DNA from: Gemmatimonadales bacterium
Lineage (GTDB): Bacteria; Gemmatimonadota; Gemmatimonadetes; Gemmatimonadales; GWC2-71-9
DNA length: 64,000 nt
Reading direction: 5' to 3'
NCBI GenBank assembly: GCA_038250675.1
Contig: JBBSCB010000001.1
Location: 20,877-84,876 of the forward strand
The notes beneath the pieces were generated by a model. The model was not told the DNA's origin. It saw only the letters and a list, made by a program, of their open reading frames with translations, and made no database searches. A program made the position numbers and the translations under genes. Of the stretch, positions 1-64,000 are shown piece by piece; position 1 is the first letter of the stretch; every line of letters begins with the position of its first letter.

Positions 1-360
1 TGGGACTTCTTCTACACCTTCAATGACGTCACCGGCCGGAACCTCGACTGGTTCTGGAACAACTGGTACTTCAGCACCGACTACATCGATCTGGGCATCG
101 CGAGCGTCACCCGCGCCGGGAGCGGCTACCGGGTGGTGCTCGACAACATCGGCGGCATGACGGCACCGGTGGACCTCACGCTGACCTACGCCGACGGCAG
201 CACCCGGACGCTGCACCAGTCGCCGGCGATCTGGCAGGCCAACCAGCAGCGGGCAACCGTCGTGGTGCCGGGCGGCAAGGCGCTGCGCTCGGTGGCGCTC
301 GACGGCGGCATCTGGGTGGACGCGGACACGACAAACAATACGTGGACCGCGCCGAAGTAG
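1..360 (+). CDS. M1-family metallopeptidase-like protein, C-terminal fragment (gene begins upstream of window)
   Basis: Frame 1 is open from base 1 to TAG at 358-360 (WDFFYTFNDVTGRNLDWFWNNWYF...). GC3 is high. It resembles the C-terminal region of M1 aminopeptidase-like proteins from memory. No catalytic motif lies inside the window. Confidence 0.5.
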   Translation, partial: WDFFYTFNDVTGRNLDWFWNNWYFSTDYIDLGIASVTRAGSGYRVVLDNIGGMTAPVDLTLTYADGSTRTLHQSPAIWQANQQRATVVVPGGKALRSVALDGGIWVDADTTNNTWTAPK

Positions 361-397
361 GCGCGCCGATGGCGGGCCGGCCCTGCGGCTGGTCTCG

Positions 398-1969
398 TCA
401 GCGCGTCGATTTCCGCGGCATCGGCGCATCGCTCATCGCCGCGTGCCAGGCGTACGATGCCATGATGACCGCGTTCTTCATCAGATCGTCCCCCTGGATC
501 GTGTCGTAGAAATCCAGGTTGGTGTGCCCGCCCTCCGCCGGTATGCGGTCCTGCAGGAACTGGAATCCCGGCAGCCCCACCTCGTCGAATGAGACGTGGT
601 CGGTGCTGCCCACGCTCTGGTTGGACACCGCGGTCATCCCCATGTCATGGAACGGCTCCATCCACGCGGCCAGCAGCGTGCGGGCCGCCTCGTTGCCCTG
701 CAGGTAGATGCCGCGGTACTGGCCGGCGCCGTAGTCCTGGTTGAAATAGGCATATAGCTTGTCGTACTCCGGCTTCCGGCCCACCGTCGAGTCGTGCGGG
801 TTGCCGAAGTGCTGCCGCACGTAGGCCCGGGACCCAAAGAGCCCCTGCTCCTCTCCGGCCCAGAGCGCCACCCGGATGGTGCGCCGCGGCCGCGCCCCCA
901 CCGCCTTGAGTATCCGCGCCGCCTCGAGCGCCACCGCCACGCCGGAGGTGTTGTCGCTCGCGTTTGGGCTCGCGTGCCAGGTGTCGAAGTGCGCGCCGAT
1001 CATCACCACCTGGTCCTTGAGATCGCTGCCCGGAATTTCCCCCAGGATGTTCACCGCCTGCTCCACCCGGTCGCCGATCCGGTTCCGGACCTCGAGTTCC
1101 ACCTTCACCGGAATCCCGCGCTTGAGGATCCGGTACATCCGGTTGTAGTGCTCCGGCGTGATCGCGATGATCACCGGCGAGGCGCGGTCTCCCTCGGCGG
1201 ACCAGTGATCGATACGCGTGCCGGGACGCGAATAGCCGCGCACGGCGCCGAGCCATCCGCTCTCGCACTGCAACACCGCCACGACGCCTTCAGCTTTGTA
1301 GAACGCCATCTTCTCGTCGGCCGTCAGCAGGTCCGGGTTGCGCGGACCGCGCGCGGTCGGCCGCACCGGCGCGATCACCGTCTCCTCCAGTGCCCTGAGC
1401 TCGGCGTCGGTGCGGCGGGGCACGCCGTTCGTCAGCGGCGCCAGATCGATCGCGGCGGGCGGCGTGGACAGCACCGCCAGCCCGCGGAGCTTGCCGCGGT
1501 ACGTCTCGAGGTCCTGTCGCGTCTGCAGCTCGGCGATCATTGCCTGCGCCACCTGCCGGCCGTCGGTCCCCGGTGTGTGCGCCAGCGGGTAGCCCACCAT
1601 CGGCGAGTAGTCGGGCTCGAGCATGTGCAGCGACACGTACTCGTTGTCCCACGCGACGCCGTAATCCATGAACGGCTCAGCCCGGACGTTGACCAGCCCA
1701 ATGCGCGTCATCTCTGCCCTGGCCCATTCCTGCGCCCGCTGCATGTCACGCGAGAGCGTGAGCCGGGCGCCGAGCACGTCGGTCATGTAGCTCTCGAGGT
1801 CCATCACCCGGGAGTGCTGCAGCCCCTCCTCGCGGATGCGGGCGACCATCGGCCAGTCGATGGGGACCGGCCCGCCGGCAAAGGCGGCGGTGGCGAGCAG
1901 CAGGACGGCCGGGAGCGACCGGCGGCGGAGTGACGTGCGAATCGACATGCGGATCGACATGCGATGCAA
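398..1969 (-). CDS. M28-family metallo-aminopeptidase, secreted
   Basis: 523-aa ORF with signal peptide RRRSLPAVLLLATAAFAGG. M28 zinc-ligand blocks are present: IGAHFDTW, DNTSGVAVALEAARIL, ALWAGEEQGLFGSRAYV, GSTDHVSF. The start is ambiguous (M1, M4 or M8). Confidence 0.85.
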   Translation of the reverse strand: MHRMSIRMSIRTSLRRRSLPAVLLLATAAFAGGPVPIDWPMVARIREEGLQHSRVMDLESYMTDVLGARLTLSRDMQRAQEWARAEMTRIGLVNVRAEPFMDYGVAWDNEYVSLHMLEPDYSPMVGYPLAHTPGTDGRQVAQAMIAELQTRQDLETYRGKLRGLAVLSTPPAAIDLAPLTNGVPRRTDAELRALEETVIAPVRPTARGPRNPDLLTADEKMAFYKAEGVVAVLQCESGWLGAVRGYSRPGTRIDHWSAEGDRASPVIIAITPEHYNRMYRILKRGIPVKVELEVRNRIGDRVEQAVNILGEIPGSDLKDQVVMIGAHFDTWHASPNASDNTSGVAVALEAARILKAVGARPRRTIRVALWAGEEQGLFGSRAYVRQHFGNPHDSTVGRKPEYDKLYAYFNQDYGAGQYRGIYLQGNEAARTLLAAWMEPFHDMGMTAVSNQSVGSTDHVSFDEVGLPGFQFLQDRIPAEGGHTNLDFYDTIQGDDLMKNAVIMASYAWHAAMSDAPMPRKSTR

Positions 1970-2011
1970 CCTGGGTGGCGGTTGGGAAAGCGGAGATCGT
2001 TTCGGAAGCGG

Positions 2012-2374
2012 CTATCGCACCCCGGAGCCCACGTAGACCGACTCCAGTACCTGGCGGTCATCAGCCAGGGAAGGCAGCGCAACCTCCTGGCCGGTCACGT
2101 CCCCGGCACGATGGGCGGCCTCGAACAGCGGCAGCACGTCGGCCTGGAACCCGGGGTCGGCATCGGCATGCTGGATCAGGAGCGTCGCCGCATTGACGCC
2201 GTCGGCCCCCACCTGCACGACGAGACTGTCGCGCACCTCCTGGTCCTGTGCAACACGGCGGAGCAGCTCGTCCCGGAGCGCCGGCTGCTCGATCGGAGGC
2301 GGCGCGGCACCGCGGGAGGAGCAGGCCGCGAGTGCGAGGCAGCCGAGGAAGGAGATTCGCAAACGGAGCATCAC
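2012..2374 (-). CDS. hypothetical lipoprotein
   Basis: 120-aa ORF whose N-terminus MMLRLRISFLGCLALAAC|SS is a signal peptide plus lipobox. GC3 is high. Confidence 0.6.
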   Translation of the reverse strand: MMLRLRISFLGCLALAACSSRGAAPPPIEQPALRDELLRRVAQDQEVRDSLVVQVGADGVNAATLLIQHADADPGFQADVLPLFEAAHRAGDVTGQEVALPSLADDRQVLESVYVGSGVR

Positions 2375-2399
2375 TCAACGTGCAGCGCAGCGACACATC

Positions 2400-2601
2400 T
2401 CACAAGGTGATGTCCGCCGCGCGGCGAAGCCGGGCGGCCCGCGTCGTGAGATAATTCCGCTCGGGGATGCTGGTCGTCCCCTCCGCGGCGGCATCGTCTC
2501 CGCCGCGTCCGCCGGCGCGTGACCAAAGCCGTTCTCGAGTTCGGCCGCCACCGGCAGGTCGCCTGGAATCGCCTGGCCTTCTCGAGCAGTGTGACGGACA
2601 T
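2400..2601 (-). pseudogene. possible relic of a PEP-mutase / isocitrate-lyase-family gene
   Basis: ATG at 2601 is preceded by GGGAGA. Three different frames each carry a family-like segment, in the right order: MSVTLLEKARRFQA, LPVAAELENGFGHAPADAAET, and AAAEGTTSIPE...TRAARLRRAADI. Total length is only about 200 nt, against about 800 nt for an intact gene. Confidence 0.3.
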
Positions 2602-2647
2602 GAGGTGTCTCCCGATGGCGATCGCACCGGGCGGACGGCCGGCTCGG

Positions 2648-3043
2648 CTAGGTGGAGGGCGGCAGCATCACCGTCGCGGCGCAGCGCTCACAGATGCCGT
2701 GGGTGGTCTCCGCCGCGTGCTGGCGCTCGAGGAACTCTTCCACCGTGAGCCACTCATCCCCGTCACGCACCCGCCGGCACCAGGCGCACAGGACGACGAG
2801 CGACTCAAGATACAGGATGCGGCGGAACGCCCGCGCGGTCACCACGACGACCACCGCGCCGAGCGCGAGCGTCAGGACCGATTCGAGGGTGCCTTCGGCA
2901 ATGCGGACCGGCGTGGGCGGTGCCCCGAACACGCGATGCGGAAGATCGAGCAGCTCGTCGAGCCAGATGATGACGCTGACGATCAGGAAGCCGGCGGCTT
3001 CCAGCGCGAGGAGGCGGCGGAACGTGGTGCGACGCGGTGTCAC
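2648..3043 (-). CDS. small membrane protein with C-terminal four-cysteine (CxxC-x28-CxxC) domain
   Basis: Two hydrophobic helices (LEAAGFLIVSVIIWL; VLTLALGAVVVVVTA) are followed by LCAWCRRVRDGDEWLTVEEFLERQHAAETTHGICERC. The start is taken at GTG 3043, because the 175-aa ORF upstream part looks non-coding. Confidence 0.6.
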   Translation of the reverse strand: MTPRRTTFRRLLALEAAGFLIVSVIIWLDELLDLPHRVFGAPPTPVRIAEGTLESVLTLALGAVVVVVTARAFRRILYLESLVVLCAWCRRVRDGDEWLTVEEFLERQHAAETTHGICERCAATVMLPPST

Positions 3044-3359
3044 TGGCAGCTCCGGAACGTGGCGCCCGCGGGTGCGCGGCCCATATGAGCATGGAAAACA
3101 GTCGCGCGGTCCGGCGCGGCCCCCGAGCTCAGATACGCAAGAGCAGGGCCCGTCGCTGAGCAAGCGACCATGCAACCTTTTGGCTGGTCAGCGGTTGATC
3201 TGCGGTTGATGGCGGGCGCCACATTGACTCTTACGCGAGCCAGGCGTGACTGCAAACTGTCTCACTCGAACGACCCGCACCACCCAGCGAAGCGAAGCAC
3301 GAGGCCGGCCAGTCCGGCCGGCGGGTCCTCCGGGATTCGCCGGCCGACTCTCCGGACCG

Positions 3360-4025
3360 TCAACGCGGACCGGGCTGCGGACTCCCGCTCAGGACGCCCA
3401 GCGCGTCCATCGCTTCCGGCAGCACCAGCGCGGCCCACTCCTCAAAATGTCCTGCCGACGGATGCAGGCCGTCGTCGGCCGTCAGCGCGGGATCATCCAG
3501 CGCGCGGCGCGAGGGCGTCGTCACGTCCACGTACCGCATCCGCCATCCCAGGCACTCGCTGCGATTCACCGCGTTGAACGCATCCACCGCCTGCGTGATG
3601 GCGGCACGATCGCGCCCGCTGGCAAACGGGGTCGCGCCCCAGTCGGGGATCGAGAGCACGATGATGCGGCCGGGCCCGACGGCCAGGCCGAGGGCCGTCT
3701 GCAGCAGTCTGCGAAAGTCGTGGCGGTATTCCTCCAGGGGGCAGCCCATGTACTGGTTGTTGAACCCGATGAGGAGCGACACGAGCTCGAAGCGGCCCGC
3801 CGGGGGCTTGTCACGGAGCGATTCGGCGAGGTCGGCGGCGGTCCAGCCGGTGCGGGCGATGATCGTGGGGAACACCGCGGGGAGTCCGCGCTCGAGGAGC
3901 ATCCGCTGAAGCTGGGCCGGCCACGACTCGGTAACGGCGATGTCCTGGCCCGTGGCGTACGAATCGCCGAGGACCAGATGCCGGATCATGGACGGATGGG
4001 TCGGCAGGTACGGCATGTCCGGCAT
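3360..4025 (-). CDS. SGNH/GDSL-family hydrolase
   Basis: SGNH blocks are present: VLGDSYATG (I), IGFNNQ (III), DGLHPSAGH (V). The start is uncertain, with ATGs at 4025, 4016 and 3989. The upstream part of the 295-aa ORF is implausible as coding. Confidence 0.8.
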   Translation of the reverse strand: MPDMPYLPTHPSMIRHLVLGDSYATGQDIAVTESWPAQLQRMLLERGLPAVFPTIIARTGWTAADLAESLRDKPPAGRFELVSLLIGFNNQYMGCPLEEYRHDFRRLLQTALGLAVGPGRIIVLSIPDWGATPFASGRDRAAITQAVDAFNAVNRSECLGWRMRYVDVTTPSRRALDDPALTADDGLHPSAGHFEEWAALVLPEAMDALGVLSGSPQPGPR

Positions 4026-4243
4026 CGACGTGTTGATCGTGTTCACGTACGAGAGCTGGGCCACAGCGGAATTCCTCGGCGAAAGACACGTCGGTCGCGT
4101 GGGACATCGACTGGGGAGGGATTCGGTCGCGAAGGTACTGCGTCGTACGGATGGGGGCCAGATGTGGCTGCAGCGCCGCAGCAGTGACCAGGAATTGACG
4201 TGTACAGCTTCTGGGCGATCGGGCGGCGCGAGGCCGCCATTCG

Positions 4244-4583
4244 TCACTCTCGTCTGGTTTCCTCTCTGGACGTGGCGTCAGCGCGGCCGGTCTCGCAAGG
4301 GCTCCAGTCGAGAAATTTCCGGTAGAGCAGTTCGGAGGCGCCGGGCATCAGATGGTCGCGGAGCTCGCGGATGTACTGGTAGCCCAGCCGCTCGTACAGC
4401 CGGCGGGCGCCATCGTTGAAGGACGAGACGCACAGGAAACGCACCGACCATGCACAGGATCAGGAAACCTGCGAGCCCCCGCTCGTCGTCCGCCACGTAC
4501 ACCTCGCGCGTCGGATCCTCAATGATGCCGAGCGACTCCTCGACCGAACGACCCAGCGTGACCCACGGCTCCGAGCCGGCCAT
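4244..4583 (-). pseudogene. GNAT-family N-acetyltransferase, internally deleted and frameshifted
   Basis: One frame gives MAGSEPWVTLGRSVEESLGIIEDPTREVYVADDERGLAGFLILCMVGAF. Another gives RFLCVSSFNDGARRLYERLGYQYIRELRDHLMPGASELLYRKF. The acetyl-CoA motif A (R/QxxGxG/A), expected between them, is absent. Confidence 0.6.
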
Positions 4584-5194
4584 CAGCCATCGGTCGGCGG
4601 TGCGCCCGAGGTAACCACGCGCCGGCGCGCCTGCTCCAGCGCGGCGCGGACCTCGTCCCGGTTGTCGAGGTCGGACAGCCTGATGCGGCGGCTCCGGTGC
4701 GGCGTGTGGATGATCGCGTCTGTCTCGGTGATCGTGATCTCCGTGATGTCGCCCCACGCCGCGCGGAAGCGCCGCCACGGCGGCCCGCCGATTCGGAGTC
4801 CGTCGTCGCTCACCCGCAGCGCGCGACGGCCGAGCGACCATCGGGTGACCCGCGCGTGGGCCAGCCCCATCGTCAGAGTGACGGCGGCGAGCAGGATGAT
4901 CGGCCGCGCGACATGATGCGCCACGTGCCATCGTTCCCACGCCTCGGCCAGCAGCATGGAGCCGGTCCAGATGGCCACCCAGTCCACCCGGCCTGGGTGG
5001 GCGTGATGGTGACCTCCGGCGGGCGGTACGAATGAGTGACGCAGATGGCGGGCGAGGGAGATGAGCAGCAGTCCGCTCGATACGACTTCGACGACGGCCA
5101 GGGAGAGCGCGCCACCGGTCGCGGGCTCCGAGAGCCCCTGGATGCCGGTCACGAGCAGCGCGACCGCCGGAACGGCGTGCTGCAGGTGCTGCAC
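4583..5194 (-). CDS. hypothetical membrane protein (4 TM plus C-terminal soluble, PH-like domain)
   Basis: 203-aa ORF with a GTG start, hydrophobic helices and a His-rich loop (GGHHHAH). Its stop overlaps the ATG of the GNAT relic (TGATG). Confidence 0.55.
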   Translation of the reverse strand: MQHLQHAVPAVALLVTGIQGLSEPATGGALSLAVVEVVSSGLLLISLARHLRHSFVPPAGGHHHAHPGRVDWVAIWTGSMLLAEAWERWHVAHHVARPIILLAAVTLTMGLAHARVTRWSLGRRALRVSDDGLRIGGPPWRRFRAAWGDITEITITETDAIIHTPHRSRRIRLSDLDNRDEVRAALEQARRRVVTSGAPPTDG

Positions 5195-5332
5195 CGCGCG
5201 GGCGCGTTGCAGGCGGCGGGAGTGGAGCGGGATGATCAGCGTCTGGGTCAGGGCGCCTCCCGGCGCGTCAGTCGGAATTCGTGGAGATGGGGATACTCGC
5301 CGGTCTGATTTGCTCCGCCGACACGGTCATCG

Positions 5333-6631
5333 CTACAGACGCCGCACGCGAAGTTTCACCACGTGAATGCTGCCGTCGGCCGCCTGAATGGCTCCGATGA
5401 GGTGGTCATGCCCAATCTCGAAAACCTGGACTTCGCCTGCGATCCTGAGATCGCCGATGATCACGTTGTCGAGGGTGAGTCCCCGAAGCCACGTCACGCT
5501 ATCCCCAGGTATGCTGAGTTGCACCCAGATGATGCCGTCCGTGTCCGCGAGGACTGCCTGATAGGCCGGAAGATGCTCGGGCATCGGCAGCCGATGGAGC
5601 ATCTGTTCGCTCATGGCACGAGTTGCCGCATTGCGGAACACCGCCGACTGGAGCGCGGTGGCGCGGTCGAACTGGCGCGCGTTCGGCTGCCGCACGGCGA
5701 CGCGCGTCGTGAGTGGCGCACCCGCTTTGCCCGCGAAATCGAGCACCAGAATCGTATCCGAGTCCGCGGTGCCGACGATCAGCCTATCTCCGGCCACCGC
5801 CAGCGCGGTGATCCGGCCCAGCGGACGGGCCTGGCCCATCGGATAGACGCCCAGGGCATGCACTGTGTCGGCAACCGACACCATGGCATACAGTTGGCCG
5901 CGAAATTCTGCCGTAGCCATCTGGGCGACTGAGGTCGGTACCGCCTCCGGCGGGCCGAAGTACGCTACCGCACCACTGCGGCTGCAGGTGATGGCGGTGG
6001 GAACCGGCCGGAGCTGAAATTCCCGAGCCACGTGCCGGTCCGGTCCGAGGACCGTCATCCGCTGCGTCATCCGGTCCCAGACGAACACGGAGTCATGCGC
6101 GCACTGGCCGAGCCGGCCGGTCGACGAGAGGAGCCGACCACTCGGCACAAAGAATCGTACGGCGTACTCACCTCGGTCTGCGACGGCGATCGATCCATCA
6201 GGCAGTTGCGTGGCACCCACTGGCTCGCTGAGCGTCGACTCGCCCAGGTCGAGTATTGCGAGGCTGTCGATCGTAATAGCATGGGCAGGCGTCTGCTGAC
6301 GTTCTGTGCGGCACGCCGCGCTCGCAAGAAGCATGGCCAGGAGGACACGGCAGCGCTCACCACGTCGCTCGCCACGACGACCGTCAGCGGTCATCGAAAT
6401 CGCGACCGACCCCAACAGTCGCCACCAGGTGATACCACCTGCACGCCCGCCATCCGCCGACATTGGCGAATACCGTCGCATCGCGACTCCCGTGATCGGG
6501 GCAACTGCAAAGATGGCCATCATCGTCAGATTGAACCCGGGCCACCCTGCGAGCGCGAGCACGGGCAACATCCCGGTGACGATCCACAGCAGGGCGACCG
6601 CCCGCCCCCCGCCCGCCCGCGTCACTGCCAC
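5333..6631 (-). CDS. beta-propeller-like membrane/lipoprotein (start uncertain; alternative ATG 6394)
   Basis: The C-terminal ~330 aa has repeated strand-rich blocks (PDGSIAVADRG, GDRLIVGTADSDTILVLD, DTDGIIWVQ, ADGSIHVV). An internal MTADGRRGERRGERCRVLLAMLLASAAC looks like a lipoprotein signal. The in-frame upstream 80 aa is TM-like, and GTG 6631 lies 4 nt after the upstream stop. Confidence 0.5.
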   Translation of the reverse strand: MAVTRAGGGRAVALLWIVTGMLPVLALAGWPGFNLTMMAIFAVAPITGVAMRRYSPMSADGGRAGGITWWRLLGSVAISMTADGRRGERRGERCRVLLAMLLASAACRTERQQTPAHAITIDSLAILDLGESTLSEPVGATQLPDGSIAVADRGEYAVRFFVPSGRLLSSTGRLGQCAHDSVFVWDRMTQRMTVLGPDRHVAREFQLRPVPTAITCSRSGAVAYFGPPEAVPTSVAQMATAEFRGQLYAMVSVADTVHALGVYPMGQARPLGRITALAVAGDRLIVGTADSDTILVLDFAGKAGAPLTTRVAVRQPNARQFDRATALQSAVFRNAATRAMSEQMLHRLPMPEHLPAYQAVLADTDGIIWVQLSIPGDSVTWLRGLTLDNVIIGDLRIAGEVQVFEIGHDHLIGAIQAADGSIHVVKLRVRRL

Positions 6632-6635
6632 CCAC

Positions 6636-6926
6636 TCACCCCGCTGGCTCGTCCAGTATCGGCTCTTCCAGCTCGATCTCGATCCCCCCGATCCACCCGG
6701 CCACCATGTTGTAGACCGCGCACCCGAGCGCCGCGAACACGGCCCCCACCACCCCGTAGAGCACCGGCATCGCCAGCGCGAGACCGACGCCAAAGCCCGA
6801 GCGTCCGGGCGCAAACGCATTGGCCAGCAACAGGAAGGGGATGAAGATCAGCCCCATCAGCGCGTACATCACTCCCATGACCTTGGCGGTCTGGCCGATC
6901 CCGAATCGCTGAATGCGCTGTCCCAT
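6636..6926 (-). CDS. small integral membrane protein
   Basis: 96-aa core MGQRIQRFGIGQTAKVMGVMYALMGLIFIPFLLLANAF... with 3 hydrophobic helices. The upstream part of the 233-aa ORF is Arg/Pro-rich and not credible. Confidence 0.55.
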   Translation of the reverse strand: MGQRIQRFGIGQTAKVMGVMYALMGLIFIPFLLLANAFAPGRSGFGVGLALAMPVLYGVVGAVFAALGCAVYNMVAGWIGGIEIELEEPILDEPAG

Positions 6927-6978
6927 GACTGGAAGCTCCCGCGTAAGGGTGAAGAGGTCCCATGACGTGATAAAACGA

Positions 6979-7377
6979 TCACCGGGGTCCGCACCCGGCG
7001 AATTTCGCCTTGATGGGCGCGAGATCGATCGGGTGCCAGCGTGTCGTCGTGTCGCCCGCCACGGCGGACGTCGTATCGGCCACCTGCAGTGAGTCGACTC
7101 CGGTCCCGGCGAGCATATACATGGTGGCGTCCGACTGCTCCTCGCGCACCCCCGGGCACTTTCCGGCGGTGAATATGGCCCACCCGGTACGGCCGACGTG
7201 CCACGCCTTCTCAGGATACCTGGCCCAGAACCGGACCAATGCTCGTTCAGGCGGCAGCGAGTCGGCCAAGGAGGGTGCCGGCGACCGATGTCTGGGCGAT
7301 CGATGTTCCGGCTGCTGGGCAGCCAGCGGACCGGCAACGAATGCGAGCGCTGCGTACACGACGAGACCCGTGCGCAT
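6979..7377 (-). CDS. hypothetical secreted protein
   Basis: ATG 7377 is preceded by GAGGGGAGGGAG. Signal peptide is MRTGLVVYAALAFVAGPLAAQ. Length is 132 aa. Confidence 0.55.
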   Translation of the reverse strand: MRTGLVVYAALAFVAGPLAAQQPEHRSPRHRSPAPSLADSLPPERALVRFWARYPEKAWHVGRTGWAIFTAGKCPGVREEQSDATMYMLAGTGVDSLQVADTTSAVAGDTTTRWHPIDLAPIKAKFAGCGPR

Positions 7378-7396
7378 ATGGCTCCCTCCCCTCGAG

Positions 7397-7879
7397 CTAT
7401 TGCACATCGAACGCGACCGCGCCCTGACCCAGATACTCCGGCGGAATCGGCTCACGCCGCCGCTCCACGTGAAATGCAAGCGCACTGATGCACCATGTGC
7501 CTTGCACCCGGATCAATTGAAAGGCATGTACCGTGCGCCCGGTCAGCGCTTCCGCTGCACCGATGACGCGCACCTCGGTGGTGCTGAACACTTGCGCGAT
7601 GTTGCCGTAGGCGTGCGCGTGGTGCCAGAGCTCCGCGTGCTCCTCGCGGATCCCGGCCGCATGTTTGCCCTCACGCACCGGCGCGCCCAGGTCGAGATAC
7701 TCGGTGATGGAGAGGTCAGCGCGGTCCTCCACGCCGGCGTTGTCAGCCATGACACCCCGGATCCGGGCGTCCGGCAGGAAGAGCCGCGTGATGGCTGCCC
7801 GGTCGCGCGCAGCCGGCGGGGCCGCCCAGGTCAGGCGGAAGAACTCAGCCACTGTCTCATGTGCATCGGTGATCGGCAT
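7397..7879 (-). CDS. NTF2-like (SnoaL/DUF4440-type) protein
   Basis: 160-aa ORF with high GC3. Its size and pattern (TVAEFFRLTW...IAQVFSTTEVRV...HAFQLIRVQGTWCISALAF) fit the NTF2 fold. The call is from memory only. Confidence 0.5.
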   Translation of the reverse strand: MPITDAHETVAEFFRLTWAAPPAARDRAAITRLFLPDARIRGVMADNAGVEDRADLSITEYLDLGAPVREGKHAAGIREEHAELWHHAHAYGNIAQVFSTTEVRVIGAAEALTGRTVHAFQLIRVQGTWCISALAFHVERRREPIPPEYLGQGAVAFDVQ

Positions 7880-7905
7880 GAACCTCCGGGCGCGCGCGCG
7901 CCAGT

Positions 7906-8496
7906 TCAGAAGACGAATACGTCCGCACCGAGTGAAAGCCGGACCGGGTGGACGGTGTTGGCCCCGGTCCAGTAAGACGTCGACCAGCCCTTCCGGCCAG
8001 TCAGGTCCACCTCGGCGGTGAGCCCCGCATGCTGCGCCAGCCGTGCGGTGAGTCCTCCGCCCAGGACCGCCTCGAAGCTCACCCCCGATGTGGCGACGTC
8101 GAACGTGTGGTCGGTGCTGTTGGTGGACAGCAACAGGAGGCGACCGGTGGCGTACGGCAGGAAGCGGCTGCCCGGGCCCGCGAGAAAGTACGTCGCCCCC
8201 GGCCCGAGCCCCACCACGTGCGTGTTGCCGAACAGACTGGTGTAGCGCTCGAACGTGATTGCACCTGCCAGCGCCAGCTCGGGCCTGATGAAGTAGCCGG
8301 CGTTGGCATCGAGCGAAAAGAGCTTGATGTTCGATTCATAGCCGCCCTTGATCTGTGTGCCGACGTGCCCGATGAGGCCGATGGCGACTGTGCCGCGCCC
8401 GGTGGCGTAATAATCCTGCCCGTGCGCCGCGGCCGGCAACGCACCGGCCGCCAGCGCAATCAGCACAGCCGGACGCACGCAGGAAGGAAGTCGCAT
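7906..8496 (-). CDS. outer-membrane beta-barrel protein
   Basis: Signal peptide MRLPSCVRPAVLIALAAGALPAAAHG, alternating amphipathic strands, and a C-terminal ...LSLGADVFVF ending in Phe. Confidence 0.7.
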   Translation of the reverse strand: MRLPSCVRPAVLIALAAGALPAAAHGQDYYATGRGTVAIGLIGHVGTQIKGGYESNIKLFSLDANAGYFIRPELALAGAITFERYTSLFGNTHVVGLGPGATYFLAGPGSRFLPYATGRLLLLSTNSTDHTFDVATSGVSFEAVLGGGLTARLAQHAGLTAEVDLTGRKGWSTSYWTGANTVHPVRLSLGADVFVF

Positions 8497-8906
8497 CAAT
8501 CGCCGTGAAGTTCCGGATCGCACCGGCCCAGCGAATCCAGCTGGCCGCGTGGCACCGCAACCCACGAGCGCTCGGATGGGTGGTCCGCCGTCGTGATGTA
8601 TACGTCGGCCCGGTGGATTCCGGCGAACATGAGTGCCATGAACCGGGTCTCTGCCGCCTCGTCCCGATCGAGCCTGACGGCCAGACAGCGTCCCACCCGC
8701 ATCACGTGCCCCGTCTCATACGTGACCAGCGCGGTGTCCGCTCCCAGCTGCATTCTGATGATCATGCCGGTCTGGACGGAGGGCCCGGTGGAATCGGCGG
8801 CGGCCGCCGCCTGCTGAGCGCGTAGCACGCACGGACCGGCCAGGGCCAACACTGCCGCCGTCAGCACCGCGCGCAGGAATCGATGCCAGCCGTCGCGCGA
8901 TCTCAC
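8496..8906 (-). CDS. hypothetical secreted protein
   Basis: GTG 8906 overlaps the upstream stop (GTGA). Signal peptide is FLRAVLTAAVLALAGPCVLRAQQ. The stop overlaps the ATG of the downstream OMP gene (TGATG). Confidence 0.5.
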   Translation of the reverse strand: MRSRDGWHRFLRAVLTAAVLALAGPCVLRAQQAAAAADSTGPSVQTGMIIRMQLGADTALVTYETGHVMRVGRCLAVRLDRDEAAETRFMALMFAGIHRADVYITTADHPSERSWVAVPRGQLDSLGRCDPELHGD

Positions 8907-9334
8907 GGGTGGCCCGCCATGATCCAGTCCCGCAACAACCTCCATGTCCCCATCGAGACCGCCGGGGACAGCGTCATGGCGAGCGTACCCGCCATCCCCG
9001 CCACGACGGCGCCGAGCGTCCACCGGCCGCGCACCGCCCGCCGCCAGACCGCCAGCACGACCAGCAGGATCACGAGCGGGACCAGCACGGCCAGCGTGAT
9101 CACGACGAGCTCCCCGACCCACAGCCGTGGAGTTGCCGTACGCAATCGGCCCAGATGCAGCATCACATAGAGCCCGGCGACACCGCCGAGCCATGCGACG
9201 AGGAAGATCCAGGGAATTCGCTCAAGCCGGCCCCGTGCGTACGCCACGGCGGTGGCTGCCGCAAATCCCACCGCCACCGCCAGAAACACCGGCCACCCCT
9301 GCGTGTGCGCGTTGACCCACGGTGATACGGACAC
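8903..9334 (-). CDS. hypothetical 4-TM membrane protein
   Basis: 143-aa ORF with four clear hydrophobic helices. It is the first gene of a coupled trio. Confidence 0.6.
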   Translation of the reverse strand: MSVSPWVNAHTQGWPVFLAVAVGFAAATAVAYARGRLERIPWIFLVAWLGGVAGLYVMLHLGRLRTATPRLWVGELVVITLAVLVPLVILLVVLAVWRRAVRGRWTLGAVVAGMAGTLAMTLSPAVSMGTWRLLRDWIMAGHP

Positions 9335-9454
9335 GACGGCCCCCTGGTGACGAGGACGGGTTGATCAGCATGTCATGCGAGCGGAAGTCGGACGAGACAC
9401 ACGATACACTCTGCGACTTTCCAACGTGGGGCGCCACTGGGGAAAGCCCTGGGC

Positions 9455-12124
9455 TCACAGCCCGTCGGTTTCCATGACCCAGACGTTGCTCTGGCGCTCC
9501 TCGACCGTGAAGTAAATCCGGCCGCGACCGAGCCCCCAACCGGGGCGGTAGGACGGCCGCAGCGGATCGTCCAGTCGCAGCAGCTCGCGCGGCGCACCAC
9601 CCTCGACGGGCACCGACCAGAACGACGCCACCCCGTGACGGTCCCAGCTCTTGAAGTAGATGCTACGGCCGTCCGGCGCCCAGACCGTCGTGGCCGCGCG
9701 GGGAAAGCCCGGCTTCGACGCATCCATCACCGTGCGCACCGGGCCCGAATCCACCGGCACCACCATCAGCGGTGACGGCCCACCGTCGAACCGCATGCTG
9801 AACGCCAGCGACCGCCCGTCCGGCGACCAGGTGGGTCCGATCCCGTATGGCACCCGCTCCACCGGCGTGCCCCAACTGCCGTCCGGGTGCCGCCGGACCA
9901 CCCAGATCCCGCCGGCCGTGGTGAGGTCCATGAACGCGAGCGCCTTCCCGTCGGGGGACCAGTCCGCCAGCGCCTCCTGGCGCGGGGACGAAGTCACCTG
10001 CTGTCGCGGCCTGCCGTCGAGTGGCTGCACGTAGATGTCGCGTGAGCCGTGCCGCCACGAGTGAAAGACGATCTCCCGTCCGTCGGGCGACGGCACCGCC
10101 GCGAAGTCGTCGCTCGAGTCAGCGGTGAGCCGCTCGGCCTCGCCGCCGGACAGCCGGAGCCGGTAAATGTCCGAATGGCCGTTGAGATTCGAGTCGTAGT
10201 AGAGCCACTGGCCGTCGGCCGACAGGCGCACCGTTTCGATCACCTGGTTGCCGCGCGTGACCTGCACCGCCTGCGACTGGCGGACCGGCGGGCCGCCCGG
10301 CGCCGGCAGCGGCAGCCACCAGATGTTGCCGCTGGTGCTGTAGACGTTGTATGCCAGGTGGCGGCCGTCCCGCGCAAGCGAGATTGACTGGGCGCCGAGC
10401 CCCACGGTGAGCCGCACGGGGCTGCCGATCGGGGTGCCGTCGCGTCCGATCCCGAGCATGAAGACGTCCCGGGGCCCGCTCCGGTCCGAGATGAAGTAGA
10501 GGTGATGGCCGTCGGGCGACCAGACCGGAGACTGGTTCAGGGTCGTGCTGTCGGTGACCGAGACGACGCGCCCATCCGCGACGCGGCAGACGACGATGCG
10601 GCTGGGCGAGAGGTTGCCGAACGTCAGCCCCAGGGCGATGTAGCGCACGTTGCCGGCGGCACACGCCAGCAGCGTGGCATCGGGTGACCAGGTGCACTGC
10701 GAGGGTTCCAGCAGCACCGCGAGCCGCCGCGCGGCACCGTCCCGTGGCCGGACCAGAATCGAATCTCCCATGACATAGGCGATCGTGGCGCCGTCGGGGG
10801 ACCAGGCCGCGGACATTACCCCGGCGTCGGGACCCGCCGGGATTTCCTGGTGCGCCGCGCCGCCCGATGCTGGTGCGCTGAAGACGCCGCCGCCGCTCAG
10901 GAAGAGCACCCTGGTGCCGTCGGGCGACCACGACGGCAGACTCTGAGCCTGGGTGGTGTCGTCGGTGAGCGGAATCTGGCGGCCGCCGGCCACCGGCCGC
11001 ACGTACACCCGCGCATCCACCGACGTGCCCGCCGCGTATGCCACGCTCCTCCCGTCGGGGGAGATGGCGGGCTGGACCTCCAAGCCGGGATCGGACGTCA
11101 CCTGCCGGGACTGACCGAAGCTGGCGCCGGCGGCGGCGCTTGCGGCGGGCCGCAGCCAGCCCCAGAGCGCCAGCACGATCGCCACCGCGGCCAGCGTCCA
11201 GCCGGCAAGCGCCCCACGGGCGAGCGCCGTCGAGCGCCTGCCCGCGTCGCGCCCCGCGGTTGAATGGTCGGCGGACCGCGCTCCGTCCCGCGTTCCGCCG
11301 GCGAGCGCCGCCGCAAACTCAGCGGCGGTGGCGTACCGGTCCGCCGGCAGCTTTTCCAGCGCGGTGAGTACCGCATCCTCCACCGCCTGCGGCACCCGCT
11401 CCCGCTGCCGGCGGATCGGGGCCGGCTTCTCGGTCATCACCTTGGCCACGATCGCCTGAGGGGTGGGGCCGCTGAACGGCGGCTCGCCGGTCAGCATCTC
11501 GTAGGTGACGCACCCAAGCGCGTAGATGTCGGCCCGGGCATCGAGGTCGCGCTCGCCCATCGCCTGTTCGGGCGACATGTAGTGCGGCGTGCCGAGCGAC
11601 ATGCCGGTCTCGGTCATGCGCGAGCCGCCGGTCCGCGCCGCGGCCAGTGCGATCCCGAAATCGGCCACCAGCGCGTGGCCGCCGTGGAGCAGGATGTTCT
11701 CCGGCTTGATGTCGCGGTGGATCACGCCGTGCTGGTGGGCGTACTGCAGCGCGTCGGCCACCTCGCGCGCGATCCGGAGCGCATCCTCGATCGGCAACTG
11801 CTTTTCCCGCGTCAGCCGGTCCCGCAACGACTCGCCCTCGACGAACGGCATCACGTAGAACACGGTGCCGTCCACCCGCCCCGAGTCGAACAGCGCCAGG
11901 ATGTGTGGGTGCTGCAGATTGGCCGTCGTCTTGATCTCGGCCAGGAAGCGGTCGGCACCGATCACCGCGGCGAGCTCGGGCCGGAGCACCTTGACCGCAA
12001 CCTTGCGGTCGTGCTTGAGATCCTGAGCCAGGTAGACCGTGGCCATCCCGCCGGCGCCCAGTTCGCGCTCGAGCTGGTAGCGCTCGGTCAGGGCGGTGCG
12101 AAGCTGGTCGGGGACGTCGGTCAC
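9455..12124 (-). CDS. Ser/Thr protein kinase with TM segment and C-terminal PD40/TolB-like beta-propeller
   Basis: Hanks motifs are present: GAGGMATVY, VAVKVL, HRDIKPENILL, DFGIA, SPEQ. A TM helix (WTLAAVAIVLALWGW) is followed by about 10 SPDG-type PD40 repeats. The GTG start overlaps the upstream stop (GTGA). Confidence 0.93.
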   Translation of the reverse strand: MTDVPDQLRTALTERYQLERELGAGGMATVYLAQDLKHDRKVAVKVLRPELAAVIGADRFLAEIKTTANLQHPHILALFDSGRVDGTVFYVMPFVEGESLRDRLTREKQLPIEDALRIAREVADALQYAHQHGVIHRDIKPENILLHGGHALVADFGIALAAARTGGSRMTETGMSLGTPHYMSPEQAMGERDLDARADIYALGCVTYEMLTGEPPFSGPTPQAIVAKVMTEKPAPIRRQRERVPQAVEDAVLTALEKLPADRYATAAEFAAALAGGTRDGARSADHSTAGRDAGRRSTALARGALAGWTLAAVAIVLALWGWLRPAASAAAGASFGQSRQVTSDPGLEVQPAISPDGRSVAYAAGTSVDARVYVRPVAGGRQIPLTDDTTQAQSLPSWSPDGTRVLFLSGGGVFSAPASGGAAHQEIPAGPDAGVMSAAWSPDGATIAYVMGDSILVRPRDGAARRLAVLLEPSQCTWSPDATLLACAAGNVRYIALGLTFGNLSPSRIVVCRVADGRVVSVTDSTTLNQSPVWSPDGHHLYFISDRSGPRDVFMLGIGRDGTPIGSPVRLTVGLGAQSISLARDGRHLAYNVYSTSGNIWWLPLPAPGGPPVRQSQAVQVTRGNQVIETVRLSADGQWLYYDSNLNGHSDIYRLRLSGGEAERLTADSSDDFAAVPSPDGREIVFHSWRHGSRDIYVQPLDGRPRQQVTSSPRQEALADWSPDGKALAFMDLTTAGGIWVVRRHPDGSWGTPVERVPYGIGPTWSPDGRSLAFSMRFDGGPSPLMVVPVDSGPVRTVMDASKPGFPRAATTVWAPDGRSIYFKSWDRHGVASFWSVPVEGGAPRELLRLDDPLRPSYRPGWGLGRGRIYFTVEERQSNVWVMETDGL

Positions 12125-14352
12125 GCGCTGAACGCCGCCGTGAGCTGCCGCGCCCGTTCCGCGATGTCGGCGAAGCGCGGCAGATCCCGCAGCGGTGCCA
12201 TGAAGGGGCAGTGCTCGGCGATGTATGGATAGGGATGGAACCCCTGCTCCACCGCCTGCTCCAGCAGGTCGAGCGCCCGGTCGGTGTCACCCGCCATCGC
12301 GAACGATTCGGCCAGATGGAACTTGTGGTGCCCATCGAGGCCGGTGACGCCGGCCAGATGCGCGAGCGCGTCGTCCCGGCGCCCGGACAGCGCGTCCACC
12401 AGCGCCAGGATCTGGAGCGTGTACGGCATCTCCGGCACCCGTGCCGCCATCAGCATGGCGTGGGTGCGTGCCTCGTCCACCGACCCCACGAGCGCCAGGT
12501 TGTACGCCAGTGACCAGCGACCGATGATGCTCTCGGGATCCAGCTCCACTCCCGCCGTCGAGCTGGCCACGCCATCGGCCGGATGCCCGGTGAACCAGGT
12601 CGGGATGGCCGTCAGCATCCACGCCAGCGCCGAGAGCGGGTCGCACGCCATGAAGCGCCGCGCGACGTCCTCCGCGGCCTCGTTCTGCCCCGCGCCGATA
12701 TAGCTCACGCCGAGGTGCAGCAGCGCGTCGGCATCGTTGGGTGCCCGGTCCAGGGCCGCGCGGAAGTGGCGGACCGCGTTCGCCAGGTGACCCCGCTCGT
12801 AGCCGATCATCCCCAGGATCGCATGGCCGTACGGCGCTGCCGGCGCCTGTACCAGGAGCGCCCGCGCAACGGCCTCCGCATCGTCCAGTTCCCGCGCCGG
12901 ATGCTGCGCGGTGCCGGAGCGCACCCGGACCACGCTGGCCCAGGCAGCCACCCCCTGCAGCGGCGGCGTGCGCCCCTCGATGGCAATGGCGGCATCGAGA
13001 AACGCCATCCCCCGGTCCACGTCGTAGCGGGTGATCTCCTGGCGGGCCCTCAGGTAGAGCTCGAACGCGCGCACGTTCCGGATCGGACGGTCGGTGAGCC
13101 GCGCGTCCTCCTCGGCGCCGAGCGTCAGATCAAGCGCCTGCACGATGGCGCGCGAGACCCGCTCCTGCACGTCGAACACGTCGTCCATGGTGCCGCTGTA
13201 CTTCTCGCCCCAGAGCTGCGCATCGTTCTGCGTGTCCACCAGTTGGGCGGTGATGCGGAGCGCGTTGCCCGCCTTGCGCACGCTTCCCTCGAGGGCGTAG
13301 CGCACACCCAGCTCCCGCCCGATTGCGCGGACGCCCTTGGTGGTGCCCTTGAGCTGCATGGACGAGGTGCGGGAGATCACCTGCAGCGAGCGGATCGCCG
13401 CCAGATCGCTGATCAGCTCCTCGGTCAGCCCGTCGCTGAAATACTCGTGGTCCGGTTCGGCGCTGAGGTTGGTGAACGGGAGGACCACGATGCCGCGGCG
13501 GTCGAGTGTGGCGGTCGGGGCCTCGGGGGCGGCCAGCGCCTCGGCCAGCTCGCGGCAGGTGGCGAACCGATCGCCCGACGCGGTGGCCATCGCCTTGCGC
13601 ACCACGTCGTCGAGCGCAGCGGTGACCTCGCTGCGGCGGGCCCGGGGCGAGGGCGGCTCGGCGGTCATCCGTCGCGCGAGCATCGCCATCGCCGACCCGG
13701 TGAAGGGCAGCTCGCCGGTGAGGCATTCGAAAAGCATGCAGCCCAGCGCGTAGACGTCGCTCCGGCCGTCGAGTGGCTCCCCGGCCACCTGTTCCGGCGA
13801 GATGTACGCCGGCGTGCCGACCACCTCGCCCACCTGCGTCAGGCGCGACGTCTCGGGCTCGGCGGTCACCCGCGCGATGCCGAAATCCGCCACCATCGCG
13901 TGGCCGGCGCTCAGCAGGATGTTCTCCGGCTTGATGTCGCGATGCACAATGCCGGCGCGGTGGGCGTAGTCGAGCGCGTCGGCCACCTCGCCCATCAGCC
14001 GCAGGGCGTCGCCGATCGACAACCGGCCCTCGCGGGCCAGGCGGGTGCGCAGCGTCTCCCCGTCCACGTACGGCATGATGTAGTAGAGCAGCCCGTCGGA
14101 GGCGCCCGAGTCATGCAGCGGCAGGATGTTGGGGTGCTGCAGGTTGGCCGTCGTCCGGATCTCGCTGAGGAAGCGCTCGGGCCCCACCGCGCTCGCGAGC
14201 GCGGAGTGCAGCACCTTGATGGCGACCTGGCGGTCGTGCCGGAGGTCGGCGGCAAGGTACACGGTGGCCATGCCGCCGGCGCCGAGCTCGCGCACCGGGC
14301 GATAGCGGCCCGCCAGCGCCGCGGTCAGCCGATCCATCGCTTCAGCCGCCAC
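12121..14352 (-). CDS. Ser/Thr protein kinase with TolB-N-like and TPR C-terminal region
   Basis: Hanks motifs are present: GAGGMATVY, VAIKVL, HRDIKPENILL, DFGIA. These are followed by IVVLPFTNLSAEPDHEYFSDGLTEELISDL...RITAQLVD and TPR-like helices. The start is GTG 14352 or ATG 14337. Confidence 0.9.
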   Translation of the reverse strand: MAAEAMDRLTAALAGRYRPVRELGAGGMATVYLAADLRHDRQVAIKVLHSALASAVGPERFLSEIRTTANLQHPNILPLHDSGASDGLLYYIMPYVDGETLRTRLAREGRLSIGDALRLMGEVADALDYAHRAGIVHRDIKPENILLSAGHAMVADFGIARVTAEPETSRLTQVGEVVGTPAYISPEQVAGEPLDGRSDVYALGCMLFECLTGELPFTGSAMAMLARRMTAEPPSPRARRSEVTAALDDVVRKAMATASGDRFATCRELAEALAAPEAPTATLDRRGIVVLPFTNLSAEPDHEYFSDGLTEELISDLAAIRSLQVISRTSSMQLKGTTKGVRAIGRELGVRYALEGSVRKAGNALRITAQLVDTQNDAQLWGEKYSGTMDDVFDVQERVSRAIVQALDLTLGAEEDARLTDRPIRNVRAFELYLRARQEITRYDVDRGMAFLDAAIAIEGRTPPLQGVAAWASVVRVRSGTAQHPARELDDAEAVARALLVQAPAAPYGHAILGMIGYERGHLANAVRHFRAALDRAPNDADALLHLGVSYIGAGQNEAAEDVARRFMACDPLSALAWMLTAIPTWFTGHPADGVASSTAGVELDPESIIGRWSLAYNLALVGSVDEARTHAMLMAARVPEMPYTLQILALVDALSGRRDDALAHLAGVTGLDGHHKFHLAESFAMAGDTDRALDLLEQAVEQGFHPYPYIAEHCPFMAPLRDLPRFADIAERARQLTAAFSA

Positions 14353-15220
14353 GCGACGGACCGGCCGGCGGCAGCGGCGCGCGGGCCACGATCAGCGTGA
14401 CGTTGTCGCTGCCGCCCCGCTCGAGAGCCAGCCCGAGCAGCGTGCCGCAGAGCTGCTCCGCCGACGTCATCGCCGCCGCGTGATCCCGGATCTCGTCGTT
14501 GCTCACGTGCTTGGTCAGGCCATCGGTGGCGAGCAGCAGCACGCACCCGCGGGGAATCTCCATGCGGGTGACCACCGGCATCGCCTCGTCGCCGCCGATC
14601 GCGCTGGCCAGCACGTGGCTGAACGGTGACTGCGCCATGCGGTCCGCCGGCAGGACGCCGTCGTCCACCAGTCCCTGCGCGATCGTCTGATCACGGGTGA
14701 GCTGGGTCAGCTCGCCGTCCCAGTACCGGTAGCAGCGGCTGTCGCCCACTTGCGTCACGTAGAGCCAGGGAAAAACGGCAACCGCGAGCGTGAGCGTCGT
14801 CGCCATCCTGGCCGCCCGGTCCAGCCGGGCCTTGTCGCGGACCGCGGTGTGGGCCTCGCATGCCGCCGCCGTGAGCGCCTGATGGAACTCGGCGTCGCTG
14901 GCGGTCCCGGCCGCATGATACGATCGCAGCGAGGAGACGACGTAGTGCATCGTCGCCTCCAGCGCCAGCCGGCTCGCCTCGGCGCCACTGGTCCCGCCCC
15001 CCACGCCGTCGGCCACCAGCATGAACGTGGCCATCCGCTCGCCGCGGAGCGGCAGCGCGGTCGTGTCGGGCAGGCTGGTGCCGTGCACCACCACCTGGGG
15101 GTGGACGGTACAGAGGAGAAAGTGATCCTGGTTCTCCTTGCGCACGTGACCGATGTGGGTGACGCCAAAGACGTCGAGCTCGGTGTCGAGCGGGCGAATC
15201 CAGTGTTCGTCAGTCGTCAT
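14342..15220 (-). CDS. PP2C-family Ser/Thr phosphatase
   Basis: ATG 15220 is preceded by GGGGGGA. PP2C motifs are present: THIGHVRKENQDHF, LVADGVGG, LLLATDGLT, GGSDNVT. Confidence 0.88.
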   Translation of the reverse strand: MTTDEHWIRPLDTELDVFGVTHIGHVRKENQDHFLLCTVHPQVVVHGTSLPDTTALPLRGERMATFMLVADGVGGGTSGAEASRLALEATMHYVVSSLRSYHAAGTASDAEFHQALTAAACEAHTAVRDKARLDRAARMATTLTLAVAVFPWLYVTQVGDSRCYRYWDGELTQLTRDQTIAQGLVDDGVLPADRMAQSPFSHVLASAIGGDEAMPVVTRMEIPRGCVLLLATDGLTKHVSNDEIRDHAAAMTSAEQLCGTLLGLALERGGSDNVTLIVARAPLPPAGPSRGG

Positions 15221-15242
15221 GACATCCCCCCGGGACCCGGCA

Positions 15243-17912
15243 TCACGGCGCCAGCCGTGCGCGGAGGTCCGCAAACCAGTTGTCCACCTGTACCAGGTGC
15301 GCCTCGTGCAGCGCTGAGAATTGCAGCGGTCCCGCAAGGAGAAAGTGCCCGTCCCGTGTGACGTCGAATCCCTGATGGTAGCCGGTAAACCCAAAGCGTG
15401 ACGCGTCGAACAGCGGGTGAAGATCCGTCACGCTGAAGTCGGGACCGGGCGCGACCGACGCCGCGACCAGCCGGGTGGCGGCGCCGAGGAAGAAGAGCTC
15501 GCGCCCGTCCGGCGACCAGACTGGCGACTCCCCGCCGCCATTGGACACCTGCCACTTCCCCGCGTCGGCGGCGGAAAACGGCCGCACGTAGACCTCGTCG
15601 AGACCAGCCTCATTCGAGACGTACGCCAGCCACCGCCCGTCGGGCGAGACCGCCGGCTGCAGCTCGGCAAAGCGCGTCGTCGCCAGGTTCATCACGGCGG
15701 TGTCGCCGCCGGTCGGCAGCGCCAGGATGTCGCCGTTGCCGGCGGCACCGGTCTCGGTGCGCACCAGAAGCCACCGGCCGTCCGGCGACCAGGCGACCTC
15801 CTGGATCGCGCGGTCGTAGTGCGTGAGCCGCCGCTCGGCCCCGCCCCCGTCCGCGGCCCGCACGAAGACGTCGCCGCCAATGGCACTGTCGCGGATGAAC
15901 GCGATCTCCCGGCCATCCGGCGACCACGCGGGCCGCCGGTCGTGCCCGCTGAACGTCAGGCGGGTGAACGGACCGCGATCGAGCCGCTTGATCCAGATAT
16001 TGAGCCCGGCACCGGGCGTCACCACCCCCACCGCGACGCGGCGCCCATCGGGTGAGCGCGCCAACGAATTGAAGTCGCCGGTCCACGTCGAATCCACCAT
16101 GGCGGCCTGCCCGTCCCGCCCGACGCGATAGATCGTGGCCCCACCGGAAATCGAGCCCGCCGTGGCATACACCAGCACCCCAGACGGCGACCACGCCAGG
16201 TCCACGATGGACTGGGTCCGCGCCACGTCCTCCAGCACCGGCGCCGCCGCGCCATGAATCGCCAGCTTGTCCAGGTCGAACGGAACGATGAGCATCACAC
16301 CGTCGCGGCGGGCATACAGCAGATGGCCCGTCGGCAGATACCAGCCCATCGCGATGTCGTCGAGTAATATCTTCTCGCGCCCGGTCGCCAGGTCCAGTAC
16401 GTGCAGACTCATCGTGGCGCAGCCGGAACCGCAGACCTGGTACAGCACGCCCCGCGCGCGCGGGAGCGGCGTCGGCATCAGCGGTGCCAGCCCGCCGAGC
16501 ACGGTGTCGGGCAGCGCGACGGTGACCGCCCCACCGGATTGGCTCACCCGCCGAAGGCCGAGCAGCTGCGAGTTGGGAAAGACCAGCGTGCCATCGTCCA
16601 GCCAGGCGACGCCGCCGATCTCGGACGCCGAGTCCGCCAGCACAACGCCGGCGCCACCCCCGACCCGGATCTTCCGGAGGCGGCCATTCGCGATGTATGC
16701 CAGCCAGCGGCCGTCGGGAGAGAACGTGGGGTTAGTCGCATGCTCGGTGCCCGGAAGGAGCACCGGATCGGCCGCGTCCCGCCGCTTGACCCAGAGACGG
16801 GAGAGCGAGTCACCCACGAAGACGAGCAGCGATCCGTCGGGCGAGAGTGCGAGCGGGTGCCCATTCGTGAGCGCGGTCTGGAGCCCGGCGCTGTCGCCCA
16901 GCGAGAGGTAGGACCGCATGACCGGACGCACCGCGGCATTCCGCGCGCGGGCCCAGCCCCACACGCCGAGGGCCAGCGCCACGAGCGCCACCGCCGCCGC
17001 GGTCTGGAACCGTCGGCGCCACACGGCGGTCATGGCGTCGGCGCGGACCGTCCCGCCGTGGTGCAGCGCCTGTGTCGGCCCCGCACCGGACAACGCGTCG
17101 GCAAACTGCGCCGCCGTGGCAAACCGGTCCGCCGGCAGCTTCTCCAGCGCGTGCAGCACCGCATCCTCGACGTGCGGCGGGATGCTCCGGCGCTGCGTGG
17201 TGAGCCGGCGCGGGTCTTCGGTCATGACCCGGGCGATGATGGCCTGCGCGGTGGGGCCGGTGAACGGCGGCTCGCCCAGCAGCATCTCGTAGGTCACGCA
17301 GCCCAGCGCGTAGACGTCGCTCCGCGCGCTGATCTCGCGCTCGCCCATCGCCTGCTCAGGGCTCATGTAGTGGGGCGTGCCGAGCGACATGCCGGTCTCG
17401 GTCATCCGGGTGCCGGCGGTGCTCACCGCCAGCGCGATGCCAAAGTCCGCCACCAGCGCGCTGCCGTCGTGCAGCAGGATGTTCTCCGGCTTGATGTCGC
17501 GGTGGATCACGCCGTGGCGGTGGGCGTAGTCGAGCGCACCCGCCACCTCGCGCGCAATCCGCACCGCGTCGTCCACCGGCAGCTGGTGCTCCCGCGTGAT
17601 CCGCTCGCGGAGCGAAACCCCCTCGACGTACGGCATGACGTAGAAGAGGAAGCCGTCCGCCTCGCCAGAATCATGCAGCGGCAGAACGTGCGGGTGCTGG
17701 AGATTGGCGGTGGTCTTGATCTCGGAAAGGAACCGCTCCGCGCCGATCACCGCCGCGAGCTCGGGGCGCAGCACCTTGACCGCCACCCGGCGATCGTGCT
17801 TCAGGTCCTGCGCCAGGTACACCGTGGCCATGCCGCCGGCACCGAGCTCGCCTTCCAGGCGATAGCGGTCAGCCAGCGCCGCCGTGAGGCGCGCGTTCGC
17901 CGGTGCGGTCAT
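15243..17912 (-). CDS. Ser/Thr protein kinase with TM segment and C-terminal PD40/TolB-like beta-propeller
   Basis: Hanks motifs as in 9455-12124, a TM helix (AAAVALVALALGVWGW) and multiple SPDG repeats. The length is identical (889 aa) to the paralogue at 9455-12124. Confidence 0.93.
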   Translation of the reverse strand: MTAPANARLTAALADRYRLEGELGAGGMATVYLAQDLKHDRRVAVKVLRPELAAVIGAERFLSEIKTTANLQHPHVLPLHDSGEADGFLFYVMPYVEGVSLRERITREHQLPVDDAVRIAREVAGALDYAHRHGVIHRDIKPENILLHDGSALVADFGIALAVSTAGTRMTETGMSLGTPHYMSPEQAMGEREISARSDVYALGCVTYEMLLGEPPFTGPTAQAIIARVMTEDPRRLTTQRRSIPPHVEDAVLHALEKLPADRFATAAQFADALSGAGPTQALHHGGTVRADAMTAVWRRRFQTAAAVALVALALGVWGWARARNAAVRPVMRSYLSLGDSAGLQTALTNGHPLALSPDGSLLVFVGDSLSRLWVKRRDAADPVLLPGTEHATNPTFSPDGRWLAYIANGRLRKIRVGGGAGVVLADSASEIGGVAWLDDGTLVFPNSQLLGLRRVSQSGGAVTVALPDTVLGGLAPLMPTPLPRARGVLYQVCGSGCATMSLHVLDLATGREKILLDDIAMGWYLPTGHLLYARRDGVMLIVPFDLDKLAIHGAAAPVLEDVARTQSIVDLAWSPSGVLVYATAGSISGGATIYRVGRDGQAAMVDSTWTGDFNSLARSPDGRRVAVGVVTPGAGLNIWIKRLDRGPFTRLTFSGHDRRPAWSPDGREIAFIRDSAIGGDVFVRAADGGGAERRLTHYDRAIQEVAWSPDGRWLLVRTETGAAGNGDILALPTGGDTAVMNLATTRFAELQPAVSPDGRWLAYVSNEAGLDEVYVRPFSAADAGKWQVSNGGGESPVWSPDGRELFFLGAATRLVAASVAPGPDFSVTDLHPLFDASRFGFTGYHQGFDVTRDGHFLLAGPLQFSALHEAHLVQVDNWFADLRARLAP

Positions 17913-18163
17913 CGGTGCCGTTCCCGCGGCCGGAGGGCGCGCGCAGTGCGAAGCATGGCGCCTCGTGGTGGGCAGGGCAGCGCACCCTGCGATCGCCGGC
18001 GGCGTGTGTGAAGAGAAGTAGTCGGTATGCCCGAATCTACCGCCGGACCGGCACGGCGGCTAATGCGCCGCGGGCAGTCCCCGCACATAGCGGTCGAGCT
18101 CGGCCACGTTCCGCTCCTGCGCCCGGAACGTCCCTTCGGCCCGCATCGCCGGCGATCAGCGCG

Positions 18164-18442
18164 TCACTTGAGTCGCACCAGGTAGCCACCTTCGTTGAGG
18201 TCCTTGCTGTGCTCCGCGACCAGTGGCGCGAGCTCGTCGCGGAGGAGCCGGGCCACCAGCGGCCGCAGCACCGGTCGGCCGGCCGATCCGCGGCCCCGTC
18301 CGGTCACGATGTGCACCACGTCACCGGAACGCGCACCGGCCCGGCCCCGGAGCAGGCGTTCCACCGCGGACCGCGCCATGGCCGCGTCGCATCCGTGGAG
18401 ATCGAGAGTGGTGGCCACCGGCGCGTCGAAGAGGCCGGGCAC
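18164..18442 (-). CDS. minimal Smr-domain protein (putative nuclease)
   Basis: 92-aa ORF with a GTG start 4 nt after the upstream stop. Smr signature reads LDLHG...A...V..LL...VVHIVTGRGRGS...L...V...L...GGYLVRL. Confidence 0.8.
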   Translation of the reverse strand: MPGLFDAPVATTLDLHGCDAAMARSAVERLLRGRAGARSGDVVHIVTGRGRGSAGRPVLRPLVARLLRDELAPLVAEHSKDLNEGGYLVRLK

Positions 18443-18446
18443 CGGA

Positions 18447-19022
18447 TCAGTCGCGCCGGTCGGCGTAGAGCGCGACCCGCAGCCGGGCCCGGTCGCGCAC
18501 GCGCGGGTCCGGCCATGCCGCGGCGTACCGTCGGATCTCGGACGCCACCCATATCGGCAGCGCGCGCAGCGGGGTGCCCGCCAGCAGCGCCTCGTCGATC
18601 AGCCGGTCGGGCACCAGGTCGGCCAGGGCGAACAGATCGGCCCGGCGCTCTTCGAGCGTCCCGTAGTCGAGAATGCTCGACATGAACCGGACCTCACTCT
18701 CCTGCCCCACGTCGAGCTCGCCAGCGGCGAGGTGGGCCAGCCCGTGGCGGAGTGCCAGGCGACGGAACCCGGCCGCGATGCGGCGATTGACCACGATCGC
18801 CGGCGGCCCGAAGTAGCCGGGCACGCCGATCTCCTGCGTGTTGGCTCCCAGCTCCTCCTGCACGATCATCCCGCCCATCTGGCGAGCCAGAATGTCGAGC
18901 GTGATGTCGCTGATCGGGCTCCACGTGTCGTCGGCGTAGGCCAGGCCGGACCGCTCGCGCACGCGCGCCAGCAGCAGGCGGGTCGACACCAGGACCTGCC
19001 GGTCCTCAGCCGAATTCGCCAC
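18447..19022 (-). CDS. ImmA/IrrE (COG2856, M78)-like protein with degenerate zinc motif
   Basis: The pattern ...PAIVVNRRIAAGFRRLALRHGLAHLAAGEL matches the family block I.IN....R.RF.LAHELGH. However, HExxH reads HGLAH, with Glu replaced by Gly. It overlaps the XRE gene by 17 nt (GTG 19022). Confidence 0.65.
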   Translation of the reverse strand: MANSAEDRQVLVSTRLLLARVRERSGLAYADDTWSPISDITLDILARQMGGMIVQEELGANTQEIGVPGYFGPPAIVVNRRIAAGFRRLALRHGLAHLAAGELDVGQESEVRFMSSILDYGTLEERRADLFALADLVPDRLIDEALLAGTPLRALPIWVASEIRRYAAAWPDPRVRDRARLRVALYADRRD

Positions 19023-19476
19023 CGATCACCTCGTTGTGGATCCGCGTGAGCCAGGTCGGTACCGGCCGCCCGGCCAGCTCGGCCGACCGCATCGCGGCTC
19101 GGCAGACGGCGAGCTGGTTGATGCGATGCTCCTCGGCCGCGAACAGATCGGGATCACCCACCATCGCCCGGGTGGTGCGCTCGATGTTGCGGAGGAAGGC
19201 GATGAACTGCTGCTCGGCAAAGGTCGGGTCGCCAAAGAGCCAGCCGTCCGGCGGGCCAGCCGCACCCGGCGCACCGTTAGCCGCGGGCGCACCCGGAGCC
19301 GGCCGACCAGTGGCCTCCGCCAGTCGGCGCAGCGTCCACTCGTTGGCATCGGTCTTTTCATGCAGCAGGCGCCAGACAGTCTCACGCGCCACACCGGACC
19401 TGGCGGCGAGGGTGCTCTGATTGAGCCCGGCCTCGTCCATCGCGCGCCGGAGCCAGCGCGAGACCGACGAACGCAT
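19006..19476 (-). CDS. XRE-family HTH transcriptional regulator with C-terminal helical domain
   Basis: HTH_3 pattern WLRRAMDEAGLNQSTLAARSGVARETVWRLLHEKTD, then a Pro/Ala linker (GRPAPGAPAANGAPGAAGPPDG) and about 80 aa of C-terminal domain. Confidence 0.8.
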   Translation of the reverse strand: MRSSVSRWLRRAMDEAGLNQSTLAARSGVARETVWRLLHEKTDANEWTLRRLAEATGRPAPGAPAANGAPGAAGPPDGWLFGDPTFAEQQFIAFLRNIERTTRAMVGDPDLFAAEEHRINQLAVCRAAMRSAELAGRPVPTWLTRIHNEVIGGEFG

Positions 19477-19520
19477 ACTATTGGCAGTTAATGACTTGGT
19501 AGCAGTCACACTCCGGTTCC

Positions 19521-19587
19521 TTGACAGCGGTAGTGGCACGTGCCATACTATGTCGAACGCGTAATAACGGTAATGCCACATGCCACA
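19521..19587 (+). promoter_or_regulatory. sigma70-like promoter (TTGACA-N17-CATACT) overlapped by palindromic operator, plus tandem TGCCACA half-sites
   Basis: TTGACA lies at 19521-19526 and CATACT at 19544-19549. The perfect palindrome GGCACGTGCC at 19535-19544 extends to TAGTGGCAC/GTGCCAtACTA. TGCCACA occurs twice, at 19574-19587. The stretch is AT-richer: 23 of 50 bases are G/C at 19541-19590. Confidence 0.5.
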
Positions 19588-19605
19588 TCTGTCGAGGGCC
19601 TCATC

Positions 19606-19872
19606 ATGAGTTCGGTGCCGGCTGATACCGCCGCCTGGGCCGCGCTCGCTGTCTCGGTGCTCGGGGTGCTGCCGCGGATCATCGGCGTGCTCACCCGCTC
19701 GCGCTCGGCGGCCCGCCGCTCCGACCGCGCGCGCTTCGAGACGCTGTACGATACCCAGGACCGGCTGATCAGCCGGCTCGAGTCCCGCTGCGACGAGTTG
19801 GAGCGCCACCTCGGCCGGCTCGGCGCCGAGTCAGAACTGCGCCGTCAGACAGTTTCGAAGACGATCCGGTAA
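19606..19872 (+). CDS. small membrane-anchored coiled-coil protein
   Basis: ATG 19606 is preceded by GAGGG. The 88-aa product has high GC3, one TM helix (AAWAALAVSVLGVLPRIIGVL) and a charged heptad-like tail (RFETLYDTQDRLISRLESRCDELERHLGRL). Its 3' end overlaps the convergent methyltransferase gene by 28 nt. Confidence 0.5.
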   Translation: MSSVPADTAAWAALAVSVLGVLPRIIGVLTRSRSAARRSDRARFETLYDTQDRLISRLESRCDELERHLGRLGAESELRRQTVSKTIR

Positions 19873-20744
19873 TGGTCCATCAGGAGCCGCTCGAAGCAGA
19901 TCGAGTTGGGACTGATCCCCGAGGTGAACGCCTGGCGGAAGGCCCGGCTCGCGAGGTAGCGTGGCACCAGCGAGAGTTTGACACCAAGCTTGGCCACGCT
20001 GAACTCGCCAAAGCGACGACGCCATTGGCGGATCGTCTCCACATAGTCGAGCCGCCCGCTGCTGCTCGACATCACCCGGAAGTACGGCGCGGCGCACCGC
20101 ACCAGCTGCTCTTGGCCGTACGGCAGCCACGACCCGGGAAACTGCGCCTCCATCAGCGCCATGACATGCGCGTCCGACCCGAACGGCGCGTCGATGTCGA
20201 GGCGGGCGGGCGGCAGCGCATTGGGGCCGAAGACCATCGTCTGGAGATAGAAGCGGCCGCCGGCCGGCAGCAGGTCCCGCACCGAGCGGAAGAAATCCCC
20301 GTAGACCCGATCCTGCCGCCCCGCTACGTACTCCTGCTTGGAGCAGAAGTGCTCGAACGCGCCCAGACTCACCGCGGCGTCGAACGATCCGAAGTCATCC
20401 GGCGTGACCCGCCGCGCATCGTGCAGGTGCGCGTCGAGCCCGTTCCGGCGGCACGCCGCGGCCTGCCCGCGCGAGAGCGTCACGCCGGTACCGGCCGCGC
20501 CGATCTCGCGCGCATAATTGAGAAACGGCCCCCATCCGCAACCCAGGTCGATCACGCTCGTCCCCGGCCCGATACCGAGACTCTCGCCGATGAACTCATG
20601 CTTGCGGTGCTGGGCCTCCTCGAGCGTCAGCGAGAAGTCACCGTCATACTTGGCGCCGCTGAAGTCCGCCATCTCGCCCAGACTCAGGCGGAAGAGGCGA
20701 TCGATCTGCGTGTAGGTAAAATCCAGGTCTTCGGCTACCGCCAT
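19845..20744 (-). CDS. class I SAM-dependent methyltransferase, cyclopropane-fatty-acyl-phospholipid synthase (CMAS) family
   Basis: SAM motif VIDLGCGWGPF, then GVTLS...Q, SLGAFEHF and GGRFYLQTM, which is typical of the CMAS family. 299 aa. Confidence 0.8.
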   Translation of the reverse strand: MAVAEDLDFTYTQIDRLFRLSLGEMADFSGAKYDGDFSLTLEEAQHRKHEFIGESLGIGPGTSVIDLGCGWGPFLNYAREIGAAGTGVTLSRGQAAACRRNGLDAHLHDARRVTPDDFGSFDAAVSLGAFEHFCSKQEYVAGRQDRVYGDFFRSVRDLLPAGGRFYLQTMVFGPNALPPARLDIDAPFGSDAHVMALMEAQFPGSWLPYGQEQLVRCAAPYFRVMSSSSGRLDYVETIRQWRRRFGEFSVAKLGVKLSLVPRYLASRAFRQAFTSGISPNSICFERLLMDHYRIVFETV

Positions 20745-20785
20745 ACGCTCCTCACCAGTTCATGCATCGGGCCTGTCCCCGACGC

Positions 20786-21466
20786 TCAGCCGGACGCTGG
20801 CGGCCGGCACGCCAACCTGATCCCATGCAGCAGCACATCGCCGGTGACGCGGCACGCCGCGCCGCACTCGACGTCGTGCGGGTCCACCCCTTCGAAGATG
20901 TGCCGGCCCAGCGCCACGCCCATAATCATGTACGGGACCACCGCCACCACCGCCTCCGTCGCCTCCGGGCACAGCTCGCCGCAGGCCACCCGTCCCGCCA
21001 GCGCCTCCCGCAGCCGCGCGCGCGCGGGCAGCGACACCTGCTCGAAGAGCGCCTGTCGAAGCTCGGGAAACTTGGGCAGCTCCGCAATCACCAGGCGCGT
21101 CACCGCCATCTCACCCGGCTGCTGAAAATGCCGCCAGATCCCGCCGATGAACCGGGCCAGCAGATCCTCCCGCGGCGCGCCGGGTGATGCGGCCTCCAGC
21201 GTCATGGCGGCGATGCTGGTCAGCATCCGCTCCCGGATCAACTCGATGAATAGCGATTCCTTGGAATCGAAGTAGTGATACAGTGCGCCCTTGGTGACAC
21301 CCGCGCGCGTGGCCACGTCCTGCAGTGTGGCGGGACCGTATCCCAACTCGGTGAACACATCGATCGCCGCCTGCAGAAGCTCCTCCCGGCGCGCGTCCGG
21401 CGCCAGCCGCCGCCGGGGCCGCCCGCTCACACACCGCGCCTCACCGCGCACTGCCTTGTCCGTCAT
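20786..21466 (-). CDS. TetR/AcrR-family transcriptional regulator
   Basis: N-terminal HTH is LLQAAIDVFTELGYGPATLQDVATRAGVTKGALYHYFDSKESLF. The gene is divergent from the efflux operon. Confidence 0.9.
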   Translation of the reverse strand: MTDKAVRGEARCVSGRPRRRLAPDARREELLQAAIDVFTELGYGPATLQDVATRAGVTKGALYHYFDSKESLFIELIRERMLTSIAAMTLEAASPGAPREDLLARFIGGIWRHFQQPGEMAVTRLVIAELPKFPELRQALFEQVSLPARARLREALAGRVACGELCPEATEAVVAVVPYMIMGVALGRHIFEGVDPHDVECGAACRVTGDVLLHGIRLACRPPASG

Positions 21467-21492
21467 TTACCGCCCCGTTGCCAAATGTCAGG

Positions 21493-21521
21493 TTGACAAC
21501 ATACCCGTCGGTATGTAGCTA
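21493..21521 (+). promoter_or_regulatory. efflux-operon promoter (TTGACA-N17-TAGCTA) with embedded TetR-type palindrome
   Basis: TTGACA lies at 21493-21498. The perfect inverted repeat ACATACC-CGTC-GGTATGT at 21499-21516 fills the spacer. TAGCTA lies at 21516-21521. Confidence 0.5.
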
Positions 21522-21575
21522 TCCCGGCCTTCGGGTGCAAGAGGCACCCGGCCGAACCGCCGCACAGGGGGCCGT

Positions 21576-22700
21576 GTGAGTTTCTGGAATGCCCGTCCGA
21601 CACCACTGCAGGCCGCGCTCACCGCCACCAGTGCCGTCCTCCTGCTTGCCGGCTGCAAGAAGGCGGCGCCTCCGATGGCGCCGCCGCCGCCGGAAGTCGG
21701 CATCGTCACCGTGACGCCGTCGGACGTTCCCGAAACGTACGAATTCAGCGGCGAGGTCCAGCCGTACCGCCGGATCGAAGTGCGGGCGCGCATCGACGGC
21801 GTGATTCAGGCGCGATCGTTCACCGAGGGATCGGTGGTCAAGCCGGGCCAGGTACTCTACCGCATCGACCCGGTGCGATCGGGCGCGGCGTACCGGAGCG
21901 TCCAGGCGCGCTATGACAACGCTCGCCGCACGCTCGAGCGGCTGCAGCCGCTGCTCGCGCAGCATGCGGTGGCCCAGCAGGACGTGGACAACGCGCGGGC
22001 CGAGATGGAATCGGCATCGGCGGCTCTGGCAGAGGCAAAAAAGGACCTGGACGATACCGTGGTGCGCGCCGAGATCGAGGGTCGCGTGGGCCGCGCACTG
22101 CTGGACGTCGGCGCGCGGGTGACCGGTCCGGCCGACCTGCTCACGACGATCGATGTGATCGATCCCGTCTATGTGAGCTTCCGTCCGTCGGCGCAGCAGC
22201 TGCTGAGCTGGCGCCAGCGGCCCGACGCCGCCGCGCTGATCCAGCCGGGTAGTCCGCTAGCCGTTCGCGTCGCGCTGCCCGACGGCGGCGTCCTGCCCCG
22301 CACCGGCCACCTCGACTTCATCGCGCCGTCATCCGACCCCGCCACGGGCACACAGGAACTCCGCGCCAAATTCACCAACCACGATCACCTGCTCTCACCG
22401 GGGCAGTTCGTGAGAGTCAATCTCGGGGGCTTCGTGCGGCACGGCGCGTTTGCGGTGCCGCAGCGCGCGGTGCAGCAGTCGCTGGGCCGGCAGTTCGTCT
22501 ACGTCGTGGGAGCGGGTGACACGGTCGCGGTGCGCGATATCGAGCCCGGCCCGTGGAGCGGCACGCTCTGGATCATCGACAAGGGGCTCGAGTCCGGTGA
22601 TCGCGTGATCGTCGACGGCGCGCAGAAGGCGGGCCCGGGCCGTGTGGTCAAGCCGGTCGCGGCAGCACCCGACAGCGCCCAGGGGGATACGGCCAAGTGA
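21576..22700 (+). CDS. RND efflux periplasmic adaptor (membrane fusion protein), lipoprotein
   Basis: GTG start with lipobox LLLAGC|KK. MFP blocks include VRARIDGVI, PGQVLYRIDP, a coiled-coil region and RAEIEGRVG. Confidence 0.9.
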   Translation: MSFWNARPTPLQAALTATSAVLLLAGCKKAAPPMAPPPPEVGIVTVTPSDVPETYEFSGEVQPYRRIEVRARIDGVIQARSFTEGSVVKPGQVLYRIDPVRSGAAYRSVQARYDNARRTLERLQPLLAQHAVAQQDVDNARAEMESASAALAEAKKDLDDTVVRAEIEGRVGRALLDVGARVTGPADLLTTIDVIDPVYVSFRPSAQQLLSWRQRPDAAALIQPGSPLAVRVALPDGGVLPRTGHLDFIAPSSDPATGTQELRAKFTNHDHLLSPGQFVRVNLGGFVRHGAFAVPQRAVQQSLGRQFVYVVGAGDTVAVRDIEPGPWSGTLWIIDKGLESGDRVIVDGAQKAGPGRVVKPVAAAPDSAQGDTAK

Positions 22701-25700
22701 ATACGCCCGAGGTCAAGTACTTCTTCATCCGGCGACCGGTGCTCGCCGGCGTCATCTCGATCGTGGTGACGCTGCTGGGCATCTTCTCCATCGGCCTGCT
22801 GCCGGTGGCGCGCTATCCCCAGATCACGCCGCCGGCGGTGCAGGTGATCGCCGCCTATCCGGGTGCCACGGCCGAGGATGTCGCCGAGGCGGTGGCCGCG
22901 CCGATCGAACAGCAGCTCTCGGGTCTCCAGGGTCTGCTCTACTACTCGTCCGCCAATTCGAGCGACGGCGTGATGAGTCTGCAGGTGTTCTTCGACGTCT
23001 CGCGCGATCAGGATCTGGCGGCGGTGGATGTGCAGAACGCCGTCAAGCTGGCGGAACCGCAGCTCCCGGCCGCGGTCCGCCAGAACGGCGTGACGATCGT
23101 CAAGTCCAACTCCGACATCCTCAACGTCGTTGCGCTCTCGTCCGCCGACACGCGGTACGACGCGCAATATCTCACCAACTACATGAAGCTGTACGTCGAG
23201 GACGAGATCAAGCGGGTCCCCGGCGTCGGCAACGCCAATACTTTCGGCGCGCTCGAATTCTCGATGCTGCTCCAGCTCGACCCCGATCGGATGGCGCAGC
23301 TGGGCGTCACCGTGGGTGACGTGGCCGACGCGGTCCGCGAGCAGAACGCCACCAACCCGGCCGGCCGCCTGGGACGCGAGCCCGCGCCCAAAGGCACCGA
23401 GCTCACGCTGCCGGTGACCACGCTGGGCCGGCTGCAGACGGTGGGCCAGTTCAACGACGTCATCATCAAGGCCAACCCCAACGGCTCGATGATCCGTCTT
23501 CGCGACGTGGGCCAGGCCAAGCTGGGGGGCCGCAACTACGACCTGGTGGGCCGCCTGAACGGTCGCCCGACCGCGTTCATGCTGACCTACCTGCGGCCCG
23601 GCGCCAATGCGCTCGCGGTCCGGAAGGCGATCGAGGCCCGCATGAATGAGCTGGCCAAGGCGTTTCCGCCCGGCATCACCTACAAGATCCCGTTCGACAC
23701 GACGCCGTTCGTGACGGCGTCGATCAAGGAGGTGCTGCAGACGCTGGTCGAGGCGATGCTGCTGGTGACGCTGGTGGTCTTCATCTTTCTGCAGAGCTGG
23801 CGCGCCACGCTGATCCCCATGCTCGCCGTGCCGGTCAGCGTGGTCGGCACCTTCCTCGGGCTGCTCCTGCTGGGCTTCAGCATCAACGTGCTGACGCTGT
23901 TCGGTCTGGTACTGGCCATCGGCATCGTGGTGGACGACGCCATCGTCGTGATCGAGAATGTCGAACGGATCATGGAGACCGAGAAGGTCTCCGCCCGCGT
24001 CGCCGCCGACCGCGCCATTCGTCAGGTGGCCGGCGCGCTGATCGCCATCGTGCTGGTCCTCTGCGCCGTGTTCCTGCCGATCGCGTTCCTGGGCGGCGTC
24101 ACTGGCGTGATGTTCAAGCAGTTTGCCATCACCATCGTCATCGCCGTCGTGCTCTCCGGCATCGTGGCGCTCACGCTCACGCCCGCGCTCTGCGCCATTC
24201 TCCTCAAGGAATCCAACGCGGAGCACACCTCGGGAGTGTTCGGCGCGTTCAACCGCGGCTTTGGCCGGGTCACCCGCCGCTACACCGGCGCCGTGCACGG
24301 CGTGCTCGGCCGGCCGCGGACATGGCTGGCCGCATTCGCGGTGCTCATCGTCCTGACCGTCGTCCTCTGGCGGCGGGTGCCGTCGGCGTTCATCCCCACT
24401 GAGGACAAGGGCTACTTCGCCGTGGCGCTCCTGCTGCCGGACGCCTCCTCACTCCAGCGCACCGAGGCGGTCGTCAAGCAGGTGGAACAGATCCTCCGCG
24501 CGGAGCCGGCGGTGCAGAACATCGTGGCGCTCGCCGGGCTCGACATCCTGAGCCGGTCCAACCAGCCCAACGGCGCCACGATCTTCATCAACCTGAAGCC
24601 GTGGGACGAGCGCGGCCCCAACGAGTCCATCGACGCCATCACCGGCCGGGTCAACCGCAAGCTGTTTGCGCTGCGGGAGGCCAGCGGGTTTGCCTTCAAC
24701 CTGCCCGAGATTCCCGGCCTGGGCGCCACATCCGGCCTCGAGTTGAACCTTCAGGACCGGTCCGGCACCGACGTGCGCCAGTTTGGCCAGCAGGTGCAGG
24801 CGTTTCTCCAGGCGGCCAATCAGCTCCCCGCCGCCGCCGGGATCGCCAGCAACTTCCGCGCGACCGTGCCGCAGGTCTATGTCGACGTGGACCGGGCTGC
24901 GGCCAAGTCGCGCGGCGTTGACCTGAACGATCTGTTCGGCACACTGCAGGCACTGCTGTCCACCCTGTACATCAACGATTTCAACCTCTACGGCCGCACC
25001 TACCGGGTGCAGGCGGAGGCCGAAGCGCGCTTCCGGCAGACGCCGGAGGACATCGGCCGGCTCCACGTCCGCGGCGCCGACGGTGCCATGATCCCGGTCT
25101 CGTCGCTCACCCGGATCGAGTTCCGCACCGGCCCCACGCTGCTCTCGCGCTTCAACGGCTTCACGTCCGCCCTCGTCACCGGCGGCACCAAGCCGGGGCA
25201 CAGCTCCGGCGAGCTGCTGAATCAGGTCGAGGATCTGATCCGCACCCGGTTTGCATCTGAAGGGGTCGGCTTTGCCTACTCCGGCCAGTCGTATCAGGAG
25301 CGGATCTCCAGCGGGCAGGGCGGGATGGTCTTTGTCCTGGGGCTGGTCATCGTCTTCCTGGTGCTCGCCGCGCAGTACGAGAGCTGGACCATCCCGTTTG
25401 CCGTCCTGCTGGGTGTGCCGTTCGGCGTCCTCGGCGCATTCCTCGGCATCTGGCTGCGGGGACAGCCGAGCGACATCTACTTCCAGGTGGGGCTGATCAC
25501 GGTGGTGGGGCTCGCCGCCAAGAACGCGATCCTGATCGTGGAGTTTGCCAACGAGCTGCGGGAGCGCGGCATGTCGATCCGCGAGGCCGCCACCGAGGCG
25601 GCACGCGAACGATTCCGACCGATTCTCATGACGTCGTTTGCCTTCATCCTCGGCGTATCGCCGCTGATGATCGCCGGCGGTGCCGGTGCGGCGAGCCGTC

Positions 25701-25852
25701 ACTCGATCGGGACCGGCGTTTTTGCCGGCATGCTGATCGCCACGACCGTCGGCATCTTCTTCATTCCGCTCTTCTTCCGGGTGATCCGCGGGCTCGCGGA
25801 GCGGCGGGAAGCGCCGGCCGCGGCCGATCCGCCGGCGGAGGTGGCACCATGA
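22697..25852 (+). CDS. RND (HAE1, AcrB/MexB-like) efflux permease
   Basis: 1051 aa. N-terminus is KYFFIRRPVLAGVISIVVTLLG. The protein has a 12-TM architecture with two large periplasmic loops. The conserved block AIGIVVDDAIVVIENVER is present. The start overlaps the MFP stop (GTGA). Confidence 0.95.
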   Translation: MNTPEVKYFFIRRPVLAGVISIVVTLLGIFSIGLLPVARYPQITPPAVQVIAAYPGATAEDVAEAVAAPIEQQLSGLQGLLYYSSANSSDGVMSLQVFFDVSRDQDLAAVDVQNAVKLAEPQLPAAVRQNGVTIVKSNSDILNVVALSSADTRYDAQYLTNYMKLYVEDEIKRVPGVGNANTFGALEFSMLLQLDPDRMAQLGVTVGDVADAVREQNATNPAGRLGREPAPKGTELTLPVTTLGRLQTVGQFNDVIIKANPNGSMIRLRDVGQAKLGGRNYDLVGRLNGRPTAFMLTYLRPGANALAVRKAIEARMNELAKAFPPGITYKIPFDTTPFVTASIKEVLQTLVEAMLLVTLVVFIFLQSWRATLIPMLAVPVSVVGTFLGLLLLGFSINVLTLFGLVLAIGIVVDDAIVVIENVERIMETEKVSARVAADRAIRQVAGALIAIVLVLCAVFLPIAFLGGVTGVMFKQFAITIVIAVVLSGIVALTLTPALCAILLKESNAEHTSGVFGAFNRGFGRVTRRYTGAVHGVLGRPRTWLAAFAVLIVLTVVLWRRVPSAFIPTEDKGYFAVALLLPDASSLQRTEAVVKQVEQILRAEPAVQNIVALAGLDILSRSNQPNGATIFINLKPWDERGPNESIDAITGRVNRKLFALREASGFAFNLPEIPGLGATSGLELNLQDRSGTDVRQFGQQVQAFLQAANQLPAAAGIASNFRATVPQVYVDVDRAAAKSRGVDLNDLFGTLQALLSTLYINDFNLYGRTYRVQAEAEARFRQTPEDIGRLHVRGADGAMIPVSSLTRIEFRTGPTLLSRFNGFTSALVTGGTKPGHSSGELLNQVEDLIRTRFASEGVGFAYSGQSYQERISSGQGGMVFVLGLVIVFLVLAAQYESWTIPFAVLLGVPFGVLGAFLGIWLRGQPSDIYFQVGLITVVGLAAKNAILIVEFANELRERGMSIREAATEAARERFRPILMTSFAFILGVSPLMIAGGAGAASRHSIGTGVFAGMLIATTVGIFFIPLFFRVIRGLAERREAPAAADPPAEVAP

Positions 25853-27324
25853 GCCGGCGCACCCTCGCCACCCTGCTCTCCGTGGCGCTCGCCGGCTGCG
25901 CGGTGGGGCCGCGCTATGCGCCGGTGGCCACCCCGGCCGACTCCGCACGGATTGGCGCCGATGCGACCAGCGGCGCCACACGGGCGTTCTTCGACTCGCT
26001 GGCGCGCGCGCGGGCCAACGACTCCACCGCCGTCACCGGGCCACGGATTCCGCCGCCGCGGGATCTGGCCACCGATTCAATCGAAGCCGTCGCCTGGCGC
26101 GACATCGTGCGGGACACGACCCTGGTGCGGCTCGTGGAGACTGCGCTCCGGCAGAACCGCGACCTCGAGAGCGCCATTGCGCGCATCCGTGAGTTCCGGG
26201 CCGATGTGGGCATTGCGCGCGCACCGCTCTTTCCCGGTTTCACGGCCAACGCCGGCGCCAGCACCAACCAGATTGCCATCGGCTCCGCCCCGCCGGTCAG
26301 CTACGATGCGTTCCGTATCACCGGCGACGTGAGCTGGGAGCTCGACTTCTGGGGCCGCACCCGCCGCGGCATCGAAGCCGCGCGCGCCGATCTCGCCGGA
26401 CAGGATGCGGCGCAGCAGGCGGTGGTACTGACGCTGGTGAGCGATGTGGCGACCAGCTATCTCCAGCTTCTGGAGCTGGATCAGGAGCGCGCCATCGCCG
26501 AACGCACGCTGGCGTCGCGCCAGTCCACCCTGGGGCTCGCGCGCCAGCGATTCAATCAGGGCCTGATTTCGGAGCTCGACGTCCGTCAGTTTGAGGCGCA
26601 GGTGTCGGCGCCGGCCGCCACGCTGGCCCAGGTGGAGCGTGCGCGCGGCCAGGTGGAGCACCGGCTCAGCCAGCTCATCGGCGAGGCGCCACGCCACATC
26701 GAGCGCGGCGGCTCGCTGGTCGACGCCGTCACAGCCCTCGAGGTGCCGGACTCGGTGCCCGCCAGCCTGCTCGCGCGCCGCCCCGATGTTCGCCAGGCCG
26801 AGCGCGCCTTTGCCGCCGCCACCGCGCGCATCGGCGTCGCCGCCGCGGCCCGTCTGCCGGCCGTGATGATCACCGGCTACTACGGCACCCAGAGCAGCTC
26901 GGCCAGTAACCTGTTCTCCTCCCAGGGCGAGGTCTATCAGCTCTTGGGCGGAATCTCGGTGCCGATTTTCACCGGGGGTCGACTCATCAAGCAGGAACGC
27001 GCCGCGCGGGCCCGCGCCGATCAGGCGCGGGCCCAGTACCAGCAGACAGTGCTGAGCGCGCTCAGGGATGCGGGTGATGCACTGGTGGCGGTGCGGACGG
27101 CGCGGGACGAGGTGACGGCACAGGAGACGCAGGCCCAGGCGCTGCGTCGCGCCACCGAGCTGGCCGAGCTGCGCTATCGCACCGGCGTGGCGAGCTATGT
27201 GGAGGTGCTCGAGGCGCAGCGTGGACTGTTTACGGCCGAGTTGGCGCTCAGTCAGGCGCAGCTGGGGCAGCTCAGCGCATCGGTCCAGCTCTACAAGGCG
27301 CTGGGCGGCACCTGGAGCAAATGA
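25849..27324 (+). CDS. efflux outer-membrane factor lipoprotein (NodT/OprM family)
   Basis: Overlaps the upstream gene by ATGA. Lipobox is VALAGC|A. Two OEP repeats are present, with the typical ...LYKALGGGW-like C-terminus (LYKALGGTWSK). Confidence 0.9.
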   Translation: MSRRTLATLLSVALAGCAVGPRYAPVATPADSARIGADATSGATRAFFDSLARARANDSTAVTGPRIPPPRDLATDSIEAVAWRDIVRDTTLVRLVETALRQNRDLESAIARIREFRADVGIARAPLFPGFTANAGASTNQIAIGSAPPVSYDAFRITGDVSWELDFWGRTRRGIEAARADLAGQDAAQQAVVLTLVSDVATSYLQLLELDQERAIAERTLASRQSTLGLARQRFNQGLISELDVRQFEAQVSAPAATLAQVERARGQVEHRLSQLIGEAPRHIERGGSLVDAVTALEVPDSVPASLLARRPDVRQAERAFAAATARIGVAAAARLPAVMITGYYGTQSSSASNLFSSQGEVYQLLGGISVPIFTGGRLIKQERAARARADQARAQYQQTVLSALRDAGDALVAVRTARDEVTAQETQAQALRRATELAELRYRTGVASYVEVLEAQRGLFTAELALSQAQLGQLSASVQLYKALGGTWSK

Positions 27325-27387
27325 TCCCGCGGCAGGACGGACACCACCGGCCCGGGCGGGCCACCGGCGCCGCCCGACGCAGCCGCC

Positions 27388-28491
27388 TCAGAAACCCGAG
27401 AGCTTCGTGATCTGCCCGCGCGGGCCCACGGCCCAGCCCGCGTGCGGCGATGCGAACGCCACCGCCCAGTATGCCACCTGATCGATCGGCGTCCACGTCG
27501 CCCCGTCGTCGCCGGACCACGCCGATCCCCTGGGGCCCACCGCGACGAGCGTCGAGGGGCGCACACCGGGAACGTAGCTCCCGCCAAAGATCGCGCCGCT
27601 GAACGGCGGCCGGCCACCCAGGGTCCATGTGGCGCCGCCGTCATGCGTCGCTGCCACCACGTCGGCGACCGCGTTGTTGTCGCCCACGTTGCCGCCCATC
27701 GCCACACCGTTGCGATCGTCGCGGAAGCTCACCGATGTGATGCCGATGGCATTGCCGGCGGGGAGCGGCGTGACCGACTCGCTCCAGGTGGCTCCGTAGT
27801 CGGCGGTGCGGAGCACGCGTGCCACCGGCGCGTTGCCCAGCCCGATCCAGGCCCGGCCCCCCGCCCGCACCACGAGACAGGTGCCGCTCGCCGCAAAGCC
27901 GCCTTCACCGGGCCGCGCCTCCGGTGCCGATGGCGGCTGGCTCCAGTGCCCGCCGCCGTCGGTCGTCGCCAGCAGCCGTACATGTCCGCCCACGGCATCG
28001 CTCACCGCGAGGCCGCGCCGCGCGTCCCAGAAATCCATGCAGTCGTAGAACGCCTCCGCCTCGCCGTTGGTGAACTGAAGCGTCCAGTTTTGGCCGCCAT
28101 CGGTGGTCTTGTAGATGCGTGACTGCGCGCCGTTGCCGGCGCTCATCAGGTACGCGGTGTTGGCGTCCACGCCGTACACGTCACGAAACTGGAGGGTCGT
28201 GTCCACGCCGGGCACCCGCGCCGTTTGCCATGTTGCCCCGCCGTCGAGCGTCCGGCCCCATGTCGCGGAGTGCCCGCTGACCCATACGACCTGCTCGTTG
28301 ACCGGGCTCACCGCCTGCAGCAGCGCGTGGGTGCCGCTGATCTGCTCGATCCGTGACACCTGCGTGCGCGGGAGCGGCGCCGGCGCGCCGTAGCCGCGCG
28401 TGCATCCGCTGATGCACACGGCGGCGAGCAGGGCGGCGGCGAGCAGTGTTGCCGGGTGGGGAGACCGGGTCGGACGGGAGGCGTTCGGCAC
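27388..28491 (-). CDS. BNR/Asp-box repeat beta-propeller lipoprotein (Ycf48/HCF136-like)
   Basis: GTG 28491 is preceded by GAGGA. Lipobox is AAVCISGC|T. Six Asp-boxes are present: TLDGGATW, TTDGGQNW, TTDGGGHW, TADYGATW, THDGGATW, SGDDGATW. Confidence 0.8.
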   Translation of the reverse strand: MPNASRPTRSPHPATLLAAALLAAVCISGCTRGYGAPAPLPRTQVSRIEQISGTHALLQAVSPVNEQVVWVSGHSATWGRTLDGGATWQTARVPGVDTTLQFRDVYGVDANTAYLMSAGNGAQSRIYKTTDGGQNWTLQFTNGEAEAFYDCMDFWDARRGLAVSDAVGGHVRLLATTDGGGHWSQPPSAPEARPGEGGFAASGTCLVVRAGGRAWIGLGNAPVARVLRTADYGATWSESVTPLPAGNAIGITSVSFRDDRNGVAMGGNVGDNNAVADVVAATHDGGATWTLGGRPPFSGAIFGGSYVPGVRPSTLVAVGPRGSAWSGDDGATWTPIDQVAYWAVAFASPHAGWAVGPRGQITKLSGF

Positions 28492-28511
28492 GGGATCCTC
28501 GCTTGAGGTGA

Positions 28512-29150
28512 TCAGGCGCCGGCGTACCACAGCACGGCGACGACGTGGCAGAGACTTCCGCCCAGTACGAAGAGGTGCCACACGAAGTGGCCGTACCGCA
28601 GCCGCTCCCAGGCGTAGAAGATGACACCGACGGTGTACAGCATCCCGCCGGCCACCACCCACGCAACGCCGGCCGGGCCCGCGTGCGCCAGGAGCGGCCG
28701 GATGGCAAACACCGCCAGCCAGCCCATGACGAGATACATGGCGGTGGAAAGGTATGGATAGCGAAAGCCGACGATCGCCTTGAGCGCGATGCCGGTGGCG
28801 GCGAGCCCCCACGAAATTGCGAGCAGCAGCCACCCCAGCGGCCCGCGCAGCACGCCGAGGGCAAACGGGGTGTAAGTGCCGGCGATCAGGAGATAGATCG
28901 CGGCGTGATCCGCGATGCGCCAGAATTGCTTATGGGGTCCGGCGGGGAGTGCGTGATACACGGTGGACGCGGCGTAGAGGAGCACCAGCATGGCGCCGAA
29001 GATGGCACCACCCACCACCTGCCACGGATCGTGCCGCAGCACGGCGACCACCACGAGCACCGGCAGGGCGGCGAGACTCGCGAGCAGTCCAACGCCGTGA
29101 CTGATGCTGCAGGCCAGTTCCTCGCGAAAGCTCAGCACCCTGGCATCCAT
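28512..29150 (-). CDS. hemolysin III / PAQR-family membrane protein
   Basis: A 7-TM protein with family motifs EELACSISHG, ASTVYHA, DHAAIYLLIAGTYTPF and HFVWHLFVLGGSLCH. Confidence 0.88.
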   Translation of the reverse strand: MDARVLSFREELACSISHGVGLLASLAALPVLVVVAVLRHDPWQVVGGAIFGAMLVLLYAASTVYHALPAGPHKQFWRIADHAAIYLLIAGTYTPFALGVLRGPLGWLLLAISWGLAATGIALKAIVGFRYPYLSTAMYLVMGWLAVFAIRPLLAHAGPAGVAWVVAGGMLYTVGVIFYAWERLRYGHFVWHLFVLGGSLCHVVAVLWYAGA

Positions 29151-29170
29151 GCCGGCTCGCAAATCGTCGG

Positions 29171-29890
29171 TCAGGAGTCGAGCGTCGGCTCGAGCTCCGG
29201 AGCGGGATAGTAGGCAAACAGTACCGTGCCGCCGCCAATGAGCCTGATGATGCGCGGCGCCACCGCGGGATTGAGCGCGGGGCATCCCTCGCTCCGCCCC
29301 AGGCGGCCGAGCTGCGCCACGATCGCATCGTTGACGTAGTCGGCGCCGTGGACCACGATCGCGCGCTCAGCCGCATGGCTGTTCAGCTCGGGATCAAGGC
29401 CGTTGAGCCGGAGCGAGAGGCCGTGCTTGCCCTGATAGGTCTCCCCGGTGACGAAGGTGCCGAGACTCGACTGATAGCTGCCGACGTCATTGGAGAAACT
29501 GCGGGCCACGTCGCCGCCGGTATTGCGGCCATGGGCCACCAGCTCGTGCGCCAGCACGGTGCCGCGATCCACGTCCAGAACCCAGAGCCGGCGCTCCCGT
29601 GACGGCCGGCTGAAATCGATCACCGTGAGAATCGGACTGCTGCTGCGGCCCTCGGCGAGAACCCGCGCCCGGGCTCGCAACGCGAGCTCCAGTACCTCGT
29701 CACGGAGCCCCGCATCCTCGGCGGCTGCGAGGAGGACCGGCCCCGCGGCGGACGACGTAGGTCTCACCGCGGCGGCGGTGTCCGCCCGCATCGCAGCGGG
29801 ACGCACTGTCGCGGCCGCGCGCGGCGAGGATGTGACGCAGAGAAGGGCGGCCAGCACCATGACGGTGCGGGTGGAGAAACGCTGGGGCAT
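29171..29890 (-). CDS. L,D-transpeptidase catalytic-domain family protein (YkuD_2-like), secreted
   Basis: Signal peptide is MPQRFSTRTVMVLAALLCVTS. The motif RRLWVLDV...LVAHGRNTG...IVVHGADYV...GRLGRSEGCPAL carries the His...Cys catalytic motif. Confidence 0.8.
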   Translation of the reverse strand: MPQRFSTRTVMVLAALLCVTSSPRAAATVRPAAMRADTAAAVRPTSSAAGPVLLAAAEDAGLRDEVLELALRARARVLAEGRSSSPILTVIDFSRPSRERRLWVLDVDRGTVLAHELVAHGRNTGGDVARSFSNDVGSYQSSLGTFVTGETYQGKHGLSLRLNGLDPELNSHAAERAIVVHGADYVNDAIVAQLGRLGRSEGCPALNPAVAPRIIRLIGGGTVLFAYYPAPELEPTLDS

Positions 29891-29929
29891 CAATGCTCTC
29901 AGGTGCGGCGGTGAATGGGCGACCGGTCC

Positions 29930-29959
29930 AGGATAGCTCGGGATCCGCCTAGGTGTCAA
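29930..29959 (-). promoter_or_regulatory. candidate sigma70 promoter for the YkuD_2-like gene (TTGACA-N18-TATCCT)
   Basis: On the minus strand, TTGACA lies at 29959-29954 and TATCCT at 29935-29930, about 35 nt upstream of ATG 29890. TTGACA is rare in this GC-rich DNA. Confidence 0.3.
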
Positions 29960-30217
29960 TCTATCTCATTGGTCGACAAATAGTTGCAACGGCACGAACC
30001 GGGCCGCTCTCTATGAACACTGCCCCGGAGCCGATCGTTCCCACCATCTGGGCGCCCGATCGCTTCCTCAGCCGGCCGCGGGATCCGCCTGCATGGGGCC
30101 ATGAGCGCCTGGGAGGAGCCAACCAGGCCGTCGGGATCGCCGGCGCGTACCTCGCGAAATGCGTGACCGGGCCCATGACGCCGCCGCCTGCCATCCGGCG
30201 GTCTCGGCAACCCGTGG

Positions 30218-30541
30218 TCAGTACCCCTTGGAATGAAACGCGCGCAGCAGGTCCGGCAGGTTGGCCGGGTCGGTCCGCACAATGTGCCCCATCGGATCGA
30301 CGTAGATGCGCACGTTGGGCGCGCCGGGAATCGCGGTCGGCCCGTAGCTGAACTTCCAGACCCGCTTGTGACCCTTCACCGCGGACGATCCCTTCCATTC
30401 GAAGGCGGTGTGCGAGGTGCCCATCCGCGGTGGTGGCGCGCCCAGCAGGTCGCCGACGCCCGCGCTCGCCAGCCCCCAGGAGGCCCCGATCAGCAGCACG
30501 CTGCCGACGATGAGAATCAACAGCAGCGTCGTGAAACGCAT
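30218..30541 (-). CDS. hypothetical membrane-anchored protein
   Basis: ATG 30541 with N-terminal anchor MRFTTLLLILIVGSVLLIGASWGLA. 107 aa with high GC3. Confidence 0.5.
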   Translation of the reverse strand: MRFTTLLLILIVGSVLLIGASWGLASAGVGDLLGAPPPRMGTSHTAFEWKGSSAVKGHKRVWKFSYGPTAIPGAPNVRIYVDPMGHIVRTDPANLPDLLRAFHSKGY

Positions 30542-30599
30542 GATGCCGCTCCAGTCGTGAAAGGCCGCGATCGACAAGACGTCGCCGCGGTGACCCGCG

Positions 30600-30809
30600 C
30601 TACTGAACGATCGAGTCCTGGCGGGCCTGGCGCGCCGCCGCGGAGTCGGAGACGCGCAGCGCCGCACCGACTCCGCCCGCGCCCGGCACCTTTGACGCAC
30701 CCAGCACACTGTCGCGCTGGCGCTCGGTCTGCGCGGGGCGCGGCTGCTCCTTGCGGGCGCACGCGGCCAGCCCCATCAGCACGATACACGCGACGGCCAC
30801 GCGGCGCAT
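30600..30809 (-). CDS. small lipoprotein
   Basis: ATG 30809 is preceded by GGGAGA. Signal plus lipobox is MRRVAVACIVLMGLAAC|A. 69 aa. Confidence 0.5.
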   Translation of the reverse strand: MRRVAVACIVLMGLAACARKEQPRPAQTERQRDSVLGASKVPGAGGVGAALRVSDSAAARQARQDSIVQ

Positions 30810-30896
30810 GCGGGATCTCCCGGTTGCGGAATCGGCGAGGTGGACAGAGACTGTAATGGGCAATCTTCCCAATCCATCAGATCGATCGGAGCTCGC

Positions 30897-32231
30897 ATGC
30901 GCCCTGTGCCAGCCCTGGTGACGCTCGCTCTCCTCGCGGCCGTCCCCCTCCGCGCGCAACACCTGCGGGACAAGCTCGGCGACCTGTTCATCTTCGGCCA
31001 AGGCGATGCCCCGCTCCATCTCGGCGGCAGCGCCGACCCCAACAACCCCGAGACGATCCGCGAGCACGGCGATCACTTCATTCCCGCGGCGGTCGGCGGC
31101 AACGCGACGATCATCTCATTCCTGACCAACTCGATCGGCAGCAACGTCGCCAACCTGCCGGTGAGCGCCACCAGCGGCGGGTCCACCTTCCGCTTCGAAG
31201 GCGGCATGCCGGTGCGGACCTCGACCTCCGCCGGGCCGATCTTCGGTGAACGCGCGCAAACGCTGGGCCGCGGCCGGGTGCTGGCCGGCCTGACCCGCAC
31301 CGGCGTCACATTCGCCACCCTGCGCGGCGTGGACCTGCAGAACCTCCAGTTCACCTTCACCCATCAGAACGTGAACTACGCCGGGTGCGACTCGGTGGCG
31401 GGCGGCGACTGCTCTCTCCTAGGCGTCCCGACGCTGGAGAACGAAACGATCAGTCTCAACCTCGCGCTGAACGTTCACCTCACCGTCACGTCGTTCCTCT
31501 TTACCTACGGCCTCAACGATCGGGTCGATCTTGGCGTGGTCCTGCCCGTGGTGTCCACCTCGCTCTTTGGCGAGAGCATGGCGCAGATCAACCCGTTCGG
31601 GCCGCCGCCTGCCGTCCATTTCTTCGGCGGCACGCCCACCAGTCCCATCCTCACCGCCAGCCGCTTCGTACAGGGCTCCGCGACCGGGCTCGGCGACGTG
31701 GCCGCCCGGGCCAAAATCAACCTGCGCTCCGGCGAGCCATTGTCCGTCGCGGTCCTGGCCGATGTGCGCTTTCCCACCGGCAGCGCCGACGACCTCCTCG
31801 GCTCGGGCTCGTTCGCGGCGCGCGGGCTGGCGATCTTCTCGGCCCGCTACGGCGCCTTCTCGCCCCACGCCAACTTCGGATATGCATACCGCGGGGGGCA
31901 ATACCAGGCCGATGCCGTCTTGGCCACCGCGGGCTTCGATCAGCTGCTCGCGCCGTGGGCCACGCTCGCCGCGGACGTCGTGTCCGAGCTGCAGGTCGGC
32001 ACCAGCCCGCTCCAGGTGCCCGCGCCGGTCGTGATCCAGGCGCCCTACGAGCGCACCGTGATCCCGACCACGATTCCCGATCGCCGCGACGACATGGTCA
32101 ACGCGTCGCTGGGCATCAAGCTGACCACCGCGACCGGAATCACGGTGGTCGGCAACGGCGCCTGGCCCCTCAACCGCGGCGGGCTCCGCGCCAACGTCAT
32201 CTGGACGCTCGGCGCGGAATACAACTTCTAG
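30897..32231 (+). CDS. outer-membrane beta-barrel (MetA-pathway/transporter-like) protein
   Basis: Signal peptide is MRPVPALVTLALLAAVPLRAQ. The sequence is strand-rich and its C-terminus ...WTLGAEYNF ends in Phe. Confidence 0.7.
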   Translation: MRPVPALVTLALLAAVPLRAQHLRDKLGDLFIFGQGDAPLHLGGSADPNNPETIREHGDHFIPAAVGGNATIISFLTNSIGSNVANLPVSATSGGSTFRFEGGMPVRTSTSAGPIFGERAQTLGRGRVLAGLTRTGVTFATLRGVDLQNLQFTFTHQNVNYAGCDSVAGGDCSLLGVPTLENETISLNLALNVHLTVTSFLFTYGLNDRVDLGVVLPVVSTSLFGESMAQINPFGPPPAVHFFGGTPTSPILTASRFVQGSATGLGDVAARAKINLRSGEPLSVAVLADVRFPTGSADDLLGSGSFAARGLAIFSARYGAFSPHANFGYAYRGGQYQADAVLATAGFDQLLAPWATLAADVVSELQVGTSPLQVPAPVVIQAPYERTVIPTTIPDRRDDMVNASLGIKLTTATGITVVGNGAWPLNRGGLRANVIWTLGAEYNF

Positions 32232-32734
32232 GTGTAATTAGTGAAGCCGTTGTCCACCGTTTTTCAGCCAAGCGTTGCGCTGGGGTCCGGAAGCCAAGTG
32301 CCGTATGCGGGCGCTCTCGATTGTAATACCGCAGCCACTCCGGCAGTAGGAGGGCGCGCTGGCGTGAGGACTGATAGGCCGCGACGTAGGCCCACTTCGC
32401 CAGACCGGTGCGGATGAAGCGCTCCGCCTTGCCGTTGGTCTGCGGGGGGAGTGCCGCGGCCGGCTCGACCGATTCTCCAAGCCCGCGACGCCCTCGGCCT
32501 GGTACCGCCGCCACCACCGGCGCACGGTCGTCGTGCTGAGCTCCAACTCCCGGGCGACCCGGGTCACAGACTGCCCCCGGGCCAGGCGCTGCACCATGCC
32601 TGCTCGCCCCCGCGGGGTCAACCGCGCTAGCTTGTGTGCGTTCACTGAGTCCTCTGGCGTTTGCCGGTGAAGGTCTTCGACAAACCCAGCTTGCAACGCT
32701 ATGGCTCAGTGAACAACCTCTTCATCAATTACAG
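32232..32734 (-). mobile_element. IS481-family insertion sequence relic (internally deleted, about 0.5 kb) with terminal inverted repeats and flanking CTAG
   Basis: IRs are TGTAATTAGTGAAGCCGTTGTCCAC (32233-32257) and the reverse complement of 32709-32733, TGTAATTGATGAAGAGGTTGTTCAC, matching at 20 of 25 positions. CTAG lies at 32228-32231 and at 32735-32738. Transposase N- and C-terminal fragments lie inside. Confidence 0.8.
32238..32645 (-). pseudogene. IS481-family transposase, catalytic core deleted and frameshifted
   Basis: The N-terminal HTH VNAHKLARLTPRGRAGMVQRLARGQSVTRVARELELSTTTVRRWWRRYQAEGVAGLENRSSRPRHSP is joined out of frame to the C-terminal PQTNGKAERFIRTGLAKWAYVAAYQSSRQRALLLPEWLRYYNRERPHTALG. 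The DDE core of about 200 aa is missing. Confidence 0.8.
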
Positions 32735-34465
32735 CTAGCGCACCTCCGCCATCCGCCACGTGCCGCCGTCCCGGCGGAACATCACGTGGAACGAGACCGG
32801 CTGCTGCTGCATCCGACGGGTGCTGGTGTTGACGTAGGTATACATTCCCGAGACCTGCCCCTCGGCGTCACCCCCGGTGACGCTCACCTGCGACAACGAC
32901 AGCGTCACCTTGACGTCCCGGACCGTGCCGAGGAACTGCGCCCATCCGTCCTCCTGGGCCCTGCTCATCTCCGGATAGACCCGGCGCACGCCGGCCACGT
33001 TCTGCGCCTCAATCGCGGCCGCGTAGTCCGCCACGAGCGCGCGGAGCGCAGGACGCGGGTCCGGCGGCGGTGCCGGGGCCACCGGCACCGCCGCAGGCAC
33101 CGATTCCGGAAAGATTTCGCCGGTGCGACCGCCGCCGGTGGAGCCGGTCGCCGAGACGCTCGCCGCGGTCTCCGCCCGCGGATGCACCGCCGCGTGGGCC
33201 GGCTCCGACACGGAATCCGGCCGGTCGGCGGCGGCCGGCAAGTGCCTGGCCGGGGTCGGCGCGGGGGCCGGGGCCGGGGCCGGCGGGGTGACGGTCGGCG
33301 ACGCGCTCGTCGCGACGCGGCTGTGCCCAGCCGAAGAGTCGGTGCGCGGCGGCGTCACACCCGGCGCGGCGGCGGAATCGACCGCAGCGGGCGGCGCGGT
33401 AGCGCTCGGAGCGGCCGGGTTGGGCCGCCGGCTGCGAACGACGAGCGTGGCCGCCACCGCGAGCACCGCGATGCCGGCCGCGGCCAGGAACGGAACTATC
33501 GCGCGGCGGCGGGGCGCCGGCGTCGCCGGGACCGCCCGGGTCGGCGTGGTGCCACCGCTCGGCGTACCCAGACTGTCGAGCACGAACAGGATCTGCTCGG
33601 CGGCCTGTGGCCGGTCGGCCGCGCGCTTGGCCAGGCAGTGCATGATGAGCGCGGCCAGGGCGGGCGGCAGCGACGGTCGCCGCCGCTCGATCGCCTCGGG
33701 ATCCTCGATCACGTGCGCCGCGAGCACCGCCTGCGCCGAGCGCCCGGCAAACGGCGGCTGGCCTGTGAGCATCTCGTAGGCCATGACGCCCAGCGCGTAG
33801 ATATCGGCCCGGTGATCCACCTGCGGGTCGGCGGTGGCCTGTTCCGGCGCCATGTACGCGGGCGTCCCGAGTGCGACACCCATGGACGTGAGGTTGCTGT
33901 GGGTGTCGCCACCGGAGGCCGAGACCGCCTTGGCGACGCCAAAGTCGGTGACGACTGCCACGCCGCCGGACAGCAGCACGTTGTCCGGCTTGATGTCGCG
34001 GTGCACCACGCCGTGGGTGTGGGCGTATGCCAGCGCCGAGACGACGTCGCGCAGGATGTGCACCGCCTCGTTTAATGGCAGCTCGCCACGGGCGACCCGG
34101 GTGCGCAGCGACTCGCCCACCACGAACGGCATCGTGAAGTAGGGCAGGCCGTCCGATTCGCCCGCGGCGAGCAGCGGCACGATGTGCGGGTGCTGGAGCT
34201 GCGCCGCGAGCTGGATCTCGCGCCGGAACCGCTCGACGCTGACGCCGGCGGCGAGCTCGGGCAGCAGCACCTTGATGACCACCTTGCGGCCCAGCGAGGT
34301 CTCGTGCGCGACGAAGACTCGCGACATGCCGCCGCCGCCGAGCTCACGCTCGAGGCGATAGGCGTCGCCAACGGTGTGCTGGAGCTTTTCGCGCAGATCG
34401 TGACTCACGGGACCGGGCGGTTGGGGAAGATTTCCAATGTACGGCCCGTACGGCCCCGGGGCCAT
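32735..34465 (-). CDS. Ser/Thr protein kinase with TM segment, Pro/Ala-rich linker and C-terminal NTF2-like domain
   Basis: Hanks motifs are present: GGGGMSRVF, VVIKVL, HRDIKPDNVLL, DFGVA, APEQ. A TM helix (FLAAAGIAVLAVAATLVV) is present. The C-terminal ~110 aa resembles SnoaL/DUF4440. The start is ATG 34465 or GTG 34408. Confidence 0.88.
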   Translation of the reverse strand: MAPGPYGPYIGNLPQPPGPVSHDLREKLQHTVGDAYRLERELGGGGMSRVFVAHETSLGRKVVIKVLLPELAAGVSVERFRREIQLAAQLQHPHIVPLLAAGESDGLPYFTMPFVVGESLRTRVARGELPLNEAVHILRDVVSALAYAHTHGVVHRDIKPDNVLLSGGVAVVTDFGVAKAVSASGGDTHSNLTSMGVALGTPAYMAPEQATADPQVDHRADIYALGVMAYEMLTGQPPFAGRSAQAVLAAHVIEDPEAIERRRPSLPPALAALIMHCLAKRAADRPQAAEQILFVLDSLGTPSGGTTPTRAVPATPAPRRRAIVPFLAAAGIAVLAVAATLVVRSRRPNPAAPSATAPPAAVDSAAAPGVTPPRTDSSAGHSRVATSASPTVTPPAPAPAPAPTPARHLPAAADRPDSVSEPAHAAVHPRAETAASVSATGSTGGGRTGEIFPESVPAAVPVAPAPPPDPRPALRALVADYAAAIEAQNVAGVRRVYPEMSRAQEDGWAQFLGTVRDVKVTLSLSQVSVTGGDAEGQVSGMYTYVNTSTRRMQQQPVSFHVMFRRDGGTWRMAEVR

Positions 34466-34487
34466 GGCGGTCGCGGCGGCGCCGCGA

Positions 34488-35294
34488 TCATTGTCGCGCG
34501 CGGCGGCGTTCGTGCGCCAGCAGCCACTGCCAGAGCGCGGGGTCGGCGTAGGTGCGATCCCACGCGTTGTGACCGACCCCGGGGTATTCGGTATATCGCA
34601 CGTCGCTGCCCGCACGGGTGAGCGCATCCACCATCCGGCGGGACTCGGTCACCGGCACCGTCCTGTCGGCATCGCCGTGAAAAACCCAGACCGGCAGCCC
34701 GCCGAGCCGGCCGGCGACCCAGGCATAGGGATCGGTCGTCCCCGACGGCACAGTATGCACGCGAAGGTGCGCATCCCACGCGGGCGCCAGCACCCCGCCA
34801 CAGATGATCGCCGCGGCGGCAAAGAGCTCCGGCTGTGCCACCGCCAGCTCCCAGGAGCCGTATCCGCCCATCGAGAGCCCGGTGAGGTAGACGCGCCGGG
34901 GATTGCCGTGCACCTCGCGCATCGTCGCGGCCAGCGCCCGCAGCGCGACGCGCGCCGGCTGGCCAGTCCAGTAGCTGTCCGCCGGCACCTGCGTTATCAC
35001 CACTGCCGCGGGAAAGCTGTCACTGTGCAGCCGGAGGTAGGCGCCCAGGGAATAGTGTGCCGGCCGCTCGTTGTCGCTGCCGCGCTCGCCCATTCCATGG
35101 AGGAACAGCACCACCGGCAGGCCCGCCGGCGGCGCGGCCACGCGCGGTATGAACAGCATGTAGCGATACGTCATGCCGTCGACCACGATGGCGCGATCCA
35201 CCATCCCCGCAGGCGACGGCACCGGCATCGGGACGGCCACGCGGCACCCGGGCGCCATCAGCGCGAGCGGGGCGGCGCGGAAGAGCGCGTGCAT
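34488..35294 (-). CDS. alpha/beta-hydrolase (carboxylesterase / PHB-depolymerase-like), secreted
   Basis: ATG 35294 is preceded by GAGGAGGGG. Nucleophile elbow GLSMGG, plus HGDAD and GVGHN, supply the triad candidates. The upstream part of the 442-aa ORF is non-coding-like. Confidence 0.8.
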   Translation of the reverse strand: MHALFRAAPLALMAPGCRVAVPMPVPSPAGMVDRAIVVDGMTYRYMLFIPRVAAPPAGLPVVLFLHGMGERGSDNERPAHYSLGAYLRLHSDSFPAAVVITQVPADSYWTGQPARVALRALAATMREVHGNPRRVYLTGLSMGGYGSWELAVAQPELFAAAAIICGGVLAPAWDAHLRVHTVPSGTTDPYAWVAGRLGGLPVWVFHGDADRTVPVTESRRMVDALTRAGSDVRYTEYPGVGHNAWDRTYADPALWQWLLAHERRRARQ

Positions 35295-35326
35295 CAGCCG
35301 GCCCCTCCTCGCTCGACGGGGGCGCC

Positions 35327-35809
35327 TCACAGCCACCGGCGGACCCGGCGGCAGTATTCCGTATACTCCGCGCCGAACGCGCCCTGCAGATAGCGTTCCT
35401 CGCGGTTGATCACTGCGCGGCGGAGCACGAGCAGCACCACGGGCAGCAGCACCAGCGGCCAGACGCTGTTGACCAGGGCGGTCGCCCCCAGGTACATCAG
35501 CGTCAGGCCGAGGTACATCGGATTCCGGGTCCGGGCAAAGGGGCCGGTGCGCACGAGCACCGTGGCCGGCCGCATGGGCACGATCGCGGTGCGCGCACGG
35601 AGAAAGGTCAGCGCCGCCCACACCATGAACGTCGCCGACCCCGCAATCACCATCCAGCCAAAACCCACGGCGAGTCCACGGAGCGGCGCCGTGAGCAGCG
35701 CGGCCGGCCGCGCGCGCTGGACCGCCCAGGCGAGCAGAAACCCAGCCACGAAAATGAGGGGCGGCGGCACCCGTACGCCCGGATGCGGCGGCACCGGTGC
35801 CGACGTCAC
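35327..35809 (-). CDS. isoprenylcysteine carboxyl methyltransferase (ICMT)/phospholipid methyltransferase-family membrane protein
   Basis: Family block GPFARTRNPMYLGLTLMYLG...INREERYLQGAFGAEYTEYCRRVRRWL. GTGA overlap with the upstream gene. Confidence 0.85.
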   Translation of the reverse strand: MTSAPVPPHPGVRVPPPLIFVAGFLLAWAVQRARPAALLTAPLRGLAVGFGWMVIAGSATFMVWAALTFLRARTAIVPMRPATVLVRTGPFARTRNPMYLGLTLMYLGATALVNSVWPLVLLPVVLLVLRRAVINREERYLQGAFGAEYTEYCRRVRRWL

Positions 35810-37113
35810 AGGGCACCTCGCGTCGCGGCCCGCGATTGCGCCTCGTCGAACGCGCCTTCGCTCTTGGAGATCACCACCGTCGCCACGGCGTTGCCGATCA
35901 GGTTGGTGATGGCGCGCGCCTCGCTCATGAAGCGGTCCACGCCCAGCACCAGCGCCACGCCCTCGATGGGTACCACGCGCAGGGCGCTCAGCGTGCTGGC
36001 CAGCACGACGAAGCCGGAGCCGGTGACGCCCGCGGCGCCCTTCGACGTGATCATCAGGATGGCGAGCACGCTCAGCTGGTGGCCCAGCGACAGGTGGACC
36101 CCGTATGCCTGCGCGATGAACAGCGTGGCCATGGACAGATAGATCGCGGTGCCGTCCAGATTGAATGAGTACCCGGTGGGGATCACGAGTCCCACGACCG
36201 GCCGCGCGCAGCCGTAGCGCTCCAGCTTGTCGATCATCCTCGGGAGCACCGCTTCGCTCGACGACGTGCCCAGGACGACAAGGATCTCCTCGCGGATGTA
36301 GCGCAGGAGGCCGGTGAGACTGAACCCCCAGGCCCGCGCGATGAGGTTGAGCACGACGAAGATGAAGAGGAACATGGTGGCGTAGACCGCCGCCATGAGG
36401 CGGCCCAGGGTCAGGAGCGAGGCGACGCCGAAGTTCCCGATGGTATACGCCATCGCCCCGAACGCGCCGATCGGCGCCACCGCCATCACGATGCCGACGA
36501 TGCGGAACACCACCTGGCTCAGCCGCTCGAGCAGATCGGTGAGCGGCCGGCCAGCGCCGCCGAGCGATGCGAGCGCCACACCAAAGAGCACCGAGAAGAA
36601 GACGATCTGCAGGATGTCACCCTGGGCGAACGCCCCCACCACGCTTGACGGCACGATGTGCATCACGAAATCCGCGAAGTGCATCTCGCGGGCCTGCGCG
36701 GCATACGCCGTGATGTCGGCCGGGGCGATGCGCGAGGCATCGAGTCCCTCGCCGGGCCGCGCCAGATTCATCACGATCAACCCGATCGCGAGCGCAAAGG
36801 TCGTGACGATCTCAAAATACACCAGCGCCTTGATCCCGACCCGGCCGACCCGCCGGAGATCGCTGGTATGCGCGATGCCGAGCACGATGGTCAGGAAGAT
36901 CACCGGGGCGATGACCATCTTGACGAGATTGATGAACGTCTCGCCCACCGGGCGCATCGCCCGGCCCGCGGCGGGCCAGCACGCGCCCAGCAGCACGCCC
37001 AGGCTGATGGCCACCAGGACCTGCACGGTGAGGTTCCGGCCCAGCCGGGCGACGCGGGAGGGCGGCACGGGGTGCCGGGTCGGGGGCAGCTCCGGATCGA
37101 GCGGCCGCGTCAC
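35806..37113 (-). CDS. dctA: dicarboxylate/amino acid:cation symporter (DctA-like)
   Basis: DAACS motifs are present: LVKMVIAPVIF, LGTSSSEAVLP, SFNLDGTAIY, RAITNLIGNAVA. The start is uncertain (GTG 37113 or 37068). ATG 37287 would add an implausible 60-aa leader. Confidence 0.85.
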   Translation of the reverse strand: MTRPLDPELPPTRHPVPPSRVARLGRNLTVQVLVAISLGVLLGACWPAAGRAMRPVGETFINLVKMVIAPVIFLTIVLGIAHTSDLRRVGRVGIKALVYFEIVTTFALAIGLIVMNLARPGEGLDASRIAPADITAYAAQAREMHFADFVMHIVPSSVVGAFAQGDILQIVFFSVLFGVALASLGGAGRPLTDLLERLSQVVFRIVGIVMAVAPIGAFGAMAYTIGNFGVASLLTLGRLMAAVYATMFLFIFVVLNLIARAWGFSLTGLLRYIREEILVVLGTSSSEAVLPRMIDKLERYGCARPVVGLVIPTGYSFNLDGTAIYLSMATLFIAQAYGVHLSLGHQLSVLAILMITSKGAAGVTGSGFVVLASTLSALRVVPIEGVALVLGVDRFMSEARAITNLIGNAVATVVISKSEGAFDEAQSRAATRGAL

Positions 37114-37210
37114 CGGTTGCGGCGCTTCTCGAAGATCTCGATGTATCGCAGCGCGGCCATCAGCAGCGGCACGGCCAGCGCGATTGCCGTCCTCGTTCGC
37201 ATGCGGGCTC

Positions 37211-37645
37211 CTAGGAATGATTGCCGCAGGACCGCGCCGTGAACCGCCAGCTCCGCGGCTGTTCGAGGTGCATGTCGGACTCGACATGCACCCGGCCGGC
37301 GCCGCCGCCGGCCGGCATCAGGTAGACGTAGCGCCACGCGGCGCCGCCAAATTCCAGCTGCACGATGCCCGCCTTCAGCCGATGCCAGCGCCCGTCGCGC
37401 GCGTGCAGCCGCGGCGTGTGCATCGAGTCGAGCGCAAACGGTTCCGCGGTCGCCACCCCGCCTCCGGCACCTGACGTCCACCCGATCGCCGACGCGAGCC
37501 GGATCGTGTCGGCGGCCTCGGGCTGGGCGCCATAGGTCAGGCAGTACTGTACGGGCGTCTGGCGCACCGGACCTGCTGCGCCGGTCACGACGGCGACGGT
37601 CGCGCTGAGCACGGCGGCCAGCGCCGCGCCCCGCCGCGGCCGCAC
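37211..37645 (-). CDS. hypothetical secreted protein
   Basis: 144 aa with signal peptide MRPRRGAALAAVLSATVAVVTGAAG and high GC3. Confidence 0.5.
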   Translation of the reverse strand: MRPRRGAALAAVLSATVAVVTGAAGPVRQTPVQYCLTYGAQPEAADTIRLASAIGWTSGAGGGVATAEPFALDSMHTPRLHARDGRWHRLKAGIVQLEFGGAAWRYVYLMPAGGGAGRVHVESDMHLEQPRSWRFTARSCGNHS

Positions 37646-37655
37646 GCCGTGCCGC

Positions 37656-38180
37656 TCAGACGTAGCGGGCGACGGCCATGGCGGCGGCCGCGAGCACCAG
37701 CAGGACCGCGGCCACGGTGCTCGCGCCCGCCATCCGCCGGTGCTGCCGCTCCAGCTCGGCCATCTGCTCGGGCGACGGCGGACCCCCCGCGCTCCTCATC
37801 GCCACCGCCAGCGCCGACATCCGCTTGCCCGTGGGCGAGTTGACCGACATGCCGAGGATGACGGCAATGATCGCGAGGCCCGCGCCGGCGCCGAACGCCC
37901 GTGCGCCCGGCGTGTGCATCCAGGCGGAGCTGAAGCCTTCCGAGTCGTGCCAGTACAGCCCGATCCCCGAGAGGACCGTCAGGATCGCCAGGGACATCAT
38001 GTAGAGCGGAAACCGGCGCACCGCGACGAGCTGGGCGATCACGGGCCCGCCCGCGGGGCCGATGGCGCGCAGCGACGGCATCAGGAACATCGCGACGAAT
38101 ACGGCGAAGCCCACCCAGATGGCGCCGAGCACGATGTGCAGCAGTCGCATCAGAATCACGGTCGCAGGCGCCATGGACAC
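37656..38180 (-). CDS. hypothetical 4-TM membrane protein
   Basis: 174 aa with four hydrophobic helices and a soluble loop (AMRSAGGPPSPEQMAELERQHRR). Confidence 0.6.
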   Translation of the reverse strand: MSMAPATVILMRLLHIVLGAIWVGFAVFVAMFLMPSLRAIGPAGGPVIAQLVAVRRFPLYMMSLAILTVLSGIGLYWHDSEGFSSAWMHTPGARAFGAGAGLAIIAVILGMSVNSPTGKRMSALAVAMRSAGGPPSPEQMAELERQHRRMAGASTVAAVLLVLAAAAMAVARYV

Positions 38181-38215
38181 GTCTCCGGAAAAAGGATCGA
38201 AGGAGGTGTTCTGGT

Positions 38216-38983
38216 CTAGCGCATTCCCGGCCGGCTGAAGCGATCCAGGAACGCGCGATCGCCAGCACTCAGCCCCGCAATGCCGCGCGCAGTCAGCACG
38301 GCGCGGATCCGTTCCAGCTCGCCGCGATTCACTTCATGCAGCGAGTCGGCGCGGATCTGGCCCCAGCGCTCCAGCGTGGCCCGCTCGCTCAGCAGGCCCG
38401 GCTTGGGCCCCGGCTGTGTTTCGGCGCGGAAGCGGCGGGCCGGCGAGAGTCGCTCCATGATCGCGAGATAGAGCGCGGCGCCGGCAAAGCCGCCCAGGTG
38501 CGCCCAGTGCGCCACGTTGCCCGACCGCGTCATCCCGCCAAAGAGCGAAATGCCGGTCATCGCGACCACCAGCACCCAGGCCTCGACGGGCAGGAGGCCC
38601 CAGATCAGGATGCGGTCGCGGGGCCAGTAGCGTGCATATGCGAGCTGCACGCCGAAGACCGCGCCGGACGCTCCGATGATGCCCACCGCCGGCTCCACGA
38701 ACGAGAGCGCCGCGCCGGCCAGGCCGCTGACCAGGTACAGACCGATGAAGTTCCGGCCGCCCAGCCGCATCTCGACCCGAGGCCCGAAGAAGAACAGCGC
38801 CAGCATGTTCCAGAAGATGTGGCCAAAGTTGGCGTGCACGAACATGTAGGTGAACGCCGTCCACGGCTGCGCCAGTGCCAGCGCCGGCTGGAACACCAGG
38901 TAATTGCCCAGCACCGGCGACGAGCTCGTCACCATGTAGACGACGAAGTTGGCCACCATCAGGAAGATCACCCATGGCGTCAT
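38216..38983 (-). CDS. rhomboid-family intramembrane serine protease
   Basis: Catalytic Ser motif GASGAVFG and His motif AHLGGFAGA, plus the WR-like block FVHANFGHIFWNM. ATGA-type overlap with the rraA-like gene. Confidence 0.88.
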   Translation of the reverse strand: MTPWVIFLMVANFVVYMVTSSSPVLGNYLVFQPALALAQPWTAFTYMFVHANFGHIFWNMLALFFFGPRVEMRLGGRNFIGLYLVSGLAGAALSFVEPAVGIIGASGAVFGVQLAYARYWPRDRILIWGLLPVEAWVLVVAMTGISLFGGMTRSGNVAHWAHLGGFAGAALYLAIMERLSPARRFRAETQPGPKPGLLSERATLERWGQIRADSLHEVNRGELERIRAVLTARGIAGLSAGDRAFLDRFSRPGMR

Positions 38984-39498
38984 GCGGGTGCCTCCGTCAC
39001 GTCCGCACCGCCCACCACCATGCCGTCGGCATCGGCCCAGAGCCGGTCGCCCGGAACAAACCGGACGCCGGCGAACTCCAGTGCTTCACCCCGGACGCCG
39101 GCGGATCCCGATTCGCCGCGGCAGGGTGCGGTGCCGAGCGCGCGCAATCCGGTCGGAATGGACGCGGTCAGCGCACTGTCGCGCACCGCGCCGTACACCA
39201 CAACGCCGGCCCATCCGTTGCGCCGCGCCAGCCCCAGCAGCCGCTCGCCGAGAATGGCACGGCGCAGCGAGCCGCCGCCATCAACCACCAGCACCCGCCC
39301 CCGTCCGGGCTCTTCCAGCTCGCGCAGCACCGGGCGGTAGTCCTCGACGCTCCGGAGCGTCGCGATCTCGCCGTGAAAGGCGTGAATGCCGCCGAAGTCG
39401 CGGAAGCCGGCGGCGATGACCTGCAGCCGTTCCGGATAGGCGTCGCACAGGTCCGCCGTCGCCCAGACCGGCGCACTCACGGCTTCAGCACCGTCCAT
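38980..39498 (-). CDS. rraA: RraA-family protein (RNase E regulator / 4-hydroxy-4-methyl-2-oxoglutarate aldolase fold)
   Basis: Family pattern TADLCDAYPERLQV...FGG...F.G.I.T........L.E.G.GRVLVVDGGGS.RRA.LG......A..NGWAGVVV.G.VRD. Confidence 0.85.
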   Translation of the reverse strand: MDGAEAVSAPVWATADLCDAYPERLQVIAAGFRDFGGIHAFHGEIATLRSVEDYRPVLRELEEPGRGRVLVVDGGGSLRRAILGERLLGLARRNGWAGVVVYGAVRDSALTASIPTGLRALGTAPCRGESGSAGVRGEALEFAGVRFVPGDRLWADADGMVVGGADVTEAPA

Positions 39499-40511
39499 TC
39501 GATCTCGTTCAGCAGGTTGCCCACCTCCTCGGCGGAGGACGACGTGTAGTCGTAGCAGCCGGGAGTACCCGCATCCGTCATACCGTCGAGCTTGCCCACG
39601 GTCGTCCGCACCCAGTCGTCGCGCACGTAGCCGCGCCGGAGGCAGATATGGACGTGATACGGCTTGTCCAGGACGAGCGGGTGGAGCTGGCCGGCGCGTG
39701 CGCGCCGGACGGCCCGTGCGGCCGCAGCGCGCAGCAGCTCGTGCACCCGGGCCGGCGAAAGCGCCGCCGCCGCCGCGGGCGAGAAGACCGTCTTGACGGT
39801 CACGGTCTCGATCGGGCCCAGCATCTCGCGCGTCTCGCTGGTGAGCGCGTCGTCGCCCGCCGCGAGGATCATCGGCACACCCATCTCGCCGCCGATGAAC
39901 GCGGCGATGCCCGCCTCGTTGAGCTGCCGGCCGTTGATGGTGAAGGAGTCGAATGCAAAGCTGTGGGCGATGACGCCTGGACTGCCCGCGTTGGCGTGCG
40001 CACCCACGATCATCATCGCGTCCACCATCGGGTTGAGGCCGGTGGTCATCACGATCGGCTTGGGATAGCCGCGGATCAGGATCGCCGCGGAGTCGAGCTG
40101 CTCCGGGAGAATGTTGCGGAACAGCGTACCGCCGTGTCCCTCGTTGACGACGAACTGGGTGGCACCGGCCGCCCGGGCCCCGGCGATCACCGCGTTCACC
40201 TCGTCGGTGAGCTCCTGGCGAAACCGCTCGTGCTGCGGCGTGCCGCCCCGCGATTCGGGGCGCATCTCGGTCGCGTTCCGGACCACCGACGCCAGGCCCT
40301 CCATGTCGCCGATGATGTAGACGGTGAAGCCGCCCTTCTGCATGTCCAGTTCGAGCTTCTGGCGCGCGAGTTTGTATTCGGTGACGCCAAAATAGGCGGC
40401 GGGCGGCGTCGTGTCGCGCGGCGCCGCGGCCTGCTGGGCCAGCAGGGCCGGCGCCAGCAGGGCCGGCGCCGGCAGCGCCAGCAGGGCGGCGAGCAGGAGG
40501 CCCCGGCTCAT
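39477..40511 (-). CDS. M55-family (DppA-like) D-aminopeptidase, secreted
   Basis: Signal peptide is MSRGLLLAALLALPAPALLA. Blocks YIIGDMEG, FVVNEGHGG, VGAHANAGSPGVIAHSF and GEMG match M55 from memory. Confidence 0.7.
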   Translation of the reverse strand: MSRGLLLAALLALPAPALLAPALLAQQAAAPRDTTPPAAYFGVTEYKLARQKLELDMQKGGFTVYIIGDMEGLASVVRNATEMRPESRGGTPQHERFRQELTDEVNAVIAGARAAGATQFVVNEGHGGTLFRNILPEQLDSAAILIRGYPKPIVMTTGLNPMVDAMMIVGAHANAGSPGVIAHSFAFDSFTINGRQLNEAGIAAFIGGEMGVPMILAAGDDALTSETREMLGPIETVTVKTVFSPAAAAALSPARVHELLRAAAARAVRRARAGQLHPLVLDKPYHVHICLRRGYVRDDWVRTTVGKLDGMTDAGTPGCYDYTSSSAEEVGNLLNEIEWTVLKP

Positions 40512-41521
40512 CGCAGCACCACCGACTCGATGGCGTCGAGCAGGTAGCCCATCTCCCGGGCGCTGTCAGTCACGAGCCGGAAACTCCGGTCGCCGGTCTT
40601 CTCGAGCTTGAAGTCGCTCAGTGCGCTCACCTGCGTCACCACGCTGTCCGGGTAGCTGGCACGAAGGGTGAAATCCACCTGGTACGGCCGGCTCATGGTG
40701 AACGGCTTGATCTCGCCCCGCATCTCGCGCCGCACCGCCTCGGCCGCGCCGGCGCGGAGCATGGCCCGGACCCTGGCCGGGCTGTACGTGATCGCGGCCA
40801 TCCGTCCGACGGCGCGCTTGGTGACGATGGGCACGAAATTGGTGCCCAGCATCGCCTTGGTTTCCTCGATCAGGACGTCGTCGCCGCTCACGAGGGAGAC
40901 CGACACGCCCATCTCCCCGGCGATGAGCGCATTGATCCCCACCTCGTTCAGCTTCTTGCCGTTGACGGTGAAGGCGTCGAACGAGAAGCTGTGTGCCATC
41001 ACACCGGGACTCCCGGCGTTGGCGTGAGCACCGGTAAACATCAGCGTGCCGAAGGTGCTGTCGAGCCCGGTGATCATGATGAGCGGCTTGGGAAACCCGC
41101 GCACCAGGATCGCGGCGCTGTCGAGGTCCCACGGCAGCACGTTGGCAAAGAGGTTGCCGCCATGGCCTTCGTTGACCACGAAGCTGCGGGCCCCGGCCAG
41201 CCGCGCACCCGCGATCGTCGCGTTAACCTCTTTCGTCAGGAGCAGCCGGAACCGGTCCCAGTAGTCCGGGCTGGTCAGCGTCTTGTAGTGCTCGCCTTCG
41301 TTGCCCGCGATCACCTCGTGGATGTCCACCGCGCTGCCCATGCCCTCCATGTCCGGCACGATGAAGACGCGAAAGCCCTTTTCGAACGGCACCTGTTTCG
41401 CCCGGAACAGCTCCGTCCGCGCGCGCTGCGCCGCGGTGGGCGCCGCCTGGGACTGCGCCTCCGCCCGCGCGGCACCGATTGCCGCCACCGCCGCCACTCC
41501 CAGCACCATCCGTCGCATCAT
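40508..41521 (-). CDS. M55-family (DppA-like) D-aminopeptidase paralogue, secreted
   Basis: Tandem paralogue of 39477-40511 with the same blocks (FIVPDMEG, FVVNEGHGG, TGAHANAGSPGVMAHSF, GEMG). ATGA-type overlap with the downstream copy. Confidence 0.7.
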   Translation of the reverse strand: MMRRMVLGVAAVAAIGAARAEAQSQAAPTAAQRARTELFRAKQVPFEKGFRVFIVPDMEGMGSAVDIHEVIAGNEGEHYKTLTSPDYWDRFRLLLTKEVNATIAGARLAGARSFVVNEGHGGNLFANVLPWDLDSAAILVRGFPKPLIMITGLDSTFGTLMFTGAHANAGSPGVMAHSFSFDAFTVNGKKLNEVGINALIAGEMGVSVSLVSGDDVLIEETKAMLGTNFVPIVTKRAVGRMAAITYSPARVRAMLRAGAAEAVRREMRGEIKPFTMSRPYQVDFTLRASYPDSVVTQVSALSDFKLEKTGDRSFRLVTDSAREMGYLLDAIESVVLR

Positions 41522-41541
41522 GACTCCTCCGTTGCCGCCGT

Positions 41542-42990
41542 TTAGCCCTCAGCCCCGAGCACCAGCAGTCTGATCTCGGTCATTTCCTCGATCGCGTAGT
41601 GCACCCCCTCGCGCCCGCTGCCCGATTGCTTGACACCACCGTACGGCATGTGGTCCACCCGGAACCCGGACACGTCGTTGATGATCAGGCCTCCGACCTC
41701 GATGCGCTCGAACGCCCGGAGGATGCGCCGCACGTCATTGGTGAAGAGCCCGGCCTGCAGCCCGTAGGGCGAGGCGTTGACCGTCGCCAGCACCTCGTCA
41801 AAATCGCGGTAGCGCCGGATCGTGGTCACCGGGCCGAAGACCTCCTCGCAGTTGACCTTCATGTCGCTCGATGTGTCCAGCACCACCGTGGGGGTCAGCA
41901 CGGCGCCGGTCCGCCGCCCGCCGGTCGCCACCCGCGCCCCCGCCTTCACCGCATCGCTCACCCACGACTCGGCGCGGATCGCGTTGGCCTCGTCGATCAT
42001 CGGCCCCACGTCGGTCCGCTCGTCGAGCGGATCGCCGGTGCGAAGCGCCTCCACCGCCGGAATGAACCGCTCGATGAACGCGTCGTAGACCTGCTCGTGC
42101 ACCAGGATGCGCTGCGTCGAGATGCAGGACTGGCCGGCGTAGACGTAGCCGCCGTAGACGCACCGCTTCACGGCGCGGTCCAGATCGGCATCCGGCTCGA
42201 TCACCGCGGCGGCGTTGCCACCGAGCTCGAGCGCGACGCGCTTCATCGGCGCCCGCTGCCGGATCATCCAGCCCACCCGCGCCGACCCGGTGAACGTGAT
42301 CATCCGGATCCGCGGGTCATCCAGCAGCGGCGCCGCATCGTCGTTGCTGCACGGCACGACGGAGATGGCGCCCGCCGGGTAGCCGGCGCCCGCGATGATC
42401 TCGGCCAGCAGCAGCGTCGACAGCGGGTCCTGCGGCGGCGGCTTCAGCACCATGGTGGCGCCGCACGCGATGGCGGGCGAGAGCTTGTGGGCGGCGAGCA
42501 GCGGCGGATAGTTGAACGGCGTGATCGCCGCGATCGGCGCCAGTGGAAACCGGCGCGTGATGCCCCAGCGCCCGTCGCCGTGCGGCATCAGGTCCAGCGG
42601 CATCACCGCCCCGCCGATTCGCTTGGCCTCCTCCGATCCCTGCCGAAACACGAAGAGCGTCCGGTCGATCTCGGTCCGCGCCGCGGACACCGGCTTGCCG
42701 GCTTCCCCCGCGAGCAGACGGGCAACCTCCTCCCGCCGGTCGGTCAGCGTCGCGGCGATCCGGTCGAGGACGGCCGCGCGCGCGTGCGTCGGCATCGCCG
42801 CCGCCGCCGGGGCCGCCGCCGCCGCCGCGTCGATGGCGGCCACGACGTCCGCCCGGGTGGCGACCGCCGCGCGCCCGACGATCTCCCCCGAGAAAGGGCT
42901 CCTGATCTCCGCAGTATCGGCGCTGGCGCGCAGTTCGCCGCCCAGGAGGAACGGAAAGGTGCGGATCGGGATGGATGCGGTGTCTGGCAT
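41542..42990 (-). CDS. NAD(P)-dependent aldehyde dehydrogenase
   Basis: ATG 42990. ALDH motifs are present: FNYPPLL, VLKPP, FTGS, the ELGGNA Glu motif, the GQSCIS catalytic Cys and EEVFGPV. The 815-aa ORF upstream part is read-through of the intergenic region. Confidence 0.9.
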   Translation of the reverse strand: MPDTASIPIRTFPFLLGGELRASADTAEIRSPFSGEIVGRAAVATRADVVAAIDAAAAAAPAAAAMPTHARAAVLDRIAATLTDRREEVARLLAGEAGKPVSAARTEIDRTLFVFRQGSEEAKRIGGAVMPLDLMPHGDGRWGITRRFPLAPIAAITPFNYPPLLAAHKLSPAIACGATMVLKPPPQDPLSTLLLAEIIAGAGYPAGAISVVPCSNDDAAPLLDDPRIRMITFTGSARVGWMIRQRAPMKRVALELGGNAAAVIEPDADLDRAVKRCVYGGYVYAGQSCISTQRILVHEQVYDAFIERFIPAVEALRTGDPLDERTDVGPMIDEANAIRAESWVSDAVKAGARVATGGRRTGAVLTPTVVLDTSSDMKVNCEEVFGPVTTIRRYRDFDEVLATVNASPYGLQAGLFTNDVRRILRAFERIEVGGLIINDVSGFRVDHMPYGGVKQSGSGREGVHYAIEEMTEIRLLVLGAEG

Positions 42991-43137
42991 CGTGACGGGC
43001 TCGGCGATCGGATTGCGGGGCCGCGGATCTTCGCGGCGAGGCGGCAAGACCGCAACATATGACCGGCAGACCCGAGCGGCTAGGGCGCCGCACGGAGATT
43101 CGGCACTCGTGCGCCTCCGCAACCGGGCATCCCACAC

Positions 43138-43190
43138 TTGCGGCCGGGCTACGAATGTAGTATCATTATATCCGGATATACGGATGATAC
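43138..43190 (+). promoter_or_regulatory. promoter (TTGCGG-N17-TATCAT) overlapped by AT-rich nested palindrome, candidate ArsR/SahR-type operator
   Basis: TTGCGG lies at 43138-43143 and TATCAT at 43161-43166. The perfect 14-bp palindrome TATATCCGGATATA (43167-43180) is flanked by GTATCAT (43160-43166) and ATGATAC (43184-43190). Confidence 0.5.
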
Positions 43191-43194
43191 ACCT

Positions 43195-44124
43195 GTGACG
43201 GTACTCGATCGCCTCGATGCGTTGGCGGATCCCACCCGGAGCCGCCTGCTCCTGGTGCTCGATCGCCACGAGCTGGCGGTGACCGAGCTGTGCGCCGTCG
43301 TCCAACTGCCCCAGTCCACCGTCAGCCGGCATCTTCGCATTCTGAGCGATGCCGGCTGGGTCGCCTCCCGGGCCGACGGCACCAGCCGCCAGTACCGCCT
43401 CGCGGCCCCGCTGGAACCCGCGGCCCGTCGGCTCTGGCAGGTGGTCAGGGAGGAGCTGGCCGATTCTGCCCAAGCGACACAGGACGCCGCCCGGGTCAGG
43501 AGCGTGCTGACCCGGCGGCAGACGGCATCGCGCGAGTTCTTCTCCACGGCCGCCGGCCAGTGGGACGGGCTTCGCGCGGAGCTGTTCGGGAGTCGCACAG
43601 ACGTCGCCGCCCTCCCGGCGCTGCTGGACGAGAGTTGGACGGTGGGAGACCTGGGCTGCGGCACCGGACACCTGACGCAGGCGCTTGCCCCGTTCGTGCG
43701 GCGCGTCGTGGGGGTCGATGCCTCGAAGGCCATGCTGGCCGTCGCCCGGCGGCGGCTCGACGGCAGCGCCAACGTCGAGCTCCGCGCCGGTGAGCTCGAG
43801 TCGCTTCCGGTCGAGGACCAGGAGCTGGATGCCGCCGTGATGTACCTTGTGCTTCACTACGTGGCCGAGCCGGTGGCGGCGCTGACCGAGGTGCGGCGGA
43901 CGCTGAAGCCAGGCTGCCGGGTGCTGGTGGTGGACATGATGCCGCACGATCGCGCGGAGTACCGCCGGCAGATGGGCCACGTGTGGCAAGGTTTTTCCGC
44001 CGATACATTGGGCGGGTGGGTTACGGATGCGGGGCTCGGGGGCTTTCGCTATCTCGCCCTCCCGCCCGATACGACCGCGAAGGGACCGGCATTGTTCGCG
44101 GCTACGGCCAGACGCGATGCATGA
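43195..44124 (+). CDS. sahR: ArsR-type HTH fused to SAM-methyltransferase-fold domain (SahR-like regulator)
   Basis: N-terminus LADPTRSRLLLVLDRHELAVTELCAVVQLPQSTVSRHLRILSDAGWV is an ArsR HTH. The C-terminus VGDLGCGTGHLT...VVGVDAS..ML...LHYV is a class I MTase fold. The gene lies immediately upstream of ahcY. The start is GTG 43195 or ATG 43138. Confidence 0.7.
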   Translation: MTVLDRLDALADPTRSRLLLVLDRHELAVTELCAVVQLPQSTVSRHLRILSDAGWVASRADGTSRQYRLAAPLEPAARRLWQVVREELADSAQATQDAARVRSVLTRRQTASREFFSTAAGQWDGLRAELFGSRTDVAALPALLDESWTVGDLGCGTGHLTQALAPFVRRVVGVDASKAMLAVARRRLDGSANVELRAGELESLPVEDQELDAAVMYLVLHYVAEPVAALTEVRRTLKPGCRVLVVDMMPHDRAEYRRQMGHVWQGFSADTLGGWVTDAGLGGFRYLALPPDTTAKGPALFAATARRDA

Positions 44125-44172
44125 TCAGCCGGCGGCGATCGACCGCCGGCCACACCAACGAGGAGCTGACAG

Positions 44173-45651
<1,479 letters not shown>

Positions 45652-45674
45652 CGCAGGTCCGCATCGCAGGTGAA

Positions 45675-45706
45675 GGGGGGCGGCCATCCGGCCGCCCCCC
45701 TTTTTT
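45675..45706 (+). terminator. rho-independent terminator of ahcY
   Basis: GGGGGGCGGCC-ATCC-GGCCGCCCCCC is an 11-bp perfect stem. It is followed by TTTTTT at 45701-45706. Confidence 0.9.
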
Positions 45707-45800
45707 CATTCAAGCCGATCGTGCCGACGGGCGGCTGGCCCCCGCCGAAGATTCCCGCCATCTTGTCTGACGATGAATCCCCCGATCCCTCCCCGTGCAA

Positions 45801-47660
45801 ATGTCTGACGGCGCGCCGCCGGCATCCGGAGTCTCCGAGGCCGGCGAGCCGGAATTCGCCGGCTGGGGCACCGCCGAGGTGGTGCGCGAGCTGCCCGAGC
45901 CGGAGCGGGTCACCCGGCTCGATCAGCCCTCACGCCACCTGCTGGGCACCTGGCGCGCCACCGCCATCTGCGGCAACGACATCACGTCGAGCGTGTTGTA
46001 CGTGTCGGCCCTCGCGGCGGCGCAGGCGGGCGTGCTGGCGCCGCTGGTGCTGGTCATCGTGGCAGCGGTGCTGTACTTGTATCGCCTCATCTACGCCGAG
46101 GTCGGCAGCGCGCTGCCGCTGAACGGCGGCACGTACACCGTGCTCCTCAACACCACCAACAAGCGGCTCGCGGCTGGGGCCGCCTGCCTCACTCTGCTCT
46201 CCTACATTGCCACGGCCGTCATCAGCGCCAACGAGGCGATGCACTACCTGCATCATCTCCTGGCCGGGCTCGACATCACGGCGGCCACGATCGGGCTGCT
46301 GGCGGCATTCGCGCTCCTGAGCATCATCGGCATCAGCGAGTCGGGCTCCGTCGCGCTCGGCATCTTCCTGCTGCACATGGTGACGCTCACCGTCCTGTGC
46401 GCCGCCGCGATCTTCACCGTGGTGCGGGACCCGGCGCTGCTGCACACGGCGCGCACCATGCCGCCGCCCGGCGGGTTTGTGCACGCCCTCTTCTTCGGGT
46501 TTGCGGCCGCGATGCTGGGGATCAGCGGCTTCGAGAGCTCGGCCAATTTCATCGAGGAGCAGCGCCCCGGGGTCTTCCCGCGGACCCTCCGCAACATGTG
46601 GATCGCGGTGGCCGTCTTCAATCCGCTCATCAGCCTGCTGTCGCTGGGACTGCTGCCGCTGGCGGAGATCCGCGCGGTGCCGCCGGACCTGCTGGCCATC
46701 ATGGGTACACGATCGGCCGGCGCCTGGCTGGGGTGGTGGGTGAGCGTGGACGCCGTGCTGGTGCTCTCGGGCGCGGTGCTGACCAGCTACGTCGGCGTCA
46801 CCGGTCTCGTGCGCCGGATGACGCTGGATCGCTGCCTGCCCCAGTTCCTGCTCCACGAAAACCGGTGGCGCGAAACCAACCACTGGATCACCATCAGCTT
46901 CTTCCTCCTGTGCACTTCGATTCTCCTGATCACGCAGGGCAACCTGGCGCGGCTCGCCGGCGTCTACACGCTTTCGTTCCTCAGCGTGATGGCGCTCTTC
47001 GCGATCGGCAACCTGCTGCTCAAGCACTCGCGCGGACGGCTCCCGCGGTCGGTGCGTGCCAGCCGGGTGGCGGTGGTCGTGGCGCTGCTGGGCGTCGTGG
47101 TGGGGCTGGTGGGCAACGTGCTGCTGGATCCGGGCAACGTGCGGATCTTCCTCATCTACCTGTCCATCGCGCTGGGGGGCGTGGGCATCATGCTGGGCCG
47201 GGTCACGCTGCTCCGCCTCGCGCTCAAGGGGTCGCGCGCCATCGTGGAACGCGCGCTCCGCGCCAATGAGTGGATCCGTGCCACCGTGGTGCGGCATATG
47301 GAGGCGATCAACGCGCTCGCCGTCGTGTACTTCAGCAAGGGTGATGACCTCGACATCCTGAATCGCGCCGCCCGCTACGTGCTGGAAAACGAGCAGACCA
47401 ATCAGATGAAGGTGGTGCACGTCTACGAGCACGAGCACGACATCCCGAAGGACCTGGCCCAGCAGCTCCAGACGATCGATGCCCGCTACCCTCACCTGCG
47501 AATCGACTTCCTCCTGGTCCGCGGCACCTTCGGGCCGATCGTGATCGAGCAGCTCTCCCGCTATCTGGGCGTGCCCAAGAATCTCATGTTCATCGGCACG
47601 CCCGGCGACCACTTTCCCCACCGCATCGAGGATCTGGGCGGCGTGCGCGTCATTCTGTGA
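45801..47660 (+). CDS. APC-superfamily amino acid/polyamine permease with cytoplasmic C-terminal domain
   Basis: About 12 TM helices (GNDITSSVLYV, SALPLNGGTYT, GFESSANFIEE) and about 150 aa of soluble C-terminus. The alternative start is GTG 45795. Confidence 0.8.
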   Translation: MSDGAPPASGVSEAGEPEFAGWGTAEVVRELPEPERVTRLDQPSRHLLGTWRATAICGNDITSSVLYVSALAAAQAGVLAPLVLVIVAAVLYLYRLIYAEVGSALPLNGGTYTVLLNTTNKRLAAGAACLTLLSYIATAVISANEAMHYLHHLLAGLDITAATIGLLAAFALLSIIGISESGSVALGIFLLHMVTLTVLCAAAIFTVVRDPALLHTARTMPPPGGFVHALFFGFAAAMLGISGFESSANFIEEQRPGVFPRTLRNMWIAVAVFNPLISLLSLGLLPLAEIRAVPPDLLAIMGTRSAGAWLGWWVSVDAVLVLSGAVLTSYVGVTGLVRRMTLDRCLPQFLLHENRWRETNHWITISFFLLCTSILLITQGNLARLAGVYTLSFLSVMALFAIGNLLLKHSRGRLPRSVRASRVAVVVALLGVVVGLVGNVLLDPGNVRIFLIYLSIALGGVGIMLGRVTLLRLALKGSRAIVERALRANEWIRATVVRHMEAINALAVVYFSKGDDLDILNRAARYVLENEQTNQMKVVHVYEHEHDIPKDLAQQLQTIDARYPHLRIDFLLVRGTFGPIVIEQLSRYLGVPKNLMFIGTPGDHFPHRIEDLGGVRVIL

Positions 47661-48333
47661 GCGGCCGAAGCCACGGGGGCGGCAGGTAGCCCTCCGAGTC
47701 TGCCACCTCGCTGTTGACCCACTCGATCACGGCCGCGTATCCCAGGCTCTCGGGATCGTGGCGGAGATAGTCGCTTACCACCCCGAGCACGTGAAAGCCC
47801 CGCCGTAGCTGGAAGCTGAGCGTGCGGTCGGCCACGTGGCTCCGCAGGATCGCCGTCACGTACTCTTCGGCCGTCATCCGCGCCGCCACCGTGTGATAGT
47901 CGCGAAGCCGCGCGCCCGCGCGGATGCGCAGCAGGCCCAGGCGGCGCACCAGCGCCTCGCGCGCGGCATAGATCCGCGTGCCCACTCCGCACCCCTGCAT
48001 GCGGGGATGGACCATGATCTCGGCGCCGTACAGCGTGCGCCCGTGTACGGGATCGTGGTTGGAAAATGTGCCATGCTCGGTGAAGTCGCGCCAGGAGGTC
48101 TCGAGGTCGTAGTCGTCCCAGAGAACAACGAGGCTCGCGGCCATCCCGACGACCACGCCGTCGGCCGGGTCCACCGCGACGAACTGCCCCTCGGGAAAGA
48201 CCCCCAGGTGCGCGGCCAGCTGCGCCTTGGTCCACGACGGCGCGCCGGGGTAGACGGTGCCGCTCAGCGCAATGACACCGGCGACGTCGGCCGGGGTCGT
48301 GGGACGGACGATGACCGCCCCCGGCGCGCTCAC
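47650..48333 (-). CDS. GNAT-family N-acetyltransferase
   Basis: Motif A is IMVHPRMQGCGVGTRIYAAREALVRRLG. The GTG start overlaps the upstream C-N hydrolase stop (GTGA). The 3' end overlaps the permease by 11 nt. Confidence 0.75.
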   Translation of the reverse strand: MSAPGAVIVRPTTPADVAGVIALSGTVYPGAPSWTKAQLAAHLGVFPEGQFVAVDPADGVVVGMAASLVVLWDDYDLETSWRDFTEHGTFSNHDPVHGRTLYGAEIMVHPRMQGCGVGTRIYAAREALVRRLGLLRIRAGARLRDYHTVAARMTAEEYVTAILRSHVADRTLSFQLRRGFHVLGVVSDYLRHDPESLGYAAVIEWVNSEVADSEGYLPPPWLRPLTE

Positions 48334-49217
48334 AGGCGAACGAGCTCGACTGATTCGGTCACGAGGCGGGTGCGCTCGCTGTCGAGCAGCGGGAGCACGG
48401 TACCGGTGGAGCGCGTCTCCAGAATGGTCGAGAGGTTGAGTTCTCCGATCACCATCGCCTCCTGGTTGGGGTTGCCCTCCGCCAGAATGCCGTCGCGCGC
48501 GAACGGGTAGTCGCTCGGCGTCAGGATCGACGCCTGCCCGTAGTTGAGGTGGACCGCCGGGACCATCGGCAGCGAGCCGACGGTCGAGGAGTGGACCACG
48601 TACATCTGATTCTCGATGGCCCGCGCGTGCGCGCAGTAGCGGACGCGAAAGAACCCCTGCCGGTCGTCGGTGCAGCTCGGCACCACCAGGAGATGCGCGC
48701 CCTTCCGCGCGGCCGCACGCGCCACTTCGGGAAACTCCACGTCATAGCAGATGGCCACACCCATCGGCCCGAACGCCGTGTCGAACACCCGGAGCCCGGC
48801 CGATGGCGTGACGTCCCACTCCTCGGTCTCGAACCGGGTCATGTGCATCTTGCCCTGCCAGGAATGGGCGCCGTCGGGCCCGAAGACGTACGAGATGTTG
48901 TGCACCGTGCCGGCCTCGGCTCCGGCCACCGGAATCGTGCCCGCCACGATGTACAGCCCGTGCGTGCGGGCGAGCCCCGAGATCATTTCGACGAAGCGCG
49001 GTGCCTGACGGGCCAGATCGCGAATCTGCTCGCGCATCGGGCGGCGCACGTCGCCGAGGGTAAGAAGCTGGACGGTGAAATATTCGGGAAAGACGAGCAA
49101 CTGACAATGGTAATCGGCCGCGGTTTCGATCAGGGCGGTCACCTGGTCACGGAATTCGTCCCAGGCGCGGATCGGCCGGATGAGATATTGGAGGGTGGCG
49201 ACGCGGATGCGGTCCAT
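48330..49217 (-). CDS. carbon-nitrogen hydrolase (nitrilase superfamily)
   Basis: ATG 49217. The Glu-Lys-Cys triad context is LLVFPEYF, QGKMHMT and VAICYDVEFPE. Confidence 0.85.
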   Translation of the reverse strand: MDRIRVATLQYLIRPIRAWDEFRDQVTALIETAADYHCQLLVFPEYFTVQLLTLGDVRRPMREQIRDLARQAPRFVEMISGLARTHGLYIVAGTIPVAGAEAGTVHNISYVFGPDGAHSWQGKMHMTRFETEEWDVTPSAGLRVFDTAFGPMGVAICYDVEFPEVARAAARKGAHLLVVPSCTDDRQGFFRVRYCAHARAIENQMYVVHSSTVGSLPMVPAVHLNYGQASILTPSDYPFARDGILAEGNPNQEAMVIGELNLSTILETRSTGTVLPLLDSERTRLVTESVELVRL

Positions 49218-49296
49218 CAGCTGCTCCCGTTGCGGTGGGGCGTGCCGCCGATCGGCAGCGCGATCTGTCCATCGCAAGGTAATCCCACCCCGACGC

Positions 49297-50334
49297 TCAG
49301 GCCGCCTGGAGACGCTCCAGCCGGGAGTCCACGTCCGCTACGTCGGCCCGCGCGCCGAGCTGCGCAAAGAGCCGGGACGCCGCATCGAACTCCGCACGCG
49401 CCTCGATCAACCGGCCGCGCTGGCGGTGAAGCTCGCCCAGCTCCCGCCGCGCCTCCGCCTCGCTCAGCGGACATGCGGTACTCACCGCCAACTCGATGGC
49501 CGACCGCAGCCGCGACTCAGCCAGGGCCGGCCGTCGCGTCTCGCGAAATACGACGCCGAGTATGCGCGTGGCGTCCGCCTTGTCGCGTCGCGCGTCGAGG
49601 TGGTCGAACACCGCCAGCGCGCGCTCGGCATCCTGCCGCGCGTCGTCCCAGCGGTCGAGGGCCAGGTGGACCTCGGCCTGATTGAGCCGGCAGAGCGCCT
49701 CGAGATGACGGTCGCCCAGCATGACCGCGGTACCCATCGCACGCCGGTACTGCCGGTACGCCTCCTCCCACTGACCCCGATCGGCCGCGACCATGCCGAG
49801 ATTGTGGTAGGCCACGGCCGCCGCGCGGCAGTCGCCCTGCGCCTCGGCCGCTTCCGCCGCCTTCGCATAGTGCGCCGCGGCCTCCGCCCACTCGCCGCGC
49901 ACGTTGTGCAGGATGCCCAGGTTGTGCTCCACCTTGCGCACCACCGAGGGCTCGCGGACGAGCTGGAGCGCCTGCTCGTAGAGTTCCTGCGCGTCATCAT
50001 GCCGCCCGGCCTCGAATGCAAAGCTGCCCAGCGCGTTCAACGCCTCCGCCGCGACGACCGGCGCCCCGCCCTCGAGTGCCACGGCGACCGCGCGCTCGCC
50101 GTAATCGCGGGCCGCGTCCGGCTCGGCCCGGAGGTGGTGCAGCAGCGCGACGTGCCGCAACGCCTCGCTCAGCACTGCGGCATCGCGCGGGCCGGCGCAC
50201 TCGATGGCGGCGGCGTAGAGGTCGAGCGCCTCGGACAATCGCCCATGCCGCTCGTGCTCGACGCCGCCCCGCACCAGCTCACGCGGTGACCGGACCGGTG
50301 GGGGAACGGCCGGGCCTGCAGGGTGGGTGGTCAC
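49297..50334 (-). CDS. TPR-repeat protein
   Basis: Repeated 34-aa A/L/Y-rich helical pairs (EALDLYAAAIE, AQELYEQALQL, AAAHYAKAAEA, AYRQYRRAM...). GTG 50334 lies 4 nt after the upstream stop. Confidence 0.7.
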   Translation of the reverse strand: MTTHPAGPAVPPPVRSPRELVRGGVEHERHGRLSEALDLYAAAIECAGPRDAAVLSEALRHVALLHHLRAEPDAARDYGERAVAVALEGGAPVVAAEALNALGSFAFEAGRHDDAQELYEQALQLVREPSVVRKVEHNLGILHNVRGEWAEAAAHYAKAAEAAEAQGDCRAAAVAYHNLGMVAADRGQWEEAYRQYRRAMGTAVMLGDRHLEALCRLNQAEVHLALDRWDDARQDAERALAVFDHLDARRDKADATRILGVVFRETRRPALAESRLRSAIELAVSTACPLSEAEARRELGELHRQRGRLIEARAEFDAASRLFAQLGARADVADVDSRLERLQAA

Positions 50335-50338
50335 GGGA

Positions 50339-50911
50339 TCAATAGCTGACCGCGTACCGTGAGAAGTGCGATGTCTTGCCTTCCACGGCCATCGTGAGCA
50401 GATCATCGAGTCGGCCGACGAGCGACAGCACGCGTGGCAGTCCGGTCACGGGATCCACGGTGTCCGTCACATACACCATCACCTTGCGCCGACCCGACTT
50501 GCCATCGCATCCCTTGTACTTGAGACTGAGCCTGACCGGGGCGAGAAAGACGACGGTGCCCAGCCCATCCACCGGTGTGAACAGCACGGAGTGGAAGGCC
50601 GCACTGGGCGTCTGCATCTCGAACCTGCGGGTGACGCCCGGCAGGACCGCGCCCTTGGGGATCCGCAATTCGGCGTAGCCGATGCGGAACTTGCCGCCAT
50701 GACTGGTAACGGAGAAGGTGTCCACCTGCGTGGGCTCGGGGACGCACGGGACAAGTTCGCCGCCGGTCGCCGACAGGATCGCAGGTGGAACCACGGACGG
50801 AGTGTCCCGCTTGAACGCCGCATCGGCGGGGCCGGTCGCATCGCCGCAGGCGAAACCACCCGACAGCAACAGGGCCAGCGCGATGACACGGAGCGAATTG
50901 CCCGTACGCAT
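50339..50911 (-). CDS. hypothetical lipoprotein
   Basis: ATG 50911 with signal plus lipobox MRTGNSLRVIALALLLSGGFAC|G. 190 aa. Confidence 0.55.
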   Translation of the reverse strand: MRTGNSLRVIALALLLSGGFACGDATGPADAAFKRDTPSVVPPAILSATGGELVPCVPEPTQVDTFSVTSHGGKFRIGYAELRIPKGAVLPGVTRRFEMQTPSAAFHSVLFTPVDGLGTVVFLAPVRLSLKYKGCDGKSGRRKVMVYVTDTVDPVTGLPRVLSLVGRLDDLLTMAVEGKTSHFSRYAVSY

Positions 50912-51471
50912 GCACTCCTCCAGTCGGACGAAGCTGCATCGCCGGCGGCGCGTTGGTCGGACGACCGAAACGCAACGCGCGGCGCTCCCAGTAGTCACCG
51001 AGGGAAGCACCGCGCGGGAGCGTTGCGCATCCACCTTCGACACCGAGCTATCTCGCCGACTGCTGATGGCGAGACCTCAAGTTTTGCGGCCCCGGATCGC
51101 TCCGGGTGTGCTCTTATCGGGTAGAGCTGTTGTCGATCGCGCTTCGTGAGGACGCGACCGCCCAGCCTCAAAGCAAAAGCAGGACCAATCCGGCGGAGTG
51201 GTAGTGTCAAAGTCTCGTACACAGTGCCCGCATAAATTGAGCTAAGGCGTTGAATATCGTGCTCATGATGAGCGACAATTTGGTGCCTGGTCGCATCAGA
51301 ACTGCACAGCGAGTTGTCAAGCTTCTGGTCGATCTCCCTGTGGTCGAAACCGCAGCATCACGGCGCTACGCCACACCGGTTTCGTGGTTTTTGCCCCACA
51401 GTGCTGGCGAAACCGGGCCGGACAGGCGAGTGTAGGGGAGCCCCCAACCACTTCCCGCTCACCGGATTCCC

Positions 51472-52824
51472 ATGCGACGTGCTCTCGCACTTCTCTCCCT
51501 CGCCGCCGCGTTCGTGGTCCATCGCGCCGGAGCCCAGGAACCGGCCCGGATCGCATTCGAGAGCTACACGTTGCCCAACGGGCTCCGGGTCATCCTCGCG
51601 GAGAGTCATACCGCGCAGGTGGTGGCCGTGGACGTGTGGTACAACGTCGGGTCGCGCAACGAGGTGGCGGGGCGCACCGGCTTTGCCCATCTCTTCGAGC
51701 ACATGATGTTCCAGGGGTCGGCCCACGTGAAGAAGGGCGAACACATGGGCCTGCTGGATCGCGCGGGATCCGCCGGCTACAACGGGAGCACCACCGAGGA
51801 CCGCACCAACTACTATGAGCCGCTCCCCTCCAACCGACTCAACCTTGGCCTCTGGCTCGAGGCCGACCGGATGCGCTCACTGGCCATCACCGATTCCTCG
51901 TTCCACAATCAGCGCGAGGCGGTCAAGGAGGAGCGCCGCCTGCGGGTGGACAACCAGCCGTATACCAAGTCCATCTTCGAGGACGCGTACACCCTGATGG
52001 ACCCCGCGCGGTGCTTTCCGTACTCGCATTCCATCATCGGATCCATGGCGGATCTCGATGCCGCGCGCACCCCGGACGTGCAGGCATTCTTCGATCTGTA
52101 CTACGCGCCCAGCAACGCCACCCTAATCGTGAGCGGCGATTTCCAGTCGGCCGAGGTGCGCCGCCTCATCGCGCAGTACTTTGGCGACATTCCGGGGAGC
52201 CGCGCCGCGCCCGCCGCCGTGGTGTGCGACCAGCCGTTCAACACCGGCGCGCTCCGGCGCCGGGTGCAGGACCGGAACGCCAACCTGCCCGCGGTCATGC
52301 AGATCTACCGCGTGCCGGCGTACGACAGCCCCGACTACCCCGCCATCGAGCTGCTCGGCGCCATTCTGGGACAGGGCGAAAGCTCCCGGCTCAACCGCAC
52401 GCTCGTCCGCGAAGCCAGGCTCGCCGCGGCCGCGCCGGTGCTGGTCAATCCGTTCGGTCCCCGCAGCGGACCCGGTGAGTTCCTCGTCCTGGCCATCGCC
52501 AATCAGGGGGCGTCGGTGGATTCGCTCGATGCGGCGATCACCGTGCAGCTGGCCCGCGTCGCGGCCGACGGCGTGGATGAGGCCGATCTCGCCAAGGCCC
52601 GCAACATCTATCGGGCGGGGGTCATCTCCGGACGGCAGACCGCGATCAGCGTCGCCGAGGCCCTGCAGGTGGCCAACCGGTTCCTCGGCACCCCCGATGC
52701 GGTGAATACCGACTTTGCGCGCCACATGGCCGTCACCGCCGCCGACATCAAGCGCGTTGCGGCGACCTACATCCGCCCCGATAACTCGCTGACCCTGCTC
52801 ATCACCGCCGAGGCCACGCCATGA
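51472..52824 (+). CDS. M16-family zinc peptidase (pitrilysin-like), catalytic subunit
   Basis: Signal peptide is present. The inverted zinc motif HxxEH appears in GFAHLFEHMMFQGS, with a downstream Glu region (REAVKEERR). Confidence 0.9.
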   Translation: MRRALALLSLAAAFVVHRAGAQEPARIAFESYTLPNGLRVILAESHTAQVVAVDVWYNVGSRNEVAGRTGFAHLFEHMMFQGSAHVKKGEHMGLLDRAGSAGYNGSTTEDRTNYYEPLPSNRLNLGLWLEADRMRSLAITDSSFHNQREAVKEERRLRVDNQPYTKSIFEDAYTLMDPARCFPYSHSIIGSMADLDAARTPDVQAFFDLYYAPSNATLIVSGDFQSAEVRRLIAQYFGDIPGSRAAPAAVVCDQPFNTGALRRRVQDRNANLPAVMQIYRVPAYDSPDYPAIELLGAILGQGESSRLNRTLVREARLAAAAPVLVNPFGPRSGPGEFLVLAIANQGASVDSLDAAITVQLARVAADGVDEADLAKARNIYRAGVISGRQTAISVAEALQVANRFLGTPDAVNTDFARHMAVTAADIKRVAATYIRPDNSLTLLITAEATP

Positions 52825-54896
52825 CGCCAGCGCGACTGCTCATGCTCGCCCTCGCGCTGGCCCCGGCCGGCGCGGCGGCGCAGGCGCCCGCGTCGCCGCC
52901 GCCGGCCGGACCGGTGCGCCCGGCAGCGTTCCCGCCATTCCAGGAGGCGGTGCTTCCCAACGGCATCCGGATGCTGCTGGTCGAGAACCACGCACAGCCC
53001 GTCGTCTCGCTCACGCTCTCTCTTCCGGCCGGAAGCAGATACGATCCGGCCGGCAAGGAGGGGCTGGCGGACATGGTGGCGGGGTTGCTGACCAAGGGAG
53101 CCGGCAAGCGCAGCGCCGACGAGATGGCCGCGGCCATCGAAGGTGTCGGCGGCTCACTCAGTGCGGATGCCGATGCGGAGTTCCTGACCATTCGCGCCAA
53201 CACGCTCACGCCCGATGCGGCTCTCGGATTTGCGCTGATGGGGGACGCGGCCATCCGGCCGGCGTTGGCCGATTCGGAGCTGGGCCTGCTCCGGACCCAG
53301 ACCCTTTCCGGCCTGCAGCTCGAGCTCTCACAACCCGCCTCGCTCGCCGCGCGCTACTTTGCGCGCGCCGTGTATGGCGCCCACCCGTACGGGCGGAGCT
53401 CTTCGCCCGAGTCGGTCCGCGCCATCACCCGGGACGACCTGCTGCGCTTCCAGCGCGCCCGGCTCAGGCCGGCCGGCGCGCTTCTCGTCGTTGCGGGTGA
53501 TCTCACACTCAGCGCCGCGCGGCAGCTCGCGGCGCAGGCGTTCTCCGGCTGGACCGGAACGCCTGCGGCGGCGGCACCGGCCGCGGCACCGCCCGTCCCC
53601 AGCCGCACGAGCATCCTGCTGGTGCACCGGCCCGGCTCGGTGCAATCCAACATCGTGATCGGCAACACGACGTTCCTGCCGACCGACCCGCGCGGCTATG
53701 CGCTCACGGTGGCCAATCGCGTGCTGGGGGGAGCCGCCAGCTCCCGGCTGTTCATGATCCTGCGCGAGCAGAAGAGCTGGACCTACGGTGCCTACTCGGA
53801 CATCAGCGAGCCCCGCAGCATCGGCACCTTCGAGGCGCGCACGGAAGTCCGCACCGAAGTGACCGACTCCGCACTGCGCGAGATACTCGTGCAGCTCCGG
53901 CGGATCCGCAGCGAGCCGGTGCCGGCATCGGAGCTGGATGCCGCGAAGAACTCGCTCGTCGGCAGCTTTCCGCTCAGCATCCAGACCGCCACCCAGGTGG
54001 CGGCCGCGGTCACCAGCGCGCGGCTCCTCGACCGGCCGGCCGACTACCTCGCGACCTACCGCACCCGGCTGAGTGCCGTCACGGCCCCGGCGCTCCGTGC
54101 GGCCGCGCGGGCCGCCATCCGTCCCGATGCCGGTGTGATCGTCGTGGTTGGTGACGGCACGCGACTGTATGACAAGCTCCGTGCGATCGCACCGGTGCGG
54201 ATCATCGACGCCGAGGGGAAGCCGGTCGCGCCGGCTGACCTGGTGGTGGCGGCGGCGGCGTTGCCGCTCGACGTGGGCAAGCTGGTGGCACGGCGCGACA
54301 GCTTTGCCGTCATGGTGCAGGGACGGCCGTTCGGCGCGCAGCTCAGCACGCTGGAGCTGACGGACAGCGGCTTCCGCTACACCGAGGAGACGCACATCCC
54401 GATGGCGGGCGTGCAGCAGGTCACCACGCTCGACCTCGACAAGGCCGCCGGCGTGCGGCACGTGGTGCAGGCCGGCACGGCACAGGGCAAGGAGACGCGG
54501 ATCGATATCGTCTACGCCGGCGGCCGGGCGCGCGGCTCGGCCGCAACACCGGGCAAGGACGGCACGATCCAGACGGTCACAGTAGACACGACGGTGGCCG
54601 CCGGCTCAGTGGACGACAACGGCATCCTGGCGCTGCTGCCGGCCCTGCCGTGGAAGGCCGGCGCCCGCTGGACGATTCCGGTCTTCATGTCCGGCCAGGG
54701 CACGGCGGGACAGATGACGCTGGCGGTGAGCGGAGCCGACAGCGTGACGGTGCCGGCCGGGACCTTCGCGGTCTACCGCGCGGAGCTGACCGGCGGCCCG
54801 CAGCCGCTGACGTTCTTCGTGACGACGGCTGCGCCGCACCGGCTCGTGAAGGTGACGGTGCCCGGCACGCCGATTGAAATCCAGCTGGTCAAGTGA
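52821..54896 (+). CDS. M16-family peptidase-like, non-catalytic subunit with about 230-aa C-terminal extension
   Basis: ATGA overlap with the upstream gene. An M16 fold is present but HxxEH is replaced by GLADMVAGLLTKGAG. The protein is 691 aa, against about 440 for a typical partner. Confidence 0.8.
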   Translation: MTPARLLMLALALAPAGAAAQAPASPPPAGPVRPAAFPPFQEAVLPNGIRMLLVENHAQPVVSLTLSLPAGSRYDPAGKEGLADMVAGLLTKGAGKRSADEMAAAIEGVGGSLSADADAEFLTIRANTLTPDAALGFALMGDAAIRPALADSELGLLRTQTLSGLQLELSQPASLAARYFARAVYGAHPYGRSSSPESVRAITRDDLLRFQRARLRPAGALLVVAGDLTLSAARQLAAQAFSGWTGTPAAAAPAAAPPVPSRTSILLVHRPGSVQSNIVIGNTTFLPTDPRGYALTVANRVLGGAASSRLFMILREQKSWTYGAYSDISEPRSIGTFEARTEVRTEVTDSALREILVQLRRIRSEPVPASELDAAKNSLVGSFPLSIQTATQVAAAVTSARLLDRPADYLATYRTRLSAVTAPALRAAARAAIRPDAGVIVVVGDGTRLYDKLRAIAPVRIIDAEGKPVAPADLVVAAAALPLDVGKLVARRDSFAVMVQGRPFGAQLSTLELTDSGFRYTEETHIPMAGVQQVTTLDLDKAAGVRHVVQAGTAQGKETRIDIVYAGGRARGSAATPGKDGTIQTVTVDTTVAAGSVDDNGILALLPALPWKAGARWTIPVFMSGQGTAGQMTLAVSGADSVTVPAGTFAVYRAELTGGPQPLTFFVTTAAPHRLVKVTVPGTPIEIQLVK

Positions 54897-55908
54897 CGCC
54901 GACGGCTCGTTCGCGCGTTACGTCGTGCGGGTCCCGATCGTGCCGCATGCCGACGTAGCGCGGGTGCCGCAGCAGGCCGCCCGCCGTCCATTCGGAAAAT
55001 CCCACCTGCGCCACCAGCGCCGGCATCACCCAGTGCACCTCCGCCCCGGACGGCACCACGCCGCCGAACGGCGTGGTCCGCCGCCCGAGCTGCTCGAGCG
55101 CCTCGTGCAGCAGCAGCAGCGTCGCCCGGTCGAAGCCGGTCCCCACCTTCCCCGCGTAGCGCAGCACGCCGCCCTCGTAGTATCCCACCAGCAGCGCACC
55201 GAATCCGGGGCGGCCGCCCCGCGGAGTCGTGTAGCCGCCGATGACAAACTCCTGCTCATCGACGCACTTGACCTTGACCCAGTCGGTCGAACGCGCGCCG
55301 ATGTAGGGTCCGGTGGCGCGCTTGGCGATGATCCCCTCCGCGCCGCGCCGGCACGCCTCCCGGTACATCTCGGCGGACCCGCTCGTACGGTACGGCGTGA
55401 ACCTCACCTCCTCGCCGTACCATACGATGTCGCGGAGCACCGCCTTGCGATCGCCCAGGCCGAGCGATGTCAGGTCCACGCCCTCGTAGAACAGGCAGTC
55501 GAACAGGTATAGCGCGACCGGCACGCCTGACCGACGCGCCATCGCGGCGTTCCGGATCCCCATGCGCTGCTGCAGCAGGGAGAAACTGGAGAGCCCCGTC
55601 GCCGGGTCCAGCGCCACCACCTCGCCGTCCAGCACCGCGTCGCCGCGCACGCACGTCGTGAGCGCGTCGACCAGCTCCGGGTAGGCCGCGTCGAGCGGCT
55701 TGCGGTTGCGGGAGTAGAGGCGCACCACGCCGTCGGCCACGAAGACGAGACAGCGGACGCCGTCGAGCTTCGGCTCATAGATCCAGCCGTCACCGCGCGG
55801 CAGGCCGTCGCCCGCCGACGCGAGCATCGGCGGCATCCAGACGGGCTGGCTGCGCCGGCGCAGCCGCGACTGCGCCGCGCCAGGCAGGAGCCGCAGCACG
55901 CGGCTCAT
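54889..55908 (-). CDS. ligD: ATP-dependent DNA ligase (LigD ligase domain, stand-alone)
   Basis: Adenylation motif I is YEPKLDGVR. Later motifs are EGIIAKR and WVKVK, followed by an OB-fold tail. The start ATG 55908 overlaps the upstream stop (ATGA). Confidence 0.88.
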   Translation of the reverse strand: MSRVLRLLPGAAQSRLRRRSQPVWMPPMLASAGDGLPRGDGWIYEPKLDGVRCLVFVADGVVRLYSRNRKPLDAAYPELVDALTTCVRGDAVLDGEVVALDPATGLSSFSLLQQRMGIRNAAMARRSGVPVALYLFDCLFYEGVDLTSLGLGDRKAVLRDIVWYGEEVRFTPYRTSGSAEMYREACRRGAEGIIAKRATGPYIGARSTDWVKVKCVDEQEFVIGGYTTPRGGRPGFGALLVGYYEGGVLRYAGKVGTGFDRATLLLLHEALEQLGRRTTPFGGVVPSGAEVHWVMPALVAQVGFSEWTAGGLLRHPRYVGMRHDRDPHDVTRERAVGVT

Positions 55909-56951
55909 CCGGCGCTCGCAATCACGGCGGCCAGGTCGCCCTTGGCGGCAAGAATGCCGGACCACGGATCCGGACGCGACTCGAGTACGCCGGGTGCCGT
56001 AGTGATGGTAAAGTCGGTGGGGTACGCCGTCAGCAGCTCATCCCATGTCAGCGGCATCGACACCGTGGCCAGCGGATGACGCCGCGGCGAATACGCGGCC
56101 GCCAGCGACTTGCCGCGCACATTCTGGTTGTAGTCGAAGAAAATCTTTCCCCGCCGCCGGCTCACGGCCCACTCGAGCGTCACGTCACGCGGGTGGCGCG
56201 AATGCAGGTGCCGGCCGATCGTCTCGGCCATGCCGCGCACCTCGGCGAACGTGTACTTCCGGCGGATCGGCAGGTACAGGTGCAACCCGGTCCGCCCCGA
56301 CGTCTTGACGAACGCCTCGAGGCCGAGCGAACCGGCGATCTCGCGCAGGTCGAGCGCGAGACGTCGCGCGCGCTTGAACGCGGGCCGGTACAGCTCCGGC
56401 TCCGCGCCTTCCGCCTCCCGACCCGAGTACTGGTACGGATCGAGATCGAACACCATGAAATCGGGATAATTCAGGCGCGAACGATCCAGCGCCGACGCTG
56501 ATGCCCCGTACGTCGTGCCCAGCGTCCGCCCATCCCGCCCCGGCGTGGTGCTGGAAAACCAGACGTGCAGCTCCAGCGCCGCCTGCTGCCCCAGCCAGAG
56601 GAGCGTCGCGAGGTTGGCGCAGAGGAGATAGTCGCGGGGCCCGTCGTTGTCGCTCGACCAGATGGAAATCGTCCGCACAAATTCGGGCGGATTGTCCCAT
56701 ACCTTCTGATAGAAACTCTTGCCGGCGATGCCGTTGGGATAGCGGGTGACGAACACCGGCCGCCGCGCCAGGTGCGGCAGGAGAGCCGGCGAGACGCGCG
56801 CCAGGTACATCAGCAGATCGCGCTTGGTCTGTCCCGGCCAGAGCTGCTTGGACAGGTTGGTCACCGGCAGCTCGTGCCCATCGACCTTCAGCGTGAGGGC
56901 GCCGCGCGCTCCATGGAGCTGTGACAGGACCGATCGCACCGCCGCGCGCAT
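55905..56951 (-). CDS. ligD: LigD polymerase/primase (AEP) domain protein, stand-alone
   Basis: AEP motifs are present: MVFDLDP, KTSGRTGLHLYLP and FFDYNQN. N-terminus is LKVDGHELPVTNLSKQLWPG. The start overlaps the ku stop (TAATG). Confidence 0.88.
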   Translation of the reverse strand: MRAAVRSVLSQLHGARGALTLKVDGHELPVTNLSKQLWPGQTKRDLLMYLARVSPALLPHLARRPVFVTRYPNGIAGKSFYQKVWDNPPEFVRTISIWSSDNDGPRDYLLCANLATLLWLGQQAALELHVWFSSTTPGRDGRTLGTTYGASASALDRSRLNYPDFMVFDLDPYQYSGREAEGAEPELYRPAFKRARRLALDLREIAGSLGLEAFVKTSGRTGLHLYLPIRRKYTFAEVRGMAETIGRHLHSRHPRDVTLEWAVSRRRGKIFFDYNQNVRGKSLAAAYSPRRHPLATVSMPLTWDELLTAYPTDFTITTAPGVLESRPDPWSGILAAKGDLAAVIASAG

Positions 56952-57796
56952 TATCCCGCCTTGCGCCCGTGCCGGGTCGAGCGTGCCGGCGCCGAGCGGC
57001 TCGCGGCCGCCCGCTGGCGGGTGCGGCCGCCCTTCCTGGCGGCGGCCACGCTCTTCTTCAGCGCTTCCGCCAGATCGATCACCTTGGCATCGCGTGCCGG
57101 CGGGGCCTTCACGACTTCCTTGCCCTCGAGCTTGGCCTCAATCAGCTCACTCAGCGCTTCGCGGTAGTGATCGTGATACTCCTCGGGATCGAAGGGCTTC
57201 CGCAGCAGGTCGATGAGCGTGAAGGCCATGTCCAGTTCCTTTTCCGTCACTTTCACCGACCCGACGTCCACGCCGCGCTCCATCGTCACCTCATCCGGAT
57301 AAAACAGCGTCTCGAGAATGATCGTCCCCTCGCGCGGCCGGATGGCGCAGAGCTGCTCCTTCTTGCGGATCGTGATGGTCGCCAGCGCCGTGAGGTGCTT
57401 CTTCTCGAGCGCGCGGACCAGCAGCGCATACGGCTTCTGTCCCTTGGCCTCCGGTTCCAGGTAATAGCTCCGCTCGTAGAAGACCGGGTCGATCTCGGCC
57501 TCTTCCACGAATGCGCTCAACTCGATCGTGTGCTTGCTGGGGAGCGGAAGCTGCTCAAAATCCTCGTCGGTCAGCGTGACGTATTCACCCTTGGCGTATT
57601 CATAGCCCCGGACAGTCCCGCTCCACGGGACCTCGACCTCGTCGGTGGGACACCAGCGCCGCTGTTGGAGCCGGGTACCGCAGGTGGAGTGCAGCAGATG
57701 GAAACTGATGTCCCGGCTCTGGGTCGCCGAATACAGCTTGACCGGGATGCTGACCATGCCGAAGCTGATCATGCCGCTCCACATCGCTCGGGCCAT
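56951..57796 (-). CDS. ku: Ku protein (NHEJ DNA-end binding)
   Basis: ATG 57796 is preceded by GGAGGA. N-terminus is MARAMWSGMISFGMVSIPVKLYSAT. The Ku core is followed by a basic C-terminal tail. Confidence 0.92.
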   Translation of the reverse strand: MARAMWSGMISFGMVSIPVKLYSATQSRDISFHLLHSTCGTRLQQRRWCPTDEVEVPWSGTVRGYEYAKGEYVTLTDEDFEQLPLPSKHTIELSAFVEEAEIDPVFYERSYYLEPEAKGQKPYALLVRALEKKHLTALATITIRKKEQLCAIRPREGTIILETLFYPDEVTMERGVDVGSVKVTEKELDMAFTLIDLLRKPFDPEEYHDHYREALSELIEAKLEGKEVVKAPPARDAKVIDLAEALKKSVAAARKGGRTRQRAAASRSAPARSTRHGRKAG

Positions 57797-58062
57797 CGTG
57801 GTTCCTCCGATCATGGTGTCTCGATGGTGGTATCTCTGTGGAAACTGTGCGGTCATGCGGCACCGATGTCCGGTGTCCCGGCATCCGCGCCGCAGGCTTT
57901 TCCACGCCCGTGCGCCGCTTGCCCACAGCAACCCCACACGTTCTCCACAGTGTTATCAACACAAGGCGTTATCGGACAACAACTTACGCACATGAGTATG
58001 GGGGCGGGCCCGGCGGGAATCTGTGGGATGAATCACATGGCATCCGGACAGGCGCGGACACG

Positions 58063-58096
58063 AGAAAGGGCGGGCCCACAGGGGCCCGCCCTTTCT
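58063..58096 (-). terminator. hairpin terminator downstream of the S41 protease gene (symmetrical, potentially bidirectional)
   Basis: AGAAAGGGCGGGCCC-ACAG-GGGCCCGCCCTTTCT forms perfect 15-bp arms. The GC core is flanked by an A-tract and a T-tract. It lies 20 nt after stop 58117. Confidence 0.6.
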
Positions 58097-58116
58097 GCAG
58101 CTGGTGTGCCGGCGGT

Positions 58117-59694
58117 TCAGCCGCCCTTGCGCTCGACCGCGGCCGCAAAGAGCGCCGGCTGACTGTGCGCGTTCTTCAGCAGCTCGAGCGCGCGCTGGAG
58201 CTGTGCGTCGACGCGGGCGTTGCGGCGGAAGGCGCTGGAGTCACCGAACGCGAGGCTGGCGACCTGCTGCTCCAGGAGCCGGTCCACCAGCGGCTCGGCG
58301 GCATCGAACTGGGCGCGCGTGACCGGCGCGCCCACCTTTCCGAGCCGCTGGTAGAAATCCTCGCGCCACGCGGGCGTCACGGTGAAATCGCTGCGCACCT
58401 GGCGCTTGAGACTGACGGCCAAATCAAACAGCGCCCGGTAGCTCTCACGCGACTTGGGCGCGAGAGCCCGGAGAAACGCCTGCTCGGGCGTCGTGATCGT
58501 GTCCGACGGAATGATCACATCCGGCGTGATTCCGCCGCCGCCGTAGACCACGCGTCCGGCATCGGACTTGTACGCGGGCCGCATGCGGCGGGCGGAGTCG
58601 GTCTCCAGTGAGTCGGGCTGCACCACGACGAGCTGGCCGTTCTGGATGACGCGCTCACGCTGGATGCTGCGTCCGCTGGGCGTATACCACTTGGCGGTCG
58701 TCAGCTTGAGCGCCCAGCCCTGATGCAGCGGGTAGATGCTCTGCATGACGCCCTTGCCGAACGAGGTCGTGCCGACGACGAGCGCCCGGTCGTGGTCCTG
58801 CAGCGCGCCGGCGACGATCTCCGAGGCCGAGGCCGCACCACCGTCCACCATCACGACGAGGGGCTCGGTGATGTGAATGCCGCGGTCCTCGGTGGTGCGC
58901 ACTTCAGCCGGACGGTCGCGATAGCGGACCGACACGATCTCCTGGCCGGCATGGAGAAACAGGTTGCTGATCGCCACCGACTCCTCGACGCTGCCGCCGG
59001 GGTTGCCGCGAAGATCCAGCACGAACGAATGGGCGCCGGCGGCGCGGAGATGCGCCACCGCCGCCAGGACATCCGATGCCGAGGCCTCGTTGAACCGCTG
59101 GAGCGGCACGTAGCCTACGCCGTTGTCCAGCATCAGCGCGTAGGGCACCGCCGGCACGTGGATTACCGCGCGACTGAAGCGGCGCGAGAGCGGCGCATCC
59201 ACGCCCGAGCGCCCGAAGGTCACGTTGACCGGCGTGCCCGCCCGGCCCACCAGGCGGGCGGACACCGAGTCGATCTTGAGGCCGGTGACGGAATCGCCCT
59301 CGACGGTGAGGATCCGGTCGCCCGGCTGGACGCCGCCGCCCGCGGCGGGTGAGCCGGGAAAGACCGCGGCCACCACGATGATGCCAAGCTGATCCTGGAT
59401 CTGCATGCCCACGCCGGCGTAGTCGTTGCGCAGCGTGTTGCGCGAGAAGCTGGCCAGCTGCTCGGGCGAATACAGTTCGGCGTAGGGATCGTTGAGCTTG
59501 TCCACCAGCCCGCGGGCCGCATTCTCGTAGATCTGGTCGTCGGAAAGGGAATCCACCGCCCCATGGGCCACCCGGGCGCGGACTTCATCAAAGAGCAGCT
59601 GGCCGTCCACCGCCGCGTGCGAGCGGAACGCCACGCCCGCGAGGACGGGCACGAGCGCCAGCGGGGCGAGGATCCAGAGAAACTTGTTGCGCAT
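58117..59694 (-). CDS. S41-family C-terminal processing peptidase (Ctp/Prc-like) with PDZ domain
   Basis: ATG 59694 with signal anchor. PDZ region is GIIVVAAVFPGSPAAGGGVQPGDRILTVEG. The catalytic Ser sits in DGGAASASEI and the Lys in TTSFGKGVMQ. Confidence 0.9.
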   Translation of the reverse strand: MRNKFLWILAPLALVPVLAGVAFRSHAAVDGQLLFDEVRARVAHGAVDSLSDDQIYENAARGLVDKLNDPYAELYSPEQLASFSRNTLRNDYAGVGMQIQDQLGIIVVAAVFPGSPAAGGGVQPGDRILTVEGDSVTGLKIDSVSARLVGRAGTPVNVTFGRSGVDAPLSRRFSRAVIHVPAVPYALMLDNGVGYVPLQRFNEASASDVLAAVAHLRAAGAHSFVLDLRGNPGGSVEESVAISNLFLHAGQEIVSVRYRDRPAEVRTTEDRGIHITEPLVVMVDGGAASASEIVAGALQDHDRALVVGTTSFGKGVMQSIYPLHQGWALKLTTAKWYTPSGRSIQRERVIQNGQLVVVQPDSLETDSARRMRPAYKSDAGRVVYGGGGITPDVIIPSDTITTPEQAFLRALAPKSRESYRALFDLAVSLKRQVRSDFTVTPAWREDFYQRLGKVGAPVTRAQFDAAEPLVDRLLEQQVASLAFGDSSAFRRNARVDAQLQRALELLKNAHSQPALFAAAVERKGG

Positions 59695-59715
59695 GAGATA
59701 CCCGGCAATAGGATA

Positions 59716-59751
59716 GGAAAACGGGAGCCGCAGATCCTCTCTACGGCTCCC
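59716..59751 (-). terminator. rho-independent terminator of glnN
   Basis: On the minus strand, GGGAGCCGTAGA-GAGGA-TCTGCGGCTCCC forms a 12-bp stem with one G-U pair. It is followed by GTTTTCC and lies about 60 nt after the glnN stop. Confidence 0.6.
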
Positions 59752-59812
59752 GGAGACTAGTGGATTCACCCGGCGGATGTCAGCCCGGTGGGACGTTCAG
59801 CTGGGAAACGGC

Positions 59813-61963
59813 CTACTTCAGAAACAGCAGCTCCCGATAGGTGGGCAGAGGCCAGACTTCGGCCGCAATCGTCGTTTCCAGGGTGTCCACCACCGCCCGC
59901 AGCGCCGTCATGGCTGGGCGCACGTCGCTTCCCATGTGGGCGGCGTGCCGCATTGGATCGCTGTGCTCCACGCCGCACACCCGCTCGAGCGCCGTCGTGG
60001 CGCGACGGAGCCGCGTCACGAGATCCACCAGCTCCTGCAGCGAATCGCGGGTGTCGGGACAGTCCACGCCGGCGGCCTCGGTGGCGGCCACCGCCTCCGC
60101 CACCATCGCCTGGTGCTGCAGCGCAGCCGGAAGGATGTAGCCCCGGGCCATGGAGACCATCGTCTCCGCCTCAATAGTGAGCTGCTTGGTGTACTTCTCC
60201 ACCGCGATGTGCATCCGGCTCTCGAGCTCGGTGCGGCTGAGCACGCCGTACTTCCGGAAGAGGTCCAGGTTCTTGCGCGCCTTCATCACCTGAAAGGCGC
60301 TGACCGAATCGGGGATCACCGGCAACCCGCGCCGTGCCGCCTCGCTGTGCCATTCCGGCGTGTAGTTGTCACCGTCGAAGATCACGCGCTTGTGCTGCTT
60401 GATGGTGCGCTTGAGCACGGCGAGCACGCCGCGCTGCAGGCGGGCCGGGCTGGGACGCGCGCCCACCGCCTTTTCCAGCTCGGTCGCCAGCGCGTCGAGC
60501 GATTCGGCGACGATCGTATTCAACACCGTGTTGGGCCAGGCGATGCTGGCGCTGGACCCCACGGCGCGGAACTCGAACTTGTTGCCGGTGAAGGCAAAGG
60601 GCGACGTCCGGTTGCGATCGCCCGAGTGCCGGGGCAGCTGGGGCAGCGAGCGGGCGCCGAGATCCAGGGTGCCGCCCCGGATCGTGCGCTTGGGCAATCC
60701 CTTTTCCACCTGGCCCAGAATGTCCGAGAGCATGCTGCCCAGGAAGATCGAGATGATGGCCGGCGGCGCCTCGTTGGCGCCGAGCCGGTGCTCATTGGCG
60801 GCCGAGGTGATGGACGAGCGCAGGAGGTCGGCGTGGAGATCCACGGCGCGGATCACGGCGCAGAGGAAGACCAGGAACTGCATGTTGGTATGCGTTTCGT
60901 CCTGCGGATCGAGCAGGTTGACGCCGGTATCAGTGGCCATCGACCAGTTGTTGTGCTTGCCCGATCCGTTGACGCCGGCAAACGGCTTCTCGTGCAGCAG
61001 TGCCTGGAGCCCGTAGCGCGGTGCCACCCGCTTGATCGTCTCCATCAGCACCATCTGATGGTCGCTCGCGATATGGCTGGTCTCGAACAGCGGCGCGATT
61101 TCGTACTGACCCGGCGCTACCTCGTTATGGCGGGTCTTGACCGGCACACCCACCCGGTAGAGCTCCCGCTCCACCTCGGACATGAACGCCAGCACCCGCG
61201 GCGGAATGGTGCCGAAGTAGTGATCCTCGAGCTGCTGTCCCTTGGGCGGCTTGGCGCCGAACAGCGTGCGCTCGCAGGTGAGCAGGTCGGGCCGCTGATA
61301 GAAGAGCTCCCGATCCACCAGGAAGTATTCCTGCTCGGGGCCGACGGTAGTCTGCACCCGGCCCACGCCGGCGTCGGTGCCGAAGATCCTGAGTACGCGG
61401 AGCGCCTGGGTGGACAGCGCTTCCATCGAGCGGAGCAGCGGAATCTTGGTGTCGAGCGCCTCGCCGGTCCACGACACGAATGCCGTGGGAATGCAGAGCG
61501 TGACGTTGTTCTCGCCCCGCATCAGGAAGGCCGGGCTGGTGGGGTCCCAGGCGGTGTAGCCCCGGGCCTCGAAGGTGGCCCGGAGCCCGCCGCTGGGGAA
61601 GCTGGACGCATCGGGCTCGCCCTGCACCAGATCGGCGCCCGAGAAGTTGAACATCACGCCGCCGGCGCCGTCGGGCGAAATCAGCGAGTCGTGTTTTTCC
61701 GCCGTGAGCCCAGTGAGCGGCTGGAACCAGTGCGTGAAATGCGTGGCCCCGTTCTCGATGGCCCAGTCCTTCATGGTCGCGGCCACGACCGACGCCACCT
61801 GGGGATCGAGCCGCTCGCCCTGCTCCACCGTCTGCATCAGACTCTTGAAGATGTCTTTCGGCAGCCGCTGGCGCATAAGCCGGCGGGAAAAGACGTCGAT
61901 GCCGAAAATGCTGTCGATCCGGCCGGGAACCGGGCCGGGGGCGGAATCAGCGGCGTGCGTCAC
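59813..61963 (-). CDS. glnN: glutamine synthetase type III
   Basis: 716 aa with a GTG start. The GSIII-specific N-terminus is [23 protein letters not shown]...[12 protein letters not shown]. The GS catalytic region includes [10 protein letters not shown]. Confidence 0.93.
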
Positions 61964-62008
61964 GGGAGCGGACCTCGAGCTGAAAGTGGGGCTGCCAGGA
62001 ATGGCGGG

Positions 62009-62037
62009 AATCTAGCGATGGTGCAGAGGAAATGCAA
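62009..62037 (-). promoter_or_regulatory. candidate sigma70 promoter of glnN (TTGCAT-N17-TAGATT)
   Basis: On the minus strand, TTGCAT lies at 62037-62032 and TAGATT at 62014-62009, about 45 nt upstream of GTG 61963. It sits inside a markedly AT-rich spacer. Confidence 0.35.
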
Positions 62038-62147
62038 TTCACGCAAAAATGTCACCAGTTTGAGTAGAAATTTACGACCACAGCCTAAATGCCAGTCATG
62101 AAATTGCAGAAAATGCAGGAAATGGTGTGCACGCTTGCAAAAGGTTA

Positions 62148-63707
62148 TCAGATCACAACTTCCGCTGGATCCCGTCGTTCTTCCATCGCCCGCTCGGCCC
62201 GGAGGTTCTGCCGGTCCCGGACGAACGCGCCGTCCGCGCCAACCACCGCGACCGTCACGGTGGCCAGCGTGCGCCCGGCAGCACGATAGTGGAGCAGCGC
62301 ATCCCGCCGGTCGAGATCGCCCGCGACGATCACTTCGTCCCAGCTCTCAGCGTGACCGCTGTACGTGATCCCGAGCTCGAAGTGGACGCTCCAGAAGAAC
62401 GGCACGGCGTCGAACGGCGCGCGCGCGCCGAGGATGTTGCGGGCTGCGGCCTGACCCTGCCGCTCGGCCACCACCCAGTGCTCGACTCTGATGCGCTGCC
62501 CGCTGTGCGGGTCCGGCCAGCGCGCGATGTCGCCGGCCGCATAGATGCACGGGTCGCTGGTCTGGAGAAATTCGTTGACCGCTACGCCGTGGTCCTCCGC
62601 CAGCCCGGCCGCGCGAGCCAGCGCCATCCGCGGCGTGACGCCGACACCCACCACCACAAGGTCGGCCTCCAGTTCGGTGCCGTCCTCCAGGGTCACGCAG
62701 CCGGCGGCGATCGCTGCCGGCTTGTGGCCCAGGTGGAACACGACACCGTGGCGTTCGTGCTCGCGCTGCACCACTGCGCCCAGCTCCGGCCCGACCAGCC
62801 GGCCAAGCGGAACCTCGTCCGGCGCGACGACGTGCACCTCGAGCCCGCGAGCCCGGAGCGACGCCGCGACCTCGAGCCCGATGAACCCCGCCCCGATCAC
62901 CACGGCGCGGCGCTGCCCGGCCGCGGCGCGGATCAGCGCGCGGCTGTCCGCCAGCGAACGCAGATAGTGCACCGGTCCCGCTGTCGGCATGGTGAGATGT
63001 ACCGGCTCGGCACCGGTCGCAAGCAGCAGGGCGTCGTATGGCAGTGCGCGGCCGCCATCCAGCATCACCTGCCGGGCCGAGCGGTCGATCCGTTCCGCGG
63101 CGGAGCGGACGATGTCGATCCTGTGCTCAGCGTAGAACTCGGGCGGATGGAGGGGGATCCATTCCTCCGGCGCGTTGCCCGCGAGATAGTCCTTGGAAAG
63201 ATTGGGCCGGTCGCAGGGTGCATCGGCGTCGGGGTCGATCATCGTGATGGAACCATCGTACCCCTCGCGGCGCAGCATTTCGGCGGCGGCGTTGCCCGCC
63301 GCACCGCCGCCCACAATCACCACGCGGCGCGGCGCGTCTGACTGCATTGCCGGCGGAGGCGGAGGCGCGACGACACCGTCGACGTGGATCATTCCGTCAC
63401 GCCGCGCCACGCGGTAGCAGGCGACGTCGTTCAGCGCCGGCCCGCGAAGCGCACGGCCGGTCCGGAGATCGAAGCAGGCGTGATGCCAGGGACAGCGGAC
63501 GGTGTCGCCCACCATGATCCCCTCAGCCAGCGGGCCGCCGTAGTGCGAGCAGGTGGCCCCGATGGCAAACCACGTATCGCCCCGGCGCGCCAGCAGCACC
63601 GGCTCCCGGCCGACGCGGCCCGCCAGCATGCCGCCGGCTTCCAGCGCCGAGGCCGCGATCCCCGCCGCCAGATCCGGCCCGGGAGGAAGCTCAGTCTGTT
63701 CGCTCAT
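62148..63707 (-). CDS. Rieske [2Fe-2S] domain fused to FAD/NAD(P)-dependent pyridine nucleotide-disulfide oxidoreductase
   Basis: Rieske motifs are CSHYGGPL and CPWHHACF. Dinucleotide folds are VVIVGGGAAGNAAA and AVVIGAGFIGLEVA. Also present is AAGDIARW. Confidence 0.9.
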   Translation of the reverse strand: MSEQTELPPGPDLAAGIAASALEAGGMLAGRVGREPVLLARRGDTWFAIGATCSHYGGPLAEGIMVGDTVRCPWHHACFDLRTGRALRGPALNDVACYRVARRDGMIHVDGVVAPPPPPAMQSDAPRRVVIVGGGAAGNAAAEMLRREGYDGSITMIDPDADAPCDRPNLSKDYLAGNAPEEWIPLHPPEFYAEHRIDIVRSAAERIDRSARQVMLDGGRALPYDALLLATGAEPVHLTMPTAGPVHYLRSLADSRALIRAAAGQRRAVVIGAGFIGLEVAASLRARGLEVHVVAPDEVPLGRLVGPELGAVVQREHERHGVVFHLGHKPAAIAAGCVTLEDGTELEADLVVVGVGVTPRMALARAAGLAEDHGVAVNEFLQTSDPCIYAAGDIARWPDPHSGQRIRVEHWVVAERQGQAAARNILGARAPFDAVPFFWSVHFELGITYSGHAESWDEVIVAGDLDRRDALLHYRAAGRTLATVTVAVVGADGAFVRDRQNLRAERAMEERRDPAEVVI

Positions 63708-63743
63708 GTTCGCCCTCTCATTCGTCGGTGCCCGGGCGCGGCG

Positions 63744-64000
63744 TCACGCCCGGGTCGCCGGTATGTGTACCATATGCGCGACCAGCGGTGGGTGGTCGCC
63801 CCGATGGAACTGCCGCGCCTTGAGCTCAATGCGCTTGTCGGCCATGGTCGCGCGGGCGTGCTGGCGCATGTGCTCGCCCCAGGACTCCGCGGCAAACGTC
63901 TCCACGTAGCGCTCCGGATCCGCGGTATCGCGGTAGAGACCCCACGTGAGCGCGCCGTCGCGGCGCCGAAGGCGGGAAACGTCCTGCATGGCGGCGGCAA
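63744..64000 (-). CDS. hypothetical protein, C-terminal fragment (probably continues beyond window)
   Basis: The frame is open to the window edge, with no stop upstream of ATG 63989. GC3 is high. I cannot place the sequence ...WGLYRDTADPERYVETFAAESWGEHMRQHARATMADK securely in a family. Confidence 0.4.
   Translation of the reverse strand, partial: AAAMQDVSRLRRRDGALTWGLYRDTADPERYVETFAAESWGEHMRQHARATMADKRIELKARQFHRGDHPPLVAHMVHIPATRA

Follow-up and report, generated by a model that had tools for sequence, protein, structure and literature searches.

Pairs of an XRE-family repressor and a COG2856 protein are widespread (PMC6868357), and few switches in stress, phage and defence responses are commoner. 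As of 2019, protease activity had been demonstrated in two COG2856/XRE pairs only; ImmR and DdrO are cut within the loop that joins their last two helices, and Rir inhibits Crh without cleavage (PMC6868357). In this study, we analyzed a 64-kb stretch of Gemmatimonadota DNA (the window, to which all positions refer) in which genes for an XRE repressor, an ImmA/IrrE-like protein and a stand-alone Smr domain follow one another on one strand, divergent from a gene for a small transmembrane (TM) protein. We consider it probable that the locus holds a three-gene module, consisting of the TM gene, a divergent promoter with two operators and the coupled genes for XRE and its COG2856 partner, that derives from a prophage or mobile element and works as a derepression switch to which the Smr gene is unrelated. 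Judged from its sequence, the module pairs an ordinary XRE repressor with an ImmA/IrrE-like partner and is unusual only in the clade-wide Gly at the position of the catalytic Glu.

The module resembles ImmR/ImmA of ICEBs1 from Bacillus subtilis and the cI-like/ImmA-like modules of phages, in which the XRE gene is likewise followed by a small single-domain COG2856 gene and a divergent promoter with operators controls the other genes of the element. Distant members of the family described here also occur in phage-like regions, and the Xre-family regulator of ICEBs1 is among the PDB matches of the XRE profile. Unlike ImmR/ImmA, the module has HGLAH in place of HExxH, an XRE C-terminal domain without detectable similarity to known structures, and no mobile element around it in the window; its sole divergent gene there encodes a small membrane protein. 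DdrO/IrrE (PprI) of Deinococcus provides the best structural matches in the PDB, and DdrO shares with the XRE protein the order of HTH, linker and a C-terminal domain that is predicted here, at low confidence, to be helical. IrrE differs in its HExxH, its C-terminal GAF-like domain and its DNA-repair regulon with the RDRM motif, whereas the ImmA-like protein has 191 aa and no extra domain, and operator matches in the window are local, bar one chance-like match. CapP, of the CapH/CapP pairs in CBASS and other defence operons, is also a top fold match, and there too the XRE and M78 pair is divergent from the operon that it controls; in the present locus, however, the catalytic Glu is missing and the controlled gene would be a single one for a small membrane protein without a PADLOC match. 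In Crh/Rir of Streptococcus thermophilus phage TP-J34, the COG2856 partner is reported to inactivate the XRE protein by binding, with no cleavage (PMC6868357). As a functional precedent, this pair comes closest to a non-proteolytic HGxxH protein, although Rir keeps HExxH, is phage-borne and has no close sequence relationship to the HGxxH family.

Results

The XRE repressor and its ImmA/IrrE-like partner

Table 1. Features of the locus, with positions in the window and the evidence for each
Feature	Position	Strand	Evidence
Stand-alone Smr-domain protein, 92 aa	18164..18442	-	Pfam Smr 35 bits, homologues, orthologue contexts
ImmA/IrrE-like protein (COG2856, M78-fold), 191 aa	18447..19022	-	ORF, family matches, AF2 fold, homologues
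XRE-family repressor	19006..19509	-	HTH_3 match, Shine-Dalgarno, conserved N-terminal peptide
Sigma-70-like promoter TTGACA-17-CATACT, for the small TM gene	19521..19549	+	Promoter search, conservation in L028, L005, L032
Operator O1 (predicted), TATGGCACGTGCCA on minus strand	19534..19547		In promoter spacer, touching -10
Operator O2 (predicted), TGTGGCATGTGGCA on minus strand	19574..19587		40 bp from O1, predicted 5' leader of TM gene
Small conserved protein, 88 aa: N-terminal TM helix, basic stretch, coiled coil	19606..19872	+	ORF, homologues

The initial annotation placed an XRE-HTH regulator at 19476-19006 with an HTH domain, a linker and a further C-terminal domain. That architecture was borne out, an N-terminal HTH being followed by a Pro/Ala-rich linker and then by about 80 aa of conserved helical C-terminal domain; the start probably was not: ATG 19476 would be an internal Met, and the shorter ORF (19006-19476, minus strand) is part of a longer open frame. 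From the sequence, the most likely start is GTG 19509, which is preceded at 8 nt by an AAGGA Shine-Dalgarno and gives a product of 167 aa; XRE homologues share the N-terminal peptide that is gained in this way (TATKSL...). A Cro/C1-type HTH domain is present by the HTH_3 score (Pfam; 23.6 bits, cut-off 23) and by the family profile, whose PDB matches are the 434 repressor, P22 C2, the N-terminal domain of DdrO and 7T8I, an Xre-family regulator from ICEBs1; the single sequence matches the 434 repressor only, and weakly. The C-terminal domain (GWLFGDP...RNIERTTRAMVG.PDLF...AELAGRPVP.WL) is better conserved than the HTH. Three helices are predicted in it, at low confidence, by a single-sequence AF2 model with a pLDDT of 50 that was used for secondary structure only.

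The XRE gene ends inside the ImmA-like one, with which it shares 17 nt (19006-19022). This tight coupling of the two genes, noted from the start, recurs across related loci (the 17-nt overlap is found in L026, L028, L030, L031, L032 and L033), and in all close loci an XRE homologue adjoins the ImmA-like gene, overlap included. In profile searches, the XRE and Smr proteins scored above the cut-offs of HTH_3 and Smr, and the ImmA-like protein fell below that of Peptidase_M78 (PF06114; 15.7 bits, cut-off 22). All three domain assignments (XRE HTH, ImmA/IrrE-like, Smr) were nevertheless upheld, that of M78 through family members and fold. Peptidase_M78 is matched by 19 of 24 close family members at E<=0.01 (best E 6.4e-9). 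The AF2 model of the ImmA-like protein (pLDDT 89.6) has IrrE 3DTI, PprI 8SLN and CapP 7T5T as its top PDB matches in Foldseek (probability 1.0, E 7e-3, TM about 0.5), and models of phage 'IrrE proteins' match at E 3e-4 to 9e-4, which identifies the fold as IrrE-like. Searching PDB sequences with the ImmA-like family profile retrieved no M78 chain, and the sole match was noise (calmodulin, E 0.13). The 64-kb window contains no paralogues of the module genes.

As first annotated, the ImmA-like protein has lost the catalytic Glu of HExxH, and the motif reads H93-G94-L-A-H97. The third metal ligand is present as E125, in the E-x-x-A-[DN]-x-F-A helix (here EERRADLFA). H93, H97 and E125 are invariant in the alignment and G94 is nearly so. 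We rejected the idea that HGLAH is a private lesion of this gene, since the Gly runs through a whole clade; a wider tally of motifs gave 81 sequences with HGxxH and 74 with HExxH. The context is the same in the two sister clades, which read LRHGLAHLVAG...EERRADLFA (HG) and LRHELAHVLAG...ERVADLFA (HE). E124, beside the ligand E125, occurs in 59/76 sequences of the HG clade versus 13/74 of the HE clade. Relatives also include HQxxH, HAxxH and forms without the first His.

The divergent promoter and the small membrane protein gene

With the XRE start at GTG 19509, the divergent spacer measures 96 bp and not the 129 bp first given; it is indeed AT-richer than its surroundings (59% GC versus about 70%). 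The promoter proposed within it is present, faces the small TM ORF and is the only sigma-70-like match in 2.3 kb, where shuffled sequences average 0.1. Its -35 hexamer overlaps the opposite-strand XRE Shine-Dalgarno (TGTCAAGGAA, 19526 to 19517), and both hexamers, their spacing and an TGTCAAGGAG block are conserved in the three loci named for it in Table 1. For the XRE operon itself, no promoter could be assigned with confidence.

A palindrome overlapping the promoter had also been reported, and we located it as a perfect 12-bp TGGCACGTGCCA at 19534-19545, within predicted operator O1. Orthologous sites of O1 read TATGGCATGTGCAA, TATGGCAGATGCAA and TATTGCACATGCAA. What had been described as two tandem TGCCACA is likewise present as a repeat, and is better explained as a second operator copy, O2, in register with the first. 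The spacer would thus contain two conserved 14-bp candidate operators, one of them inside the promoter spacer. Perfect 12-bp palindromes are common in this GC-rich DNA (55 in the window versus about 36 in shuffles), and the palindrome was therefore rejected as stand-alone evidence; operator status is assigned because of the duplication, the place in the promoter spacer and the conservation in orthologous loci. In four loci with no more than 67-71% identity in XRE coding DNA, the spacer can still be aligned, with no loss of either operator copy, of TTGACA and its 17-bp spacing to the -10, of the -10 or of the Shine-Dalgarno. An operator search of the 64-kb window returned the two local sites and one match with 1 mismatch at 7398, which fits chance, and a wider regulon within the window was rejected.

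The TM protein has no family match in Pfam, NCBIfam, PADLOC or PHROG. Its homologues (P0082-P0084) are 62-65% identical on alignment, with 23 invariant columns, and the gene also stands in the divergent position in L005-7 and L031, with a decayed copy in L028/29. The place of the operators in the divergent promoter suggests that the TM gene is the one under control; on this ground and on that of conservation, the regulated partner would be this small TM protein and not a downstream gene.

Genomic context and the neighboring Smr gene

Within the window, no phage or element genes flank the pair, as they would in a prophage immunity region, and no integrase, tRNA or other phage gene was found. 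The flanks encode a Ser/Thr kinase, PP2C, a CMAS-like methyltransferase, TetR and an RND pump. Phage-like surroundings were seen for more distant members of the family (L026, L030, the contig of P0013, L039/L040), and two relatives are on IMG/VR viral contigs. Rfam returned nothing for 17500-20300. PADLOC found nothing for the Smr, ImmA-like and TM proteins and gave weak matches of the HTH region to mad1 and RmrA (E about 1e-3 to 2e-2); NCBIfam and PHROGs yielded nothing useful for the same three proteins.

The Smr protein exceeds the Pfam Smr cut-off (PF01713; 25.7 bits) and carries the LDLHG and TGRG motifs, as do E. coli SmrA/SmrB and the MutS2 C-terminal domain. Unlike SmrA/SmrB it lacks an N-terminal extension and scores 15.7 bits against NCBIfam SmrA (cut-off 180), and its relatives are embedded in a sugar-salvage cluster. 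The stand-alone gene begins 4 nt after the ImmA-like stop, as the initial annotation had it, and no promoter or terminator match was found between the three same-strand genes. We identified 22 homologues of 91-105 aa and 58-86% identity. None of 36 related loci on the ImmA side, 31 of which have at least 300 nt downstream, carries an Smr gene by tblastn and an Smr-family HMM on six-frame translations. Hardly any two loci share the gene that follows the ImmA-like one; the products encoded there include DUF2214, VIT1, a Big_1 protein, an abhydrolase and unknowns of 108, 184 and 157 aa.

Orthologues of the Smr gene (72-83% identical) lie in a sugar cluster of the order GHMP kinase, Smr, GH20, without the XRE/ImmA pair, in all 4/4 contexts covered; the closest homologues (84-86% identical) are on contigs of about 1 kb. 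In GCA_038321865.1, the pair and the Smr gene, the latter in its sugar-cluster context, are on different contigs. DNA homology to the orthologues sets in no more than a few bases from the Smr start codon and extends as far as the stop codon, and the GHMP kinase/GH20 cluster was not found within the 64-kb window. On this comparison of contexts, the Smr gene is an unrelated, lineage-conserved gene of housekeeping type that local rearrangement displaced from such a cluster and put beside the ImmA-like gene.

Discussion

The likeliest mechanism, by analogy, is a derepression switch in the style of ImmR/ImmA or CapH/CapP, possibly without cleavage. Position and analogy suggest that XRE dimers bind O1 and O2. 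Because O1 fills the spacer of the TM promoter and O2 lies in the leader, XRE binding would silence the TM gene, and it would probably also autoregulate the operon of the pair. On a signal, the ImmA-like partner would act on the XRE C-terminal domain and repression would be relieved, as in ImmA/ImmR, IrrE/DdrO and CapP/CapH. The module probably originated in immunity regions of prophages or mobile elements and here stands alone among chromosomal genes.

How the partner acts is where the closest alternative arises. Zincins use the HExxH Glu as their general base, and Gly is no substitute for it. The clade-wide Gly, together with the three retained metal ligands, suggests that the partner most likely works by binding rather than by normal zincin catalysis, in which case it would be a metal-dependent anti-repressor or a sensor, as has been reported of Rir and Crh. 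Loss of the Glu is not proof of lost proteolysis, and E124 might take over. The same module could contain an active metalloprotease that cuts XRE, with E124, E102 or the substrate serving as general base. The three metal ligands are invariant, E124 is enriched specifically in the HG clade, and ImmR and DdrO are cut at what would be a comparable position, though the XRE model on which that comparison draws is of low confidence; against this stand the missing general base and the HQxxH, HAxxH and first-His-less relatives, a pattern that suggests repeated loss of catalysis in the family. On balance, we regard an active protease as unlikely, and binding remains our preferred mode of action. A bolder proposal, which we offer tentatively as a possibility short of even, is that the HGxxH proteins are a natural lineage of catalytically dead, metal-binding COG2856 proteins that came from the HExxH sister clade through one active-site change; with the XRE C-terminal domain co-evolving, they would now act on it as anti-repressors of the binding type or as metal/redox sensors and switch on a small membrane protein (an effector of toxin, holin or stress type). 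If true, this would provide a natural sister-clade pair separating cleavage-dependent from cleavage-independent derepression in a very widespread regulator family. A clade with a fixed Gly that has yet kept its ligands, partner, overlap and operators is a good place to ask whether proteolysis is dispensable. A literature search of incomplete coverage found nothing on HGxxH M78 pseudo-proteases.

Two further readings concern the module as a whole. It could be what is left, without function and in decay, of the immunity region of a prophage, as might be thought from its solitary position among chromosomal genes, its GC content, which matches that of the genome, and the L028/L029 copies, which have an ImmA-like gene cut short to 153 aa and a broken TM ORF. 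In this genome, however, none of the three ORFs is damaged, residue-level conservation is strong across identities of 35-83%, and the non-coding operators and promoter are conserved along with the 17-nt overlap, which makes decay very improbable. Marginally less credible still is the model of the initial annotation, in which a stress- or phage-triggered switch of XRE and a pseudo-protease governs an Smr nuclease effector in a three-gene toxin-antitoxin-like or defence cassette. It has in its favor the common strand, the 4-nt gap and the uninterrupted run of the three genes, and COG2856/XRE pairs are often beside toxin genes in predicted operons according to PMC6868357, citing Makarova 2009. 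The genes of the supposed cassette are nevertheless never co-located in related genomes (0/36), an outcome that the initial annotation had itself named as refuting the model, and the orthologues sit in the GHMP kinase-Smr-GH20 context, in GCA_038321865.1 on a contig separate from the pair; PADLOC gave no matches, and the operators belong to the divergent promoter and point to the TM gene. Compared with three-component XRE-COG2856-toxin cassettes, the locus thus fails at its third gene, as the downstream gene varies. A false lead is thereby removed, there being no conserved Smr effector under a dead protease.

The derepression switch with the TM gene as its target leaves the Smr gene a chance neighbor that, as the sequence suggests, is probably co-transcribed with the XRE/ImmA-like pair in this genome. 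Because the 4-nt junction makes expression from this operon probable, a locally acquired role is conceivable; a literature search, again of incomplete coverage, found nothing linking the Smr domain with XRE/ImmA. The locus also illustrates that a tight 4-nt same-strand junction can come from local rearrangement.

Locus organization

Four ORFs fill positions 18164-19872 (see table). The initial annotation read them as an XRE repressor, a dead ImmA/IrrE protease and a Smr effector forming one cassette, with a small divergent membrane gene; its observations hold with small corrections, while the cassette interpretation is not supported. What is conserved is a regulatory pair of a familiar type, whose active-site variant is unusual and whose probable target is a small, uncharacterised membrane protein. 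Both the 17-nt overlap of the XRE stop with the ImmA-like start and the 4 nt between the ImmA-like stop and the Smr GTG are seen in the ORFs. In profile searches the Smr and HTH_3 assignments score above cut-off, and Peptidase_M78 in the window protein falls below it.

Features of the repressor locus and its neighbors
Feature	Position	Strand	Remarks
Ser/Thr kinase (889 aa), then PP2C phosphatase	14342-17912	-	kinase C-terminal repeat region long, TolB/beta-propeller-like by eye
Smr-domain protein, 92 aa	18164-18442	-	Pfam Smr 35 bits (cut-off 25.7)
ImmA-like protein, 191 aa	18447-19022	-	Peptidase_M78 only 15.7 bits (cut-off 22)
XRE HTH protein	stop end 19006	-	HTH_3 23.6 bits (cut-off 23)
CATACTAT, first copy	19474-19481		within XRE coding region, over the initially annotated ATG
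Promoter TTGACA-17-CATACT	19521-19549		
O1, putative operator	19534-19547		contains TGGCACGTGCCA; fills promoter spacer
CATACTAT, second copy	19544-19551		at -10, beside O1
ACGCGT	19557-19562		between O1 and O2
O2, putative operator	19574-19587		same 14-mer as O1, 40 bp away
Small TM ORF, 88 aa	19606-19872	+	no family match (Pfam, NCBIfam, PADLOC, PHROG)
CMAS-like methyltransferase	19845-20744	-	

The genes flanking the module (TM gene, divergent promoter and operators, XRE and ImmA-like genes) are ordinary chromosomal ones. Downstream of Smr and sharing its strand come the kinase, with its long C-terminal extension, and the phosphatase; the interval from Smr to the kinase showed no terminator-like site. 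The opposite flank holds the CMAS-like methyltransferase gene, convergent with the TM ORF and overlapping it by 28 bp at the 3′ ends (19845-19872), a TetR regulator and an RND pump. Coding GC is ~70%, as in the genome, and the drop is confined to the spacer (59%). The window contains no tRNA and no paralogues of the module or Smr genes, and an Rfam scan of 17500-20300 gave no match.

The Smr gene

Smr was absent from all 36 loci with ImmA-like homologues, both by tblastn with the window protein and by six-frame searches with an HMM built from 23 Smr homologues; 31 of these loci have at least 300 nt downstream, and some duplicate one another. The gene downstream of the ImmA-like gene varies even in the nearest relatives (ImmA-like proteins 77-88% identical), being DUF2214 in L032, an abhydrolase in L033, an unknown 108-aa gene in L005/L031 and VIT1 in L028. 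Smr orthologues (91-92 aa, 72-83% identity) follow a GHMP (GalK-like) kinase in L035, L036, L037 and L038, with gaps of -4 (a 4-nt overlap), +1, +21 and +4 nt, respectively. A GH20 hexosaminidase comes immediately after Smr in L035 and L036; in L037 a 407-aa gene intervenes, and in L038 the next gene extends past the contig end and has no family assignment. L035 and the module locus L028 lie on separate contigs of one assembly (GCA_038321865.1), and L037 and the module locus L033 come from one sequencing run. Since Smr is missing from the ImmA-side loci and its orthologues lie in a sugar cluster elsewhere, the triad never occurs together in related genomes, a result that the initial annotation had named as refuting the cassette, and Smr is not a module component. 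At the DNA level, homology of the window to the orthologues sets in no more than a few bases from the start of Smr and ceases at its stop codon; the window lacks the sugar cluster. The window Smr is probably co-transcribed with the module, as with the kinase at its normal position, and nothing suggests that it needs or uses the switch.

The conserved sugar cluster runs SSF transporter, NTP-transferase, GHMP/GalK-like kinase, Smr, GH20 hexosaminidase, fucosidase, and in it the start of Smr abuts or overlaps the stop of the kinase. A Smr domain among sugar-salvage genes is an odd association. The source annotation appears to call the window Smr as 71 aa from an internal Met (P0066, same 282-kb contig). 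The longer form, starting at GTG 18442, is probably correct because the orthologues are all 91-92 aa and align from that codon.

Divergent promoter and small membrane protein

Within 2.3 kb, nothing but the promoter proposed initially gives a sigma-70-like match. The window spacer can be aligned with those of L028, L005 and L032, and all four keep O1, O2, the -35, the 17-bp spacing, the -10, ACGCGT and a TGTCAAGGAG block, where one gene's -35 doubles as the other's Shine-Dalgarno. This non-coding core is 58-71% identical, close to the XRE coding DNA (67-71%). The 12-bp palindrome alone is nothing unusual in window DNA. The invariant ACGCGT may belong to the XRE promoter or form a further binding site, and the double occurrence of CATACTAT may be chance.

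Homologues of the small TM ORF (P0082-P0084) are 62-65% identical on alignment, and the L005/L031 copy has the same divergent position. Together they show 23 invariant columns, which span the TM helix, an LTRSR stretch and ARFExLY...LIxRL. As judged from sequence, the TM ORF is a real gene. The C-terminal tail lacks conservation among homologues.

Repressor and ImmA-like protein

The XRE frame is open upstream of the ATG taken initially as its start, GTG 19509 has AAGGA 8 nt upstream, and the 11 additional residues (TATKSLTANS...) align with homologue N-termini (MTKTLTDRGL, MMATKSLADKGL, MSKTINNKNL). For these reasons translation probably starts at 19509, giving 167 aa and making the ATG internal. 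Conservation is stronger in the C-terminal domain (~80 aa) than in the HTH, and a family profile search of the PDB gave no sequence relative of this domain. The AF2 model, run from a single sequence, is of poor quality (pLDDT 50); it predicts three C-terminal helices, with the near-invariant AELAGRPVP.WL in the loop before the last. ImmR and DdrO are reported to be cleaved in the corresponding loop (PMC6868357), which is taken here only as a lead.

The ImmA-like protein has 57 homologues at E<=1e-3, with four genome records found (Gemmatimonadetes, Gemmatimonadales and Longimicrobium MAGs). A COG2856/M78 fold is supported because 19 of 24 aligned family members match Peptidase_M78, the AF2 model from that alignment is confident (pLDDT 89.6, pTM 0.88), and its top matches are IrrE (3DTI/3DTE), PprI (8SLN/8SLM), CapP (7T5T) and an M. 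tuberculosis regulator (6D2S/6CZ6) in the PDB, each with probability of at least 0.97, and phage "IrrE protein" models in BFVD (E 3e-4 to 9e-4).

H93, H97 and E125 are invariant in the ImmA-like alignment, and G94 nearly so. When 1.84 billion representative proteins were searched with a profile, 327 matched; among 203 aligned rows, 81 have HGxxH and 74 HExxH, the remainder being fragments or degenerate forms, and E125 is retained almost throughout. The HG clade reads LRHGLAHLVAG...EERRADLFA where its sister clade, formed by Longimicrobium and soil-metagenome loci at 34-38% identity, has LRHELAHVLAG...ERVADLFA. Because HGxxH is common to the whole clade, E125 is kept and the sister clade has HELAH, the Glu-to-Gly change is ancient and fixed, in a site that is intact in other respects, and does not reflect decay of the window gene in particular. 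The active site of L021 reads HQVAH. In P0132, P0138-P0140, P0147, P0148, P0150 and P0174 (~300-510 aa, domain C-terminal) it reads RALAH, VALAH, LALAH or AALAH, often with the third ligand absent too; such degenerate sites in further relatives suggest that catalysis was lost repeatedly in the family.

Proposed mechanism

By way of O1 and O2, XRE would repress the TM gene and probably also its own. On some signal, the ImmA-like protein would inactivate XRE via its C-terminal domain without normal proteolysis. Rir/Crh offers a precedent for a COG2856 protein acting without cleavage (PMC6868357), as proposed here. The HG clade is further marked by an RFMSS block and, adjoining the ligand, a Glu at residue 124. 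Alternatively, the ImmA-like protein may still be proteolytic, its base relocated to E124.

Origin and decay

Module members 48-68% identical lie beside series of small genes that share a strand, are divergently transcribed and have phage-type matches. L026 has PHROG matches, L030 has an HNH endonuclease (E 3e-14) together with a weak match to Mu Gam, and the P0013 contig carries Gp49/HTH and PIN genes close by. Two more distant relatives are carried by IMG/VR viral contigs. The module is decaying in L028/L029 (GCA_038321865.1), where truncation leaves the ImmA-like protein at 153 aa and the TM ORF is interrupted, with XRE and both operators intact. The window copy is intact and fully adapted in composition. 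In L026/L027, the ImmA-like protein P0007 is found unchanged on 13 contigs, adjoining a divergent operon that comprises seven small unknown genes. This arrangement resembles a prophage or mobile element that is widespread in Gemmatimonadota and has different operators (CCGTA-type repeats).
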